64,000 nucleotides of DNA from Arsenophonus sp. Lineage in GTDB: Bacteria; Pseudomonadota; Gammaproteobacteria; Enterobacterales; Enterobacteriaceae. This document shows, piece after piece, positions 1 through 64,000 of this stretch. Position numbers and translations under genes: made by a program. The stretch covers positions 340,678 through 404,677 of the forward strand of contig CP132909.1 of the NCBI GenBank assembly GCA_031446125.1. Direction: 5' to 3'. Below the pieces are notes generated by a model. That model had not been told where the DNA came from. It worked only from the letters and a program-made list of their open reading frames with translations, and searched no databases. The first letter of the stretch is position 1. The number at the start of each line of letters is the position of its first letter.

Positions 1-483
1 GAATCACTACGATCACGAGCGGATTTAATTATAGATACTTCTAATATGTCTGTTCACAGATTATCTGAAATACTTCGTGCACATTTATTGGGAAAAAAAA
101 AGCGTGAAATTACTATGGTCTTTAAATCTTTTGGCTTTAAGTATGGTATCCCAATTGATGCTGATTATGTATTCGATGTACGTTTTTTACCTAATCCACA
201 TTGGAATATAAAATTACGTCAAATGACTGGTCTAGATCGTCCTATTGCTGATTTTTTAAATCGACATATAGAAGTACATAATTTTATTTATCAAACTCGC
301 AGTTATATTGAATTATGGTTACCAATGCTAGAATCTAATAATCGCAGTTATTTAACTATTGCTATTGGTTGTACTGGAGGAAAACATCGGTCCGTTTATA
401 TAGCAGAAAAATTAGCAAATTATTTTCAATCTCAAGGTAAAAATGCACAATCTCGACATCGAACGCTAGAAAAATATAACTAA
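1..483 (+). CDS. rapZ: RNase adapter protein RapZ (YhbJ), C-terminal part; 5' end lies outside the window
   Basis: Frame 1 is open from base 1 ([16 protein letters not shown]...), so the track ORF 46..483 is only the part after an internal Met. The translated [28 protein letters not shown] and [10 protein letters not shown] match the conserved RapZ C-terminal domain. TAA stop at 481-483. Confidence 0.9.
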
Positions 484-592
484 AAGATATATAAAATATT
501 TTTTTTAAAAAATTAAAAACTATATTTAAAAATAAAATTTATGAATTATTTCTAGATAATATCTAAATGCTATAATCTTTTTATAAAAAATA

Positions 593-1933
593 TTATAATC
601 CAGAAACAAAAATTTCTGATAATAATACAGAACCACATTGAATATTTCCACGAGTTTCAATATCATTCCCTATCATTACTATATTAGACCACATATCTTT
701 CAAATTTCCTACAATGGTAATTTCGCTAACAGGATACTTGATTACTCCACTTTCTACCCAAAATCCACAAGCTCCTCTAGAATAATTGCCATTTATTAAA
801 CTAACTCCTTGCCCCATTAATTCAGTTACAACTAATCCCTTCCACATTTCTTTTAATAAAGCATTAAAATCTAATTTTTGATTTGTAATACACCAATTAT
901 GAATACCACCAGCATGACCAGTACTTTTCAAACCCAATTGACGGCCAGAATAGCTATTTAACAACCATGTTTGTAATATTCCTTGATCAACAATATTACA
1001 TTGATTGGTCTTTACTCCTTCATTGTCAAAAGGAGAAGAGGCTAAACCACCAATTAAATGTGGTTTTTCTTGAATGGTTAACCAAGAAGGAAAAATTTTT
1101 TTACCAAGATCATGCAATAAAAAAGACGATTTTCGATAAATATTATAACCACTAATGGGATTTACTAAATGATGAAACAATCCAGTAGCTATTTCTGCAA
1201 TAAAAATAACTGCAGTTTTCATCGTGGATATTTTTTTTGGATAAAGACGTGATACAGCTCGATTGGCAGCATGACATCCGACCAATTGAGGTGATTGTAA
1301 ATCTTCTAATCGACGTGCTACAGTATAAGAATTAGATCTTTCCATCGAATTATTTTCTTTAGCAATGACACAACTTGATATTGAATGTTGACTTAAACAA
1401 TAACTTTGTAACATTTCAGCAGTATTACCAAATACTCTAATTCCATAATGACTATTAAAATGCCCACCCTCCGTATTTTTAATCCTTTTATCTGTTTTTA
1501 AAGCAGAAATTTCTGCTTGACTCGCTAATTTAATTGCTTTCTTAAGATCCATATTAAATGGATGAAATAATTTTAAATCTATTGCTTTATAAGCCAAGAG
1601 ATCAATGTCTGGTAAACCTACAAAAGGATCTTCTGACGTATATTTAGCAATATCAATAGCTGATTGTACAGTATGTTGAATTATTTTTGTATTTAAATTA
1701 GTAGAAGAAGCAATTCCTTTACATTTTTTATAATATACTATAATATTAAATATATTATCACTGTTAAATTCAATATTTTCAATGTTACCAAAACGTGTGC
1801 TAACATTAATACCATTTATTGTATTAACAATTACCTCTGCTGCATCACATTTCTTTTTTGCTATAGATAATGCAAATGCAACTTTTTCTTCTAATTCTTT
1901 ACGTTGTAAAAATATTTTTTTTACAAAATCCAT
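593..1933 (-). CDS. pmbA: Metalloprotease PmbA (TldE)
   Basis: 446-aa ORF with an ATG start, close to the ~450 aa of E. coli PmbA. PmbA/TldD-family C-terminal region is visible ([21 protein letters not shown]). Confidence 0.93.
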
Positions 1934-2154
1934 TAATTTTATCCAAAAAAAGTAAAGTATATCATAAACTTTTTATTTGTTTTATTAGAAATTTAAATTT
2001 TTTGTATAATTAAAATACTATTTCAAAAATTTTTTAATAAAAAACTATAAAAAATATAAGTAATTCCATTAAATATAAAATTTAATAAAATAATAAAGAT
2101 TCAAAAAAATTGTCATAACAAAATTATATAAAAATATTTTTGTTATACATAAAA

Positions 2155-3603
2155 TTATATTTCTGTCCCACCAACGGTCATACTTTCTAATTTCAATGTT
2201 GGTTGACCTACTCCAACAGGAATACTTTGACCTTCTTTTTCACAAGTACTAATACCACTATCAATTTTTAAATCATTTCCAACCATTGAAATTTTCTGCA
2301 TAATATCCTTACCAGATCCAATCAATGTAACTCCTTTTATAGGTTTAGTAATTTTTCCATTTTCAATTAAATAAGCTTCTAGAGTTGAAAATACAAATTT
2401 TCCAGAAGTAATATCAACTTGTCCACCAGAAAAAGTAGGTGCATAAATACCTCGATGCACACTATCTATAATTTCTTCAGGCATTGATTTTCCTGCTAAT
2501 AAATAAGTATTAGTCATGCGAGGCATAGGTAGATGTGCATAAGATTCACGTCTTCCATTTCCAGTAGAAAAAGTATCCATCAATCGTGCGTTCATCTTAT
2601 CTTGCATATATTTTTTTAAAATTCCATTTTCAATTAACACATTATATTTACCTGGTACACCTTCATCATCAATTGCCAAAGATCCTCTATGTCCAAATAA
2701 TGTAGAATCATCAACAACAGTACAAAGTTCCGAAGCAACTTTTTTTCCTAATTGATTACTAAAAACAGATGTCTCTCGACGATTAAAATCACCTTCAAGA
2801 CCATGTCCTACTGCTTCATGTAATAAAATACCTGGCACACCAGCTCCTAATACAACAGGCATTCTCCCTGCTGGGGCAGGGACAGCTTGAAGATTTATTA
2901 ATGCTATTCTTACAGCTTCTCTAACATAATATTCTACTAAAAATTCACCTTCATTTTTTTTAAAAAAATATTGATAATCATAACGACCACCGCATCCACT
3001 AAAACCACATTCACGTTTTCCTTTGTCCTCAACTAACACTTTAATAGACAAACATACTAATGGACGCAGATCAGCAGCTAATGTCGAATCTGTCGCTACA
3101 ATTAAAATATGTTCATAAATTCCTGATAGATTAATATTAACTTCTTTTACTCTTGAATCTTCTGATCTTGCAATTTTATCAATACGCTGTAAAAATTCTA
3201 TTTTTTCTTCCTTATTTATTAATTCTAATGGATTACTTCTAGGATACACAGATTTAAAATGAACATTATTTAGAATACACTTTTTTTTTTCACTTTTTTT
3301 ATTTAAAAAACCACATGCTGTAAGTGCACTTTTATATAAAGTTTCTAAACTTACTTTATTAGTATACGAAAATCCTGTTTTATTATGATCAATAACACGA
3401 ATACCAACACCTTCATCAATATTATAAGAACCTTTTTTAATAATTTTATTGTCCAATTCTAATCTTTCATGAAATAGTGATTGAAAAAAAAGATCAGCAT
3501 AATCTATTTTTTTTTCTGTCAGTAATTCTAAAATATCCTGAAGATGTTGATAATTTAAATTGTTTGATGTTAGAAAATGTTCAGTAACGATATTTAAACT
3601 CAT
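2155..3603 (-). CDS. tldD: Metalloprotease TldD
   Basis: 482 aa versus 481 in E. coli. The [11 protein letters not shown] zinc-binding motif and C-terminal GVGQPTLK are visible. Confidence 0.95.
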
Positions 3604-4524
3604 ATTAATTCACTCATTTTTATTGCATTTAATTTTTATAAAATAGCAAAAAAAAATATAAATATTAATTTTTATGATTTTAATCATAATAGTTTTTATA
3701 ACTTTTTAGTATTTTTATGATTCTTTAATTTTAAAACAAAACCTGATGATTTTATCAAAAAATATTCGATTTTTATAAAAAAAAATAAAAACAAAAGATT
3801 TTTTATATTTTTCTTTAAAAAGAATCAAATTAAATTTGATTTTACTAATAAATATATTAGTAATATTTTGATTTATAAATTATATCAACATTTATCAAGA
3901 TTAAGATTTTTAAAAGAAACAAGTACAGCGATTTCAAAAAAAAATATTTTAAATTAAATTTAAAGTCATTATTTAAACGATTAATATCAAATCTCGATAG
4001 TATATTTATCTAACAAATATAAATTAAATTAATTTTAAATAGTACCTATCATAATATTTGAATTTATACCTAAATAAACTGGAAAATCATTATTTTTTAC
4101 TCTTAAAAATTTATTTTCCTTTTTATGGTTTTTGCATAAAATTTTTCTTAAAATTATATCATCAAAATAAAAATTTTAAATAATAAATATATAAATTTAA
4201 ACTATTCATAATATTATTTTCTTAGAAAAAACCTTTTAAAAATTGTTTGTTTAATTTTTTTATTATATTTTATATTATAGATAATAAAGTTTTATTTTCT
4301 AAAATTTTTATTAAAAAATATAAAAACTTTCTTTTAAATTTTTTATTATGTACCATAATTTTTATTAATTCATCAAAAAATTTATTAACATTTCTTTAAA
4401 AATTAATTTTTTTATTAAAAAAATCTTTTATTTTTTAAATATCAGAAAAAAGCAGAAGAATATTTTCATATTCAAAATTACTATGCAAAATAATTGATGC
4501 AGTTTATTTTTTTTAAATATCATT

Positions 4525-6870
4525 TCAAAGTGGAATATTAATAGATACTTTGCCATATGAAGTAGTAATTCCAGATAAATAACGTATAATAAATTTCGGC
4601 AAAATAAAAATTTTATCAACTTGCCAATCACTAGAAAAATTAATATTAATATAATAATTTTTTTTTGTTTTTATTGTTTTTAATCTTAAATTTACAGGTT
4701 GTCCAAACCATTCAGCACATAATTTTTTACTTTCAAAATGACTATTTTGAAAATAAATATACCCAGTTAATTTTTTAATTTTTTTATCAAAAATATGAAT
4801 ATCATTTTTATTAAAACCTACTCTTCCACTAAAAATAAAAGCATGAGAATATTCTTCAAGAGGGATAGAAAGCATAAATTGACCAGTAAGTTTACCATGT
4901 ATTTTGACTAAATTTAATATCTTAATAATTTTTCTTTTGATAGGTGTATGAATTAAATAATTTCGTAACGCTTCTATATCCGCATTAACTTTTGAGCTTA
5001 TCAATAATTTTGAATGACCATAACCAGTAATATTTCCGTTAATATCTAATATATCTATATTTCCTAATTTTATTCTATTAGAAGATATATGCAATCTATT
5101 ACGTTCAAAATTTAAATCAACATCTAAATTTAAAATTCTAGGCCAATTATTTTTATATTGAATAATTGCTGATCGTAAAGGTATAAAAAATTGAAATTGT
5201 CCATTATTTTCTTTAAAAGAAAAATTATGTGGGTTACCATGAAATAATAAAGTTGCTCCATCCACATGACCAGAAATAATGGTTTTTTTAAAATAATCAT
5301 TTAATTTTTTTCCTATAAAGCGTTGAGGAAAATAATGCCAAACATCACTAATATTTTTTAATTTTGCACCAGCTAAAACACTTAACATGGATTGTTTTTT
5401 ATTTTCTATCAAATAACGAAAATCACCACTAATCCATAATGATTGTGCTTGTAAGTTTATATTTTTACCTAAAATTAAATCTAATTTATCTTTTCTAGAC
5501 CAAAAAATTGTTCCATATCCACTAGAAATATACAATGGTATTTGAAACATTGATTTATATTCAATCTTGCTATTATGTAAATTAAAATAAAATACCCCTC
5601 CCAGATAATCCCCTTTAAATGATCCACTACAATGATTAATAGCAAATATATTTTTAAAATTTGTTAAACTCATATCATTCCAAGTTATATCAATTAAAGT
5701 TTTTTCTGGATATTTAGGTGTCACATCTAATACTAATCTAACAATTTTTCCTTTTAGTTTATATTTTTCAAAATCATGGATAAAATCAGGCATAAAACAA
5801 GAAAAAATAGCAAAAAAAGATCTTAATTCCTCTAATGCAATATTATTTAGTACTATGTTCCAATAATCTTGATTTTGATGTGTTTTTGACTTTGGGAAAT
5901 AAAAAAAGGATGCTTGACCTTCAAGCCACTTCTTTTTATCTGTTTCAAAATTTTGTAATTTTGGAATATAAAAAAACCAATTCTGTTCTTGATGTTTTAT
6001 ACTCAAATATATATCTTTAAAAGATATTTGATGTTTTTCTTGATCTAAGTTCCAATTTACACTTCCTTTATCGAAGTATATTTGCCCATCCTTAATGCGA
6101 TTATTTTTGATTACAATCCAACTAGAAAAACTAAACACTGAATTTTCTAAATTTATCTTTCTATTTACCAAAAAATTCAACCAGGGATATAAATTAACAT
6201 TATTACCATGTAAATATACCATTCCTTTATTTATATGATTGTTTTTATGGTAAAAATTAATTTTAATTTGTATAATATTTTGATCTGTTTTTTTTTCAAA
6301 AAGATCAAAATTTATTATACCTTCTGCTAAATGATTGTCATTTTTATTGAACCATATAAATTCTGGAATATTTAATCTTCTTTTTTCTAAGAAAGGAGAT
6401 AAAAAGTTTATATAACTATCTTTAAGAATTAATGAATGAATTTTCTTAAAGAAAACATTACTAAAAATATCTGATTTAAAATAATCAAAATTAGCTTCAC
6501 TAATAACATTTAAAAGTGTATAATAACTAACATGTAATTGATACAAAGCAATTTCGTGAAAATATAAATCAAAAGAAAATAATGAACGCCATATATCTAA
6601 TAAAAATGTTATTTTTTTGATCTTAACATTTATTTTTTCAGAAAAAAAGTTAACATCAGAAAAAACGAATGTTGGGCGAAAAGAAGTGAATTTTATTTTA
6701 AAATCTTTAATTTTTAATGGGATCCCAGTTAATAAGTGAATATTTTTTTCAAATTGATTTTTATATAAATTAATTTGAAAAAGAAAAAAACGGGATACGA
6801 TAAAAAATAAAAAAAATATCACTAGTATAGCTTTAATTCTATATACTAATAACTTAATTATTTTTTTCAC
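4525..6870 (-). CDS. yhdP: AsmA-family envelope protein YhdP, N-terminal ~60% only (truncated gene, possibly a pseudogene)
   Basis: 781-aa ORF with a GTG start and AGGA 8 nt upstream. It has an N-terminal TM segment, and the following region resembles the E. coli YhdP N-terminus. It occupies the yhdP position between tldD and mreD. E. coli YhdP is about 1266 aa. Here a TGA stop at 4525-4527 is followed by 921 bp with no ORF. Confidence 0.7.
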   Translation of the reverse strand: MKKIIKLLVYRIKAILVIFFLFFIVSRFFLFQINLYKNQFEKNIHLLTGIPLKIKDFKIKFTSFRPTFVFSDVNFFSEKINVKIKKITFLLDIWRSLFSFDLYFHEIALYQLHVSYYTLLNVISEANFDYFKSDIFSNVFFKKIHSLILKDSYINFLSPFLEKRRLNIPEFIWFNKNDNHLAEGIINFDLFEKKTDQNIIQIKINFYHKNNHINKGMVYLHGNNVNLYPWLNFLVNRKINLENSVFSFSSWIVIKNNRIKDGQIYFDKGSVNWNLDQEKHQISFKDIYLSIKHQEQNWFFYIPKLQNFETDKKKWLEGQASFFYFPKSKTHQNQDYWNIVLNNIALEELRSFFAIFSCFMPDFIHDFEKYKLKGKIVRLVLDVTPKYPEKTLIDITWNDMSLTNFKNIFAINHCSGSFKGDYLGGVFYFNLHNSKIEYKSMFQIPLYISSGYGTIFWSRKDKLDLILGKNINLQAQSLWISGDFRYLIENKKQSMLSVLAGAKLKNISDVWHYFPQRFIGKKLNDYFKKTIISGHVDGATLLFHGNPHNFSFKENNGQFQFFIPLRSAIIQYKNNWPRILNLDVDLNFERNRLHISSNRIKLGNIDILDINGNITGYGHSKLLISSKVNADIEALRNYLIHTPIKRKIIKILNLVKIHGKLTGQFMLSIPLEEYSHAFIFSGRVGFNKNDIHIFDKKIKKLTGYIYFQNSHFESKKLCAEWFGQPVNLRLKTIKTKKNYYININFSSDWQVDKIFILPKFIIRYLSGITTSYGKVSINIPL

Positions 6871-7682
6871 TCCATATTTCCTGAAAAAAAGTTTTTATAA
6901 TAATTTATCTTTCATTATACGATACTAAATTGTCTCAGATTAAAGAGTGATTTTAATTTTTGATCTTTTAAAAGAGATATTCTTAAGAAATTGTGATTAA
7001 AAACTCTTAAATTTATATATAATATAAAAATGATTATTAGAAATAAAAACATCAAAAAATGATATTAATTATTCAACGAGACTTTTAATATATAATATAA
7101 ATAAAATTTATCTAATTTTTATTCTATAAAAAATTTTTTTAATCAAAATTTTTGTAAGAAATAATCCCATTATTTAAAATAAAAAAATTAAAAATACTAT
7201 AAAATAATTAATTCAATTAAATAAAATTATGAACATAAAATTATAATTTAAAGATATTAATTATTTAATATAAAAATATAAAACAATAATTTAAAAATGT
7301 TGCAAATTATTTTTCAAAATTTTATAAATAAAATCTAAAAATAAATTAAATTTTTTTATCAAAAGTTTACGAAAAATTTTGTTTTATTATTTGTAAAATC
7401 TGTAATTTTATGTGATATATTAAAAAATAAGATAAAATTTTGTATCGTAATTTTTTATAAAATACGTTAAATCTAAATTAATCTAATATAAATACATTAT
7501 TTATTATAATACTAAATTTATTTTTTAAAAAAAATAAATTTCATGCATTATATATTTTTTTACACATTTTTTTTGCAATATTAAAAACATATTTCTTTAT
7601 TTAATCTATGATGAAATAAAAATGATATCAATACAAATTAAAATTAAATTTTTAATTAATTAACATTTTATAAAAAATTAAT

Positions 7683-8183
7683 TTAACGCACTAAAAAACG
7701 ACGTCTAACTTTTCTTAAAAATACAAATATCCATGGCCATAAAACACCATTTATCAAACAATTTAAAAATATTTCAGGATGAAATAATACAACAGAAGAA
7801 AAAAATTCCATTAAAAATAAAGTAAAATTCATTATCACCGATAATCCAACAATAACAAGTGATTGTTGCCATATTTCCATATTACGAAAAAGTTGATATT
7901 TACAGGATACTAAATAACAAATCATACTATTAATGAATGCGTGTATACCAAAAGTTATACCTTGCATTAAATCCATTAAAATTCCTAAAAAAAATCCACT
8001 ACCTACGCTAATTCGGTGTGGTAAAGCCATAACCCAATAAATTAAAATTAAAATTAACCATGTTGGTCTATAATAAATAAATTGTTTTGGACAAGGAATT
8101 TGTTCTAAAATGATTGCAAACAAAAAAGATAACCAAATAACCCACAATCTACTACCATCATTTTGATGCATTTTATATTCCAT
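7683..8183 (-). CDS. mreD: Rod shape-determining protein MreD
   Basis: 166-aa polytopic membrane ORF directly downstream of mreC. RLWVIWLSFLFAIILEQIP resembles the E. coli MreD N-terminus. An alternative ATG at 8171 would give 162 aa. Confidence 0.85.
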   Translation of the reverse strand: MEYKMHQNDGSRLWVIWLSFLFAIILEQIPCPKQFIYYRPTWLILILIYWVMALPHRISVGSGFFLGILMDLMQGITFGIHAFINSMICYLVSCKYQLFRNMEIWQQSLVIVGLSVIMNFTLFLMEFFSSVVLFHPEIFLNCLINGVLWPWIFVFLRKVRRRFLVR

Positions 8184-8242
8184 AGGTTGTTTTTATTTTT
8201 TCTATAAATTTTATTTAAAAAAAACATTTTTATTACTGAATT

Positions 8243-9220
8243 TTATGGAGGATTATTTTTTTTATTTTTTATATCATTTGATGTTATATTATTTTCAATA
8301 ACTTTCTGCTTACTAGAAAAAATATCAGGAAAAATATTGATCACTCCCTTATTTGCAACTTCATATACATCTGATTCTGATAAGGAATTATCAACTTCAT
8401 TAGAACGTCCTAATAACAACAAAAGATAACGTAATCTTTGTAAATTCGCACTAGGTTTTGCACGAATAATCATATACGCACGTTGAAAATCATATTTTAC
8501 AGAAGAAACAATAGCTACTGGATAACCTTCTGGAAATCGACCACCTAAACCAGACGTTACTATCACATCACCAATTCGTATATCAGTATTATCAGGAACA
8601 GGTTCAAGTTGAAGATCATCACTACATCCTGTACCTGCTGCAATTACCCGAATATCATTACGTAATATTTGTATCGGTAATGCATGAGTAATATCACAAA
8701 TTAATAAAACACGGCTATTAAATTGACTAACTGAAATTACCTGTCCTACAACACCTTTATCACTAATTACAGGCTGTCCTTCATAAACATCATCGTATAA
8801 ACCTTTATCGATCATAATTTGATCTCGATAAGGAGTGTTCAACCAAGATAATACTTGAGTTAACATCATATTTTCACGTTGACGTAAAGGAGATCCTAAA
8901 AGTGTACGTAATTTAGAATTTTCCTGTTTGAGTTGTTCAAGTAATAAATTATCTGCTTTTTTAAGCAATATTTCTTTTTTTAATGTATGATTTTCAAAAA
9001 GAAGTTGTTTTCTTTGTGTAAATGTATCTGAAATATTATCAAGAAATTCTCGAGGATAATTAATTAAAAAATGCAATGGAGTAAGCGCTGTTTCTAAATA
9101 ACTACGAACTATATTGAAAAAAGTAAAATTACGATCACAAAAAAAGAGTATAATTGCAAAAAAAAATGCAATAATAATACGAAATTCTATTGATAATTTT
9201 TTAATAAATATCGGTTTCAT
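8243..9220 (-). CDS. mreC: Rod shape-determining protein MreC
   Basis: 325 aa with an N-terminal TM and coiled coil (LLEQLKQENSKLR), plus the conserved GQPVISDKGVVGQV and VTSGLGGRFPEGYPVA. Syntenic between mreB and mreD. Confidence 0.9.
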   Translation of the reverse strand: MKPIFIKKLSIEFRIIIAFFFAIILFFCDRNFTFFNIVRSYLETALTPLHFLINYPREFLDNISDTFTQRKQLLFENHTLKKEILLKKADNLLLEQLKQENSKLRTLLGSPLRQRENMMLTQVLSWLNTPYRDQIMIDKGLYDDVYEGQPVISDKGVVGQVISVSQFNSRVLLICDITHALPIQILRNDIRVIAAGTGCSDDLQLEPVPDNTDIRIGDVIVTSGLGGRFPEGYPVAIVSSVKYDFQRAYMIIRAKPSANLQRLRYLLLLLGRSNEVDNSLSESDVYEVANKGVINIFPDIFSSKQKVIENNITSNDIKNKKNNPP

Positions 9221-9303
9221 TTTTTATAATAAAAAAGCAAAAAAAATATCAAAAAAAATAAAATATAATTTGTAATCAATGAATTTTTATTTAAATTATA
9301 TTT

Positions 9304-10359
<1,056 letters not shown>

Positions 10360-11309
10360 CTAAAAATGAAAAAAATATTTACATATTTCTACTTTGTTAA
10401 TTGCTTTAAATTATAAAAATCATTAATTTTTAGAATTAATGTATTTTTTATACAAATATCTAAATCTTGAATATGACAAATTTAAAATTTTTATCTTTTA
10501 AATAAAATTATTTTAAATAATATTATCTTTAAAAAATCAAAAAATGAGTATTAAAATCTAAATTGTAAATTAAAATTTAAATTGAAAAAAATAAAAAATT
10601 GTATACCATCAATATAATTTAGAAATAATTACTGATATATTTTATAAAAATTTATTTAGATAAAAATAATATATTTTCTATATTATATAGATTTTTTTAT
10701 ATTAAAAGCATAATTTTTTAAATTAATTATTTTTTAAATTTAATAAAATAGTTGTTCTTATAAAATTATCAATGATATGCATCATAAAAGATTAAGTCAA
10801 AATAAGGAATACATATTTATTACTAAAAATATTATCTTTTTTCTGTATTAAAGAAATAAAAATAAAGCTGCGCTTGCTGCACAACATAAAGTAATATTAA
10901 AATATAATACCAGGATTAATTATTTTAATCCCCGATATTAATTATCTTTTTAAAAAAATAATAAGTCACATAAAATTTATATAATAAATCAGAAGTACCA
11001 AAAACTGGTATTATTAATATAACACATATCCTATAAATTTTATAAATATTAAAATAACTTTTCTTAAGCTTATGAAATATTTCTAAAAATAAAATTTAAA
11101 AATAATATTTTAACCTAAATGAACAAAAAAAATATATTTTTAAATAATTTTATTTTTTTAATTTAATATATTTTTATTTAATTTTTAAAAGATATTTATA
11201 TTTTTTACCTTTTTTTATTATAAAGAATAATTTTCATTCATAAGGAATAATGATAAATTATAAATATTTGTATATCAAATTTGCAAAAAATCAACCTGGA
11301 GCTATAAAA

Positions 11310-11777
11310 ATGGTACATAAATTTCATATTTTAATATTAAACGGTCCTAATTTAAATATGATTGGCAAAAGAGAATCATTATATGGTGATGTTAAATTAA
11401 AGGATATCATAAAAAAAATTTTTAAAAAAGCGAAAACATTAGGTATAAAATTAACTCATTTTCAATCTAACGCTGAACATAAACTTATTAATATAATTCA
11501 TCGTTCCCAAAAAACAGTTGATTTTATAATAATAAATCCAGGGGGATTGACTCATACCAGTATTACATTAAGAGATGCTCTTTTAAGTATTGCAATCCCT
11601 TTTTATGAAGTTCATATTACAAATATTTATTCACGAGAAAAATTTAGACATCACTCTTATTTTTCTGATATCGCAAAAGGTCTTATTTGTGGATTTCATG
11701 CCGACGGTTATATTTTTGCATTAGAATCTGCAGTCAAATTTTTATTTAAAATTAAAAATATAAAAAATAATTCATAA
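11310..11777 (+). CDS. aroQ: 3-dehydroquinate dehydratase, type II
   Basis: [27 protein letters not shown] and [18 protein letters not shown] are visible. The track ORF starts at 11250, but the ATG at 11310 has GGAG 8 nt upstream and gives 155 aa (E. coli 150 aa). Confidence 0.9.
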
Positions 11778-11880
11778 AAAATATTATATTTTTAAAATAT
11801 ATTTTTTAGATTACTAAAACCTATTTTTTAAAATTAAATCAATCTTATTTCAAACTATAAAACAATAATGGAATTAATGT

Positions 11881-12354
11881 ATGGATATTCGTAAAATTAG
11901 AAAATTAATTGAGCTTGTTGAAAAATCTGATATTTCTGAAATAGAAATTTCAGAAGGTGAAGAATCAGTACGAATTAGTCGAAAAATTATGAAACATTCA
12001 CAACAAAAATATATGGCAACATCAATTAAACATCAACCAATTTCAACAAATATTATTACACCTAATCAAACTTTACCTAAAAAAATAGACACGATTAATG
12101 AAAAAAAAACAGAAATTACTGGTTATATTCTTCGTTCTCCAATGGTTGGTACATTTTATAGATCCCCAACTCCAAAAACAAAACCATTTATTGAAATTGG
12201 GCAAATAGTTAAAATAGGTGATCCTTTATGTATTGTAGAAGCCATGAAAATGATGCATAAAATTGAAACAGATAAATCAGGTGTAGTAAAAGCAATTCTT
12301 GTAAAAAATGGAGAAACTGTTGAATTTGATGAACCATTAATTATCATCGAATAA
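11881..12354 (+). CDS. accB: Biotin carboxyl carrier protein of acetyl-CoA carboxylase
   Basis: 157 aa with the biotinyl-lysine motif [13 protein letters not shown]. Lies upstream of accC as in E. coli. Confidence 0.95.
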
Positions 12355-12365
12355 TGAGGCATTTT

Positions 12366-13697
12366 ATGCTTAAAAAAATTGTTATTGCTAACCGTGGTGA
12401 AATTGCTTTACGTATTTTACGTGCCTGTAAAGAATTAAAAATACAAACTGTTGCAGTACATTCTGTAGCTGACCGTAATTTAAAACATGTATTACTTGCT
12501 GATGAAACTGTTTGTATAGGCCCCGCCCCATCAAATGAAAGCTATCTTAATATCCCATCAATAATTTCTGCTGCAGAAATTACCGATGCAGAAGCAATTC
12601 ATCCTGGCTATGGTTTTTTATCTGAAAATGCTGATTTTGCTGAAAAAGTAGAATGTTCTGGTTTTATATTTATTGGACCTAAAGCAGAAACTATTCGTCT
12701 TATGGGTGATAAACTATCTGCTATTCAAGTTATGAAAAAAACAGGTATTCCTTGCATTCCTGGATCTAATGGACCTTTAGGGAAAAATATAAAAATTAAT
12801 AAAAATATTGCTCAACAAATTGGTTATCCTATAATTATTAAAGCATCAGCTGGGGGTGGCGGACGTGGTATGCGTATTGTACGTAATGAAAATGAATTAG
12901 AACAAGCAATTATATTAACACGAGCTGAATCTAAAATAGCTTTTAATAGCAGCATGGTTTATATAGAAAAATTTTTACAAAATCCACGACACATTGAAAT
13001 TCAAGTTCTTTCTGATGGGCAAGGTAATGCAATTTATTTATCAGAACGTGATTGTTCAATGCAACGCCGTCATCAAAAAGTTATTGAAGAAGCACCTGTA
13101 CCAGATGTTCCAATAGATATAAGAAAAAATATTAGTGAATGTTGTGTAAAAGCTTGTCTTGATATTGACTATCGTGGGGCTGGAACATTTGAATTTTTAT
13201 ATGAAAATAAAAAGTTTTACTTCATTGAAATGAATACTAGAATTCAAGTTGAACATACTGTCACTGAAATGATTACAGGAATTGATCTCATTAAAGAACA
13301 AATAAAAATTGCTTCTGGTTTACCATTGTCTATAAAACAAAAAGATATTAAAATTCATGGACATTCTATCGAATGTCGGATTAATGCGGAAGATGCAAAA
13401 ACTTTTTTACCTAGCCCTGGTAAAATTCTTCGACTACACATTCCAGGTGGTTTGGGTATACGATGGGAATCACACATTTATACAGGTTATACAGTACCAC
13501 CTTATTATGATTCCATGATTGGGAAATTAATTACTTATGGAGAAAATCGTGAAATTGCTATTTTACGTATGAAAAATGCCTTATCTGAATTAATTATTCA
13601 TGGCATTAAAACTAACATAGAGTCACAGCAAAAAATTATAAGCGATAAAAATTTTTTAAAAGGGGGGACTAATATTCACTACTTAGAAAATCAATAA
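12366..13697 (+). CDS. accC: Biotin carboxylase subunit of acetyl-CoA carboxylase
   Basis: [24 protein letters not shown] matches the E. coli AccC N-terminus, and the [13 protein letters not shown]-grasp loop is present. The ATG at 12366 has GAGG 6 nt upstream. An upstream ATG at 12354 overlaps the accB stop (TAATG) and is the alternative start. Confidence 0.95.
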
Positions 13698-14931
13698 TTT
13701 TACATGAATATATTTTAAAATTTATTAGATATTTCTGCATCATTAATGATAAAAAACGTATACTTATTCTTTTTTTTCTTTTTTTATAATTTTGGTTTTG
13801 ATTTATATATAAAAAACATTCTTAATAATTAACATTAAAACTTGAACAGTGTAAAATAAAAAAATTTATCATAATAATTCAAAATTTATTGCAGATAAAT
13901 ATTTTTTAAAAAAAGTTTATTTAAAAAATAAATAAGTGATAAAATATTTTCTTATATTGTTTTTTTTATAAAATAATTTTTATATTATATTTTAGAATAA
14001 TTTATTTATAATTAATATATATTTAAAAAATAACATATTGAAAATTTTTCTTTTAAATTTTATAAAAAATTAGTTATATTTAACGTAACAATTTTTATTA
14101 AATATACTAAATACAAAAATTTTCTATTATTATTTTTAATATATTACCAAATTTTTTTTTATAATTAAACCATAACAAATTTTGCATTTTTATTTTAAAT
14201 AAAAAAATAATTTTACATAAAATAGAAAATAATATAATCATTTTGTTAAAAAACATTTTTTTTAGAAAAAATCTTAAAAGATTATTTTTTTTGTTATATT
14301 TATATAAATATTATTTCAGTAACATAAATATTTTACAATATAAATTTTATTTTATCCTGAATTTTATTTTTATTTTTAAAATAAAAATAGTAATCTTAAA
14401 TTACAAAAAAATTATAAATAATTTATTTACTGCTATAAAAAACAATATTTTAAAAAAATATCTTTATTTAAAAATCGAAACTTCTCTAGTATAAATGCAA
14501 AAAAAATATTAAAATATCTAAATAATCATTAAAAAAATATTTTTGATTAGAAAAAACATTTTTTAACGTTCAAAAAAACAAAAAAAATAACTAAGAAATA
14601 TTAATAAAATATAAATTTAAAATTAATGATTCATTAATAAAATTATTACAAATCATAAAAAATCTTTTCAAGTATAAGATATAATTTTAAAAATAAAAAA
14701 TAGTAACAATAATTCTTCTTTTTTAAAAATTTAATCACTAAATAGTTCTTTTTACAAAAGAATATAAACATTATATAAAATACCCTGATCAGACATACAA
14801 AAATACAAAAATAAAAATTTACAAATAAAATGAGCTTTAAAAAAAAATCAAAAATATTAAAAAACAAAAGATTATAATATTTATATATTCAAATAATTTC
14901 CTATTTATTTTTTTAAAAGAGCAATAAAATT
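13698..14931. other. ORF-poor AT-rich spacer at the ancestral yhdT-panF-prmA-dusB position
   Basis: 1234 bp between accC and fis. The only ORFs are two K/N/I/F/Y-rich low-complexity ones. E. coli has four genes between accC and fis. Confidence 0.6.
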
Positions 14932-15234
14932 ATGTTAGAAAAATATAAAAATTTTTCTTTATTAACAACAGTAAGTAAAACAAACTTAACAAAAAATAAA
15001 ATTCAAAAACCATTAAGTGATTTAGTTAAGCAAGCACTTCAAAACTATTTTTTTCAAATTAATAATGAAAATGTAAATGACTTATATAAATTAGTTCTTT
15101 CTGAAGTAGAAAAACCATTACTAGATATAGTAATGGAATATGCTAAAGGAAATCAAACAAAAGCTGCATTAATATTGAGCATCAATCGTGGAACTTTACG
15201 AAAAAAATTAAAAAAATATGGAATAATTGAATAA
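14932..15234 (+). CDS. fis: Nucleoid-associated DNA-binding protein Fis
   Basis: 100 aa versus 98 in E. coli. The C-terminal [29 protein letters not shown] and [17 protein letters not shown] are visible. Confidence 0.93.
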
Positions 15235-15274
15235 ATATATGAAAAAATATAAAATAATAGAAAAAATATTTTTT

Positions 15275-16132
15275 CTAAGATTCTAAAACTAAACGAATTT
15301 TTTTCATCGCATTTTTCTCTAATTGCCGTATACGTTCAGCAGATACATTATATTTATCGGCTAAATCTTGCAAAGTAATTTTGTTTTCTTCATCAAGCCA
15401 ACGTGTACGAATAATATTCTGACTACGCTGATCTAAAGTACTTAATGCTTGCATTAATTTATCACTAGCATAACTTCCCCAATTATCTTCTTCAATACTA
15501 CCTGCAAAATCAGAAGATTTATCTTGCAAATATAAAGCAGGTGCAAAAATAGCGTGCTCAGCATTATCATTATCATTATTTATGTCTAATGCCATATCTT
15601 GTGCGGACATCCTTGATTCCATTTCGCGAACATCTTTACTACTGACTCCTAATTCTTTTGCAAGCATATTGACTTCTTTTTGATTAAACCAACCAATTCT
15701 TGTTTTGTTTTTTCGTAAATTAAAAAATAATTTACGTTGTGCTTTAGTGGTCGCTACTTTAACTATCCTCCAATTACGTAATACATATTCATGAATTTCC
15801 GCTTTAATCCAATGAATAACAAAAGAAACTAACCGTACACCAATATCAGGATTAAATCGACGAACAGCTTTCATTAATCCAATATTGCCTTCTTGTATAA
15901 GATCTGCTTGAGGCAATCCATAACCAGAATAATTACGTGCTATATGAATTACAAATCGTAAATGAGACAATATCAATTGTTTAGCTGCATTTAAATCACC
16001 ATAATAATAAAGTTTTTTAGCATATTTTTGTTCTTCTACTATTGTTAGTATAGGATACGCGTTAGCTAATCTTACATAAGCTTCAATACTACCTTGTGGA
16101 ATTAATGCCAATGATTGTCTATCTTTTATCAT
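15275..16132 (-). CDS. rpoH: Heat-shock sigma factor RpoH (sigma-32)
   Basis: 285 aa. Region 2 ([20 protein letters not shown]) and the RpoH box ([12 protein letters not shown]) are present. GAGGA lies 5 nt upstream of the ATG. Confidence 0.96.
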
Positions 16133-18402
16133 TGATATCCTCTTTTAAATTAAATAAAGTCAATAAAAGAAAAATTTTTTTAAAAAAAATTACATCTAGA
16201 AATTAAATCTGTTATAGATATATTAAATCTTTTAATTTAATTCTATAATACCAAAAAATGCAAAAAAATAATAGATTAATTAAAAATTAGTTAAATTTAT
16301 GAAATAAAAAACTTTAAAATATTATATTTAAAATAATAATGATTATTACTACGCTGTACAATACTTTTAATGATTAATTTTTAATATATCATCAACTGAA
16401 AAAAATAAAAATTTCAAAAGAACCATAAATAAAATAAACTGAAAAAGAATTTTTTTTCTCCAATATTTTAATATAGAAAAACAAAAAACTATATTTTTCT
16501 TAGTTTTTTATAAAAAATATTGTATTTTAGATTATCTCTAATGACTAAAAATGCTTTAATAATAATTAATATAGCTAAAAAATAACATGTTACCGACTAA
16601 ATTATTTAACACAGGAAAATAAAAAATATAATTATGCATTTTTTATTCCTGTAAATTTATTTATGTTCACCACAAATATTTGTAAACAATTTAAAGTCTT
16701 TAAAATTAATTTTAATTTTAATAGTTTTGATAGATGATTTAAAATTTTAAAATAAATTAAAAAATAAAATTTCATTACAAAATTTTATTATTAATTCTTC
16801 TTATAAATATAAATATTTATAATAATTTATAATTTTAAAACATTTTTTTTATAAAATACTTTCTAAAAAAAATACATAAAAAATAATAATGTTATAAAAA
16901 TTATAATTAAAGTTATTTTTAAAATAATTTTTCTACAACATTAAAAAAATATTTAATAATTTATTTAACTAAGATGACCAAATTTTTTTTATTATCTTCT
17001 TGCAATCTTAATATTAAATGTTTAATAAAAAAAAATAATTACTATTATGATCTTTTTTCTTCTATCATTATTTATTTATAATTTGCTAATTATTTGCATA
17101 AATCATAGATTATAAATAGCTATTAAAGATATTAAAAAATAATTTAATATCGCATAAAAACTTTTTTTAATAAAAAACATCTAAATTATATTTTGTATTC
17201 ATCTATTAATAATAAGCTAGATTAATTTTTTATTAAAAAAAGTAATATTTTACCTAAAACGTTACTATTCAACTTATAATAATTAATTTAAGTAACATTT
17301 TTTGTAAAAAAAAATTAGTATATAATCAATATACAGATAAAAAATAAGTAGCATCTACAAAAAAATTACAACAAAGAAACATCATCGAAAAAAAATAATT
17401 AGATAATAGACTGCTATTTTAAGAAACTAATCTATCTAAGAAAAAACTTCTTTTTAAAATAGCAAAATTGAGATAATCTTTAAATCAAAAATATTAAAAA
17501 TAATAACCTAAATTCATTAATTAAAAAAAATAACTATTTAAATATTTTTTAAATTTTCAATAACCAGTTAAAATCTCATCCAAATTTATATGAAGCATAC
17601 GAATATATTAATTAATTTTTAATAAACATTTGTTAAAGAAATAAACTTTTCCAAAATATTCAAAATAAAATGTTGAAAATCCTTGAAATTCTTACTTAAA
17701 AATAACTGCCACTAAAATTATGAAAAAAAAGTACAAAAAATCAATATTTTTTGCTAATTTCAAAATAAAAAAATAAAATTTTTAATGTATTAGAAACAAA
17801 AAAATCGTAAATAAATGCATTTTTTTAATATTAATTTTTATTAAAATTATTTCTTCTTATCATTATCCATAAAATATCTTTGCTTTTTATGTAAAAAATA
17901 TTCATTAAAAAATTTAAAAGTCTGACGTATTATTTATGTTAATATATCACTGATTTGCAATTAAATTTCTAACGTTGATTTTAAAAAATATGTTTCATCA
18001 AATAAAAAAAACTGCAAATGTCTATACTTATATTCTGCATTCTTCTAAATAAACTTTTAAAAGTTTATTTTATAATGTTTTATAAATTTTACTGATTTCT
18101 CTAAAAATTTATTTATTACTTTTATGAAAACTATTTATTTTTTAATAAAAAATTTTCTTTAATTAAAATTTGTATTTGTTGATTGATTTCTTCAAATTAA
18201 TTACTTTATTTTTTACATTAATTTAAAATTAATCTTTTATTCTTGAATTAATGCATATTTATAAAATTATAAACACCAAAAAATTATTTCATGTTTATTT
18301 ATCTAAAATCTTTTTTAAAATTTTTAATTAAAATTTTTTTCTTTATAAAACTATCAATATTCAATTAAATATATAATCTATTTAAAAAAAATTATACATA
18401 AT
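16133..18402. other. 2.27-kb ORF-free AT-rich spacer at the ancestral ftsX-ftsE-ftsY position
   Basis: The track shows no ORF of 60 aa or more on either strand. The flanks are rpoH (-) and rsmD (+), which flank ftsYEX in E. coli. Confidence 0.65.
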
Positions 18403-18987
18403 ATGGATCCAAAAAAATTGAAAAAAAAATATCATAAATTAAAAGGTATTCGCATTATTGGTGGAAAATGGAAAGGACGCACACTGTCTGTTTTAAATGC
18501 TAAAGATTTACGACCAACTAAAAACAAAATTAGAGAAACTTTATTTAATTGGTTAAAACCAGTTATTAAAAAATCTTATTGTCTTGATTGTTTTTCTGGC
18601 AGTGGAGCTTTAGCAATTGAAGCACTTTCTCATTATGCTGATTTAGTAACTTTAATTGAAATAAATTATTCTGTTTTTATTCAATTAAAAAAAAATTTAA
18701 ATAAATTAGAAATAAAAAATGCAGAAGCGATTAAAAATAACACAATAAATTATTTATCAAAAACAGGAAAAAAATATAATATTGTTTTCCTTGATCCACC
18801 TTTTTATAAAAATTTGTTAGAAAAAACAGTATGGTTATTGGAAATGAATGGATGGTTAACCAAAAATAGTTGGATATATATTGAAGTACCAATAAACACT
18901 AATTTAAATATATTACCTCCTAATTGGAACCTTCATCGCAAAAAAAAATCTGGTAAAGTAAATTACTATATTTATATTCGTAATTAA
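18403..18987 (+). CDS. rsmD: 16S rRNA (guanine966-N2)-methyltransferase RsmD
   Basis: 194 aa. LRPTKNKIRETLFNWL, the SAM-binding CLDCFSGSGALAIEALS and VFLDPPF are visible. Confidence 0.88.
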   Translation: MDPKKLKKKYHKLKGIRIIGGKWKGRTLSVLNAKDLRPTKNKIRETLFNWLKPVIKKSYCLDCFSGSGALAIEALSHYADLVTLIEINYSVFIQLKKNLNKLEIKNAEAIKNNTINYLSKTGKKYNIVFLDPPFYKNLLEKTVWLLEMNGWLTKNSWIYIEVPINTNLNILPPNWNLHRKKKSGKVNYYIYIRN

Positions 18988-19350
18988 ATTTTCAAGAAAA
19001 AAAATCTATAAAATAATCTTAAAATTTTTAATGTTTATTTTTGAAAAATAAAAAAAATCGTATTAAACTTTTTTTATAATAATTATTAATCAATTATTTA
19101 TTAGTAACTAAAAAAATAATTAAAAAGTTATTCTAAATATATAATTTAATAATCATCAAAAATAATTGTTTCTTTTTAATAAATTATTAGATTATTTTTA
19201 TTGATATCGAATCTCATTAATGTTATAGATTATTATCAAATAATACAAATTTTATTACAGTATAATTAATTAGAACAAAAAACCAAAAAACAATATTCTG
19301 CATATAAAAAATATGTTTATTTACCATAAAAAGAAGTTGTTTAATAAAGA

Positions 19351-19596
19351 TTAAGTTTTTTTTAGAATTAAATAACAATACGGTAATTTTTGATTTTCTT
19401 TTAATAGAAGCTTATGTTTCATAAAACGACAAAAAACTGGAATGTCTACGGTTATTGATGGATCATCAGAAATAATAAACAAATTTTCATTTATATGCAT
19501 TTTTCGAATTTTTTTTCTTATCATCATCATTGATTCAGGACAACGTAAACCTTGTATATCAAGAATTTGATCAAAATTATATAAAAAACACGACAT
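19351..19596 (-). CDS. tusA: Sulfur carrier protein TusA
   Basis: LDIQGLRCPESMMMIRKKI carries the catalytic Cys motif, and PYCYLILKK aligns with E. coli TusA. The track ORF begins at a TTG at 19635. The ATG at 19596 gives 81 aa, the same as E. coli. Confidence 0.88.
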   Translation of the reverse strand: MSCFLYNFDQILDIQGLRCPESMMMIRKKIRKMHINENLFIISDDPSITVDIPVFCRFMKHKLLLKENQKLPYCYLILKKT

Positions 19597-20143
19597 AAAA
19601 ATATCTCTCAAAACACTTTCTATAAAATATAACAAAAATAAAATGCTGAATATAAATTTTATATAATGCTTTAAATAAAAAATTTATTAAAAATAATATG
19701 GTACTTTTTTTATTTAAAAAAAAAGATTTCAAATATATAATGTTTTTTATAATATATAAAATTTTTAATATTTAAAATTAATATTTTAATGCATAGAATT
19801 ATAATTTTATAATAATAATATTACTTGTATAAATCTAGTTTATGATAACATAAATATTATAATATATTAAATTAAGATTTTTAATGTAACAGATTTTATT
19901 TTTAAATAAATCAAATAAATAAAGCATTTCATCAATAAATATTTTTTAAAAAAAACTATTAGAATTATAAAATATTTTATTAATAAATTTTTATAAAAAA
20001 TAATGATTTACTCGCATAAATTATTAATTTTAAAAATTATTTTGATTTTATTAGTACTTTTACTTTATAAATTTATATTTAAATTACATATTACTTTTAT
20101 CTATTAAAAAATAAAATTAATACCTATATCTAACAAAATTATT

Positions 20144-21127
20144 TTAAGCACGTTCTATAGAAAAAGACATAACATCAGTAATTGTTTCTATTTTCAAAGC
20201 TAACATAAGTAAACGATCAATACCTAAAGCTACACCGGCACAATCAGGCATCACCTGATGTAATGCCGCTAAAAGATATTTATCTATTGGTTGTATAGGT
20301 AACCCAATTTTTTTTCTAATTTTATTGTCATTTTGAAAACGTTTTTTATGTTCTTCCTGATCAGTCAATTCACAAAAACCATTAGCTAATTCAATACCTT
20401 TAAAATAAACTTCAAAACGTTCTGCAACCCTATTATCTTCTTTACTAATTTTAGCCAATAATGCTTGTGATGCAGGAAAATGATAAATAACTGTAGGTTC
20501 CTCTTTTCCTAAATGAGGCTCAATTCCCATTGTAAATAAGAATTGCAATAAAATATCCTTATCTTTTTCTGTATATGCATTGCTCAAACCTAACTTAAAT
20601 GCTGCATCACATAATATTTTTTTTTCTAATTCTAAAGACAATGGATCAATATTTAGATAACGCTGAAATACTTGTTGATATGAGATTCTATTCGTTGGAA
20701 CACAGTCTAAAATGTGTTGTAATAAATCATCTACTTCGTCAATAAGTCGATACATATCATAATTTGGTCTATACCATTCAAGCATAGTAAATTCTGGGTT
20801 ATGATAACGTCCTTTTTCTTTATTACGAAAAGATTTTATCATTTGATATATTGGTCCACTTCCTGCAGCGATTAAACGTTTCATATGATATTCAGGACTT
20901 GTGATCATATACATTTTATTAATATTATCATAAATTAAGGGGGCAATAAATTGAGTTTCGAAAGGAAAAAGATTAACATCCGTTACTGTGAATTTACTTA
21001 ATATAGGTGTTTCAACTTCTACTACACCACGATCAATAAAGAATCGTCTAATTTCATTAATAACTTTAGACCTTTTTAATAAATTATTAATAGATATATT
21101 CGGTTGCCAATGTACTCTTTCATTCAT
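20144..21127 (-). CDS. epmA: Elongation factor P--(R)-beta-lysine ligase EpmA (PoxA/GenX)
   Basis: 327 aa versus 325 in E. coli. LysRS-like class II motifs are visible: [31 protein letters not shown]. Confidence 0.92.
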
Positions 21128-23207
21128 TATAAAACTCCAAAAGAGAAGATAACCCGCTTAATTTATAAATTTAACTAAAAAAATACTTTTTATATTAAAA
21201 GTATGTAATTATACAATTTAAACAAATCAAATTTCAAGCTTATGCAAAAAATACCAATACGATATTGATTAATAAACAATGAATAAAGTTACATATAAAT
21301 TTATATAATTAATATAGATTTTTTAAAATTATCAAAAAAATATTTTGATTAATTAAATTTTATATAATAAAATATATTTTATTATATCATTTATAAAAAA
21401 TATAACAAATTGTTCTTTAACATAATTGATATACGCTTATTTTAATAAAAATAAGTTTACACAAATTATACTACTAATAATTTAAAATATTTGATTTAAT
21501 CTTATCTTAATATAAAAGTTAAATTTTATGATATTTATTTTTACCTATTATATATAAAATCATAATACAGTATATAATAAATTATAACAAATTAAATTAT
21601 TATAGAGTCTATAATAATTTAATCTATTAATTTATTAGTTTTTAAAATAATAAGTATTCTTAATTTAAAAACATTAATTCAAATCATTATATCATAAAAA
21701 AATATTTAATGTTTTTTTATAAAACACTTATAATTTAAAAATCATATATGCCTTTTTTCTAATAAAATTTTATAAAAATCTTATTAGAAATAGTATTTCT
21801 AATATTTTATTGAAGACAGTATATTATGTTTATTTAATATATAAAAAGTATGTAATTGAATAAATCATAAAACTACTAAAAAAGATATTGGTTAATTTCT
21901 GTTATATAAAAATACTGTGTAAGCATTTACAATGTCGTAGTTTTACAGAAAAAATGAAATTGGTATTTAACAAATTTTTTATTTAAATAAACACAACATA
22001 TTTTTAAAAAAAATAAAATTTTATATAATACCTATTAGATTTTATATTTCACATCAAATAAAATTATCTCTTCAATAACTATGCCAATTATAAATTTTAA
22101 ATACATATATAAAATTTATATATATTCTATAAACAAAAAATATTACTTATATAAAAATTATTTATATAAAAAATTAATTAATTTCAAAAAATTTTATATA
22201 AATCGCTTTATTAAATATTATAAACAAAGAAAAGAATATCAATATAATATTTTAATGAAAACTCAAATCAAAAATTGCATCTTATATAGAAATATCAAAA
22301 AATCATTATATTTTATCATTAATTTTCTTACTTAAATTTTTCATTCACACACTTAATTTTTAATAATTCAAAAATTTCTTTTTAAATAATTTTTTTCAAA
22401 AAATAATAAACAATAAATTTTATTTTTTATTGCAAAAATATAACATAAAATATTAATATAATAATTAGAAAGAATTATTTCAAAAAAAGAAAAATAGGTT
22501 GATTAAAATCTAACAAAAATACTAATATTTATTTAATTTTTTTTAAAAAAAATATATTTCAAATAAATATAAATTTTAAAATACATAATACATATAATAA
22601 TATTAATATATAAAATATTCTTATATTTACATATTATTTTTAAAAATAATTTTTATACCATCTTTTTGAAAACGTTAAAATATAAAAAAACATCGAAAAA
22701 AGTGAATTATTACATACAAAATCTTATATATACTTTTAGGAAAAATCTACAAAATTAATATATAAGATAATTGAAATACATCATAAGTATATAAATAAAA
22801 AATAATTGTACAAAAAAGCATTATTCAATAAGTAATAATTTTGATCGATGTATGAAATATTAAAAATAGATTTATATTTTTTACTTAAAAAAATATTAAA
22901 ATATTTTAATAATTAATTTAAAAATTAAATTAAATAAATCTGAATTTATTAGCCTATTGTACATAACGTAAAACGTATGTAAAATTATAATTTATAATAT
23001 AAAAATATGATCTAAACTTACTAAAATTTTTTTCAAATTCAATTCTTTAATTTTTTACAATATTAAAATATTAAATTTAATTTATATTAAATATTAATAC
23101 TTAATAAATTTAGAAATAAATTTAGAATAAATATTTTCAAAAAAAGATTACAATTCTCATTTATGATATACTTATGTAGAATTTAAATAAGAGGTCATAG
23201 CTAATAT
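21128..23207. other. 2.08-kb AT-rich non-coding spacer at a synteny breakpoint (epmA | plsB)
   Basis: It contains only one low-complexity 84-aa ORF (22081..22335). epmA and plsB are not neighbours in E. coli. Confidence 0.6.
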
Positions 23208-25649
23208 ATGTCATTTTGGTACAAAATTTACTATAATTTATTATATTTAGCAATAAAATTTCTTGTAAAAAGTAAACTAATACCACCAGATCCAATTAAC
23301 GAACTACATCTTGATACAAAACATTCTTTTTTGTATGTGTTACCATATTATTCAAAAACAGATTTATTAACATTACGAAAACAATGTTTTTCTATTGGTT
23401 TACCTGATCCTCTTCATCCTATCACAATCAATAAAACAAAATTACCTGCTTACTTATTTATTGATGATAAACCAAAAATATTTCGTTACTGTACATCGGA
23501 CATAAGAACAGATTCAATAAAAACATTTCTTACTTACCTTGATCTTCATTTTAATAATCCAGATTTAAATATTCAATTATTACCTGTATCAATAATGTTT
23601 GGAAGAGCACCGGGTCATGAAACTCGTTTTAAAAAATCTTCTTTACATTTTCTTTATGGAATTAAAAAATTTTTATCCATTATATGGTTAGGACGTGATA
23701 GTTTTATACGATTTTCTCCTACTATTTTTTTACAAAAAATAGTTTATGAACATGGAAGTGATAAATTCATAGTCAAAAAACTGATTCGAGTAGCACGTAT
23801 TCATTATTCACGGCAACGATTAGCAGCTATCGGCCCACAACTGCCTATAAAAAATGATTTATTTAATAAACTATTAAAATTAAAAATAATTAAAAAATCG
23901 ATTGAAGATGAAGCAAAAATAAAAAAAATTTCACTTAAAAAAGCAAAAAAAAATGCTATTAATATAATGGAAGAAATTTCTGCTAATTTCTCCTATGAAG
24001 CGATTCGTATTACCGATCGTATATTAAGTTGGACATGGAACAAACTCTATCAAGGTATTACTGTAAAACATGCTGAACGTGTGCGTCAATTAGCACAAAA
24101 TGTTCATGAAATTGTATATATTCCATGTCATCGTAGTCATATGGATTATTTATTAATTTCTTATGTACTCTATCATCAAGGTTTAGTACCGCCTCATATA
24201 GCCGCAGGTTCCAATCTTAATTTTTGGCCTATCGGACAAATTTTTCGTCATTTAGGTGCTTTTTTTATTCGTCGTTCGTTTAATGGAAATAAATTATATT
24301 CTAATATATTTCGTGAATATCTTAGTGAATTATTTTTGCGTGGATATTCAATTGAATATTTTATTGAAGGAGGACGCTCTAGAACTGGTCGTTTATTATC
24401 ACCAAAAACAGGTACGCTTTCTATAACTATACAAGCAATGTTAAGAGAAAATATACGTCAAATTACTATTGTTCCAATTTATATTGGTTACGACCATGTA
24501 TTAGAAGTAGAGAGTTACATTAAGGAACTACAAGGTGAAAAAAAAGAAAAAGAAAATTTATTTACAATATTAAAAAGTTTATTTAAACTAAGAAAACTTG
24601 GAAAAAGTTATGTAAATTTTGGTCAGCCTATTAAACTAAAAAACTATTTAAACAAATTGATTCCAACATGGCGCCAATCTTCAAATATTATTTATACAAA
24701 ACGTCCAATATGGCTGAATTCAATTGTAACAAAATTAGCCCATAATATTATGGTTAGAATTAATAATGCCACTGTTGTTAATTCAATTAATTTATCTTCT
24801 ACAGCTTTACTAGCTTCTAAAGAAGGTGCTTTAACAAAAAAACAATTTTTAAGACAAATTGAATGTTATTTAGAACTTTTAAAAAATATCCCTTATAGCG
24901 ATGAAAGTACAACACCTAACGAAACTGCAAGCAATCTTTTAAATGAAGCATTAAAATTAAAAAAAATTATAATTAAAAAAAATAAAATAGATGACATTAT
25001 TTTACTACCAAAAAAAAATATAGTAATAATGACCTATTACAGAAATAATATCATACATTTATTAATTTTGCCGGCTTTATTAGCTAATATAATATTAAAT
25101 AATAATAATATTCACTTACACGAAATTTATCGTCAGGTAAAACTCATTTATCCATTTTTAAAAGCAGAACTTTTCGTTAGATATAATCTCGAAGAATTAT
25201 CTGATACGATTAAAACTACAATTAATGAATTAATACGTCAAAAATTAATATTTAAAAATAAAGATTGCATGAATGTTAATAAAAATAATATACATACTTT
25301 GGAACTATTAGCAGCAAATATTAAAGAAATTTTAGAACGCTATGCTATCACATTGGCATTACTAAATAAAACAAATAGAATTAGTCGAACAATCTTAGAA
25401 AAAGAGACTTATATACTTGCGAAATATATCTCTATTTTACATGGCATTAATACATTAGAATTTTTTGATAAAATAAGTTTTGCAACTCTACTTAATACTT
25501 TAAAAAAACAAGGCTATATTAATAAAGAAGGCAATATGATTATTAGATTAAATTCAAAAACAATATATCATAATATTATTAAATTAATATCTACTGAAGT
25601 TCGTTTTACAATTGAAAACATTCATAACACTTCACATAATGTATCATAA
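23208..25649 (+). CDS. plsB: Glycerol-3-phosphate acyltransferase PlsB
   Basis: 813 aa versus 807 in E. coli. The HX4D acyltransferase motif ([11 protein letters not shown]) and [12 protein letters not shown] are visible. Confidence 0.95.
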
Positions 25650-25652
25650 TTA

Positions 25653-26518
25653 TCAAAAATTTAAAAAAATACCAATAAATAATGCCAAACCAACATAATT
25701 ATTACTCACAAATGCTTTAAAACATAAGATTGGTTGACGATTTGCTATCAATATTTGTTGATAAATAAAGATAAATAATATTAGTATTAAACTTATATAA
25801 TAAGATATACCAAAATCTATGTAATATTTCATGTAAAATAATACTAACAACATTAATAATTGCAAAATAAAAATAATTAATTTATCAAATCTTCCAAAAA
25901 TAATTGCTGTTGATTTTATACCAATTATTATATCATCATTACGATCAACCATTGCATACTGGGTATCATAAATAACAGACCAAATAATATTGACTAAAAA
26001 TAATAACCAACACTCCAAAGGAAAAGAATCAATAACTGCTGCATAAACCATTGGGATTGACCAACCAAACGTAATACCTAATATTATTTGAGGAAAATAA
26101 GTAAATTGTTTAAAAAAGGGATAAGTTACAGTTAGTAATAAACCGAAAATAGATAACACGATCGTTTTATTATTTAAATTTAAAACTAATAAAAACGAAG
26201 AAATAATTAATAAAAAAAAATAATTTTTGCTTCTCGTATACTTATGCTACCCTTTATTAAGGGACGTTTTTTAGTTCTAGAAACATAAGCATCAAATTTT
26301 CTATCAACATAATCATTTACAATACATCCGGCAGAACGCATCAAAAAAATACCAGTAGTAAAAATAAACAAAACATAAAAATTTGGCAATCCACGATTAG
26401 ATAACCACAATGCCCAATAAGTAGGCCATAACAAAAGAAAAAAACCAGTAGGCTGATTCAGCCGTATCAAATCAAAATAACACAAAAATTTATTAAAATT
26501 TAAAATTTTATTTTCCAA
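25653..26518 (-). pseudogene. ubiA: 4-hydroxybenzoate polyprenyltransferase UbiA, interrupted by a 1-nt frameshift in a homopolymer
   Basis: Track ORFs 26207..26518 (N-terminal 103 aa, with NDYVDRKFD) and 25653..26159 (C-terminal 168 aa, with [13 protein letters not shown]) are the two halves of UbiA. The C-terminal frame stays open upstream to about 26225. One extra T in the T9 run (plus-strand A9 at 26212-26220) would join them into 288 aa (E. coli 290 aa). Confidence 0.88.
26212..26220 (-). repeat. T9 homopolymer (coding strand) containing the ubiA frameshift
   Basis: Minus strand reads gca aaa att att ttt ttt tat taa. With T10 it would read att att ttt ttt tta tta att att tct (IIFFLLIIS), which aligns without gaps to the E. 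coli UbiA segment [10 protein letters not shown]. Confidence 0.9.
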
Positions 26519-27301
26519 AATTTTTATTCTCTAAATATCTTATTTTTTATTTTTTGTTATATAAAATTATATAACTTATTTACTTATATACTTATATCAA
26601 AATTATATGCTTATTTTAAATAACACTTCTATAAGCATTAAAGATGCCAATTTTAAATTTATCACATATTTATAATCAATCAGTAATACGTCTATATTTT
26701 TCAAAAAAATATATCGTTTACTAAAAATATATGAAAATAAATAACTAATTAAATATTATATTTTTTCTTATGATAAAATATAATTTTTTTTAATTATTTT
26801 TTTATTAAAAAAAATTAAACAAAATTTTTTGTAAAAAAATATTTTTATATATCTCAATCATATATTCTTTAAAATTTTTTTATTGACACTATATATTATA
26901 AAAAATTAATAAAGTATCAGATCAAAATATTTTTTTATATAAAAAATCACTAATAAAAAAATAAATATATTAATATTAAAATTTTTTAAAAAATTAAAAA
27001 ATAGAAATAAAATAATTACATTTTTTAAAAATACTAATTTAAAATGTATATAAAAAACAAGACATGAAAATGATATTTATAAAATTTTTTTAATGAAATA
27101 TTTTTACATTAAAATATCATATTTACTTAAAATTAACATTTATTTATTATAAAAATTTTATAATCTGTATTTTAAAATATAATAATATTATACTTTAAGA
27201 AAAATTAAAAGTATGTTATCTCTTTTTTAGATTTATTAAATCATTATTAAAAAATCAACAATAAGTTTTTTAGAAAAAACTTATTTATGGATAGATAAAA
27301 A

Positions 27302-29014
27302 ATGAGAACAAGTCAATATCTTCTCTGTACTTTAAAAGAAATGCCTTCAGATACTGAAGTAATTAGTCATAAATTAATGCTTAAAGCAGGCATGATACGT
27401 AAACTTGCTTCTGGATTATATAATTGGCTACCAACTGGTGTTCGAGTATTAAAAAAAATCAAAAATATTATTCGTGAAGAAATGAACCAAACTGGTGCAA
27501 TTGAAATTGCTACACCGATAGTTCAACCTGCAAAATTATGGAAAAAAAGCCGTCGATGGGAACAATATGGACCGGAATTACTAAGTTTTATGTATCATGG
27601 TGATGAATCTTTCGTTCTTGGACCTACTAATGAGGAAGTTATCACTGATCTTATGCGTCATGAAATAAATTCTTATAAACAATTACCTTTAAATGTATAT
27701 CAAATTCAAACAAAATTTCGTGATGAAATTAGACCACGTTTTGGTGTTATAAGATCTCGTGAATTTATTATGAAAGATGCCTACTCATTTCATATCGATC
27801 AAAAATCACTTCAAAAAACTTACGATATTATGTACACAACATATAATAAAATTTTTACACGTATTGGTTTTAATTTTAGAGTTGTAAAAGCAGACACTGG
27901 CTCTATTGGTGGTAATATATCACATGAATTTCAAGTATTAGCAGATAGTGGAGAAGATAATATTGTTTTTTCTAATAAATCAAATTATGCTTCTAATATT
28001 GAATTAGCCGAAACTATTTGTCTAACAAAACGTCCAAAACCTACTGAAAATATGCGTCTTATTAGTACACCTAACATAAAAAGTATTTCTGAATTATCAA
28101 AATTATACAATTTACCTATTGAAAAAATCGTCAAAACTTTAATAGTAATCGGTGTAAAAAATCATGGACATCAACTTGTTGCTTTATTAATCCGTGCTGA
28201 TCATGAATTAAATAAACTAAAAGCAGAAAAACATCCTTTAATTTCTACTCCATTAAAATTTGCCACAAAAGAAGAAATAAAAAAAATATTAAAAGTTAGT
28301 CCAAATACATTAGGTCCCATAAACTTATTAGTACCTATAATTATAGATAGTAGTGTTGCAGTCATGAGCGATTTTACTGCTGGAGCTAATATTAATAACA
28401 AACATTATTTTGGTATTAATTGGAAAAGAGATATCTCTATACCTTATATTTATGATTTACGAAATGTCGTCTCAGGAGATCCAAGCCCAGATGGCAAAGG
28501 AATACTACAAACGAAACGTGGAATTGAAATAGGTCATATTTTTCAACTGGGAGAAAAATATGCCAAAGCAATGAATTTTACTGTTCAAAACAAAAATGGA
28601 GATCATAAAACTATTACTATGGGGTGTTATGGGATTGGTATAACAAGAATTATAGCAGCAGCAATTGAACAAAACAATGACGATAAGGGGATTATTTGGA
28701 CCGATGCCATTGCACCTTTTCAAGTTGCAATTCTACCTATAAATATGCATAAATCATATCGTGTTCAAGAAGTTTCTGAAAAAATTTATCATGCATTAAA
28801 AAAACATAATATTGATGTATTATTTGATGATCGAAAGGAACAACCAGGTATAATGTTTGCTGACATAGAACTGATTGGAATACCACATATAATAATAATT
28901 AGTGAATTTCATTTAAATCAAAATCAAATAGAATATAAATATCGAAGAAATAACAAAAAAGAATTTATTAATCTTCTTGAAATAATTGATTTTCTAAAAA
29001 AAAAATGTAACTAG
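27302..29014 (+). CDS. proS: Prolyl-tRNA synthetase
   Basis: 570 aa versus 572 in E. coli. Class II motifs are visible: [25 protein letters not shown] and [13 protein letters not shown]. Confidence 0.96.
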
Positions 29015-29283
29015 TTTATTACATCTACTATTTAATTAACTGTAAATCTTAATTTTTATAAAAAATTGACTAAAAATAATTAAAAAACAAATAAAATTTG
29101 CTCAATATTAATTTCTCTTATATTCCATAAAAATATTATTACTCGTTTTAATCAATATTTAAAATATTCACATATATTAATATATTATAAAAAATATAAT
29201 GATTTATAATTTTATATAAAAAGATTAATATCAGATAATTAATAATCATTATTTTTTTAGAATTTATATATATAAAAAAATAT

Positions 29284-30600
29284 TTATTTTTTTATTAAAT
29301 TAAGCTTAAGTTCCATTCCATCAATACATCTTCCTGATTCTGTTACAAAAACATTAACAGCTGTAATAAGTACATCATCATAATAAATTAAAGGAATTCT
29401 TTTTCTGAGCCAAGGCGCAACACCTAATTCTTGCCATAATTTTTTGCTTTTTCTAGAATATTTACGTCCAATAATTTGAATATTTCCTTTTACTCCAAAT
29501 CTAACAGTAACTTTTTCATCAGAAAATGGAAAACGAAAACCGATCCCATGATTTGCAATAATCAAAGTACCTAAATTATCAGGCAATATAAGAGGTTTAG
29601 AAAGATTCCATAGCAAAGAAATATTACTAATATCTTTAAATTTTGGTAAAATCCATAACTTTTTTTGAAAACGACGAATAACATTATTTTTTAAAATAAA
29701 TTCTGGTTTTGCATCATTTCGTGCACATATAACTTCTTGCCAAATTATCTTTAATTGAAGACAGGAAGGCATCAAAATTTTATGCAAACGAAACCAACAT
29801 CGCAATATTGCATTACGCTTAATTCTAGAATAACTTAACAAATCAGTTATTTTTAATGCCCCTTGATCTGTAATTAAACGTGAGAAACAATCTTCTAATA
29901 ATTCATTTAATAAAGTTTCTTGTTCTGCACACAAAGTAGCACTTCTAAAAACTGCATGAGAAAAATTTGGCCATCTACTACAAAAATGTGGCATAATATT
30001 TAAACGCAAAAAATTACGGTCATAAATTTTATTTTTATTACTATCATCTTCTATCCAATAAAGTATTTTTTTTTTTGCATATAACTCTAATTCTTTACGA
30101 GTAAAAGATAATAATGGTCTTATTAAATAAGTATGAAAAAAAGGCATAGAAAATGCCATAGAAGATAGTCCAGCGGGTCCACTACCACGCTTTAATGCTA
30201 ATAAAAAAGTTTCAGCTTGATCATCTAAATGTTGTCCTATAACAAGAACTTCTTTTGGTAATAACATTTTACGAAATGCTTGATATCGAGCAATACGTGC
30301 TCCTCCTTCTAAACCATGCTCAGTCGAATCTATATGAATATACTGTAAATGAAATTCTACTTTCCAATTGAAACAGATTTTTTTACAATGAATTAACCAA
30401 TTATCAGCTTTATGATTAATTCCATGATGAACATAAAGTGCACGAATATTTAAATTAGGATTTATAATTTCACGTAATCTTACTAGTGCATGTAATAATA
30501 CAGTTGAATCTAATCCACCGCTAAAACCTACTAATAGATTTTCTATAAAACCAATATTTTTGATAATTTTCTTTAAAAATATTATTTCATTAATACACAT
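29284..30600 (-). CDS. tilS: tRNA(Ile)-lysidine synthase TilS
   Basis: 438 aa with the PP-loop VGFSGGLDSTVLLH and the GQHLDDQAETFLL motif. Syntenic next to accA. Confidence 0.92.
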   Translation of the reverse strand: MCINEIIFLKKIIKNIGFIENLLVGFSGGLDSTVLLHALVRLREIINPNLNIRALYVHHGINHKADNWLIHCKKICFNWKVEFHLQYIHIDSTEHGLEGGARIARYQAFRKMLLPKEVLVIGQHLDDQAETFLLALKRGSGPAGLSSMAFSMPFFHTYLIRPLLSFTRKELELYAKKKILYWIEDDSNKNKIYDRNFLRLNIMPHFCSRWPNFSHAVFRSATLCAEQETLLNELLEDCFSRLITDQGALKITDLLSYSRIKRNAILRCWFRLHKILMPSCLQLKIIWQEVICARNDAKPEFILKNNVIRRFQKKLWILPKFKDISNISLLWNLSKPLILPDNLGTLIIANHGIGFRFPFSDEKVTVRFGVKGNIQIIGRKYSRKSKKLWQELGVAPWLRKRIPLIYYDDVLITAVNVFVTESGRCIDGMELKLNLIKK

Positions 30601-30776
30601 AATTATTTTAGTAATACTATTATCAATAATTTAATTTAAATAATTAAACGACTCTTTTAAATATTTTTAATAAATATCACAATATATGATACTTTATTTT
30701 TAAGATATAAATAAAAATAATTAATTATTTCATTAATCATTTATAAATTTTGAACAATAAGCCATTAGTCTTAAAT

Positions 30777-31736
30777 TTAACAATAACCATATTCCATTAA
30801 ACGTTGATAACGATAATTCCTTAAATCTTCAGGAGCTAGTAAATCGATATCACTTAAGTCATCTAAAATGCGATTTTTAAGATTATTAGCAATTTTTGTA
30901 TAATTTCTATGTGCACCACCCAATGGTTCTTCAACGATGTTATCAATAAGTTTAAGTAATTTTAAACGAGCAGCTGTAATACCCATGGCTTCAGCTGCCA
31001 ATGGGGCTTTCTCAACAGTTTTCCAAAGAATAGAAGCACAACCTTCTGGGGAAATAACAGAATAAGTGCTATATTGTAACATATTAACTTTGTCACCTAC
31101 TCCAATTGCTAATGCACCACCAGAACCTCCTTCACCAATAACTGTACAAATAATAGGAACGGAAAATTGAGACATTTCACATAAATTGCTTGCAATTGCA
31201 TTAGATTGACCACGTTCTTCAGCACCAACACCAGGATAAGCACCAGGTGTATCAATAAAAGTAATAATAGGTAACTTAAAACGCTCAGCAATTTTCATTA
31301 ATCGCAAAGCTTTACGATATCCTTCTGGTGCTGGCATACCAAAATTCCTTCGAATTTTTTCTTTTATTTCACGTCCTTTTTGATGGCCAATAATCATTAC
31401 TGGACGTCCATCTAATCGAGCTAAACCACCGACAATTGCTTTATCATCAGCATAAGTGCGATCACCAGCTAATTCTTGAAAATGAGTAAATATATGTTGA
31501 ATATAATCTAGAGTATAAGGTCTCATTGGATGACGAGCTAGTTGAGAAATTTGCCAAGCACATAAATTAGAAAAAATTTTTTTAGTAAGTTCTATGCTTT
31601 TTTCATTCAACTTAGCAATCTCTTCATCTAAATCAATATCTAATTGAGTATCCTTGCGATTAACCGTCATTAAAGAATTGATTTTTTCTTCTAAATCAAC
31701 AATTGGTTGTTCAAAATCCAAAAAATTAAGGGTCAT
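30777..31736 (-). CDS. accA: Acetyl-CoA carboxylase carboxyltransferase alpha subunit
   Basis: 319 aa, the same as E. coli. [20 protein letters not shown] and [15 protein letters not shown] are visible. Confidence 0.96.
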
Positions 31737-31747
31737 AAATATTCCTA

Positions 31748-34700
31748 TTAATCAAATTTTAATTCAATCTTCTTATTACTTAAGAACATTCTCAGCTCAC
31801 TTAAAAGATGATTTGTAGGAATAACATACCAAGTAAAAACTAAATTTAATTTAGCACTACCTTCTTTTTTTTGATGATTATTATCATAAAGATAAACTGG
31901 GATTGTTCCTGAACAGTAAGGATTTAATATTTTATCGAGATTTTTTAATAGTTCCTTACTAGCAGTTTTTATTTCTTTTAATACAATACAAATACTTTTT
32001 AAATATTTTTCTCGTGCTTTACTAAGTTCGATTAATTTGTAAACAGACATTTTATAAAAACCATTAAAATTATCAAAACTGATCTTCCCTGTAGCAATCA
32101 ATATTTTATTTTTTTCTACCAAATGGTTATATTTTTTAAACACATCTGAAAAAAGTATTATATCCAAACGTCCAGAACCATCATCCAAAGTACATATACT
32201 AATCTTATTGGAATTTTTAGTTGTCATAATTTTGATTTTTGATACTAAACCAACCACTGTTGATTTCTCTCCATTAAGATATGAAGAAACATCCTTTAAA
32301 CGTAATCTAGTAATATACCGTTTGATTTCTGATAAATAAGCATTCATAGGATGCCCAGTTAAATAAAACCCTAAACTTTCATGTTCATTTTCTAATAAAA
32401 TATTTTCATTCCATTTAGGTATATTGAAATATGTTTTTTTTACACGTTCAGGAGATTCAACAAATTCACCAAACATATCACCTTGTCCGATAGCCTCTGC
32501 TTTAGAATATTGATCAGCCACTTTAAATGCATCTTTTAATAAAAATATTAACTCTGCACGATGCTGACCTAAATGATCAAAAGCACCTGACATAATTAAT
32601 TTCTCCATTACTCGACGATTAAGTTTTTGAGTACCAATGCGTTTACAAAAATCAAAAATATCTTTAAAATAACCATCTTTTTGACGCGATCGAACAATAG
32701 CTTCCACCAGAATTTCACCAATACCTTTAATTGCGCCTATTCCATAAAGAATTTCATTATTTTCATTAACATGAAAATTGTATAATCCAATATTAATATT
32801 AGGCGGTAAAACTTTTAACCCCATACGCCAACATTCATCAATTAAAGTAACTATTTTATCAGTATTATCCATATCTGCAGTAAGAACAGCTGCCATAAAT
32901 TCAGCTGGATAATGTACTTTTAACCAAAGTGTTTGGTAAGAAACTAATGCATAAGCAGTGGAATGTGATTTATTAAAACCATAACCAGCAAATTTTTCTA
33001 ATAAATTAAAAATTTTCATTCCTAATTTACTATCAATGCCATTTTTAATGATTCCTTTTTTAAAGATTAATCGTTGCTTACACATTTCTTCTGGTTTTTT
33101 TTTACTCATTGCTCGACGCAACATATCTGCTTCAGCTAAAGTATAACCAGCAAGTACCTGAGCAATTTTCATGACTTGTTCTTGATAAAGAATAATACCA
33201 TATGTAGACTCTAAAATTGGTTTTAATAACTCATGTTGCCATACAACATCAGGATAAGAAATTGCTTCTCTTCCATTCTTACGATTAATAAAATTATCAA
33301 CCATTCCTGATTGTAATGGGCCAGGACGAAAAAGTGCAATCAAAGCAATCATATCATTAAAAGAATCTGGACGTAATCGTTTAATTAAATCTTTCATCCC
33401 ATTAGATTCTAATTGAAATACTGCTGTTGTTTCTCCTCTTTGCAACAATTTAAAACATTTTTCATCATTTAATGGAATAGCGCTTATATCGATATTCTTT
33501 GATTTTTTTTGAAATCGAAGATCATTAATCATTTTTAATGCCCACTTAATTATGGTTAATGTTCTAAGACCAAGAAAATCAAATTTTACTAAACCTACAT
33601 ATTCAACATCATTTTTATCAAATTGCGTAAGTGGATTTTTTCCTTCTGAATCACAATACAATGGTGTAAAATCTGTAATTTTTGTTGGTGAAATAACTAC
33701 ACCACCAGCATGTTTTCCAGCATTACGAGTAATACCTTCAAGTTTACAAGCAATATCTATTAATTCTTTTACTTCTTCTTCTTTATGGTAAATTTCTTGT
33801 AATTGTGGCTCCAAAACCAAGGCTTTTTTTATGGTTATACCGTGTTCAAAAGGAACTAATTTAGAAATTCGATTGACAAAACCATATGAATAACCAAGTA
33901 CTCTACCTACATCTCGAATTGCTCCTTTTGCTGCCATTGTACCAAAAGTAATAATTTGTGAAACCGCTTCACGACCATAAATTTTCGCAACGTGATCAAT
34001 AACTTGATCACGTTTTTCCATGCAAAAATCGATATCAAAATCTGGCATGGAAATACGCTCAAGATTTAAAAATCGTTCAAATAACAAATCAAATTTTAAA
34101 GGATCTAAATCAGTAATTTTTAATGAATATGCCACTAATGAACCAGCACCTGAACCACGACCTGGACCGACAGGGATATTATTATCTTTTGCCCACTGAA
34201 TAAACTCCATTACAATAAGAAAATAACCAGGAAAACCCATTTTATTAATTACTTGTAATTCAGTGTTTAAACGTTTAATGTACTTTAATCTCTTTTTATC
34301 TCTCTTTTTTTTATCTGGATATAAAAATTGCAAACGTTTTTCAAGCCCAATTTTAGCATTTCGAATCAAAAAATCTTTGGTTTCTATATTACCTGTAGGA
34401 AATTTTGGTAAAAAATATTTTCCTAAAGGAATTATCACATTACAACGCTTAGCAATTTCAACACTGTTTTTAAGTGCTGCAGGGATATCAGAAAATAATT
34501 CAACCATTTCTTCTTCATTACGTAAATATTGCTGAGGACTATAATTTTTAGATCGTTTCGTATCAGACAATGTAATACCATTGTGAATAGCGACACGTAT
34601 TTCATGTACTGAAAAATCATTACTGTACATAAAACGCACATTATTTGTAGCAACAACAGGTATACCAGTTGTTGCCGCTAAATCTACAGCTTTATACAAA

Positions 34701-35242
34701 TAATTTTCTTCATCAGGTAATCCTGTTCTAACAAGTTCTAAATAATAATTATTATGAAAATATGTTTGATAAAACTTCAAACACTTTTCAAGAATTTTTG
34801 TATTTTTTCGCAATAAACATTTACCAACATCTCCCATGCAAGCACCAGAAAGTAATAATAATCCTTCTTTATGTGCAACTAACCATTCTCTTTTTATCGT
34901 TGGTCCAATTGCTCCATAACCTTTTTTATAAGCTTCAGAAATCAGTAATATTAAGTTATGATAACCTTTATTGTTTTTGACAAGAATTGTTAAATGTGTG
35001 ATTTCATCACCTAATAATTCATTTTCTACATAAAAATCAGCTCCAATAATCGGTTTTATTCCAAAATTATGTGCTGAAATATAAAATTTTATTAATCCAT
35101 ATAAATTAGTGAAATCAGTTATTGCTAATGCTGGCATACCAAATTCTACCACTTTATGAATTAGAGCATCAATTTTTATTAACCCATCTATAATAGAATA
35201 ATCAGTATGTACACGCAAATGTACAAAACGTGGTTCAGACAT
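31748..35242 (-). CDS. dnaE: DNA polymerase III alpha subunit
   Basis: 1164 aa. The PHP N-terminus [25 protein letters not shown], the catalytic DFDIDFC and [10 protein letters not shown] are all visible. Confidence 0.97.
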
Positions 35243-35481
35243 TGTCAGTAATCCCTTATAAATTATTAGATAAAAAATATATAAATTTTTATCAAAAAAT
35301 ATTTTACTATGAAATTTATTAAAATGAGAATTTTTTATAAAAATGATAATATCAGAAATATCAGTAAGCTAAAAAAAAATAATAACTAAAACTATTACCT
35401 TAATATTTTTAATGTGTATCTGTTATTAAAATATTTTTTTATATTTTTATAATCAAAATAAAATATTTATTTAATAAAAAT

Positions 35482-36654
35482 TTATTTTTCACTAAGTTCT
35501 AAAACAACTTTTGCTAATTTTTCATCATCATTACTACGAATACTTTTATGTAATTCTAAAAATCTTTTTTTTAGTTTCTTAACTGTATGTAAATTAATCA
35601 ATAAATTTCTAAGTGATTTAGCTAATTCTTTAGGTTGACATGCATACTGTATAAATTCTTGCACTAATCTATCTCCTGCTAATAAATTAGGTAAAGAAAT
35701 GTAAGATGTTTTAATAAAAAATTTCGCTAACCAATAAGTAATTACTTTCATACGATACCCAACTACCATGGGGCATTTTGCTAACATACATTCTAATGTA
35801 GCTGTCCCTGAAGCTAATAAAGTCACATCTGCAGAAATCATAACTAATAGTGCCTGACCTTCTATAATTTCTAATGGCAATTTTATTCCAATTTTTTTAT
35901 AAATAGCTTCAAATTTATCACGACATTTTTTATTAACTACAGGAACTAAAATTTTTAACTTGGGGAATTCTTGAATTAAAATTTCAGCAGCATATAAAAA
36001 ATCTTTAGTTAACATTTCAACTTCAGAACAACGGCTACCAGGTAAAATAGCTAAATATTTAGCATCATTAGATATTTTTAATTGTAATCGTGCATTTTTT
36101 TTATCAGGTTTTAAAGGTATATTATTGGCCATTGTATGACCTATTAAATAACAAGGTATCTTATAATAATCATAAATTTTTTTTTCAAAAGGCAAAAAAG
36201 CAAGCACCAAATCTGTAGATTCTCCTATTTTAAAAATACGATTTTTTCGCCAAGCCCAAAAAGAAGGACTAACATAATGAATAGTTTTGATACCATTTTT
36301 TTTTAATTTTTTTTCAAGAAAAATATTAAAATCCGGTGAATCGATACCAATAAAAATATCTGGTTGTAATTTTAAAAAACGTTTAATTAAGTCGGATCGA
36401 ATCTTTAATAATCTTGGTAATCTTCCAAAAATCTCAACAATTCCCATAACAGAAAGTTCTTCAATTTCATACCATGATTGACAACCTTCTCTCTTCATTA
36501 ATGGACCTGCAATTCCAATAAAACGTATATGAGGTATTTGTTCTTTTAGTGTACGAATAAGAGATGCACCAAGAATATCTCCTGATATTTCTCCTGCAAC
36601 AAGACCAATAGTTAAAGGTTTTGATTTAATTGAAAAATGATGATTATTCGTCAT
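35482..36654 (-). CDS. lpxB: Lipid-A-disaccharide synthase
   Basis: 390 aa. [15 protein letters not shown] and [10 protein letters not shown] are visible. Syntenic downstream of lpxA. Confidence 0.93.
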
Positions 36655-36678
36655 AAAATTCTCCTATTAAAGTATTTA

Positions 36679-37488
36679 TTAACGAATAATTCCACGATTT
36701 GACTGTGCAGAATACTCTAAAAAATCATTTAATATTTTTATATATTGATTTCCTGTTCCTAACTCTAATAATATCTCACGAGCTTCATCCAATGATTTAC
36801 CACAACGATAAAGAATTTTATATGCATATTTAATGGTATGTAATGATTCTTTATCAAAACCACGGCGTTTTAAACCTTTAATGTTAACACCATAAGGAGT
36901 GGCATGATTACCTTGCGCAATAACATAAGGTGGAACATCTTTTGAAACTCCTGAACAACCGCCAACCATTACATGAGTACCAATTTTACAAAATTGATGT
37001 ACTGCACTCATACCACCAATAATAGCATAATCATCTAATTTTACATGCCCACCCAGAGTACCATTATTTGCAATAATACAATAATTTCCCAATAAACAAT
37101 CATGAGCAATATGAGTATTTATCATTAACAAATTGTCATTACCTATTTTAGTTAAACCACCACCTTGCACAGTACCGCGATGAATAGTCGAACTTTCTCT
37201 AATACAATTACGATCACCAATTTCCACACGAGTTTTTTCACCATTATACTTCAAATCTTGATTTACTTCTCCTATAGTAACAAACTGAAAAATTTGATTA
37301 TTACAACCAATTTTTGTACTACCATTTATAATTACGTGAGATTTTAGTTTAGTATTTGAACCAATTGCAACTTGAGGTCCAATATAACAAAACGGACCGA
37401 TATAAACATTTTCACCGATAATTGCACCTTCTTCAACAATAGAAGAAGTATGAATAACCGCTGTTTTATCAATAGTATCAGTCCTCAT
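36679..37488 (-). CDS. lpxA: UDP-N-acetylglucosamine O-acyltransferase
   Basis: Left-handed beta-helix hexapeptide repeats, plus [14 protein letters not shown] and [10 protein letters not shown]. The track start at 37512 is a GTG inside fabZ. The ATG at 37488 gives a start that aligns with E. coli MIDKSAFVH. Confidence 0.93.
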
Positions 37489-37489
37489 T

Positions 37490-37942
37490 TTATACTTCCT
37501 GACTTCTGGCACACATCATGGTTGCTTGACAAACAACTTTTTTATCTACTTTTGCTATACCATTAAAACGCGTTAATCCACGCTTGGTTTTTACAAACGT
37601 TACATCAAAAATCATTTGATCGCCAGGTTGCACTGGATATTTAAATCTTGCTTCATCAATACCGGCAAAATAATAAAGTTCGCCAGGTTTTAATTTTCCA
37701 ACACTCTTAAAAGCTAAAATACCGGCAGCTTGTGCCATTGCTTCAAGAATTAATACTCCTGGAAATATTGGCTTACCGGGGAAATGGCCTTGAAAAAAAG
37801 GTTCATTAAAAGATACACTTTTTACCGCACGTAAAAATTTACCTTTTTCAAAATCTAAAACGCGATCTACCAATAAAAAAGGATAACGATGAGGCAATAA
37901 ACCTAAAATTTCTTCTATATCCAGAGTATGTTGATAACTCAT
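37490..37942 (-). CDS. fabZ: 3-hydroxyacyl-ACP dehydratase FabZ
   Basis: 150 aa. [13 protein letters not shown] and [23 protein letters not shown] are visible. Confidence 0.95.
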
Positions 37943-38061
37943 AGAAAAGACTCTTCTTTTTTATATTTTTAATATTATATAAATAAATATAAACTCTGTT
38001 TAAACACTAAATTATTTTGTTCTACAAAGCGTAATTAACAAATTAAAAGAGATAGATTCAA

Positions 38062-39087
38062 TCATTTTTTATTTAAAAATTTACGTTCTAAAATCTTAAA
38101 TCTTTTAACTATTGAATGAATATTCATAATTAAAACCGCTGTTTTTCGCCAAATCTTATTAGGCTGTAATGGGATACCAGAAGAATATATCCCAGGTTTA
38201 TCAATTGGACGTATAACCATCCCCATACCAGTAATAGTTACTTTATCACAAATTTCTATATGTCCATTAATAACACTACCACCACCAATCATACAACATT
38301 TACCTACTTTTAAACTCCCTGCCATAATAACCCCACCGGCAATAGCTGTATGATCACCAATGATAACATTGTGAGCAATCTGACATTGGTTATCAATAAT
38401 AACCCCATTTCCAATAATTGTATCATCTAATGCACCACGATCAATTGTAGTACTAGCTCCAATTTCGACGTTATTACCAATAACAACTCCACCTAATTGA
38501 GGAATTTTTATCCACTTTACATCTTTATGCGCATAACCAAAACCATCTGATCCAATCACTGCACTTGATTGAATTAAACATTTTTCTCCTATTTGAACAT
38601 TATGATATACAGAAACATTCGCCCATAAACTGGTAAAATTTCCAATATTAACATTTTTACCAATAAAACAATTTGCACCGATAATAACATGATTACCTAA
38701 TATTACACCTGATTCGATAACTGTATTGGCACCAATAGCAACATTTTTACCAAATATAACATTTTGATCAACAACAGAAGAAGGATGGACATTATGAGCA
38801 GGTTTAGGAGTATTATCTAAATATTGAGCTAATAGAGCATAAGCAAGATAAGGATCTTCGACAACTAATGCTGCTATTTTAGCACTTGATAAATAATCTT
38901 TTTTTAAAACTACAGCAGAAGCTTGACATTTTTTTAACTTCTTAAGATAACGGCTATTTGATAAAAAAGTAATTTGTCCTTTTTTTGCAAAATTTATAGA
39001 TGCAATGCCTGTAATAATAATATCACCATCACCATATAGCTGTGCGTCCAATTGCTGAGCTAAATCAGCTAATCGAATAGAACACAT
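38062..39087 (-). CDS. lpxD: UDP-3-O-acylglucosamine N-acyltransferase
   Basis: 341 aa, the same as E. coli. Hexapeptide repeats, IGSDGFGYA and the N-terminal [12 protein letters not shown] are visible. Confidence 0.94.
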
Positions 39088-39090
39088 CTA

Positions 39091-39582
39091 TTACGTTACC
39101 TTTTTAATAACTAAATCGGTAATATTTTTTAGATTGAAACCCTCTCTTAAATATATAACTTCATTAATATCAAACACAACATCATACTTTTCATTTTCAG
39201 CCACTATTTTAGTTGCCATTTTTATACTTTTTAATATTTTTGTATGTTCCTCTTGTCGACGACGTTGATTATTTCTTTCAAATTGTTCCGCTTTTTTAAG
39301 AAAATCAGTACGCTTCACTTCAAATTTTTTAAGATCCTCTTCATTCGGTTTTATGGCACTTTTTTGTAATTGTTCTACCTGAGACTGCAAATCTTTTTCC
39401 ATATGTTGCAACTCATTTGCTGATCCCTGAAACTCTCTTTCAAGTTGTTTTGAAATAGCCTTATTTGTTGCTATTTTTTGAAAAATTTTATCAAAATTAA
39501 TTACAGCAACTTTTTCAGCATAAACACTACTGGATATAAATAAGATTGTACTTAAAATTATTATATTAAAATATTTATTCAC
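39091..39582 (-). CDS. skp: Periplasmic chaperone Skp (OmpH)
   Basis: 163 aa. A signal peptide is followed by KVAVINFDKIFQ and LEREFQGSANELQHMEKDLQ, which parallel E. coli Skp. GTG start with AAGGAG 8 nt upstream. Confidence 0.88.
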   Translation of the reverse strand: MNKYFNIIILSTILFISSSVYAEKVAVINFDKIFQKIATNKAISKQLEREFQGSANELQHMEKDLQSQVEQLQKSAIKPNEEDLKKFEVKRTDFLKKAEQFERNNQRRRQEEHTKILKSIKMATKIVAENEKYDVVFDINEVIYLREGFNLKNITDLVIKKVT

Positions 39583-39646
39583 ACTACACTCTCCTTGATT
39601 TTTAAGTTTTTAGAAATTATAAAAAGCACATAAATTGCATATATAT

Positions 39647-42052
39647 TTACCATGTTCTACCAATATTAAACTGAAATTCTTCATATTTATCACCTTTATA
39701 ATATTTTAATGGCTTAGCATAAGAAAAAGTTAATGGTCCAAGCGGTGATATCCATTGTAATGCAATCCCTGTTGAAACACGAATATTTGAGGATTTACCA
39801 TAATCAGGCATGTCTACTTTCCAACTGACTTCTGTATTTCGCCAATGAGAATCCCAAACAGTACCAGCATCCACAAAAAAAGATGTTCTAATTAAGTTTA
39901 AATTTTTCTCATCAACAAATGGTGATGGCATAATTAACTCTAATGAAGCTGTTGCTATTGCATTTCCACCAACAGCATCTGTTGATGGATTACCAGATTT
40001 AGGAATTGTTTGACCAGTTAATGGATTTTTTTCAAGATAAATAGCTTTGGGGCCAATATTATTTGGACGAAAACCTCTTACTGTACCTAAACCTCCAGCA
40101 TAAAAATTTTCATAAAAAGGCAATTCTTTACCATTAATATCATTGCCATAACCAAATTGTGTTCTACCTAATAATATCCATTTAGCATCTTCATCTAATG
40201 GATAATACTGAGATGTATCAAATTTAATTTTATAATATTGATTATCTGAACCTGGAATTGTAATTTTACTATTCAAAGAGATTTTTTTTCCTGATGTTGG
40301 GAAAAATCCACGATCTAGATTATTATAAGTCCATCCTAAATCAATGCTAAAATCATTAACATCATAACACGCTTTATCATTAAAATTTATTATTTTACCC
40401 ATACTTGCGAAATAACGCCACATACTCGCTTGAGGTTTCATATCAGATAACAAATTGTGAACAAAACCGGCACCAATACGAAAAATATTATTTTCATTAA
40501 AAGGAAAACTTAAAGTGTTATCAACACCATAAATTTTATCATTGTAATCTGATAAAAAAGCATCTTTTGCGCTAAAATTATTATAAAATATTCTTCCACT
40601 TAAACTAATACCATTAATGTTAAAATAAGGATCTGTTAATGATAATTCGCCATAAGTCGAATAATCATTTTTTTTAGCACTCATACTAACTGAGTTTCCT
40701 GTACCTAACCAATTTTCTTCTTGAAGACCTATTTGAAAACTTATACCGCTTTCACTTCCGAAACCAATACCAAAATTCATTGCACCGGTATTACGTTCCT
40801 TTACTTTATAGATTATATCAATTTGATCAGGTATATTTTGTACATGTTGTATCTCAACATCAACTTTTTCGAAAAAACCAGTACGTTTTAATCGGTTTTG
40901 ACCTGCAATAACTAAATCATTACCTAACCAAGCTCTTTCCATTTGACGCATTTCACGACGCAAAACAGAATCTTTACTAATATGATTTCCAATAAAATTA
41001 ATCTGACGAACATAAAAACGATGTCCAGAATCAATATTAATATTTACTTTAAGTGTTTTGTTCTTAATATTAGTTTTTAGCTCAGTAGTAACATTTGGAT
41101 ATGCATACCCATAATCCCCAAGAAGATTTTTAATTTTTTGTTCTATTTTTCTGATTCTATTGGCATTATAAATTTCGTTATTTTTAATTGTTATTAATTT
41201 ATTAATTTCATTATAATATTCTGTTTTATCAACATTTAATTCTATATTTGATATAATATATTTATCTCCTTCTGTTATATTTATAGTAATATAAATATTT
41301 TCTTTATCAGGTGTTAAACTGATATTAGTTGAATTAATAGTAAATTTTGCATAACCTTGACTAAGATAAAAACTACGTAATGATTCTAAATCATGCAAGA
41401 ATTTTTCTTTTTGATATGTTCTATCTGAAATAATATTCCAGTAAAAAAAATTATCTTTTAATTGAAAATGTTTAATCAAATCATTCTTGCTAAATACTTT
41501 ATTACCAACAATATTAATATGCTGAATTTTAGCTGAAACTCCTTCAGAAAAAAATAATTTTAAATGTACTTGATTATTTGGTAACTTTAAAATAAAGGGT
41601 TCTATTCTTATATTATATTTACCTATACCATAATAGAAATCCATGAGCATATTAATAATATTATCCAATTTTTTTAGATTCATCACTTCCCCGATTCGAA
41701 TATTGACAGAGTCAAGATTGCTCTTAAGAACATTAGTCTTAACAGATTGATTACCAGAAAATGTAATATTTGCAATAATTGGTCTTTCTTTTAAACGAAT
41801 AATAAGAGAATCTTTATTACGGAAAATTTTGATATCCTCAAAATTTCCAGTTGAAAACAAATCTCGAATAGCAAGGCTAATATGATTATTGTTGATTTTA
41901 TCTCCTACTTGAATTGGCATATTTAATAATACAGTAGAAACTGCAATACGTTTCAGACCTTGAAAATACATATTTTTTACAAACCAATCTGAACTATACG
42001 TATAAAAACTAAATAATAACAGCAATGTTATAAGTAACTTTTTTATAGTCAT
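39647..42052 (-). CDS. bamA: Outer membrane protein assembly factor BamA
   Basis: 801 aa with a signal peptide, POTRA-region similarity ([21 protein letters not shown]) and a beta-barrel ending in FQFNIGRTW. Confidence 0.95.
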
Positions 42053-42087
42053 TATTCTTATAAATATTCCTAACTAATTACGTTTTA

Positions 42088-43443
42088 TTACAGACGAGAA
42101 AAATCATTGAAAAGTGAAATTCCCATTAATAATATCAATAAAATAGTACCAATACGATAACTCAAATCTTGTATACCTTCAGATACTGGCTTTCCTTTTA
42201 TTTTTTCAATAATCAAAAAAAGTAAATGTCCACCATCTAATACAGGTAAAGGACACAAATTAATAACACCTAAATTAATACTAATTAATGCAATAAACAT
42301 AAGATAATATACTAATCCAGACTCAGCAGAAAAACCTGCCCCTTTTGCAATAGAAATAGGTCCACTAAGATTAGAGAGTTTAATATCACCAGTAAACAAC
42401 TTACCGATCATATTGACTGTTATTTTCATTAATTGCCAAGTATTATGAATTGCATGATACAGTGCATAAAATAAACCATATTGTTGAACGATTTTATAAT
42501 CATTTAGAAGTGGAATGAATGATAATTCAAATCCAGCAAATCCAATATTTTGTTTTTTTATTATTTCTTTAACTTTTGGTGTCAAAGTTAATTCTCTATA
42601 TTTACCTTCCCTTTCAATAGTCAATAATAAAGGAATATTAGGACTTTTTTGAATAAAGTAAACTAAAGGGTGCCATACATCTAATACTTGTTCATTTACT
42701 TTTATTATTTTATCACCTATTTTTAAACCAGATAACTCTGCTGCTGATCCAGGTTGGATATTACGAATAATAGGATCGTGTCTGGCACTAACAGGCATCA
42801 TACCTAAAGATAAAACAGGATCTTCTTTTTCTGGATCAAAATTCCAATTTTGTAAATTAATAACTTTTTTTATAGGATTTACGTAACCAATGGGTAAAAC
42901 CTTAATATTTAGTTTTTTCTGTCCAATTTTACTAATCAAAGCAATGCGAACAGCATTCCAATCAGGAGTTTCCATATCATCAATAGATTTTATCTCCATA
43001 CCAGCTGAAATATTGGCTTTTTCAGCAATAGAATTTGATTGAATATCTGAAATAACAGGGCGAACAGAAGGTATACCAATCATATAAACTAACCAATATG
43101 CAAATATTGCCAATAAAAAATTAGCCAATGGACCAGCACTTACAACAGCAAAACGCTCCATTACAGTTTTATCATTAAACGTTGCATGCATATCATTTTT
43201 ATGTTCTACAGCAGGAATGTCTTTATCTAACATTTTAACATAACCACCTAATGGTATCATAGCAACAACAAATTCTGTACCATGACGATCCACTCTACGC
43301 CATATTGTTTTTCCAAAACCAATTGAAAAACGTTCAATATAAATTCCATAAAACCTAGCTACGAAAAAATGTCCTAATTCATGCACAATAATCAGTACAC
43401 CTAACGCAATAACAAATGCAAAAAAAGTAAAAAAAAATCCCAT
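42088..43443 (-). CDS. rseP: Site-2 zinc metalloprotease RseP
   Basis: HELGHFFVARF (HExxH), PDZ-like segments and NLCPLPVLDGGHL are visible. The track start at 43467 is a TTG overlapping cdsA. The ATG at 43443 gives 451 aa (E. coli 450 aa). Confidence 0.92.
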   Translation of the reverse strand: MGFFFTFFAFVIALGVLIIVHELGHFFVARFYGIYIERFSIGFGKTIWRRVDRHGTEFVVAMIPLGGYVKMLDKDIPAVEHKNDMHATFNDKTVMERFAVVSAGPLANFLLAIFAYWLVYMIGIPSVRPVISDIQSNSIAEKANISAGMEIKSIDDMETPDWNAVRIALISKIGQKKLNIKVLPIGYVNPIKKVINLQNWNFDPEKEDPVLSLGMMPVSARHDPIIRNIQPGSAAELSGLKIGDKIIKVNEQVLDVWHPLVYFIQKSPNIPLLLTIEREGKYRELTLTPKVKEIIKKQNIGFAGFELSFIPLLNDYKIVQQYGLFYALYHAIHNTWQLMKITVNMIGKLFTGDIKLSNLSGPISIAKGAGFSAESGLVYYLMFIALISINLGVINLCPLPVLDGGHLLFLIIEKIKGKPVSEGIQDLSYRIGTILLILLMGISLFNDFSRL

Positions 43444-43448
43444 AATAT

Positions 43449-44309
43449 TTATAACCTTATAAAACAAAATAACATTAATCCTGAAAAAATAGTTATAGCA
43501 GATATTAAACTATCTATTCTATCTAATACTCCACCATGTCCTGGAATCAAATTACTAGTATTTTTAATTCCAGATTGCCGCTTAAACATACTTTCTGTTA
43601 AATCACCCAAAATAGCACTAAAAATAATAATACAATTAATTAATAAATTTCTTGATATTAATAAATTAGGAAAATAGAAATCAAATAAATATCCAATAAA
43701 TCCTGCTGTAACTATACCACCAAGCATGCCTTCAACAGTTTTTGCAGGTGAAATTTTTTCTGCTAATTTATATTTTCCGAGAAAAGATCCAAAAAAATAA
43801 CCACCAATATCTGTGCTGCAAACTAAAAAAATAATGTACAATATTAACCAAGATCCTACAAAAGGATCAATTGTATAATTAACACTACGTATTAATAAGC
43901 TTCCAGAATAAAAAGGTAACATGCTAAAAATACAAAATAATATTTTTAATATTAAAGACTGAGACCAAATTCGAGCAGAAAAAGGAAAAGTTATCAGCAA
44001 TATTGTTGCCAGTATCCACCAAATTAATCCAATAAATGAAATATAAATAATTAAAGGTTCTTTTGTTAATTCAGTTAAATCTTGAAATGATAATTGCAAT
44101 CCCAATAAAATTATACAAAATAAAATAGAAAATATAATTCGTTTAACTGGTTTTATCCAACCAAAAAATTGGCACCATTCCCAAACAGTGAGTGAAATCA
44201 CAAAAATCAGAACATAACCAAATAAATCAAGAGGTAATAAAAAAATACAATAAATTACCAATGGGATCAGTATAATAGCACTAATAATACGAGTATTTAA
44301 ATTTAACAA
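43449..44309 (-). CDS. cdsA: Phosphatidate cytidylyltransferase CdsA
   Basis: 286 aa with the signature SMFKRQSGIKNTSNLIPGHGGVLDRIDSL. It starts at TTG, and no in-frame ATG lies near the conserved N-terminus. Confidence 0.9.
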   Translation of the reverse strand: MLNLNTRIISAIILIPLVIYCIFLLPLDLFGYVLIFVISLTVWEWCQFFGWIKPVKRIIFSILFCIILLGLQLSFQDLTELTKEPLIIYISFIGLIWWILATILLITFPFSARIWSQSLILKILFCIFSMLPFYSGSLLIRSVNYTIDPFVGSWLILYIIFLVCSTDIGGYFFGSFLGKYKLAEKISPAKTVEGMLGGIVTAGFIGYLFDFYFPNLLISRNLLINCIIIFSAILGDLTESMFKRQSGIKNTSNLIPGHGGVLDRIDSLISAITIFSGLMLFCFIRL

Positions 44310-44324
44310 AATAAGTCTCTATTT

Positions 44325-45074
44325 TTATGAATTAATATTATCATTCGTAGTTTTACCAAATCGTCGTTCACGATTGCTAAAAGCTTTAATTGCACTTCTA
44401 AAGGCTATTTCATCAAAATCAGGCCACAATATATCAGTAAAATAAAATTCAGCATAAGCAATCTGCCATAAAAGAAAATTACTAATACGATATTCTTTTC
44501 CAGTTCTAATAACTAAATCAACCATTGGTTGATCATGTAAACTAATACATTTATTTACCATTTCTTCATTAATATTTTCTGGTAATAACGTACCTTTTTT
44601 TATTTTTTTAGCAATTACACGCATTCCATGTGTGATATCCCAACGGCCACCGTAATTTACTGCAATATTTAGTTGTAAACCAGTATTTTTTGATGTTACA
44701 GAAATTGCATTTTTAATAAGTTTTTTTAATTTGATCTGAAATTTGCTTATATCACCAATAATAGTTAATTTGATATTGTGTATATTTAAATTTTGAATTC
44801 CATTACCCAAATATCTGGTAAACAGTTCCATTAAAGCACTTACTTCAGTTTCTGGTCGATTCCAATTTTCACTACTAAATGCATAAAGTGTTAAAGATTG
44901 AATTTGATTTTCAAGTGCAAATTTAATGGCTTTTTTTACTGCTTCTGTGCCTGCAATATGCCCTTTTATTCTTAATTTTCCATGTTTTTTTGCCCACCGG
45001 CCATTACCATCCATAATAATAGCAACATGCTTAGGTATTCGATAGTATAAATTATTCTCATACGTAAATTTCAT
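44325..45074 (-). CDS. uppS: Undecaprenyl-diphosphate synthase
   Basis: 249 aa. HVAIIMDGNGRWAK and RTGKEYRISNFLLWQIAYAEF are visible. Confidence 0.94.
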   Translation of the reverse strand: MKFTYENNLYYRIPKHVAIIMDGNGRWAKKHGKLRIKGHIAGTEAVKKAIKFALENQIQSLTLYAFSSENWNRPETEVSALMELFTRYLGNGIQNLNIHNIKLTIIGDISKFQIKLKKLIKNAISVTSKNTGLQLNIAVNYGGRWDITHGMRVIAKKIKKGTLLPENINEEMVNKCISLHDQPMVDLVIRTGKEYRISNFLLWQIAYAEFYFTDILWPDFDEIAFRSAIKAFSNRERRFGKTTNDNINS

Positions 45075-46660
45075 AAAAAAGAATTCCTGCTCATAAATTA
45101 ATAGAAATATTACATTTAATTTTTATGAATAATAAAAACAAGATTACTAAAAATTAAGAAAAAATATGTTTATTGATAAATGTAAAAAATATTTTATTTA
45201 AAATATTAATTGCATTTAAAAATAAAAACACACTGCATTTATACATTTTGCTAAAGAATAACAACATTAAGTATTAAACTATAAATTAAATTTAAATAAA
45301 AAATGTTTATCATGTCAAAAATTAAATATTAATTAACATCATTAAATATAATTTTTATTATATTTTATAAGATTAGATAAAATATCATATATTGTATTTT
45401 TTATATTTTTTTAGTTTTTATTTTTAATAATAACATTTATTTAAAATGATAATAATTAATTATTTGACTATGTGCAATTTATATTATTTTAAAATATATT
45501 TTATTGATTGATTTTTAAAAAATATATTTTATGCATAAAGATTTTATATAATCTTTTAATTTTTAAAAAATTAACAAACACTCAAAATAATCTATATTTT
45601 TTAAAAAGTATAAATTTTACATAATACTTAAAACAATTCTTAATAAAATCTATAATCTATTATGAATTTTTATTGTTTTATTTCCTATAAAATATAGGAA
45701 TATTATAAATATAAAAATTTTTATTTTTAAAATATATTGATGTATTTATTAAAAATAAATTTCTATTTTAAATTTTATTATAAAATATTACTAATATTTT
45801 TATATCTAAAAAATTTTATACTTATAAGAAATATAAAACATTAGAAAATATAACCTATTATTTTATAATTCATGAAATTAATTAATAATTCCTATTTTTA
45901 AAAATTCTCATATTTTAAATCTATTTTTATATAAAAATTAATAGTTTCAAAATTTTGAATAGATATTTACAAAACTTATTAATATTAAAACTTTTCATTT
46001 TTATTTATATTTTTAAAAATTATAAAACTATATTTTATAATATGTAAAAAATAACAGAAATTATCTAAATCTTTATTTTTAAGCTTTATTGTTTGAATTT
46101 TTAAAATAAAAAATTATTGACAATAATCATAAATAGAACATTTAATTAATATTTAATATTTTATTATAAAAAATATTTTCTTTTTTATATAAAAATACTA
46201 AAATTTAAAAAAAATAAAACACAGTAATATTTTTACTAAAATCATAATATATAAAATATTTCTAAAAATTATCTTACAATTGTTTTATCAAACAATAATA
46301 TTGTTATCATTATTCAGATCATTGTAAATTGAATATCAATATAAATTATAATGACATATAATTATCATAATTATGATGAAAATATTTTTTAAAAAATAAT
46401 ACATTATTTTTAAAATTTTTATATAAAATACGGTATCTTATTTTTATAAAAAAAATAATAAACGTAATATTTTTTTTATGCTTAAAAAACAAAAGTTAAA
46501 TAAACATAAGATATTAATTACTTAATTGTTTAATTTTTATTTAAAACAACATTTTATCAAATAAAGAAAAAATACTAATTTATCTAAATAATACACTAAA
46601 TATTAATAAAATACAATTTTACGTAATTATATAATATAGTTTTGATAAACAAATATTTTT
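45075..46660. other. 1.59-kb ORF-free AT-rich spacer between uppS and dxr
   Basis: The track shows no ORF of 60 aa or more. In E. coli, dxr and uppS are adjacent with a short spacer. Confidence 0.6.
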
Positions 46661-47857
46661 TTAATTTGATAAAATTTTTACATACTCATAAGTTATTTTT
46701 CGCACTTCTTTGTCAATTTCTAACACTGCATCAATGGTATCAGGTTCAGCAAAATTTAATTTTTCTAATATATTTAAATTAACTTTAGCAATATCAGTAA
46801 ATTGAAGATTACCCGACAAATATGCAGCGACAGAAATTTCATTCGCAGCATTTAAAACAGTAGTAGCTGCTTGTCCATGACAACAGGCATCAATTGCTAA
46901 TTTTAAACATGGATAACGTTCATAATCTGGAGAAATAAAAGTAAGTGAAGATATTTTTTTAAAATCAATAGATTTTGCACCTGAATAAATACGATCAGGA
47001 TAACCCATGCTATAAGCAATAGGTATTCTCATATCTGGAATACCTAATTGTGCAATCACACTCCCGTCTTGATAAGATACCATAGAATGAATAATAGATT
47101 GTGGGTGAATAATAACTTCAATTTCTTCATTAGAAGTATTAAAAAAATACCGTACTGCAATATATTCAAAACCTTTATTCATCATAGTAGCCGAATCAAC
47201 TGAAATCTTAGATCCCATAGACCAATTAGGATGATTACAAGCTTTATCAGGAGTCATATTCGGAAGACATGAAATAGGAATTGCAAAAAAAGGACCACCA
47301 GATCCTGTTAATATTATTTTATCAATACCTTGTTGTTTTAAATTAGAAAAACCTAAATTGCATTGAACTTCTATTGGTAAACTTTGAAATATTGCATTGT
47401 GTTCACTATCGATAGGAATGACGTGAGCACCATATTTTTTAATAGCATTAAAAAAAAGTTTTCCACTAGTAATTAATGATTCTTTATTAGCTAATAAAAT
47501 TCTTTTGCCTTGACGAATAGCAGATAAAGTTGGTAATAATCCTGCTATTCCTGTAATCGCAGACATAACTTGATCTACATTATTAAGTCCAGCTACTTCA
47601 CAAATTCCCTTTTCTCCTGATAACACTTCAGTTTTTGATCCTTGATTATGTAATATTGTTTTTAACTGATTTGCCGATGTTTGATCTGACATCGCAGCAT
47701 ATAATGGTTTAAATTCCATACATTGCTGTACCATGATACTAACATTTTTATTTGCAACTAATCCAATTACCTGAAATGTTTCTTGATTTTCTTTAACTAC
47801 CGACAATGTTGTTTTACCAATTGAACCAGTGGAACCTAAAATGGTTAATTTTATCAT
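46661..47857 (-). CDS. dxr: 1-deoxy-D-xylulose-5-phosphate reductoisomerase
   Basis: 398 aa, the same as E. coli. [20 protein letters not shown] and [10 protein letters not shown] are visible. Confidence 0.96.
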
Positions 47858-48017
47858 TTTATAATATATGCTCTACTATATTTTTAAAAAATATGCACTT
47901 TATTATTTATTTAGAGTAAACTAAAAAATTTTATTTTAAATATAAAATAGAATTTTTATAAAAAATTTACAGTAAATATTTGCATAAATTATTTTTAAAT
48001 TATTTTTAGATTAATAA

Positions 48018-48599
48018 TTAGAATTTTATTAATTCATCTTCTTTTATCTTCAATTCTTCATCAATTTTTTTTATAAAACTATCAGTTAATTTTTGAATAT
48101 CATTTTGAGCAAAACGTTCATCATCTTGACTAATTTTTTTATATTTAAGTAAAGACTTAATTTTATCATTAGCTTCACGTCTTATATTGCGAACAGAAAC
48201 TCTGGCAAATTCAGCAGAATTACGTACAATTTTTATAAAATTTTTACGCCTTTCTTGTGTTAATGGCAATAAAGGAACACGAATTATTGTTCCTTTTGAG
48301 CAAGGATTTAAACCAAGATCTGATTCGATAATAGCTTTTTCAACCGATTGAACTAATGTAGGTTCAAAAACAGTAACTGCTAATGTACGTGCATCTTCGG
48401 CAATAACATTTGCCAATTGTTTTAATGGAGTACTGGTTCCGTAATATTTTACAAAAATACCGTCTAATAAGACTGGAGATGCACGCCCAGTACGAACTTT
48501 ATTCATTTGTATTTTTAACACTTCAATATTTTTTTGCATACGTGCTTTAGTATCTTGTTTTATTTTATTAATCACATATAAATCCTTTAAAGAAATCAT
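48018..48599 (-). CDS. frr: Ribosome recycling factor
   Basis: [15 protein letters not shown] and [13 protein letters not shown] are visible. The track start at 48617 is a TTG. The ATG at 48599 is preferred and gives 193 aa. Confidence 0.94.
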
Positions 48600-48687
48600 G
48601 ATTATTGAGTTTACCAAAAGAAAATCAATATAATTTTTTATATAAATAAATGATAACCGATAAATCTATTAAAATTATATTTTTAAA

Positions 48688-49416
48688 CTAATTATTAGTA
48701 ATCAAAGTACCTTCATTTCCACCAACTACAATACGAGACAAAATATCAGGTTTATTAACATTAAAAATCCGAATCGGCAAATTGTGATCTCTTGCTAAAG
48801 TAAATGCAGCTAAATCCATAACTTTTAATTCACGCTCTAAAACATCTTGATAGGTTAATTTATGATAAAGTACTGCATTTAAACTTTTTGACGGATCTGA
48901 TGAATAAATACCGTCTACTTTAGTAGCTTTTAAAACAATATCAGCTTCGATTTCTATACCTCGTAAACATGCCGCTGAATCTGTTGTAAAAAAAGGGTTT
49001 CCTGTTCCTGCTGCAAAAATAACAACTTTACCATTAAGAAGTAAACTAATAGCTTCTAAGCAACTATAATTACTGCAAACACCATTTAATGGTATTGCAG
49101 ACATCAATTCGGCATTGATAGATACACGTTTCAAAGCATCACGCATAGCTAATCCATTCATTACTGTAGCTAACATACCCATATGATCACCAACAACACG
49201 ATTCATTCCAGCCTTTGCTAAACCTTCACCTCTAAATAAATTACCACCACCAATAACAACACCAACCTGTATACTTAATTGTACTAATTTTTTAATTTCA
49301 TTTGCCATGCGATCTAACACTTTAGTGTCAATACCAAAATTTTTGGAACCCTGCAAAGCTTCACCACTAATCTTCAGCAAAATACGTTGATATACTGTTT
49401 TTTTACTGGTAAACAT
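48688..49416 (-). CDS. pyrH: UMP kinase
   Basis: 242 aa. [21 protein letters not shown] and [13 protein letters not shown] are visible. Confidence 0.96.
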
Positions 49417-49645
49417 CTTTTTTATCCTAAAATAGATAAATAATAAAAATATTTTTTTAAAAATAAAAAATACTTGTTATGTATACATGTAACTTTTAAA
49501 AATCTAAAAAATACTATTAGTAAATATTACAATATTTACTAAATTATATATGAATTATTATATATTTTATAGTATTTCTTAAAAAAGAAGTATTTGCATA
49601 CAATTTACCATAACTATCAAGTAAGACAAAAATTTTATTCGTTTT

Positions 49646-50461
49646 TTAAATAATTTCACTTTCACCAAGTTCAATACGTGTAAAATTAAGAACATTTATT
49701 TTTTTTTCTTTTAAGAAAGTACCAACAGTTTTACTGGGTTCTATAACAAATTGTTGTCCAGTTAAAGAAATTCCTTCAAGAAATTTTTTTATACGTCCTT
49801 TTACTATTTTTTCTACAATATTAAAAGGTTTACCAGATTTCATTGCTATAGCTAATTGAATTTCTCTTTCATGAGAAATAATATCTGTGGGGACATCTAG
49901 TGGATTAAGATACTCTGGTTTGCTTGCTGCAATATGTATTGCAATATGTTTAAGAATTTCTTCATCTGCATTTTTAGCAGCAGATACAAGAACACCAATA
50001 CGAAAACCATGCAAATAAGATCCTATTTTTTCACCTTGAAGAATTTTAATGCGATTAATTTTAATATTTTCACCAATCTTATTAATGATTTCTTCAAGTC
50101 GGTCTTGAAATTTTATTCTTAATTCATTAATATCAAAAACATTATTTTTTATAACAAATGTTAATATTTGATTTGAAAATTCAAAAAAAATTGAAGACTT
50201 AGCTACAAAATCTGTCTCGCAATTCAATTCCAACAAAGCAGCAATTTTTTTATCCATAGAAACTTTTAACATTATAATACCTTCAGTAGCAATACGATTT
50301 GCTTTTTTTGCTGCTTTTGCTTTACCTGCTTTACGCATATTATCAATAGCTATATTTATATTACCATTAGCTTTTACCAATGCTTTTTTACAATCCATCA
50401 TGCCAACACCAGTACGTCGACGCAACTCTTTTACTAAAAGAGCAGTAATTTGTTCGGACAT
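49646..50461 (-). CDS. tsf: Elongation factor Ts
   Basis: 271 aa with the N-terminal UBA-like [20 protein letters not shown]. Syntenic downstream of rpsB. Confidence 0.93.
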
Positions 50462-50564
50462 ATAATTTATTCCTAAAACTATTTAATATACTATTTTATA
50501 GTAAAATATATTTTTTTTTATTAAATACTACTTTTAACTAAAAACATTTTTTTATCATAAATAT

Positions 50565-51278
50565 TTATCCATTTTTTTCTAATTGAACAATTTGATTTTT
50601 AAATTTATCTTCTTGAATAGCTTTCACTACAGAATTTAAATAAAGTTTAATGGCACGAATTGCATCATCATTACCAGGAATAACATAATTAACACCATCT
50701 GGATGAGAATTTGTATCAACAATTGCAAATACAGAGATTCCAAGATTATTTGCTTCTTTTATAGCAATATTCTCATGTTGCGCATCAATAACAAATAAAG
50801 CATCAGGCAAACCACCCATTTCTTTAATACCACCTAAACTTTTTTCTAATTTATTAAGTTCACGAGTACGAATCAAAGCTTCTTTTTTTGTTAATTTCTC
50901 AAAGGTACCATCCTGAGATTGTATTTCTAAATCTTTTAAACGTTTAATAGATTGGCGAACAGTTTTCCAATTAGTTAACATACCACCTAACCACCGATGA
51001 TTAACAAAATATTGTTCGCAATTATTTGCTGCCTCTTTTACAGATTCACTGGCTGCACGTTTAGTACCTACAAATAAAATCTTACCTTTTCGTGAAGCAA
51101 TTTTACTTAATTCAAGTAATGCTTCATGAAACATTGGCACAGTTTTTTCTAAATTAATAATATGCACTTTGTTAAGTGTACCAAAGATATATTTTTTCAT
51201 CTTTGGGTTCCAATAACGAGTTTGATGACCAAAATGCACACCTGCTTGAATCATATCAGTCATGGAAACAGTAACCAT
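50565..51278 (-). CDS. rpsB: 30S ribosomal protein S2
   Basis: 237 aa. [19 protein letters not shown] and [12 protein letters not shown] are visible. Confidence 0.97.
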
Positions 51279-51774
51279 TTAAACCTCTATAATTTTAGTA
51301 AAATGGCGCAATATTTTTATAACATCTATTTATTAACTTATTAGTTATAAATTTTTTTATTATAGAAAAATTACGGAAAATATATTTTGATTATCTATAT
51401 TTTTTTTAAAATATAAGTATATAAAACATAAGTATTACATTCATTTATATATTTAAAAATACAAAAAACTACTTTTAGTATATCATAAAATAACACAAAA
51501 ACTATATACTCGTGTTCTGAACATCTACAATATTAATTATATCAAATGAATATGAACGAAATGTATTTAATTTTTTTTATAAAATGATTGCTTTTAAAAA
51601 AAATAGCATTATATCTTAAATTTAATATTTTATAAAAAAAATTATTTTTTTATATATTACAAACTAATTGCAACTTCTTTACATGATTATTAATTTTGAT
51701 TATATACAAAATACCAAAAAATAAGTTGATTAAAAATATATTATTACTTCAATTAATAAAGCAGGTAAAAATTT

Positions 51775-52572
51775 ATGACTATTTCAATAAAAACTGAAAA
51801 AAATATTCAAAAAATGCGTCTTGCCGGACACTTAGCAGCAAAAGTGTTACAAATGATTGAACCTTATATCAAACCAGGGATTTCTACTGGTGAACTTGAT
51901 CGTATTTGCCATTCATATATTGTTGACAAACAAAATGCTATTCCAGGATGTTTAAACTACAATGGTTTTCCTAAATCTATTTGTACTTCTGTTAATGATG
52001 TGGTTTGTCATGGTATTCCTAACGATAAAAAAATTTTACAAGCAAACGATATCATTAACATTGATATCACTGTTATTAAAAATGGATTTTATGGTGATAC
52101 TTCTAAAATGTTTTTTGTTGGAAAACCAAATATACAAAGTAAACAATTATGCAAAATAACTCAAGAAAGTCTATATCTTGCATTAAAAATAATTAAGCCA
52201 GGTGTTCCTTTAAGGAAAATAGGACATACAATTCAAAAATTTGTTCAAAAACATCACTTTTCTGTAGTACGTGAATATTGTGGGCACGGTATTGGCCAAT
52301 TTTTTCACGAAGAACCTCAAGTCTTACATTATGATGCTGATGACGGTGGAATTCTATTAAAAAAAGGAATGACTTTTACTATCGAACCAATGATAAATAT
52401 TGGAAGCCATCAAACTAGAATAATGAAAGATGGTTGGACAGTTAAAACAAAAGACAAAAGTTGGTCAGCACAATATGAACATACTGTAGCTGTTAATGAA
52501 AAAGGATGTGAAATTTTAACATTAAGAGAAGAAGAAAAACCATTTATTTCAACTATATTAGTAAACACATAA
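51775..52572 (+). CDS. map: Methionine aminopeptidase (type I)
   Basis: 265 aa. The metal-ligand context is conserved: VCHGIP, DITVIKNGFYGDTS, CGHGIG, FTIEPM, YEHTV. Confidence 0.96.
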   Translation: MTISIKTEKNIQKMRLAGHLAAKVLQMIEPYIKPGISTGELDRICHSYIVDKQNAIPGCLNYNGFPKSICTSVNDVVCHGIPNDKKILQANDIINIDITVIKNGFYGDTSKMFFVGKPNIQSKQLCKITQESLYLALKIIKPGVPLRKIGHTIQKFVQKHHFSVVREYCGHGIGQFFHEEPQVLHYDADDGGILLKKGMTFTIEPMINIGSHQTRIMKDGWTVKTKDKSWSAQYEHTVAVNEKGCEILTLREEEKPFISTILVNT

Positions 52573-53417
52573 TTTTAAAATTATTTACCTAAAATAATTA
52601 ATGGTACGTTTTTGATAAAATCAATAATTTATTCATAATAAATAAACTTTTTATTTATGATAAATAATATTGATTCATGGAAGACACATACATATTATTT
52701 ATTTAAATTATAATTTAATTATAGTAAAAATATTGTGATTAAAAATTATTATAAATTTTGTTATATCACTTAGATTTTAAATATAAAATTAATAATAATG
52801 TATGTGTTTTTTTTAAAATAAAAACTAATTTATTGTAAAATTTTTAAAATTTATTTTAAATGACATGCTATTAATATAAATTATTGATTTTATTTTTATA
52901 AAAGTTTTTAAAAAATCCTAAAATACAGATCACTTTATATTAATAAATAAAATTTTATATGTTATTTTTCATAAGATTTTTATATTGATTTATAAAAATT
53001 ATAAATTTATATTATCAAATAAAATATTCAAAAATACCTAATATACTATCAAATAAATTTTAAAAATATTAGTATTAAGCTTTATTTTAAAAAAATAATT
53101 CTTAAGTTTTATAATTCATAGCTGATCAATTATATCAAAAAAAATAATTTTATATTAATATCTAATTTACATCCTATAAAAATTTTAATTTGATCATAAA
53201 TTATTAACCAAAATTTATTAATTGTTACAAACAAATATTAAAATATAATAATATTTTCTAAAATGAAAATTGATATTTTGAAAAAAATAACTTAAAAAAT
53301 TTAGTAAAAAAAAATAATAATACATTTTAAAAAAATAAAAAATAATTAATAATTATTATTATTTATATAAATAAAGAAATACAAAAATTTATTTAAAATG
53401 TACAGGTAAAATAATTT

Positions 53418-54242
53418 ATGCAAACAAATAAAAATATTATTGAATGTGCTTTTGAATATCGAACTGAAATTACACCTTTTAATAATGATATAAAGTTAAA
53501 AAATGCAATTAATCAAGTAATTAATCAACTAAATATAGGAAAATTAAGAGTTGCTAATAAAGTTAATGGAGAATGGATAACCCATCAGTGGATTAAAAAA
53601 GCATTATTACTTTATTTTTGCATTAATGAAAATAAATTTATACTAGGCTCTGAAAGCCATTTTTTTGATAAAATAGAAATGAAATTTTCAGACTATAACT
53701 ATACTAAGTTCCAAACAGAAAAATTGCGAGTAGTTCCGCCTGCTACTGCAAGAAAAGGTGCATTTATAGCTAAAAATACTATTTTAATGCCGTCATATGT
53801 TAATATTGGAGCTTATATTGATGAAGGAACTATGGTAGATACATGGTCTACTGTCGGTTCTTGTGCTCAAATTGGTAAAAATGTTCACTTATCAGGTGGT
53901 GTTGGCATTGGGGGTGTTCTAGAACCTTTACAAGCACATCCAACAATTATTGAAGATAATTGTTTTATTGGCGCTCGTTCCGAAATTGTTGAAGGCGTAA
54001 TTATTGAAGAAGGTTCAGTTATATCTATGGGTGTTTACATTGGTCAAAGCACAAAAATATATGATAGAGAAAAAAATAAAATATATTATGGACGTGTTCC
54101 TGCCGGTTCAGTAGTTGTATCAGGCAATCTACCATCAAAAAATAAAAAATATAGTTTATATTGTGCAGTTATCATAAAAAAAATTGATGAAAAAACAAGA
54201 AAAAAAACAAAAATTAATGAATTAGTTAGAAATATTAAATAG
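53418..54242 (+). CDS. dapD: Tetrahydrodipicolinate N-succinyltransferase
   Basis: 274 aa, the same as E. coli. [17 protein letters not shown] and C-terminal hexapeptide repeats ([25 protein letters not shown]) are visible. Confidence 0.95.
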
Positions 54243-55066
54243 TATTTAAATTTAAGATACAACATATTATTGATTTTTGATTTAAAAAATTACATAATTA
54301 AAATATATATTTCTTTTAATTATCTTATATACAAATTAAATATAAATCATTAATAATATTATAGATATAATAAAATAATATTTTAAAATATAATACTGCA
54401 ATATACATTTATATAAATTTTTCATTTATTTTTGATATTTATCACAATAAATAGAATTTTTCAAGAAAATGTTTAATCTATGTAATATATAAAAATAATT
54501 AAATTTAGTATAACAAATATTATTCTCTCAATAAGATATTAATATTGTCTAAATAATTTAAAGATTGTTTTTCTGTAAATTTAAAAAATATTTTTTACAA
54601 CATATACTATTTCCATTAAACTATTCATAAATGTATCGAATCAATTTTATCGTATTTAGATAATTGATATATTAATGAAAGAAACTTAATAATTATTGAT
54701 CAAAAAATAAAAAAATTCATTCATAATATTTTGTTACTTTTAATAATTTTATTAACTGCCTATATTTTCTATAAAAAGTAAAAATTATATATTTTTCTGC
54801 ATAAAAATAACATATTTTTCAAAATGTTAATAAATCTTAAACAAAATTATAATATAATTATTTTTATAAATTTAAAAATGTTTAACATATTAAATATAAC
54901 AAAATTAAAAATTTAAATTTTTAATGATAAAAAAATTTTAACAAAATCAATAATTAGTCTTCAATATTGCGAAAGTATTTTTTAAATAAAAAATTATAAA
55001 AATAATATATTAGATTAATGATTATTATATTTATTAAAATAATTAAAAGAAATTTTATCTTTTTTA

Positions 55067-55102
55067 CTACAAATACCAATATAACTATAAATACCAATAT
55101 AA
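55067..55102. repeat. Tandem duplication, 2 x 18 nt (ctacaaataccaatataa / ctataaataccaatataa)
   Basis: Read directly from the sequence: two adjacent 18-nt units that differ at one position, inside the dapD-amiC spacer. Confidence 0.7.
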
Positions 55103-55267
55103 TTAATAATAACTATTCATTTAATTAAAATATTTACAATCAAAACTTTAAGAAATAATTTAATAATCAATTTTAATAAAAAAATAAAATTTTTAAATAA
55201 AAAATAATCATTATTAATATTTTTATAAAATAGAAAAATCATATATTTACTTTAAAGTTTATGACTT

Positions 55268-56542
55268 TTACTTTTCAATAGAAGCAAAATTTTTTATTTT
55301 AATATTGCTAAAATAAGATTTAATACCTAAAAAAATTGATTCAGCTATTTGTTGTTGAAATTTTGCTGTTTTTAATTTCTTTTCTTCTTCTAAATTACTA
55401 ATAAACGCAGTTTCAACAAGAACAGAAGGAATTTCTGGGGCTTTTAATACTATAAAACCTGCTTGATCAACAATATTTTTATGCAATTGATTTACATGAG
55501 CTATTCTATGAAGAATCTCTCTACCAATTTTTAAACTATCATTAATAGTAGCTGTTTGAACTAAATCAAAAATAGTATGATCTAAATATTTATCACCACT
55601 TTTACTAATACCACCACCAATGAAATCTACTTGATTTTGTATTTCAGCCAAATAACGTGCCGTATGACTGCTTGTTATAGCTTTTGTAGAGAATGCAAAA
55701 ACAGAAGATCCTTTGGCTTTACGATTAATCACAGCATCAGCATGAATAGATACAAACAAATCTGATTGCATTTTTTGAGCTTTAGCAACTCTTATTTTTA
55801 AAGGAATAAATACATCTTCATTACGTGTCATATAAACTTTCATGTTAGGTTCAGTATTAATTAACATTTTTAAACGTCTCGCAATCTGTAATACAATATC
55901 TTTTTCACGAGTATTATGTTTTCCTATTGCACCAGGATCTTCTCCACCATGTCCTGGATCAATCATAATTGTAATTAACTTATTTTGTTGATTATTTAAT
56001 CGTTTTCCTATCTTTTTTTTTCTAAAAGATAAGCTTTTATGAGATTTATATTGATTAAACTTTTCTAATTTTTTTAATAAAATTTTATCATTCAATCGAA
56101 TACTTGAATGAGGCGAAAAATTAATTACTAGTCTATGTTTAAAATTTTTAATAGGAGAAACAGTAAATATTTGTACGCCAAGATGCATTTTTACTTCAAA
56201 AACTAATCGAATCGTATTATGATTAAATAATCCTACTCTAATTAATTTTAAATAGCGATCATTTGAATTAATTTTTTTGTTAACATCTTTTAATACACGA
56301 TTTAAACGAACATTTTTTAAATCTACCACAATACGATCAGGAGAAGATAAAACAAAGTGATAATATTCAAAAGTAACATTTGATTCTAAAGTTACTCTAG
56401 TATAAGAAGATGAAGACCAAATACGAATAGCCACTATATTAGAAGACAAACCAAATACTAATGGACTAATCATCAGTAATAAAATTACGTATAATCTTTT
56501 TAGCAGTAATTGTGGTGAAAAATTATTTTTAAAATAATCCAT
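55268..56542 (-). CDS. amiC: N-acetylmuramoyl-L-alanine amidase AmiC (AMIN domain plus amidase_3 domain)
   Basis: VAIRIWSSSSYTRVTLESN (AMIN), IMIDPGHGGEDPGAIGK, NMKVYMTRNEDVFIPLKIRVAKAQK..DLFVSIHADA and KLKTAKFQQQIAESI closely parallel E. coli AmiC rather than AmiB. It lies next to recD as in E. coli. The ORF stays open to the ATG at 56614 (448 aa). The ATG at 56542 (424 aa) fits the E. coli length of 417 aa better. Confidence 0.88.
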   Translation of the reverse strand: MDYFKNNFSPQLLLKRLYVILLLMISPLVFGLSSNIVAIRIWSSSSYTRVTLESNVTFEYYHFVLSSPDRIVVDLKNVRLNRVLKDVNKKINSNDRYLKLIRVGLFNHNTIRLVFEVKMHLGVQIFTVSPIKNFKHRLVINFSPHSSIRLNDKILLKKLEKFNQYKSHKSLSFRKKKIGKRLNNQQNKLITIMIDPGHGGEDPGAIGKHNTREKDIVLQIARRLKMLINTEPNMKVYMTRNEDVFIPLKIRVAKAQKMQSDLFVSIHADAVINRKAKGSSVFAFSTKAITSSHTARYLAEIQNQVDFIGGGISKSGDKYLDHTIFDLVQTATINDSLKIGREILHRIAHVNQLHKNIVDQAGFIVLKAPEIPSVLVETAFISNLEEEKKLKTAKFQQQIAESIFLGIKSYFSNIKIKNFASIEK

Positions 56543-56781
56543 CAAAGATCTACTTAAAAACATCAAGTTATTATAACTTATTGAATTATATTTACAAAGA
56601 AAAAAAAAAGTCATTATTTTTTATAACTAATAAAAAATAATGAATTTAATAATATAGGAGAAAATACCATTTAAAAAACAAAAAATTTTTGTTATGAAAT
56701 AATTATTTTTCTAAATACTTATTAAATACAAAAAATATATTCTTAATCATATTAAAAAACACTCATGATTATTTATATAAT

Positions 56782-58617
56782 TTAAAATAATCGTTCAGTT
56801 AAACCACTGCATCTTCTATTAGTAATCATTATCGACTTAATAAAAACATTTTTATTTGCATAAATTGTTATTCGCTTTTTTGCCCTAGTAATTGCAGTAT
56901 AAATTAATTGTTTATTTACAATAGAAAAAAAATCTGGAGGTAAAACTAAAGCAACATGTTCAAATTCTGATCCCTGAGATTTATGTACTGTCATAACAAA
57001 AGCAGTTTCATAATGAGATAAACGATTAGGTGATATTTTTTTTACCAATCCATTAGGTAATTGAAAATAAGCCTTTAAAGCTTCTGTATTATCACGCAAT
57101 ATAATACCAACATCACCATTAAATAACTCAAGAGAAGGATCATTTTTAGTAATAATGATTGGACGACCTTCATAATTTTTCCATTTATTATTTAATAATT
57201 TAATAATCCCCAAACAATCTAAAATTTCTTCTAATTTATTATTTAATCCTATGACTCCATAAGGACCATCTCTCAAAGCAGACAACAAACGATAATTATT
57301 AAAAGCACTGAATATATCTTTATATTCTAAACTTGTTTTTATTATATTAAAATAGTTTTTATAAAATTTAACTATATCAAACATTAATTGATTATATTGA
57401 ACAGATGTTTTAATAGAATTAAAGATGATATCCTTTCTAGACTCTCTTAACAATTTTTTTACAGTAATAATGTTTTCTTGATTAACTGCAGTAGCAAGTT
57501 GAGCAATACTAGATTTACTATGAAAACGATAACTTTTCTTTAAAAAACAAATTTTATCCTTAACTTTTGATTTATGATCTGATATAAATTCAGATAAATC
57601 ATAACCAGTGATTCCCATTAACTGTTGAACTTTTTTTTGGCTGTATCCAAATTTTGGAAAATTACAGAGATCACTTAATACGGCTCCTGCTTCTACCGAA
57701 GATAATTGATCTTTATCTCCTAAAAAAATAACACGGGCTTTTTGAGGTAAAGCTTCAATTAATCTTGCCATCATAGACATATTTATCATAGATGCTTCAT
57801 CGACAATTAAAACATCTAATAATAATGGATTATTTTTATGATAACGTAATAATTGAGTATTTTGTTGAGCACCTAATAATCGATGAATAGTTGTAGCTCT
57901 TTTTGGCATAAGTGCATACTCTTGAGAAGATAAATCCAACTGTAATAATGCATCAGCTAACATTTCATTTACTCTAAAAGCTGCCTTCCCTGTAGGTGCT
58001 ACTAACTGAATAATTAATTTTTTATGACTTAATTTTATTAAAGTGGCTAACAAACATGCTACTGTTGCTGTTTTACCTGTACCTGGACCTCCAGAAATAA
58101 TGGATATTCTGCTTGTTAATGCAACTGCAATAGCTATTTTCTGCCAATTATATATTTTTGATGGCAAAAATAAACCATTTAATATTTTTCCTAATTGAAC
58201 TTCATCAACTATTTCTAATGTATCCTGAGAAAAAAAATCTGCTACTAATTTTTCATCAAACCACATTCTTTGAAAATAAAGTTTATTATTTGACAAAACT
58301 AATGGTTTTATTTCTATTTTCTCTGCATCAGAAACAGCATAAGATTTTTTAAGTTCAAAATAAATTTCATTATTATTAGGTGCGCCCGCTAATTTCCATA
58401 ACTTTAATGCCATTTCACTTTCTCGTCCTTGAAATAAATTACCTGAATTAATTTTATCAATAAATAAGCAAATATCTCCTAATCTATTTGCAGCACTTAA
58501 TAATGAAAATATTAATAATAATAATGGATTTTTTTCTTTTGTTAAACTCATTGCAAATCGTATATCTAAATAATTTAACAAATTCAATTCACAAGCTTTT
58601 TTCAGTAAATTAATCAT
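56782..58617 (-). CDS. recD: Exodeoxyribonuclease V alpha subunit RecD
   Basis: 611 aa versus 608 in E. coli. Walker A (ISGGPGTGKT), Walker B (VDEASM) and the C-terminal TVHKSQGSEF are visible. Confidence 0.92.
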   Translation of the reverse strand: MINLLKKACELNLLNYLDIRFAMSLTKEKNPLLLLIFSLLSAANRLGDICLFIDKINSGNLFQGRESEMALKLWKLAGAPNNNEIYFELKKSYAVSDAEKIEIKPLVLSNNKLYFQRMWFDEKLVADFFSQDTLEIVDEVQLGKILNGLFLPSKIYNWQKIAIAVALTSRISIISGGPGTGKTATVACLLATLIKLSHKKLIIQLVAPTGKAAFRVNEMLADALLQLDLSSQEYALMPKRATTIHRLLGAQQNTQLLRYHKNNPLLLDVLIVDEASMINMSMMARLIEALPQKARVIFLGDKDQLSSVEAGAVLSDLCNFPKFGYSQKKVQQLMGITGYDLSEFISDHKSKVKDKICFLKKSYRFHSKSSIAQLATAVNQENIITVKKLLRESRKDIIFNSIKTSVQYNQLMFDIVKFYKNYFNIIKTSLEYKDIFSAFNNYRLLSALRDGPYGVIGLNNKLEEILDCLGIIKLLNNKWKNYEGRPIIITKNDPSLELFNGDVGIILRDNTEALKAYFQLPNGLVKKISPNRLSHYETAFVMTVHKSQGSEFEHVALVLPPDFFSIVNKQLIYTAITRAKKRITIYANKNVFIKSIMITNRRCSGLTERLF

Positions 58618-58626
58618 ATAATTTTT

Positions 58627-61600
58627 TTATGAATTACTAAATAATTTATCTAAACTATTAATAAATGGATAAACAGGAAGATTATAATAAATCCCATGCC
58701 CATGAGAATTTTTAGTATGAATACCACGCAAAAATATATATATAACTCCACCAAAATGTTTCTGATAATCATAATTAGGTAAACGATTACGCAAATAACG
58801 ATGAATAGCTAAAGTATACAATTGATATTGCAAATCATATCTATGATAAATCATAGAATTTTTTATTGCCTGCTGATTATATGAAAAAGAATCTTCTCCT
58901 AACCAATTTGATTTATAATCAATTAGATAAAATTTTTTTTTCCAAAAAACAATTAAATCAATATAACCTTTTAAAACTCCTTGTATTTGTTCAAAATTTA
59001 AAGGAGGAGAATTTTTAGATAAAAAATCATATCTATGCGCAAGATTATCTAATAATGATGGAGATAATATTTTTTTTATTGAAAAACAAAATTTCATTTC
59101 ATTTAATCGATATTCAGAAAGAATATTTGATAACCTAAAATCATTTTCAAGTAACGGTGCATTAAAAATATTAATTAACCAAATTTTAAGCACAGATGCC
59201 CATTCAGAAGAAAAACCAACTTCTTCTAATCTTTCTATTAACCAAGATTCTTTAGGATCTTCATTAAATGGTAATAATTCTAATATTGAATGCAAAAAAT
59301 TTCCGGCCATAACTCCTTTAGGAAAGGTATGAACATTTTTTTTAGATTCTTCCTTTTGAAATAAAAAATTATGAGCGTATTGATAATTTTTAAATTTAAA
59401 ATTTAATTTTTTTAAATTTATATCAACATTTAAATCACTATTAATAACTTTATTTGATAATGTAAAAATATCATTTTTTTTTAACTCTGAATAACTGGTT
59501 ACTCGCCAGATATTATTAATCTTTCCTGAAAATTTTTTAGCTAATAATTTTGTAACTCTTGTTTTTTTACAATAAGAAGAAAACTCATTGATATTATTAA
59601 CTAATGTAATACCAATATCTTTATTAACCAAAGATCTTAAAGTATCAAATAATAAAGCAGAACTACATTTTTTTCCTTTTTGTAATAAATAACCTAACGC
59701 ACTTTTATGTAAATCAGTATCACAAAGCGTCTCATTATGACGTTTTTTGCATAATGGTGCTATACCAACACTACAATGATAAATTGCACGTGTTAATGCA
59801 ACATATAAAAGACGTAAATCTTCTGCTAAACGTTCTTCATCAGATAATTTAAGATTTTTTGGATTATTTGTAAAATCTAAACATATTTTAAATTTTTTTC
59901 TTTCATGAAAAATTGCCAATTTTTGTTTCGAAAATTTACATATAAAGGGTAACCAAACAATTGGATATTCTAAACCTTTAGCTTTATGAATCGTACTAAT
60001 AGAAACAAAATTTGCATCACTTTCTAAACGCCTTTGTTGATTTTCTAATAATGGATCAGGTTTATCAATTTGTTGTGCTAACCAACGAATAATGGCATTT
60101 TTATTATGAAATTCTAATTCGGATTCTTGTAATAATTCAAATAAATGCATAACATCCATGAGACGTCTTTCTCCATTTATAGTATCATTAAGTAAGTTTT
60201 TAGCTATACGTTGCTTACTTACCATATCTCTAAACATTGCTAAAATACCATAACGTTCCCAAATTAATAAATAATGATGAAATTCTTTTATCCACATTTC
60301 TAACTGATTGTCATTTTTATTCAATTCTTCAATTTCTTGTGCACTTAGGCCTATTAAAGCTGTCGCCAAAGAACGTCGAAGAGTTTCTTCGCTTTCTGGT
60401 GAAAGAACCGCTTGCAATAACCATAATATATCACGTGCTTCTGTAGAAGAAAAAACACTTTCATAATTAGAAAGCAAAACCGATGAAATATTAAATTTAC
60501 GCAATTCTTCTTGTATAATTTTTGATTCACAACGATTTCTTACTAATATCACAATATCAGAAGCAGTTAATATTTTTTTCTGATCATTTTTATATAACCA
60601 CGTAGTTCCATCATCTCCTCCTTTTAACCAATGATAAATTTGATTAGCGCACTGATATGCCATTATTTTTTGATATTCAGTTATTGACACTTGATCTTTA
60701 TCAAGATAATTAAAATTTAATGCTGAAACTTGTTCTTTTTGATGAATGAAACCTAAATTTTCATTAATATAACCTGAATTAACTGAATGAAATGGTATTT
60801 GTTTAAATATAAATGGATTTTTAACACGACTAAATAAATGATTGATCGCTGCTACCATATTTAATGAAGAGCGCCAATTAGTATCTAATCTATAATGTGA
60901 TTGAATTTTATTTTTAGCTTTTATATAACTAAAAATATCAGCACCACGAAAAGCATAAATAGCCTGTTTAGGATCTCCTATGAAAAATATACCGGAATAT
61001 TTATATCCATCATAAATACTTTCAAAAATTTTATTTTGTTTTGAATCCGTATCTTGATATTCATCTATCATTACTACCGGATAAGAATTACGAATCATAT
61101 TTCTCAAGCGTTCACTGTTTTTTGTATGTAATATATGCTCTAATTTATCTAATAAATCATCAAATCCTATTTTTTCACGTTCTATTTTTTCTTTCAAAAG
61201 AATTTTACGCACATCAATAATAGCTTTTGAGAGAAAAATATTACGTAATGTATTAGATTTTTTTAAAAACTTATTAATAGAGCAAAAAACTTTATGCTTT
61301 GGTATTTCATGATCAACATGTGTTTTATTAGTTAATTCAGATTGAGAAAAACGAATTAATTCTTTTGGTATTTTATAGTCTATTGTATTTGATTGTGCCC
61401 ATTTAGTAACTATATCTATCCAAATTAATAAATTACGGCTATTATAAATTCGTTTATTAATCCCTGAAGCCATAATCAAATCAAAAAAATCATTAAAATT
61501 TAAAATCCATATTTTTTTTATTATATTAATATTATTAATTATTATTTCATGACATTCAGTGATTGATTGAAATTTAATTGATTTATTTAAAAAAAAAGGT

Positions 61601-62229
61601 ATTTCTCCTTGTAAATAAGGCTTAATTTCATCTAAAAGTGCTTCTGGACCACTCCATTCATTTATGATAATTTTTAATATTTCATACTTTAATGGATAAC
61701 AATTAGATCGCCAAAAATCAGCACAAGCCTGTCTTTGCAAAAAAAATTCATTTTTTATTATTGATTGTCTAAATAACATTTTTGATTCAAGCGCATTATG
61801 TGATAATATTTTTCTACAAAATCCATGTATTGTATAAATTGCTGCTTCATCCATCTGCTCTTCAGCAGATAATAACCATTTAGCAGCTGCATTTTTATCT
61901 ATAATAGAAAAAAGTAAGATTTTGTATATTGATTTTTTTGAAAAACCAAACCCATTTCTGATACAAGCCATCCTCATCTGAGAAATATTATAACGAATAC
62001 GTGCTCGTAACTCATTTGTTGCAGCTTCAGTAAAAGTTAGTACTAAAATCTCTTTAACATTTAATCGTTTAAAAAAAGAATTTTTTCCAATTTTTAATAA
62101 TAACCGTAAATAAAGCAAAGCTATGGTATAGGTTTTTCCTGTTCCAGCTGAAGCTTCTATAAGTCTCTGACCATAAAGTGGTAAATTATAAGGATTTAAC
62201 TGAAAGATTTTTGTTTGTTTATTCTCCAT
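58627..62229 (-). CDS. recB: Exodeoxyribonuclease V beta subunit RecB
   Basis: 1200 aa. Helicase motif I (IEASAGTGKTYT), DEYQDTD, and the C-terminal nuclease motif GYIDLIVFWKKKFYLIDYKSN are visible. Confidence 0.94.
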   Translation of the reverse strand: MENKQTKIFQLNPYNLPLYGQRLIEASAGTGKTYTIALLYLRLLLKIGKNSFFKRLNVKEILVLTFTEAATNELRARIRYNISQMRMACIRNGFGFSKKSIYKILLFSIIDKNAAAKWLLSAEEQMDEAAIYTIHGFCRKILSHNALESKMLFRQSIIKNEFFLQRQACADFWRSNCYPLKYEILKIIINEWSGPEALLDEIKPYLQGEIPFFLNKSIKFQSITECHEIIINNINIIKKIWILNFNDFFDLIMASGINKRIYNSRNLLIWIDIVTKWAQSNTIDYKIPKELIRFSQSELTNKTHVDHEIPKHKVFCSINKFLKKSNTLRNIFLSKAIIDVRKILLKEKIEREKIGFDDLLDKLEHILHTKNSERLRNMIRNSYPVVMIDEYQDTDSKQNKIFESIYDGYKYSGIFFIGDPKQAIYAFRGADIFSYIKAKNKIQSHYRLDTNWRSSLNMVAAINHLFSRVKNPFIFKQIPFHSVNSGYINENLGFIHQKEQVSALNFNYLDKDQVSITEYQKIMAYQCANQIYHWLKGGDDGTTWLYKNDQKKILTASDIVILVRNRCESKIIQEELRKFNISSVLLSNYESVFSSTEARDILWLLQAVLSPESEETLRRSLATALIGLSAQEIEELNKNDNQLEMWIKEFHHYLLIWERYGILAMFRDMVSKQRIAKNLLNDTINGERRLMDVMHLFELLQESELEFHNKNAIIRWLAQQIDKPDPLLENQQRRLESDANFVSISTIHKAKGLEYPIVWLPFICKFSKQKLAIFHERKKFKICLDFTNNPKNLKLSDEERLAEDLRLLYVALTRAIYHCSVGIAPLCKKRHNETLCDTDLHKSALGYLLQKGKKCSSALLFDTLRSLVNKDIGITLVNNINEFSSYCKKTRVTKLLAKKFSGKINNIWRVTSYSELKKNDIFTLSNKVINSDLNVDINLKKLNFKFKNYQYAHNFLFQKEESKKNVHTFPKGVMAGNFLHSILELLPFNEDPKESWLIERLEEVGFSSEWASVLKIWLINIFNAPLLENDFRLSNILSEYRLNEMKFCFSIKKILSPSLLDNLAHRYDFLSKNSPPLNFEQIQGVLKGYIDLIVFWKKKFYLIDYKSNWLGEDSFSYNQQAIKNSMIYHRYDLQYQLYTLAIHRYLRNRLPNYDYQKHFGGVIYIFLRGIHTKNSHGHGIYYNLPVYPFINSLDKLFSNS

Positions 62230-63061
62230 TTTTATTTTCCGTATTCAATATTTTTTTATAAATTTAAATACCATTTTAACAAAATGATTAAAATATTAAA
62301 TTTATAATAAATATACTTATCAATTTTTTTAAAATACAGTAAGAAATTTTTTAACAGCATATTTTAATGAATACTTTGTTAAAATAATTAAATAAATTTT
62401 AAAATATTTCTTATAGATATTTTTAAACATATAATTTTTTTTAAACATTTATTTAAAATAGATAATAGAAAAAACATAAACAAAATATTAATGGTATATC
62501 ATTATGATATTTTTAATTATATAATGTATAAAATAAGAAAATAATTTTTATAAATATTAACTATTATATTCTATATAATTTTTATAACTTTATCTTTTAT
62601 TTTTATTTTAAAAAATTTATACTTTTTATATAATGAATAGAAATTATTTTATAAAAAATTTTAAATTAAAATAAAAAAAAACAAAAAACCCTTCTAAAAT
62701 TTAAAAAATATCTAATTTAAACAAATATTAACAATCAGTCATAAATAATTTTATTATTTAATTTTATAAAATTACTAATCATTAATTATTATTGAATAAT
62801 ACATTTCTAAAAAAATTTTTAATAAACTATTTTAGTATTATCTTATTAAAATTGTTGATTAATCTCATATATTGTAATCGTAAAAATTATGAATCATAAT
62901 TTTATATTAATATCCAAATTAAATAAAAATTAAATAGTTTATAAAAAATAGAAAAATCTAATTGTTTTTGAATTATAGAATTTTTTTATTATATATATTG
63001 TAAAATATATATACGTACATTTATTTTAATAAATAAAAAATATATCTCAAAATGTATATAA

Positions 63062-64000
63062 TTAAATATTATTTTTTTTTAAAAAAATTGCCATTGGTAA
63101 TAAATAAAGCAAAGTATTCTTTTTTATTTCATGTAACAAATTACGATCTACTTTAGTAAAAACACGTTTAATATAAATATTTTGTATTTCTCCTGATTGA
63201 TTATAAGTACCTTCTAAAGATTTTATAAGTTGTATATTTGCTTTTTTTAAAATAACATCTGATTTAAAATTAAATTGATCATTTTTTTTATCATAACACA
63301 ACATTAACCATTTCCAACCACTTTTTAATAAAAGTGGTAACGGTTTATTTATCCCTTCTTTATAACCATGAATTAATTGTTGCAAATATATTTTTGCTTG
63401 ACATTTATTTACCGTATTAAAACACCATTCAGTATTATTTATACCAAAAAAATAACTTTGTCCAAAATTAAATATTATGCAAAAAACTAAATGTTCTATC
63501 CATAATGATAACCCATCAACAACTGTTAACTTGGCAGGACGATAACGGATTACTCCGCTTTTTTGAATATTTTGTAATTCTCCAATTAAATCAATTTTTT
63601 CAAAAGATTCCACAAAAAATTTACTAAAAGGTTTTCTACAATGCATTTTTATTTTAGAAGCTAATAGCTGCATATCTTTAATTTCTTTTTCCCAATAAAT
63701 ACGCGCAAAATTTTTAGCTGGTAATTTACCAGTTGCAAAAAAAATTGAAAATAATATTTCCAATTGTTCTTCATTAAGAATAGCATTGAGCAAAAACTTA
63801 TTAAGTTTATATTTTTCCAAATTATTTAAAAAAAAAGGTTCTTCTTCTGGTAATTGAATTACTTCATTTAAAAAATTAATTTTTAATCTTTTTTTAAAAA
63901 AAGCAGAAATAGGATTTCGATAAAAAAATAATAATTCTTCTAATAAAATTTCATTACAAACTTCTATTTTTGGCAATAACCCAGTACAAAAAATGGACTC
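63062..64000 (-). CDS. recC: Exodeoxyribonuclease V gamma subunit RecC, C-terminal part; 5' end lies outside the window
   Basis: The frame stays open beyond the track's TTG at 63976 up to base 64000 (ESIFCTGLLPKIE...). RNPISAFFKKRLKINF, LWIEHLVFC and LIHGYKEGINKPLPLL parallel the E. coli RecC C-terminus. Confidence 0.9.
   Translation of the reverse strand, partial: ESIFCTGLLPKIEVCNEILLEELLFFYRNPISAFFKKRLKINFLNEVIQLPEEEPFFLNNLEKYKLNKFLLNAILNEEQLEILFSIFFATGKLPAKNFARIYWEKEIKDMQLLASKIKMHCRKPFSKFFVESFEKIDLIGELQNIQKSGVIRYRPAKLTVVDGLSLWIEHLVFCIIFNFGQSYFFGINNTEWCFNTVNKCQAKIYLQQLIHGYKEGINKPLPLLLKSGWKWLMLCYDKKNDQFNFKSDVILKKANIQLIKSLEGTYNQSGEIQNIYIKRVFTKVDRNLLHEIKKNTLLYLLPMAIFLKKNNI

Follow-up and report, generated by a model that had tools for sequence, protein, structure and literature searches.

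A conserved homopolymer frameshift in ubiA of louse-fly Arsenophonus symbionts, with purifying selection on both halves of the gene

Genes of Buchnera and Blochmannia that carry a frameshift within a homopolymer are reportedly rescued by transcriptional slippage, as described by Tamas et al. in 2008 and Wernegreen et al. in 2010. Bacterial RNA polymerase slips efficiently on nine A or T, and 12-50% of transcripts are corrected by slippage in these two symbionts (PMC5009743); the preliminary description of the locus studied here had pointed to slippage in both. Single-base insertions predominate at the A/T runs of Buchnera transcripts (PMC5574713), and conserved homopolymer frameshifts in Blochmannia have been counted as functional genes (PMC3017870; Williams & Wernegreen 2010). 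In Thermus thermophilus dnaX (9 T) and Citrobacter rodentium tssM1 (11 A) the polymerase likewise realigns and adds bases to give a full-length product (PMC5009743; PMC4256274). A different route is taken in the chloroplast atpB of Oenothera I-iota, where an oligo-A frameshift in an essential gene of a reduced, vertically inherited genome is partly corrected by ribosomal frameshifting with a downstream stem-loop, the correction having been measured experimentally (PMC8254509).

We analysed a stretch of 64,000 nucleotides (here the window) from a reduced Arsenophonus that belongs to the Ornithomya-Crataerina cluster of louse-fly symbionts, in which ubiA is interrupted by a lesion of this kind. 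This case shares with those of Buchnera and Blochmannia an obligate, AT-rich endosymbiont of insects, a one-base indel within a long stretch of A/T in an ORF that is otherwise intact, persistence of the frameshift between species without further decay, and the proposal of a mixed mRNA pool. The bacterial lineage and the gene are different, however, the nine sense-strand T of ubiA put its run at the lower end of the lengths studied there, and cDNA heterogeneity was measured in the earlier systems, whereas the ubiA case is known from comparison alone. Thermus dnaX and tssM1 differ in yielding, at a fixed ratio, two products that are both useful, while the unshifted ubiA product of 103 aa carries one Asp-rich motif and has no evident function; the ubiA frameshift looks like a tolerated lesion, not a designed switch. 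Unlike that of ubiA, the atpB frameshift belongs to a mutant that arose recently and shows a phenotype (PMC8254509). Symbionts of aphids and ants have thus already provided examples of the rescue of homopolymer frameshifts, and no new mechanism is revealed here.

The two adjacent minus-strand ORFs, previously taken to be the N- and C-terminal halves of UbiA, match complementary portions of the UbiA 4-hydroxybenzoate polyprenyltransferase profile TIGR01474 (ubiA_proteo; curated cut-off 275.45 bits), the N half at positions 3-94 with 120.5 bits and the C half at positions 114-280 with 179.2 bits, so that either half alone scores below the cut-off. The 0-frame part (26207-26518, minus strand) runs from a TTG start at 26516-26518 through 103 sense codons to a TAA at 26207-26209, its end reading ...GCA AAA ATT ATT TTT TTT TAT TAA. 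The -1-frame part (25653-26246, minus strand) is open from 26246, 26 nt 5' of the T9 run and hence through it, is used from the run on for about 186 codons, and stops at 25653-25655; counted from its first GTG it is an ORF of 168 aa (25653-26159). The 1-nt deficit sits in the homopolymer itself, an exact T9 on the minus strand that appears as A9 at plus-strand positions 26212-26220. Lengthening it to T10 restores a frame of 288 codons, and shortening it to T7 would do so as well with one Phe fewer. On both sides of the run the gene is without any other stop or indel.

The T10-restored protein scores 327 bits on TIGR01474, contains both Asp-rich motifs, and aligns with E. coli K-12 UbiA (290 aa) at 54% identity over 283 residues with 0 gaps, including the 28-residue stretch singled out in the preliminary description. 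It is also gapless in alignment with Arsenophonus UbiA, and the split site lies within the region that matches the solved structure of UbiA (4OD4). The first Asp-rich motif, NDYVDRKFD, is intact in the N half and the second, of 13 residues, is intact in the C half, and the split therefore separates parts that need to work together. The sequence features set out earlier, from the N-terminal stop and the length of the run to the open C-terminal frame, the 288-aa product and the two motifs, were in this way all borne out.

The same lesion recurs in related symbionts. An identical T9 frameshift in the same codon is present in all four genomes compared, namely the window and the symbionts of O. biloba (L060, CP132907), O. 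chloropus (L069, OZ032148) and O. fringillina (L070, CP132903), each of which has the same two ubiA frames and 288 codons when these are joined. Because this layout is repeated in three other genomes, the two-frame pattern is not one of chance ORFs. Intact relatives have an in-frame T7 or T8 at the site. The start codon position is common to the four genomes, as TTG or ATG. The window lies nearest to the O. fringillina symbiont, with 91-96% identity over the ten genes common to both loci, and pairwise dS of ubiA among the four genomes is 0.17-0.47. Exact-sequence look-ups with PlsB of the window and with each of its UbiA halves gave no match. A four-strain Ornithomya-Crataerina Arsenophonus cluster has been reported as monophyletic and cospeciating with its hosts, the O. 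chloropus symbiont not being among the strains concerned. In the annotation of the latter a single ubiA fragment of 185 aa (P0121) is called, and when the C half of ubiA was used as a protein query no other related fragment call was found. We found nothing on ubiquinone, frameshifts or homopolymers in the louse-fly Arsenophonus literature consulted.

Both halves of ubiA are under purifying selection. The preliminary description had called for a comparison of run length and dN/dS in sister strains, and besides the T9 found in all four genomes this gave dN/dS values (Nei-Gojobori) that span 0.19-0.34 in the N half and 0.13-0.33 in the C half. The Nei-Gojobori method is crude at 23% G+C, and the intact neighbours plsB, proS, epmA, accA, tilS, rsmD and dnaE, which gave 0.04-0.31 by the same method, serve as the control. 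Fisher tests of synonymous against non-synonymous changes in ubiA gave p values from 1e-3 to 1e-15. The halves are 87-94% identical among the four genomes with no internal indel, as against flanking spacers that are 70-87% identical and rich in indels, the 783-bp spacer adjoining ubiA alone showing 18-26 indel events per pair. In a neutral simulation with the 202 observed substitutions 11-17 stops were expected where 0 are observed, and none of 3000 runs was free of stops.

This constraint extends up to the run itself. Codons 102-120, which directly follow it and encode a conserved hydrophobic segment, differ between the window and the O. chloropus symbiont by 7 synonymous and 2 non-synonymous changes when read in the -1 frame, the synonymous ones including TTA TTA to TTG TTG. 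The codons immediately after the run are thus already selected in the C-terminal frame and, as no start codon precedes them, translation of that frame would begin at the run. The conserved length of the run is a separate matter. We considered it as a sign of selection on a slippery sequence and rejected this, since among 11 other runs of at least nine in neighbouring genes, comparable and in frame, 3 are equally identical in length in all four genomes.

We consider it likely, with a probability of roughly 0.85, that ubiA is functional through recoding at the T9 run, and we lean towards transcription as the main route. Production of full-length UbiA we infer solely from evolutionary constraint. 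According to this proposal an ancestral T10 would have become T9 through a 1-nt deletion predating the split of the Ornithomya-Crataerina Arsenophonus symbionts. Standard decoding would since have produced a useless 103-aa fragment, while some expression events would move to the -1 frame inside the run and give the full 288-aa enzyme. RNA polymerase would realign backward on the nine-base rU:dA hybrid and add one U, the resulting U10 mRNAs being translated normally, and -1 slippage of tRNA-Phe on U_UUU_UUU may contribute to the same protein. The protein from the transcriptional route is identical to that from the ribosomal route, and the two are inseparable by sequence. A nascent-RNA hairpin in which the U run would pair with the A run upstream of it was tried as a stimulator of slippage and discarded. 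It turns up in 2 of the 4 folds but is very weak, with -0.3 kcal/mol in the O. biloba symbiont, and the A run is accounted for by its coding for the invariant Lys98.

It seems rather unlikely that the rescue takes place mainly in translation, with the P- and A-site tRNA-Phe slipping back one base on U_UUU_UUU so that decoding resumes at UUA and the 288-aa protein is made from unedited U9 mRNA. An E. coli dnaX-type site consists of a heptamer, an upstream Shine-Dalgarno element and a downstream hairpin, and such heptamers generally support little -1 slippage unless stimulators are present. The ubiA locus shares with it a heptamer (26213-26219, minus strand; third base of codon 100 and codons 101-102) that stands in all four genomes in the exact 0-frame register of the slippery X_XXY_YYZ definition (PMC4066793). 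Some 10 nt upstream there is also a stretch rich in purines, a Shine-Dalgarno-like GAGAAG (26230-26235, minus strand) and as such a candidate stimulator; it ends 9 nt 5' of the run, near the spacing known from dnaX, and in the O. biloba symbiont it reads as a perfect AAGGAG. The chloroplast atpB frameshift, whose correction was ascribed to the ribosome and not to transcription (PMC8254509), provides a precedent. The preliminary description had left out this ribosomal reading, in which a canonical in-frame -1 heptamer yields the same protein. Against it, the Shine-Dalgarno-like element is weak in 3 of the 4 genomes, and its conservation can be explained by coding, as its bases specify residues 95-96 (Arg-Glu, with Glu96 invariant and Lys98, likewise invariant, following soon after). 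Unlike E. coli dnaX, ubiA has no downstream hairpin, and of its products only the -1 form is useful: neither a stimulatory hairpin nor a pseudoknot was found 3' of the run (MFE -0.3 to -11.6 kcal/mol, no fold common to the four genomes), and the 75 nt that follow it hold no stable or conserved structure (z-scores of -0.6, +1.6, -0.9 and +0.6 against shuffles). The nine-base rU:dA hybrid is, by contrast, a classic substrate for polymerase slipping. A distinctly doubtful variant is that the T9 allele is itself kept by selection as a device for setting expression, a programmed recoding site that began as a lesion. It is suggested by the observation that reversion to T10 should be mutationally easy, yet none of the four cospeciating lineages has reverted, not even the one reported to be without mismatch-repair genes. 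If T9 were selected, the slip site might set a low level of UbiA or tie UbiA to the kinetics of the polymerase or ribosome.

The explanations that dispense with recoding fare less well. The preliminary description had left a choice between a pseudogene of very recent origin and a gene that slippage keeps expressed, and the four-genome comparison supports the second option and speaks against the first. A gene inactivated by the deletion and now decaying would be consistent with the frameshift itself, with the annotation of a relative that lists a 185-aa fragment only, with the lack of ubiC beside ubiA, and with the gene loss reported as ongoing in the Ornithomya-Crataerina symbiont cluster. It would nevertheless require four independent, very recent and identical deletions, given that the lesion is found in four lineages with dS up to 0.47 and dN/dS of about 0.2 in both halves; selection on both halves, together with the absence of stops and indels next to decayed spacers, rules against a recent pseudogene, which we regard as highly improbable. 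A sequencing or assembly error, the true run being T10 and the gene intact, has in its favour that homopolymer length is the commonest consensus error, but T9 is read in four separately deposited genomes, two of which (the O. biloba and O. fringillina symbionts) were assembled with SPAdes from Illumina 2x250 reads. Moreover, runs of T10, A10 and T11 are read in frame in tldD, proS, amiC and tilS of the window, where the intact genes hold about 25 in-frame runs of 9-11, and there is no other internal frameshift in 10 neighbouring genes across three relatives. Assembly error is very unlikely. Rescue could instead occur at the level of DNA, if among the genome copies of a cell, which are probably many, a minority of T10 copies, arising by replication slippage, supplied UbiA while the consensus stayed at T9. 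Homopolymers are hot spots for indels, mismatch-repair genes are reportedly missing from the O. biloba symbiont, and such rescue would also sustain purifying selection on the ORF. We think it improbable all the same, as the consensus is T9 in all four genomes and T10 in none, and a favoured, easily arising T10 should have swept in some lineage. Finally, the N half and a separately initiated C half might assemble in the membrane as two polypeptides. Some polytopic membrane proteins do tolerate splitting, and in the O. chloropus symbiont TTG codons just past the run allowed the gene caller to start the 185-aa ORF. These TTGs are, however, present in that genome only, the -1 frame of the window contains no ATG, GTG or TTG from its opening at 26246 to the GTG at 26157-26159, and this GTG is absent at the equivalent site in the O. 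biloba symbiont. As no start is conserved and the 19 bridging codons from the run to the GTG are under purifying selection in the four genomes, the split-protein reading was rejected and is very hard to credit.

If ubiA is functional through recoding, several consequences follow for this group. In annotation, ubiA of this symbiont cluster should not count as lost, as otherwise the committed step of ubiquinone synthesis would wrongly be dropped when pseudogenes are counted and metabolism is reconstructed for louse-fly Arsenophonus. Conserved, selection-maintained homopolymer frameshifts, so far described from Buchnera and Blochmannia, would be extended to independently evolved symbionts of blood feeders. 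Four sequenced species with the same lesion also form a natural test set for the relative parts of polymerase and ribosome at a nine-base run, and for why no reversion has occurred.

The surroundings of the gene were surveyed over the window and, in relatives, about 10 kb either side of ubiA. A ubiC next to ubiA is absent from every obligate louse-fly Arsenophonus locus examined, and tblastn of the window and of five related loci gave no signal of a degraded ubiC in the 783-bp spacer 5' of ubiA. The 64,000 nt hold no ubi gene besides ubiA; dxr, uppS and aroQ are intact. At the start of the window rapZ was considered as a second truncated gene and set aside, because it runs off the window edge. 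Upstream of ubiA a purine motif, AGAGA (26528-26532, minus strand), lies about 10-14 nt 5' of the start codon and is a possible, weak candidate for a ribosome-binding site. In the alignment of the four genomes it is unchanged, within a spacer only 73-87% identical overall.

The ubiA gene in the window is split in two. Two minus-strand ORFs lie head to tail, an N-part (26207-26518, 103 aa, TTG start) and a C-part (25653-26159), which match positions 3-94 and 114-280, respectively, of TIGR01474, the NCBIfam profile for proteobacterial UbiA (cut-off 275.45 bits). The N frame ends ...GCA AAA ATT ATT TTT TTT TAT TAA across a homopolymer of exactly nine T's (T9; A9 on the plus strand, 26212-26220), and the -1 frame of the C-part is already open from 26246, 26 nt before the run, reading ...[25 protein letters not shown]... 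through it. One further T gives 288 codons and a restored UbiA that scores 327 bits against TIGR01474, above the cut-off, aligns with E. coli K-12 UbiA (290 aa) at 54% identity over 283 residues with no gap, shows no internal gap against 17 Morganellaceae UbiA proteins, and matches the solved UbiA structure 4OD4 across the frameshift site. Each half carries one Asp-rich motif and, since in the UbiA family a half with one such motif cannot be a complete enzyme, neither half is one. Every statement of the preliminary description that could be checked proved correct, from the assignment of the ORFs and the end of the N frame to the run length, the open C frame, the gap-free restored protein and the two motifs.

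The nearest proteins to the restored UbiA are those of Arsenophonus, at 62-68% identity. Scanning a single genome for each species yielded three much nearer loci, in the symbionts of O. biloba (L060; CP132907, 874,825 bp), O. fringillina (L070; CP132903, 933,061 bp) and Ornithomya chloropus (L069; OZ032148). The first two genomes were assembled with SPAdes from Illumina 2x250 reads in a study whose Ornithomya-Crataerina symbiont cluster is monophyletic and syntenic and cospeciates with its hosts (PMC10654098). The window (G+C about 23%) is nearest to the O. fringillina symbiont yet only 91-96% identical to it over the ten genes common to both loci, and is therefore a further member of this cluster, distinct from the other three. 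The tblastn matches in the three relatives have lengths not divisible by three, and DNA alignment places T9 at the identical position in all four genomes, between flanks that vary (5' A/C, 3' A/G). In every one of them the N frame meets its stop as the second codon past the run (TGT TGA in the O. chloropus symbiont, TAT TAA in the others), the C frame, open from 26 nt before the run, ends at a shared stop position, and a tenth T gives 288 codons. Intact ubiA in most other Arsenophonus has an in-frame T7 here (TTA TTT TTT TCA), and in the symbionts of Aleurodicus floccissimus and Lipoptena cervi an in-frame T8. Because these distant intact relatives carry shorter in-frame runs, the cluster ancestor most likely had a T10 (ATT/CTT TTT TTT TTA), which then lost one T.

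Both halves bear the marks of purifying selection. Among the four restored ubiA sequences, Nei-Gojobori dN/dS is 0.15-0.29 over the whole gene, 0.19-0.34 in codons 1-100 and 0.13-0.33 in codons 104-288, with dS up to 0.47 and a synonymous excess that is significant in either half (Fisher p 1e-3 to 1e-15); the same method gives 0.04-0.31 for the intact neighbours plsB, proS, epmA, accA, tilS, rsmD and dnaE. As a neutral control, window 15000-37000 was aligned with the three relative loci by MAFFT. Spacers are 70-87% identical with many indels, the 783-bp spacer adjoining ubiA holding 18-26 indel events per pair, against 87-94% identity and no internal indel in the ubiA halves, as also in plsB and proS. 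Random placement of the 202 observed substitutions produced a mean of 11-17 stop codons, and none of 3000 trials was stop-free. By these comparisons ubiA is evidently not decaying. The preliminary description had left the choice between a recent pseudogene and expression through slippage; the latter is supported, and the former is excluded by the constraint, the indel-free halves and the absence of stops in four genomes, unless four identical deletions are all very recent. The sister-strain comparison it had proposed thus gave T9 in 4/4 genomes and dN/dS of 0.13-0.34 across both halves.

A systematic homopolymer error could mimic such a split. The window contains 40 runs of at least nine, about 25 of them in frame inside intact genes, including T10 in tldD (3281-3290), A10 in proS (28996-29005), T11 in tilS (30066-30076) and A10 in amiC (56600-56609), besides some 20 runs of nine. 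Within ten neighbouring genes, comparison with the three relatives revealed no frameshifting indel, only multiples of three or differences at gene ends. As T9 is moreover present in four separately deposited genomes, such an error is very unlikely. The tilS run measures 11, 9, 10 and 10 across the four genomes, through end substitutions and not indels. The length of the ubiA T9 is no more conserved than that of comparable in-frame runs, so there is no evidence for selection on the slippery run itself, and we think active maintenance of T9, as a recoding site that sets dosage, quite unlikely.

Read in the C frame, changes in the first 19 codons past the run are mostly synonymous. The window differs there from the O. 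chloropus symbiont by 7 synonymous and 2 non-synonymous changes, among them TTA TTA to TTG TTG, which in the other frame would replace Tyr by Cys. The window C frame has no ATG, GTG or TTG ahead of the GTG at 26159, a codon absent from the O. biloba symbiont, and among the four genomes TTG codons past the run occur in the O. chloropus symbiont only, where the 185-aa P0121 is a gene-caller fragment begun at them. Constrained post-run codons and the lack of a conserved start codon argue that the C frame would be entered at the run and not through separate initiation, which is in turn evidence against a gene encoding two polypeptides. For passage from the N to the C frame, either the mRNA would have to gain a base or the ribosome to move back by one; both routes would act inside the run, and the protein made, ...[13 protein letters not shown]..., would be identical.

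We rank transcriptional slippage first, with a probability of roughly 0.6-0.65. A run of nine bases spans the whole RNA:DNA hybrid. In vivo, slippage of bacterial RNA polymerase on nine A or T is efficient, Thermus dnaX makes productive use of nine T, and 12-50% of transcripts of frameshifted Buchnera and Blochmannia genes are corrected (PMC5009743); in Buchnera transcriptomes A/T homopolymers hold 151 of 157 insertions, at a rate rising exponentially with run length (PMC5574713). Were the polymerase to slip at the ubiA T9, a considerable proportion of the transcripts of the intact genes with in-frame runs of 9-11 should likewise be out of frame. The ribosome is the less likely agent. U_UUU_UUU lies within the run in exact X_XXY_YYZ register and GAGAAG (AAGGAG in the O. 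biloba symbiont) ends 9 nt before it; however, the bases of this hexamer code for conserved residues 95-96, Glu96 being invariant, and no fold is found downstream (z-scores -0.9 to +1.6). A homopolymer lesion in chloroplast atpB is corrected by the ribosome, a route hard to distinguish from the transcriptional one (PMC8254509). The perfect AAGGAG of the O. biloba symbiont (L060 about 10280-10300, equivalent to window 26230-26235; GAGAAG in the other three genomes) has the spacing to T9 of the dnaX frameshift stimulator, and this lineage is reported to be without heme synthesis and mismatch-repair genes (PMC10654098). Rescue from a T10 minority among genome copies seems very improbable.

Transcriptional slippage would place ubiA beside a class described in Buchnera and Blochmannia, in which one indel within an A/T run interrupts a gene that is otherwise intact and conserved between species without erosion (PMC3017870); ubiA shares all three features, as read here from sequence alone. 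The split itself is confirmed and the slippage reading supported. The kind is already known from those genera, and a specialist is unlikely to find it surprising. The searched literature contains no report of such a frameshift in louse-fly Arsenophonus or in ubiA. The case is clean and recurs in four species, it matters in practice for annotation, and the shared T9 makes it a good system for telling polymerase from ribosome slippage.

ubiC, the chorismate lyase gene, adjoins ubiA in E. coli and in A. nilaparvatae (L003 9436-9966). It is missing from this position, upstream of ubiA, in the window (26519-27301) and in all five loci of obligate louse-fly Arsenophonus, those of the three cluster relatives and of the symbionts of Lipoptena and Melophagus (L081 and L006). 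As ubiA is intact in the last two, the lack of ubiC beside ubiA is no sign that UbiA function is lost. The 64-kb window has no further ubi genes; the precursor genes dxr and uppS (isoprenoids) and aroQ (shikimate route) are intact. Directly upstream of ubiA the symbionts of Lipoptena and Melophagus have pgi (L081 7933-9585; L006); this gene is absent near ubiA in the window (26519-29014) and the three cluster relatives, which have in its stead a divergent proS past the 783-bp spacer.

Elsewhere in the window yhdP (minus strand, 3604-6870) is truncated. Its ORF (4525-6870) covers model positions 1-779 of 1266, the 920 bp downstream (3604-4524) contain stops in all frames and three A9 runs, and the C-terminal half looks eroded. 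Long spacers of 0.8-2.3 kb and 10-14% G+C (6871-7682, 10345-11249, 13698-14931, 16133-18402, 21128-23207, 45075-46660, 52573-53417, 54243-55267 and 62230-63061) hold no ORF with a family match and are probably relics of lost genes. Those covered by the relatives show the 70-87% identity and many indels noted for spacers, and the long spacers doubled as the neutral control for ubiA.
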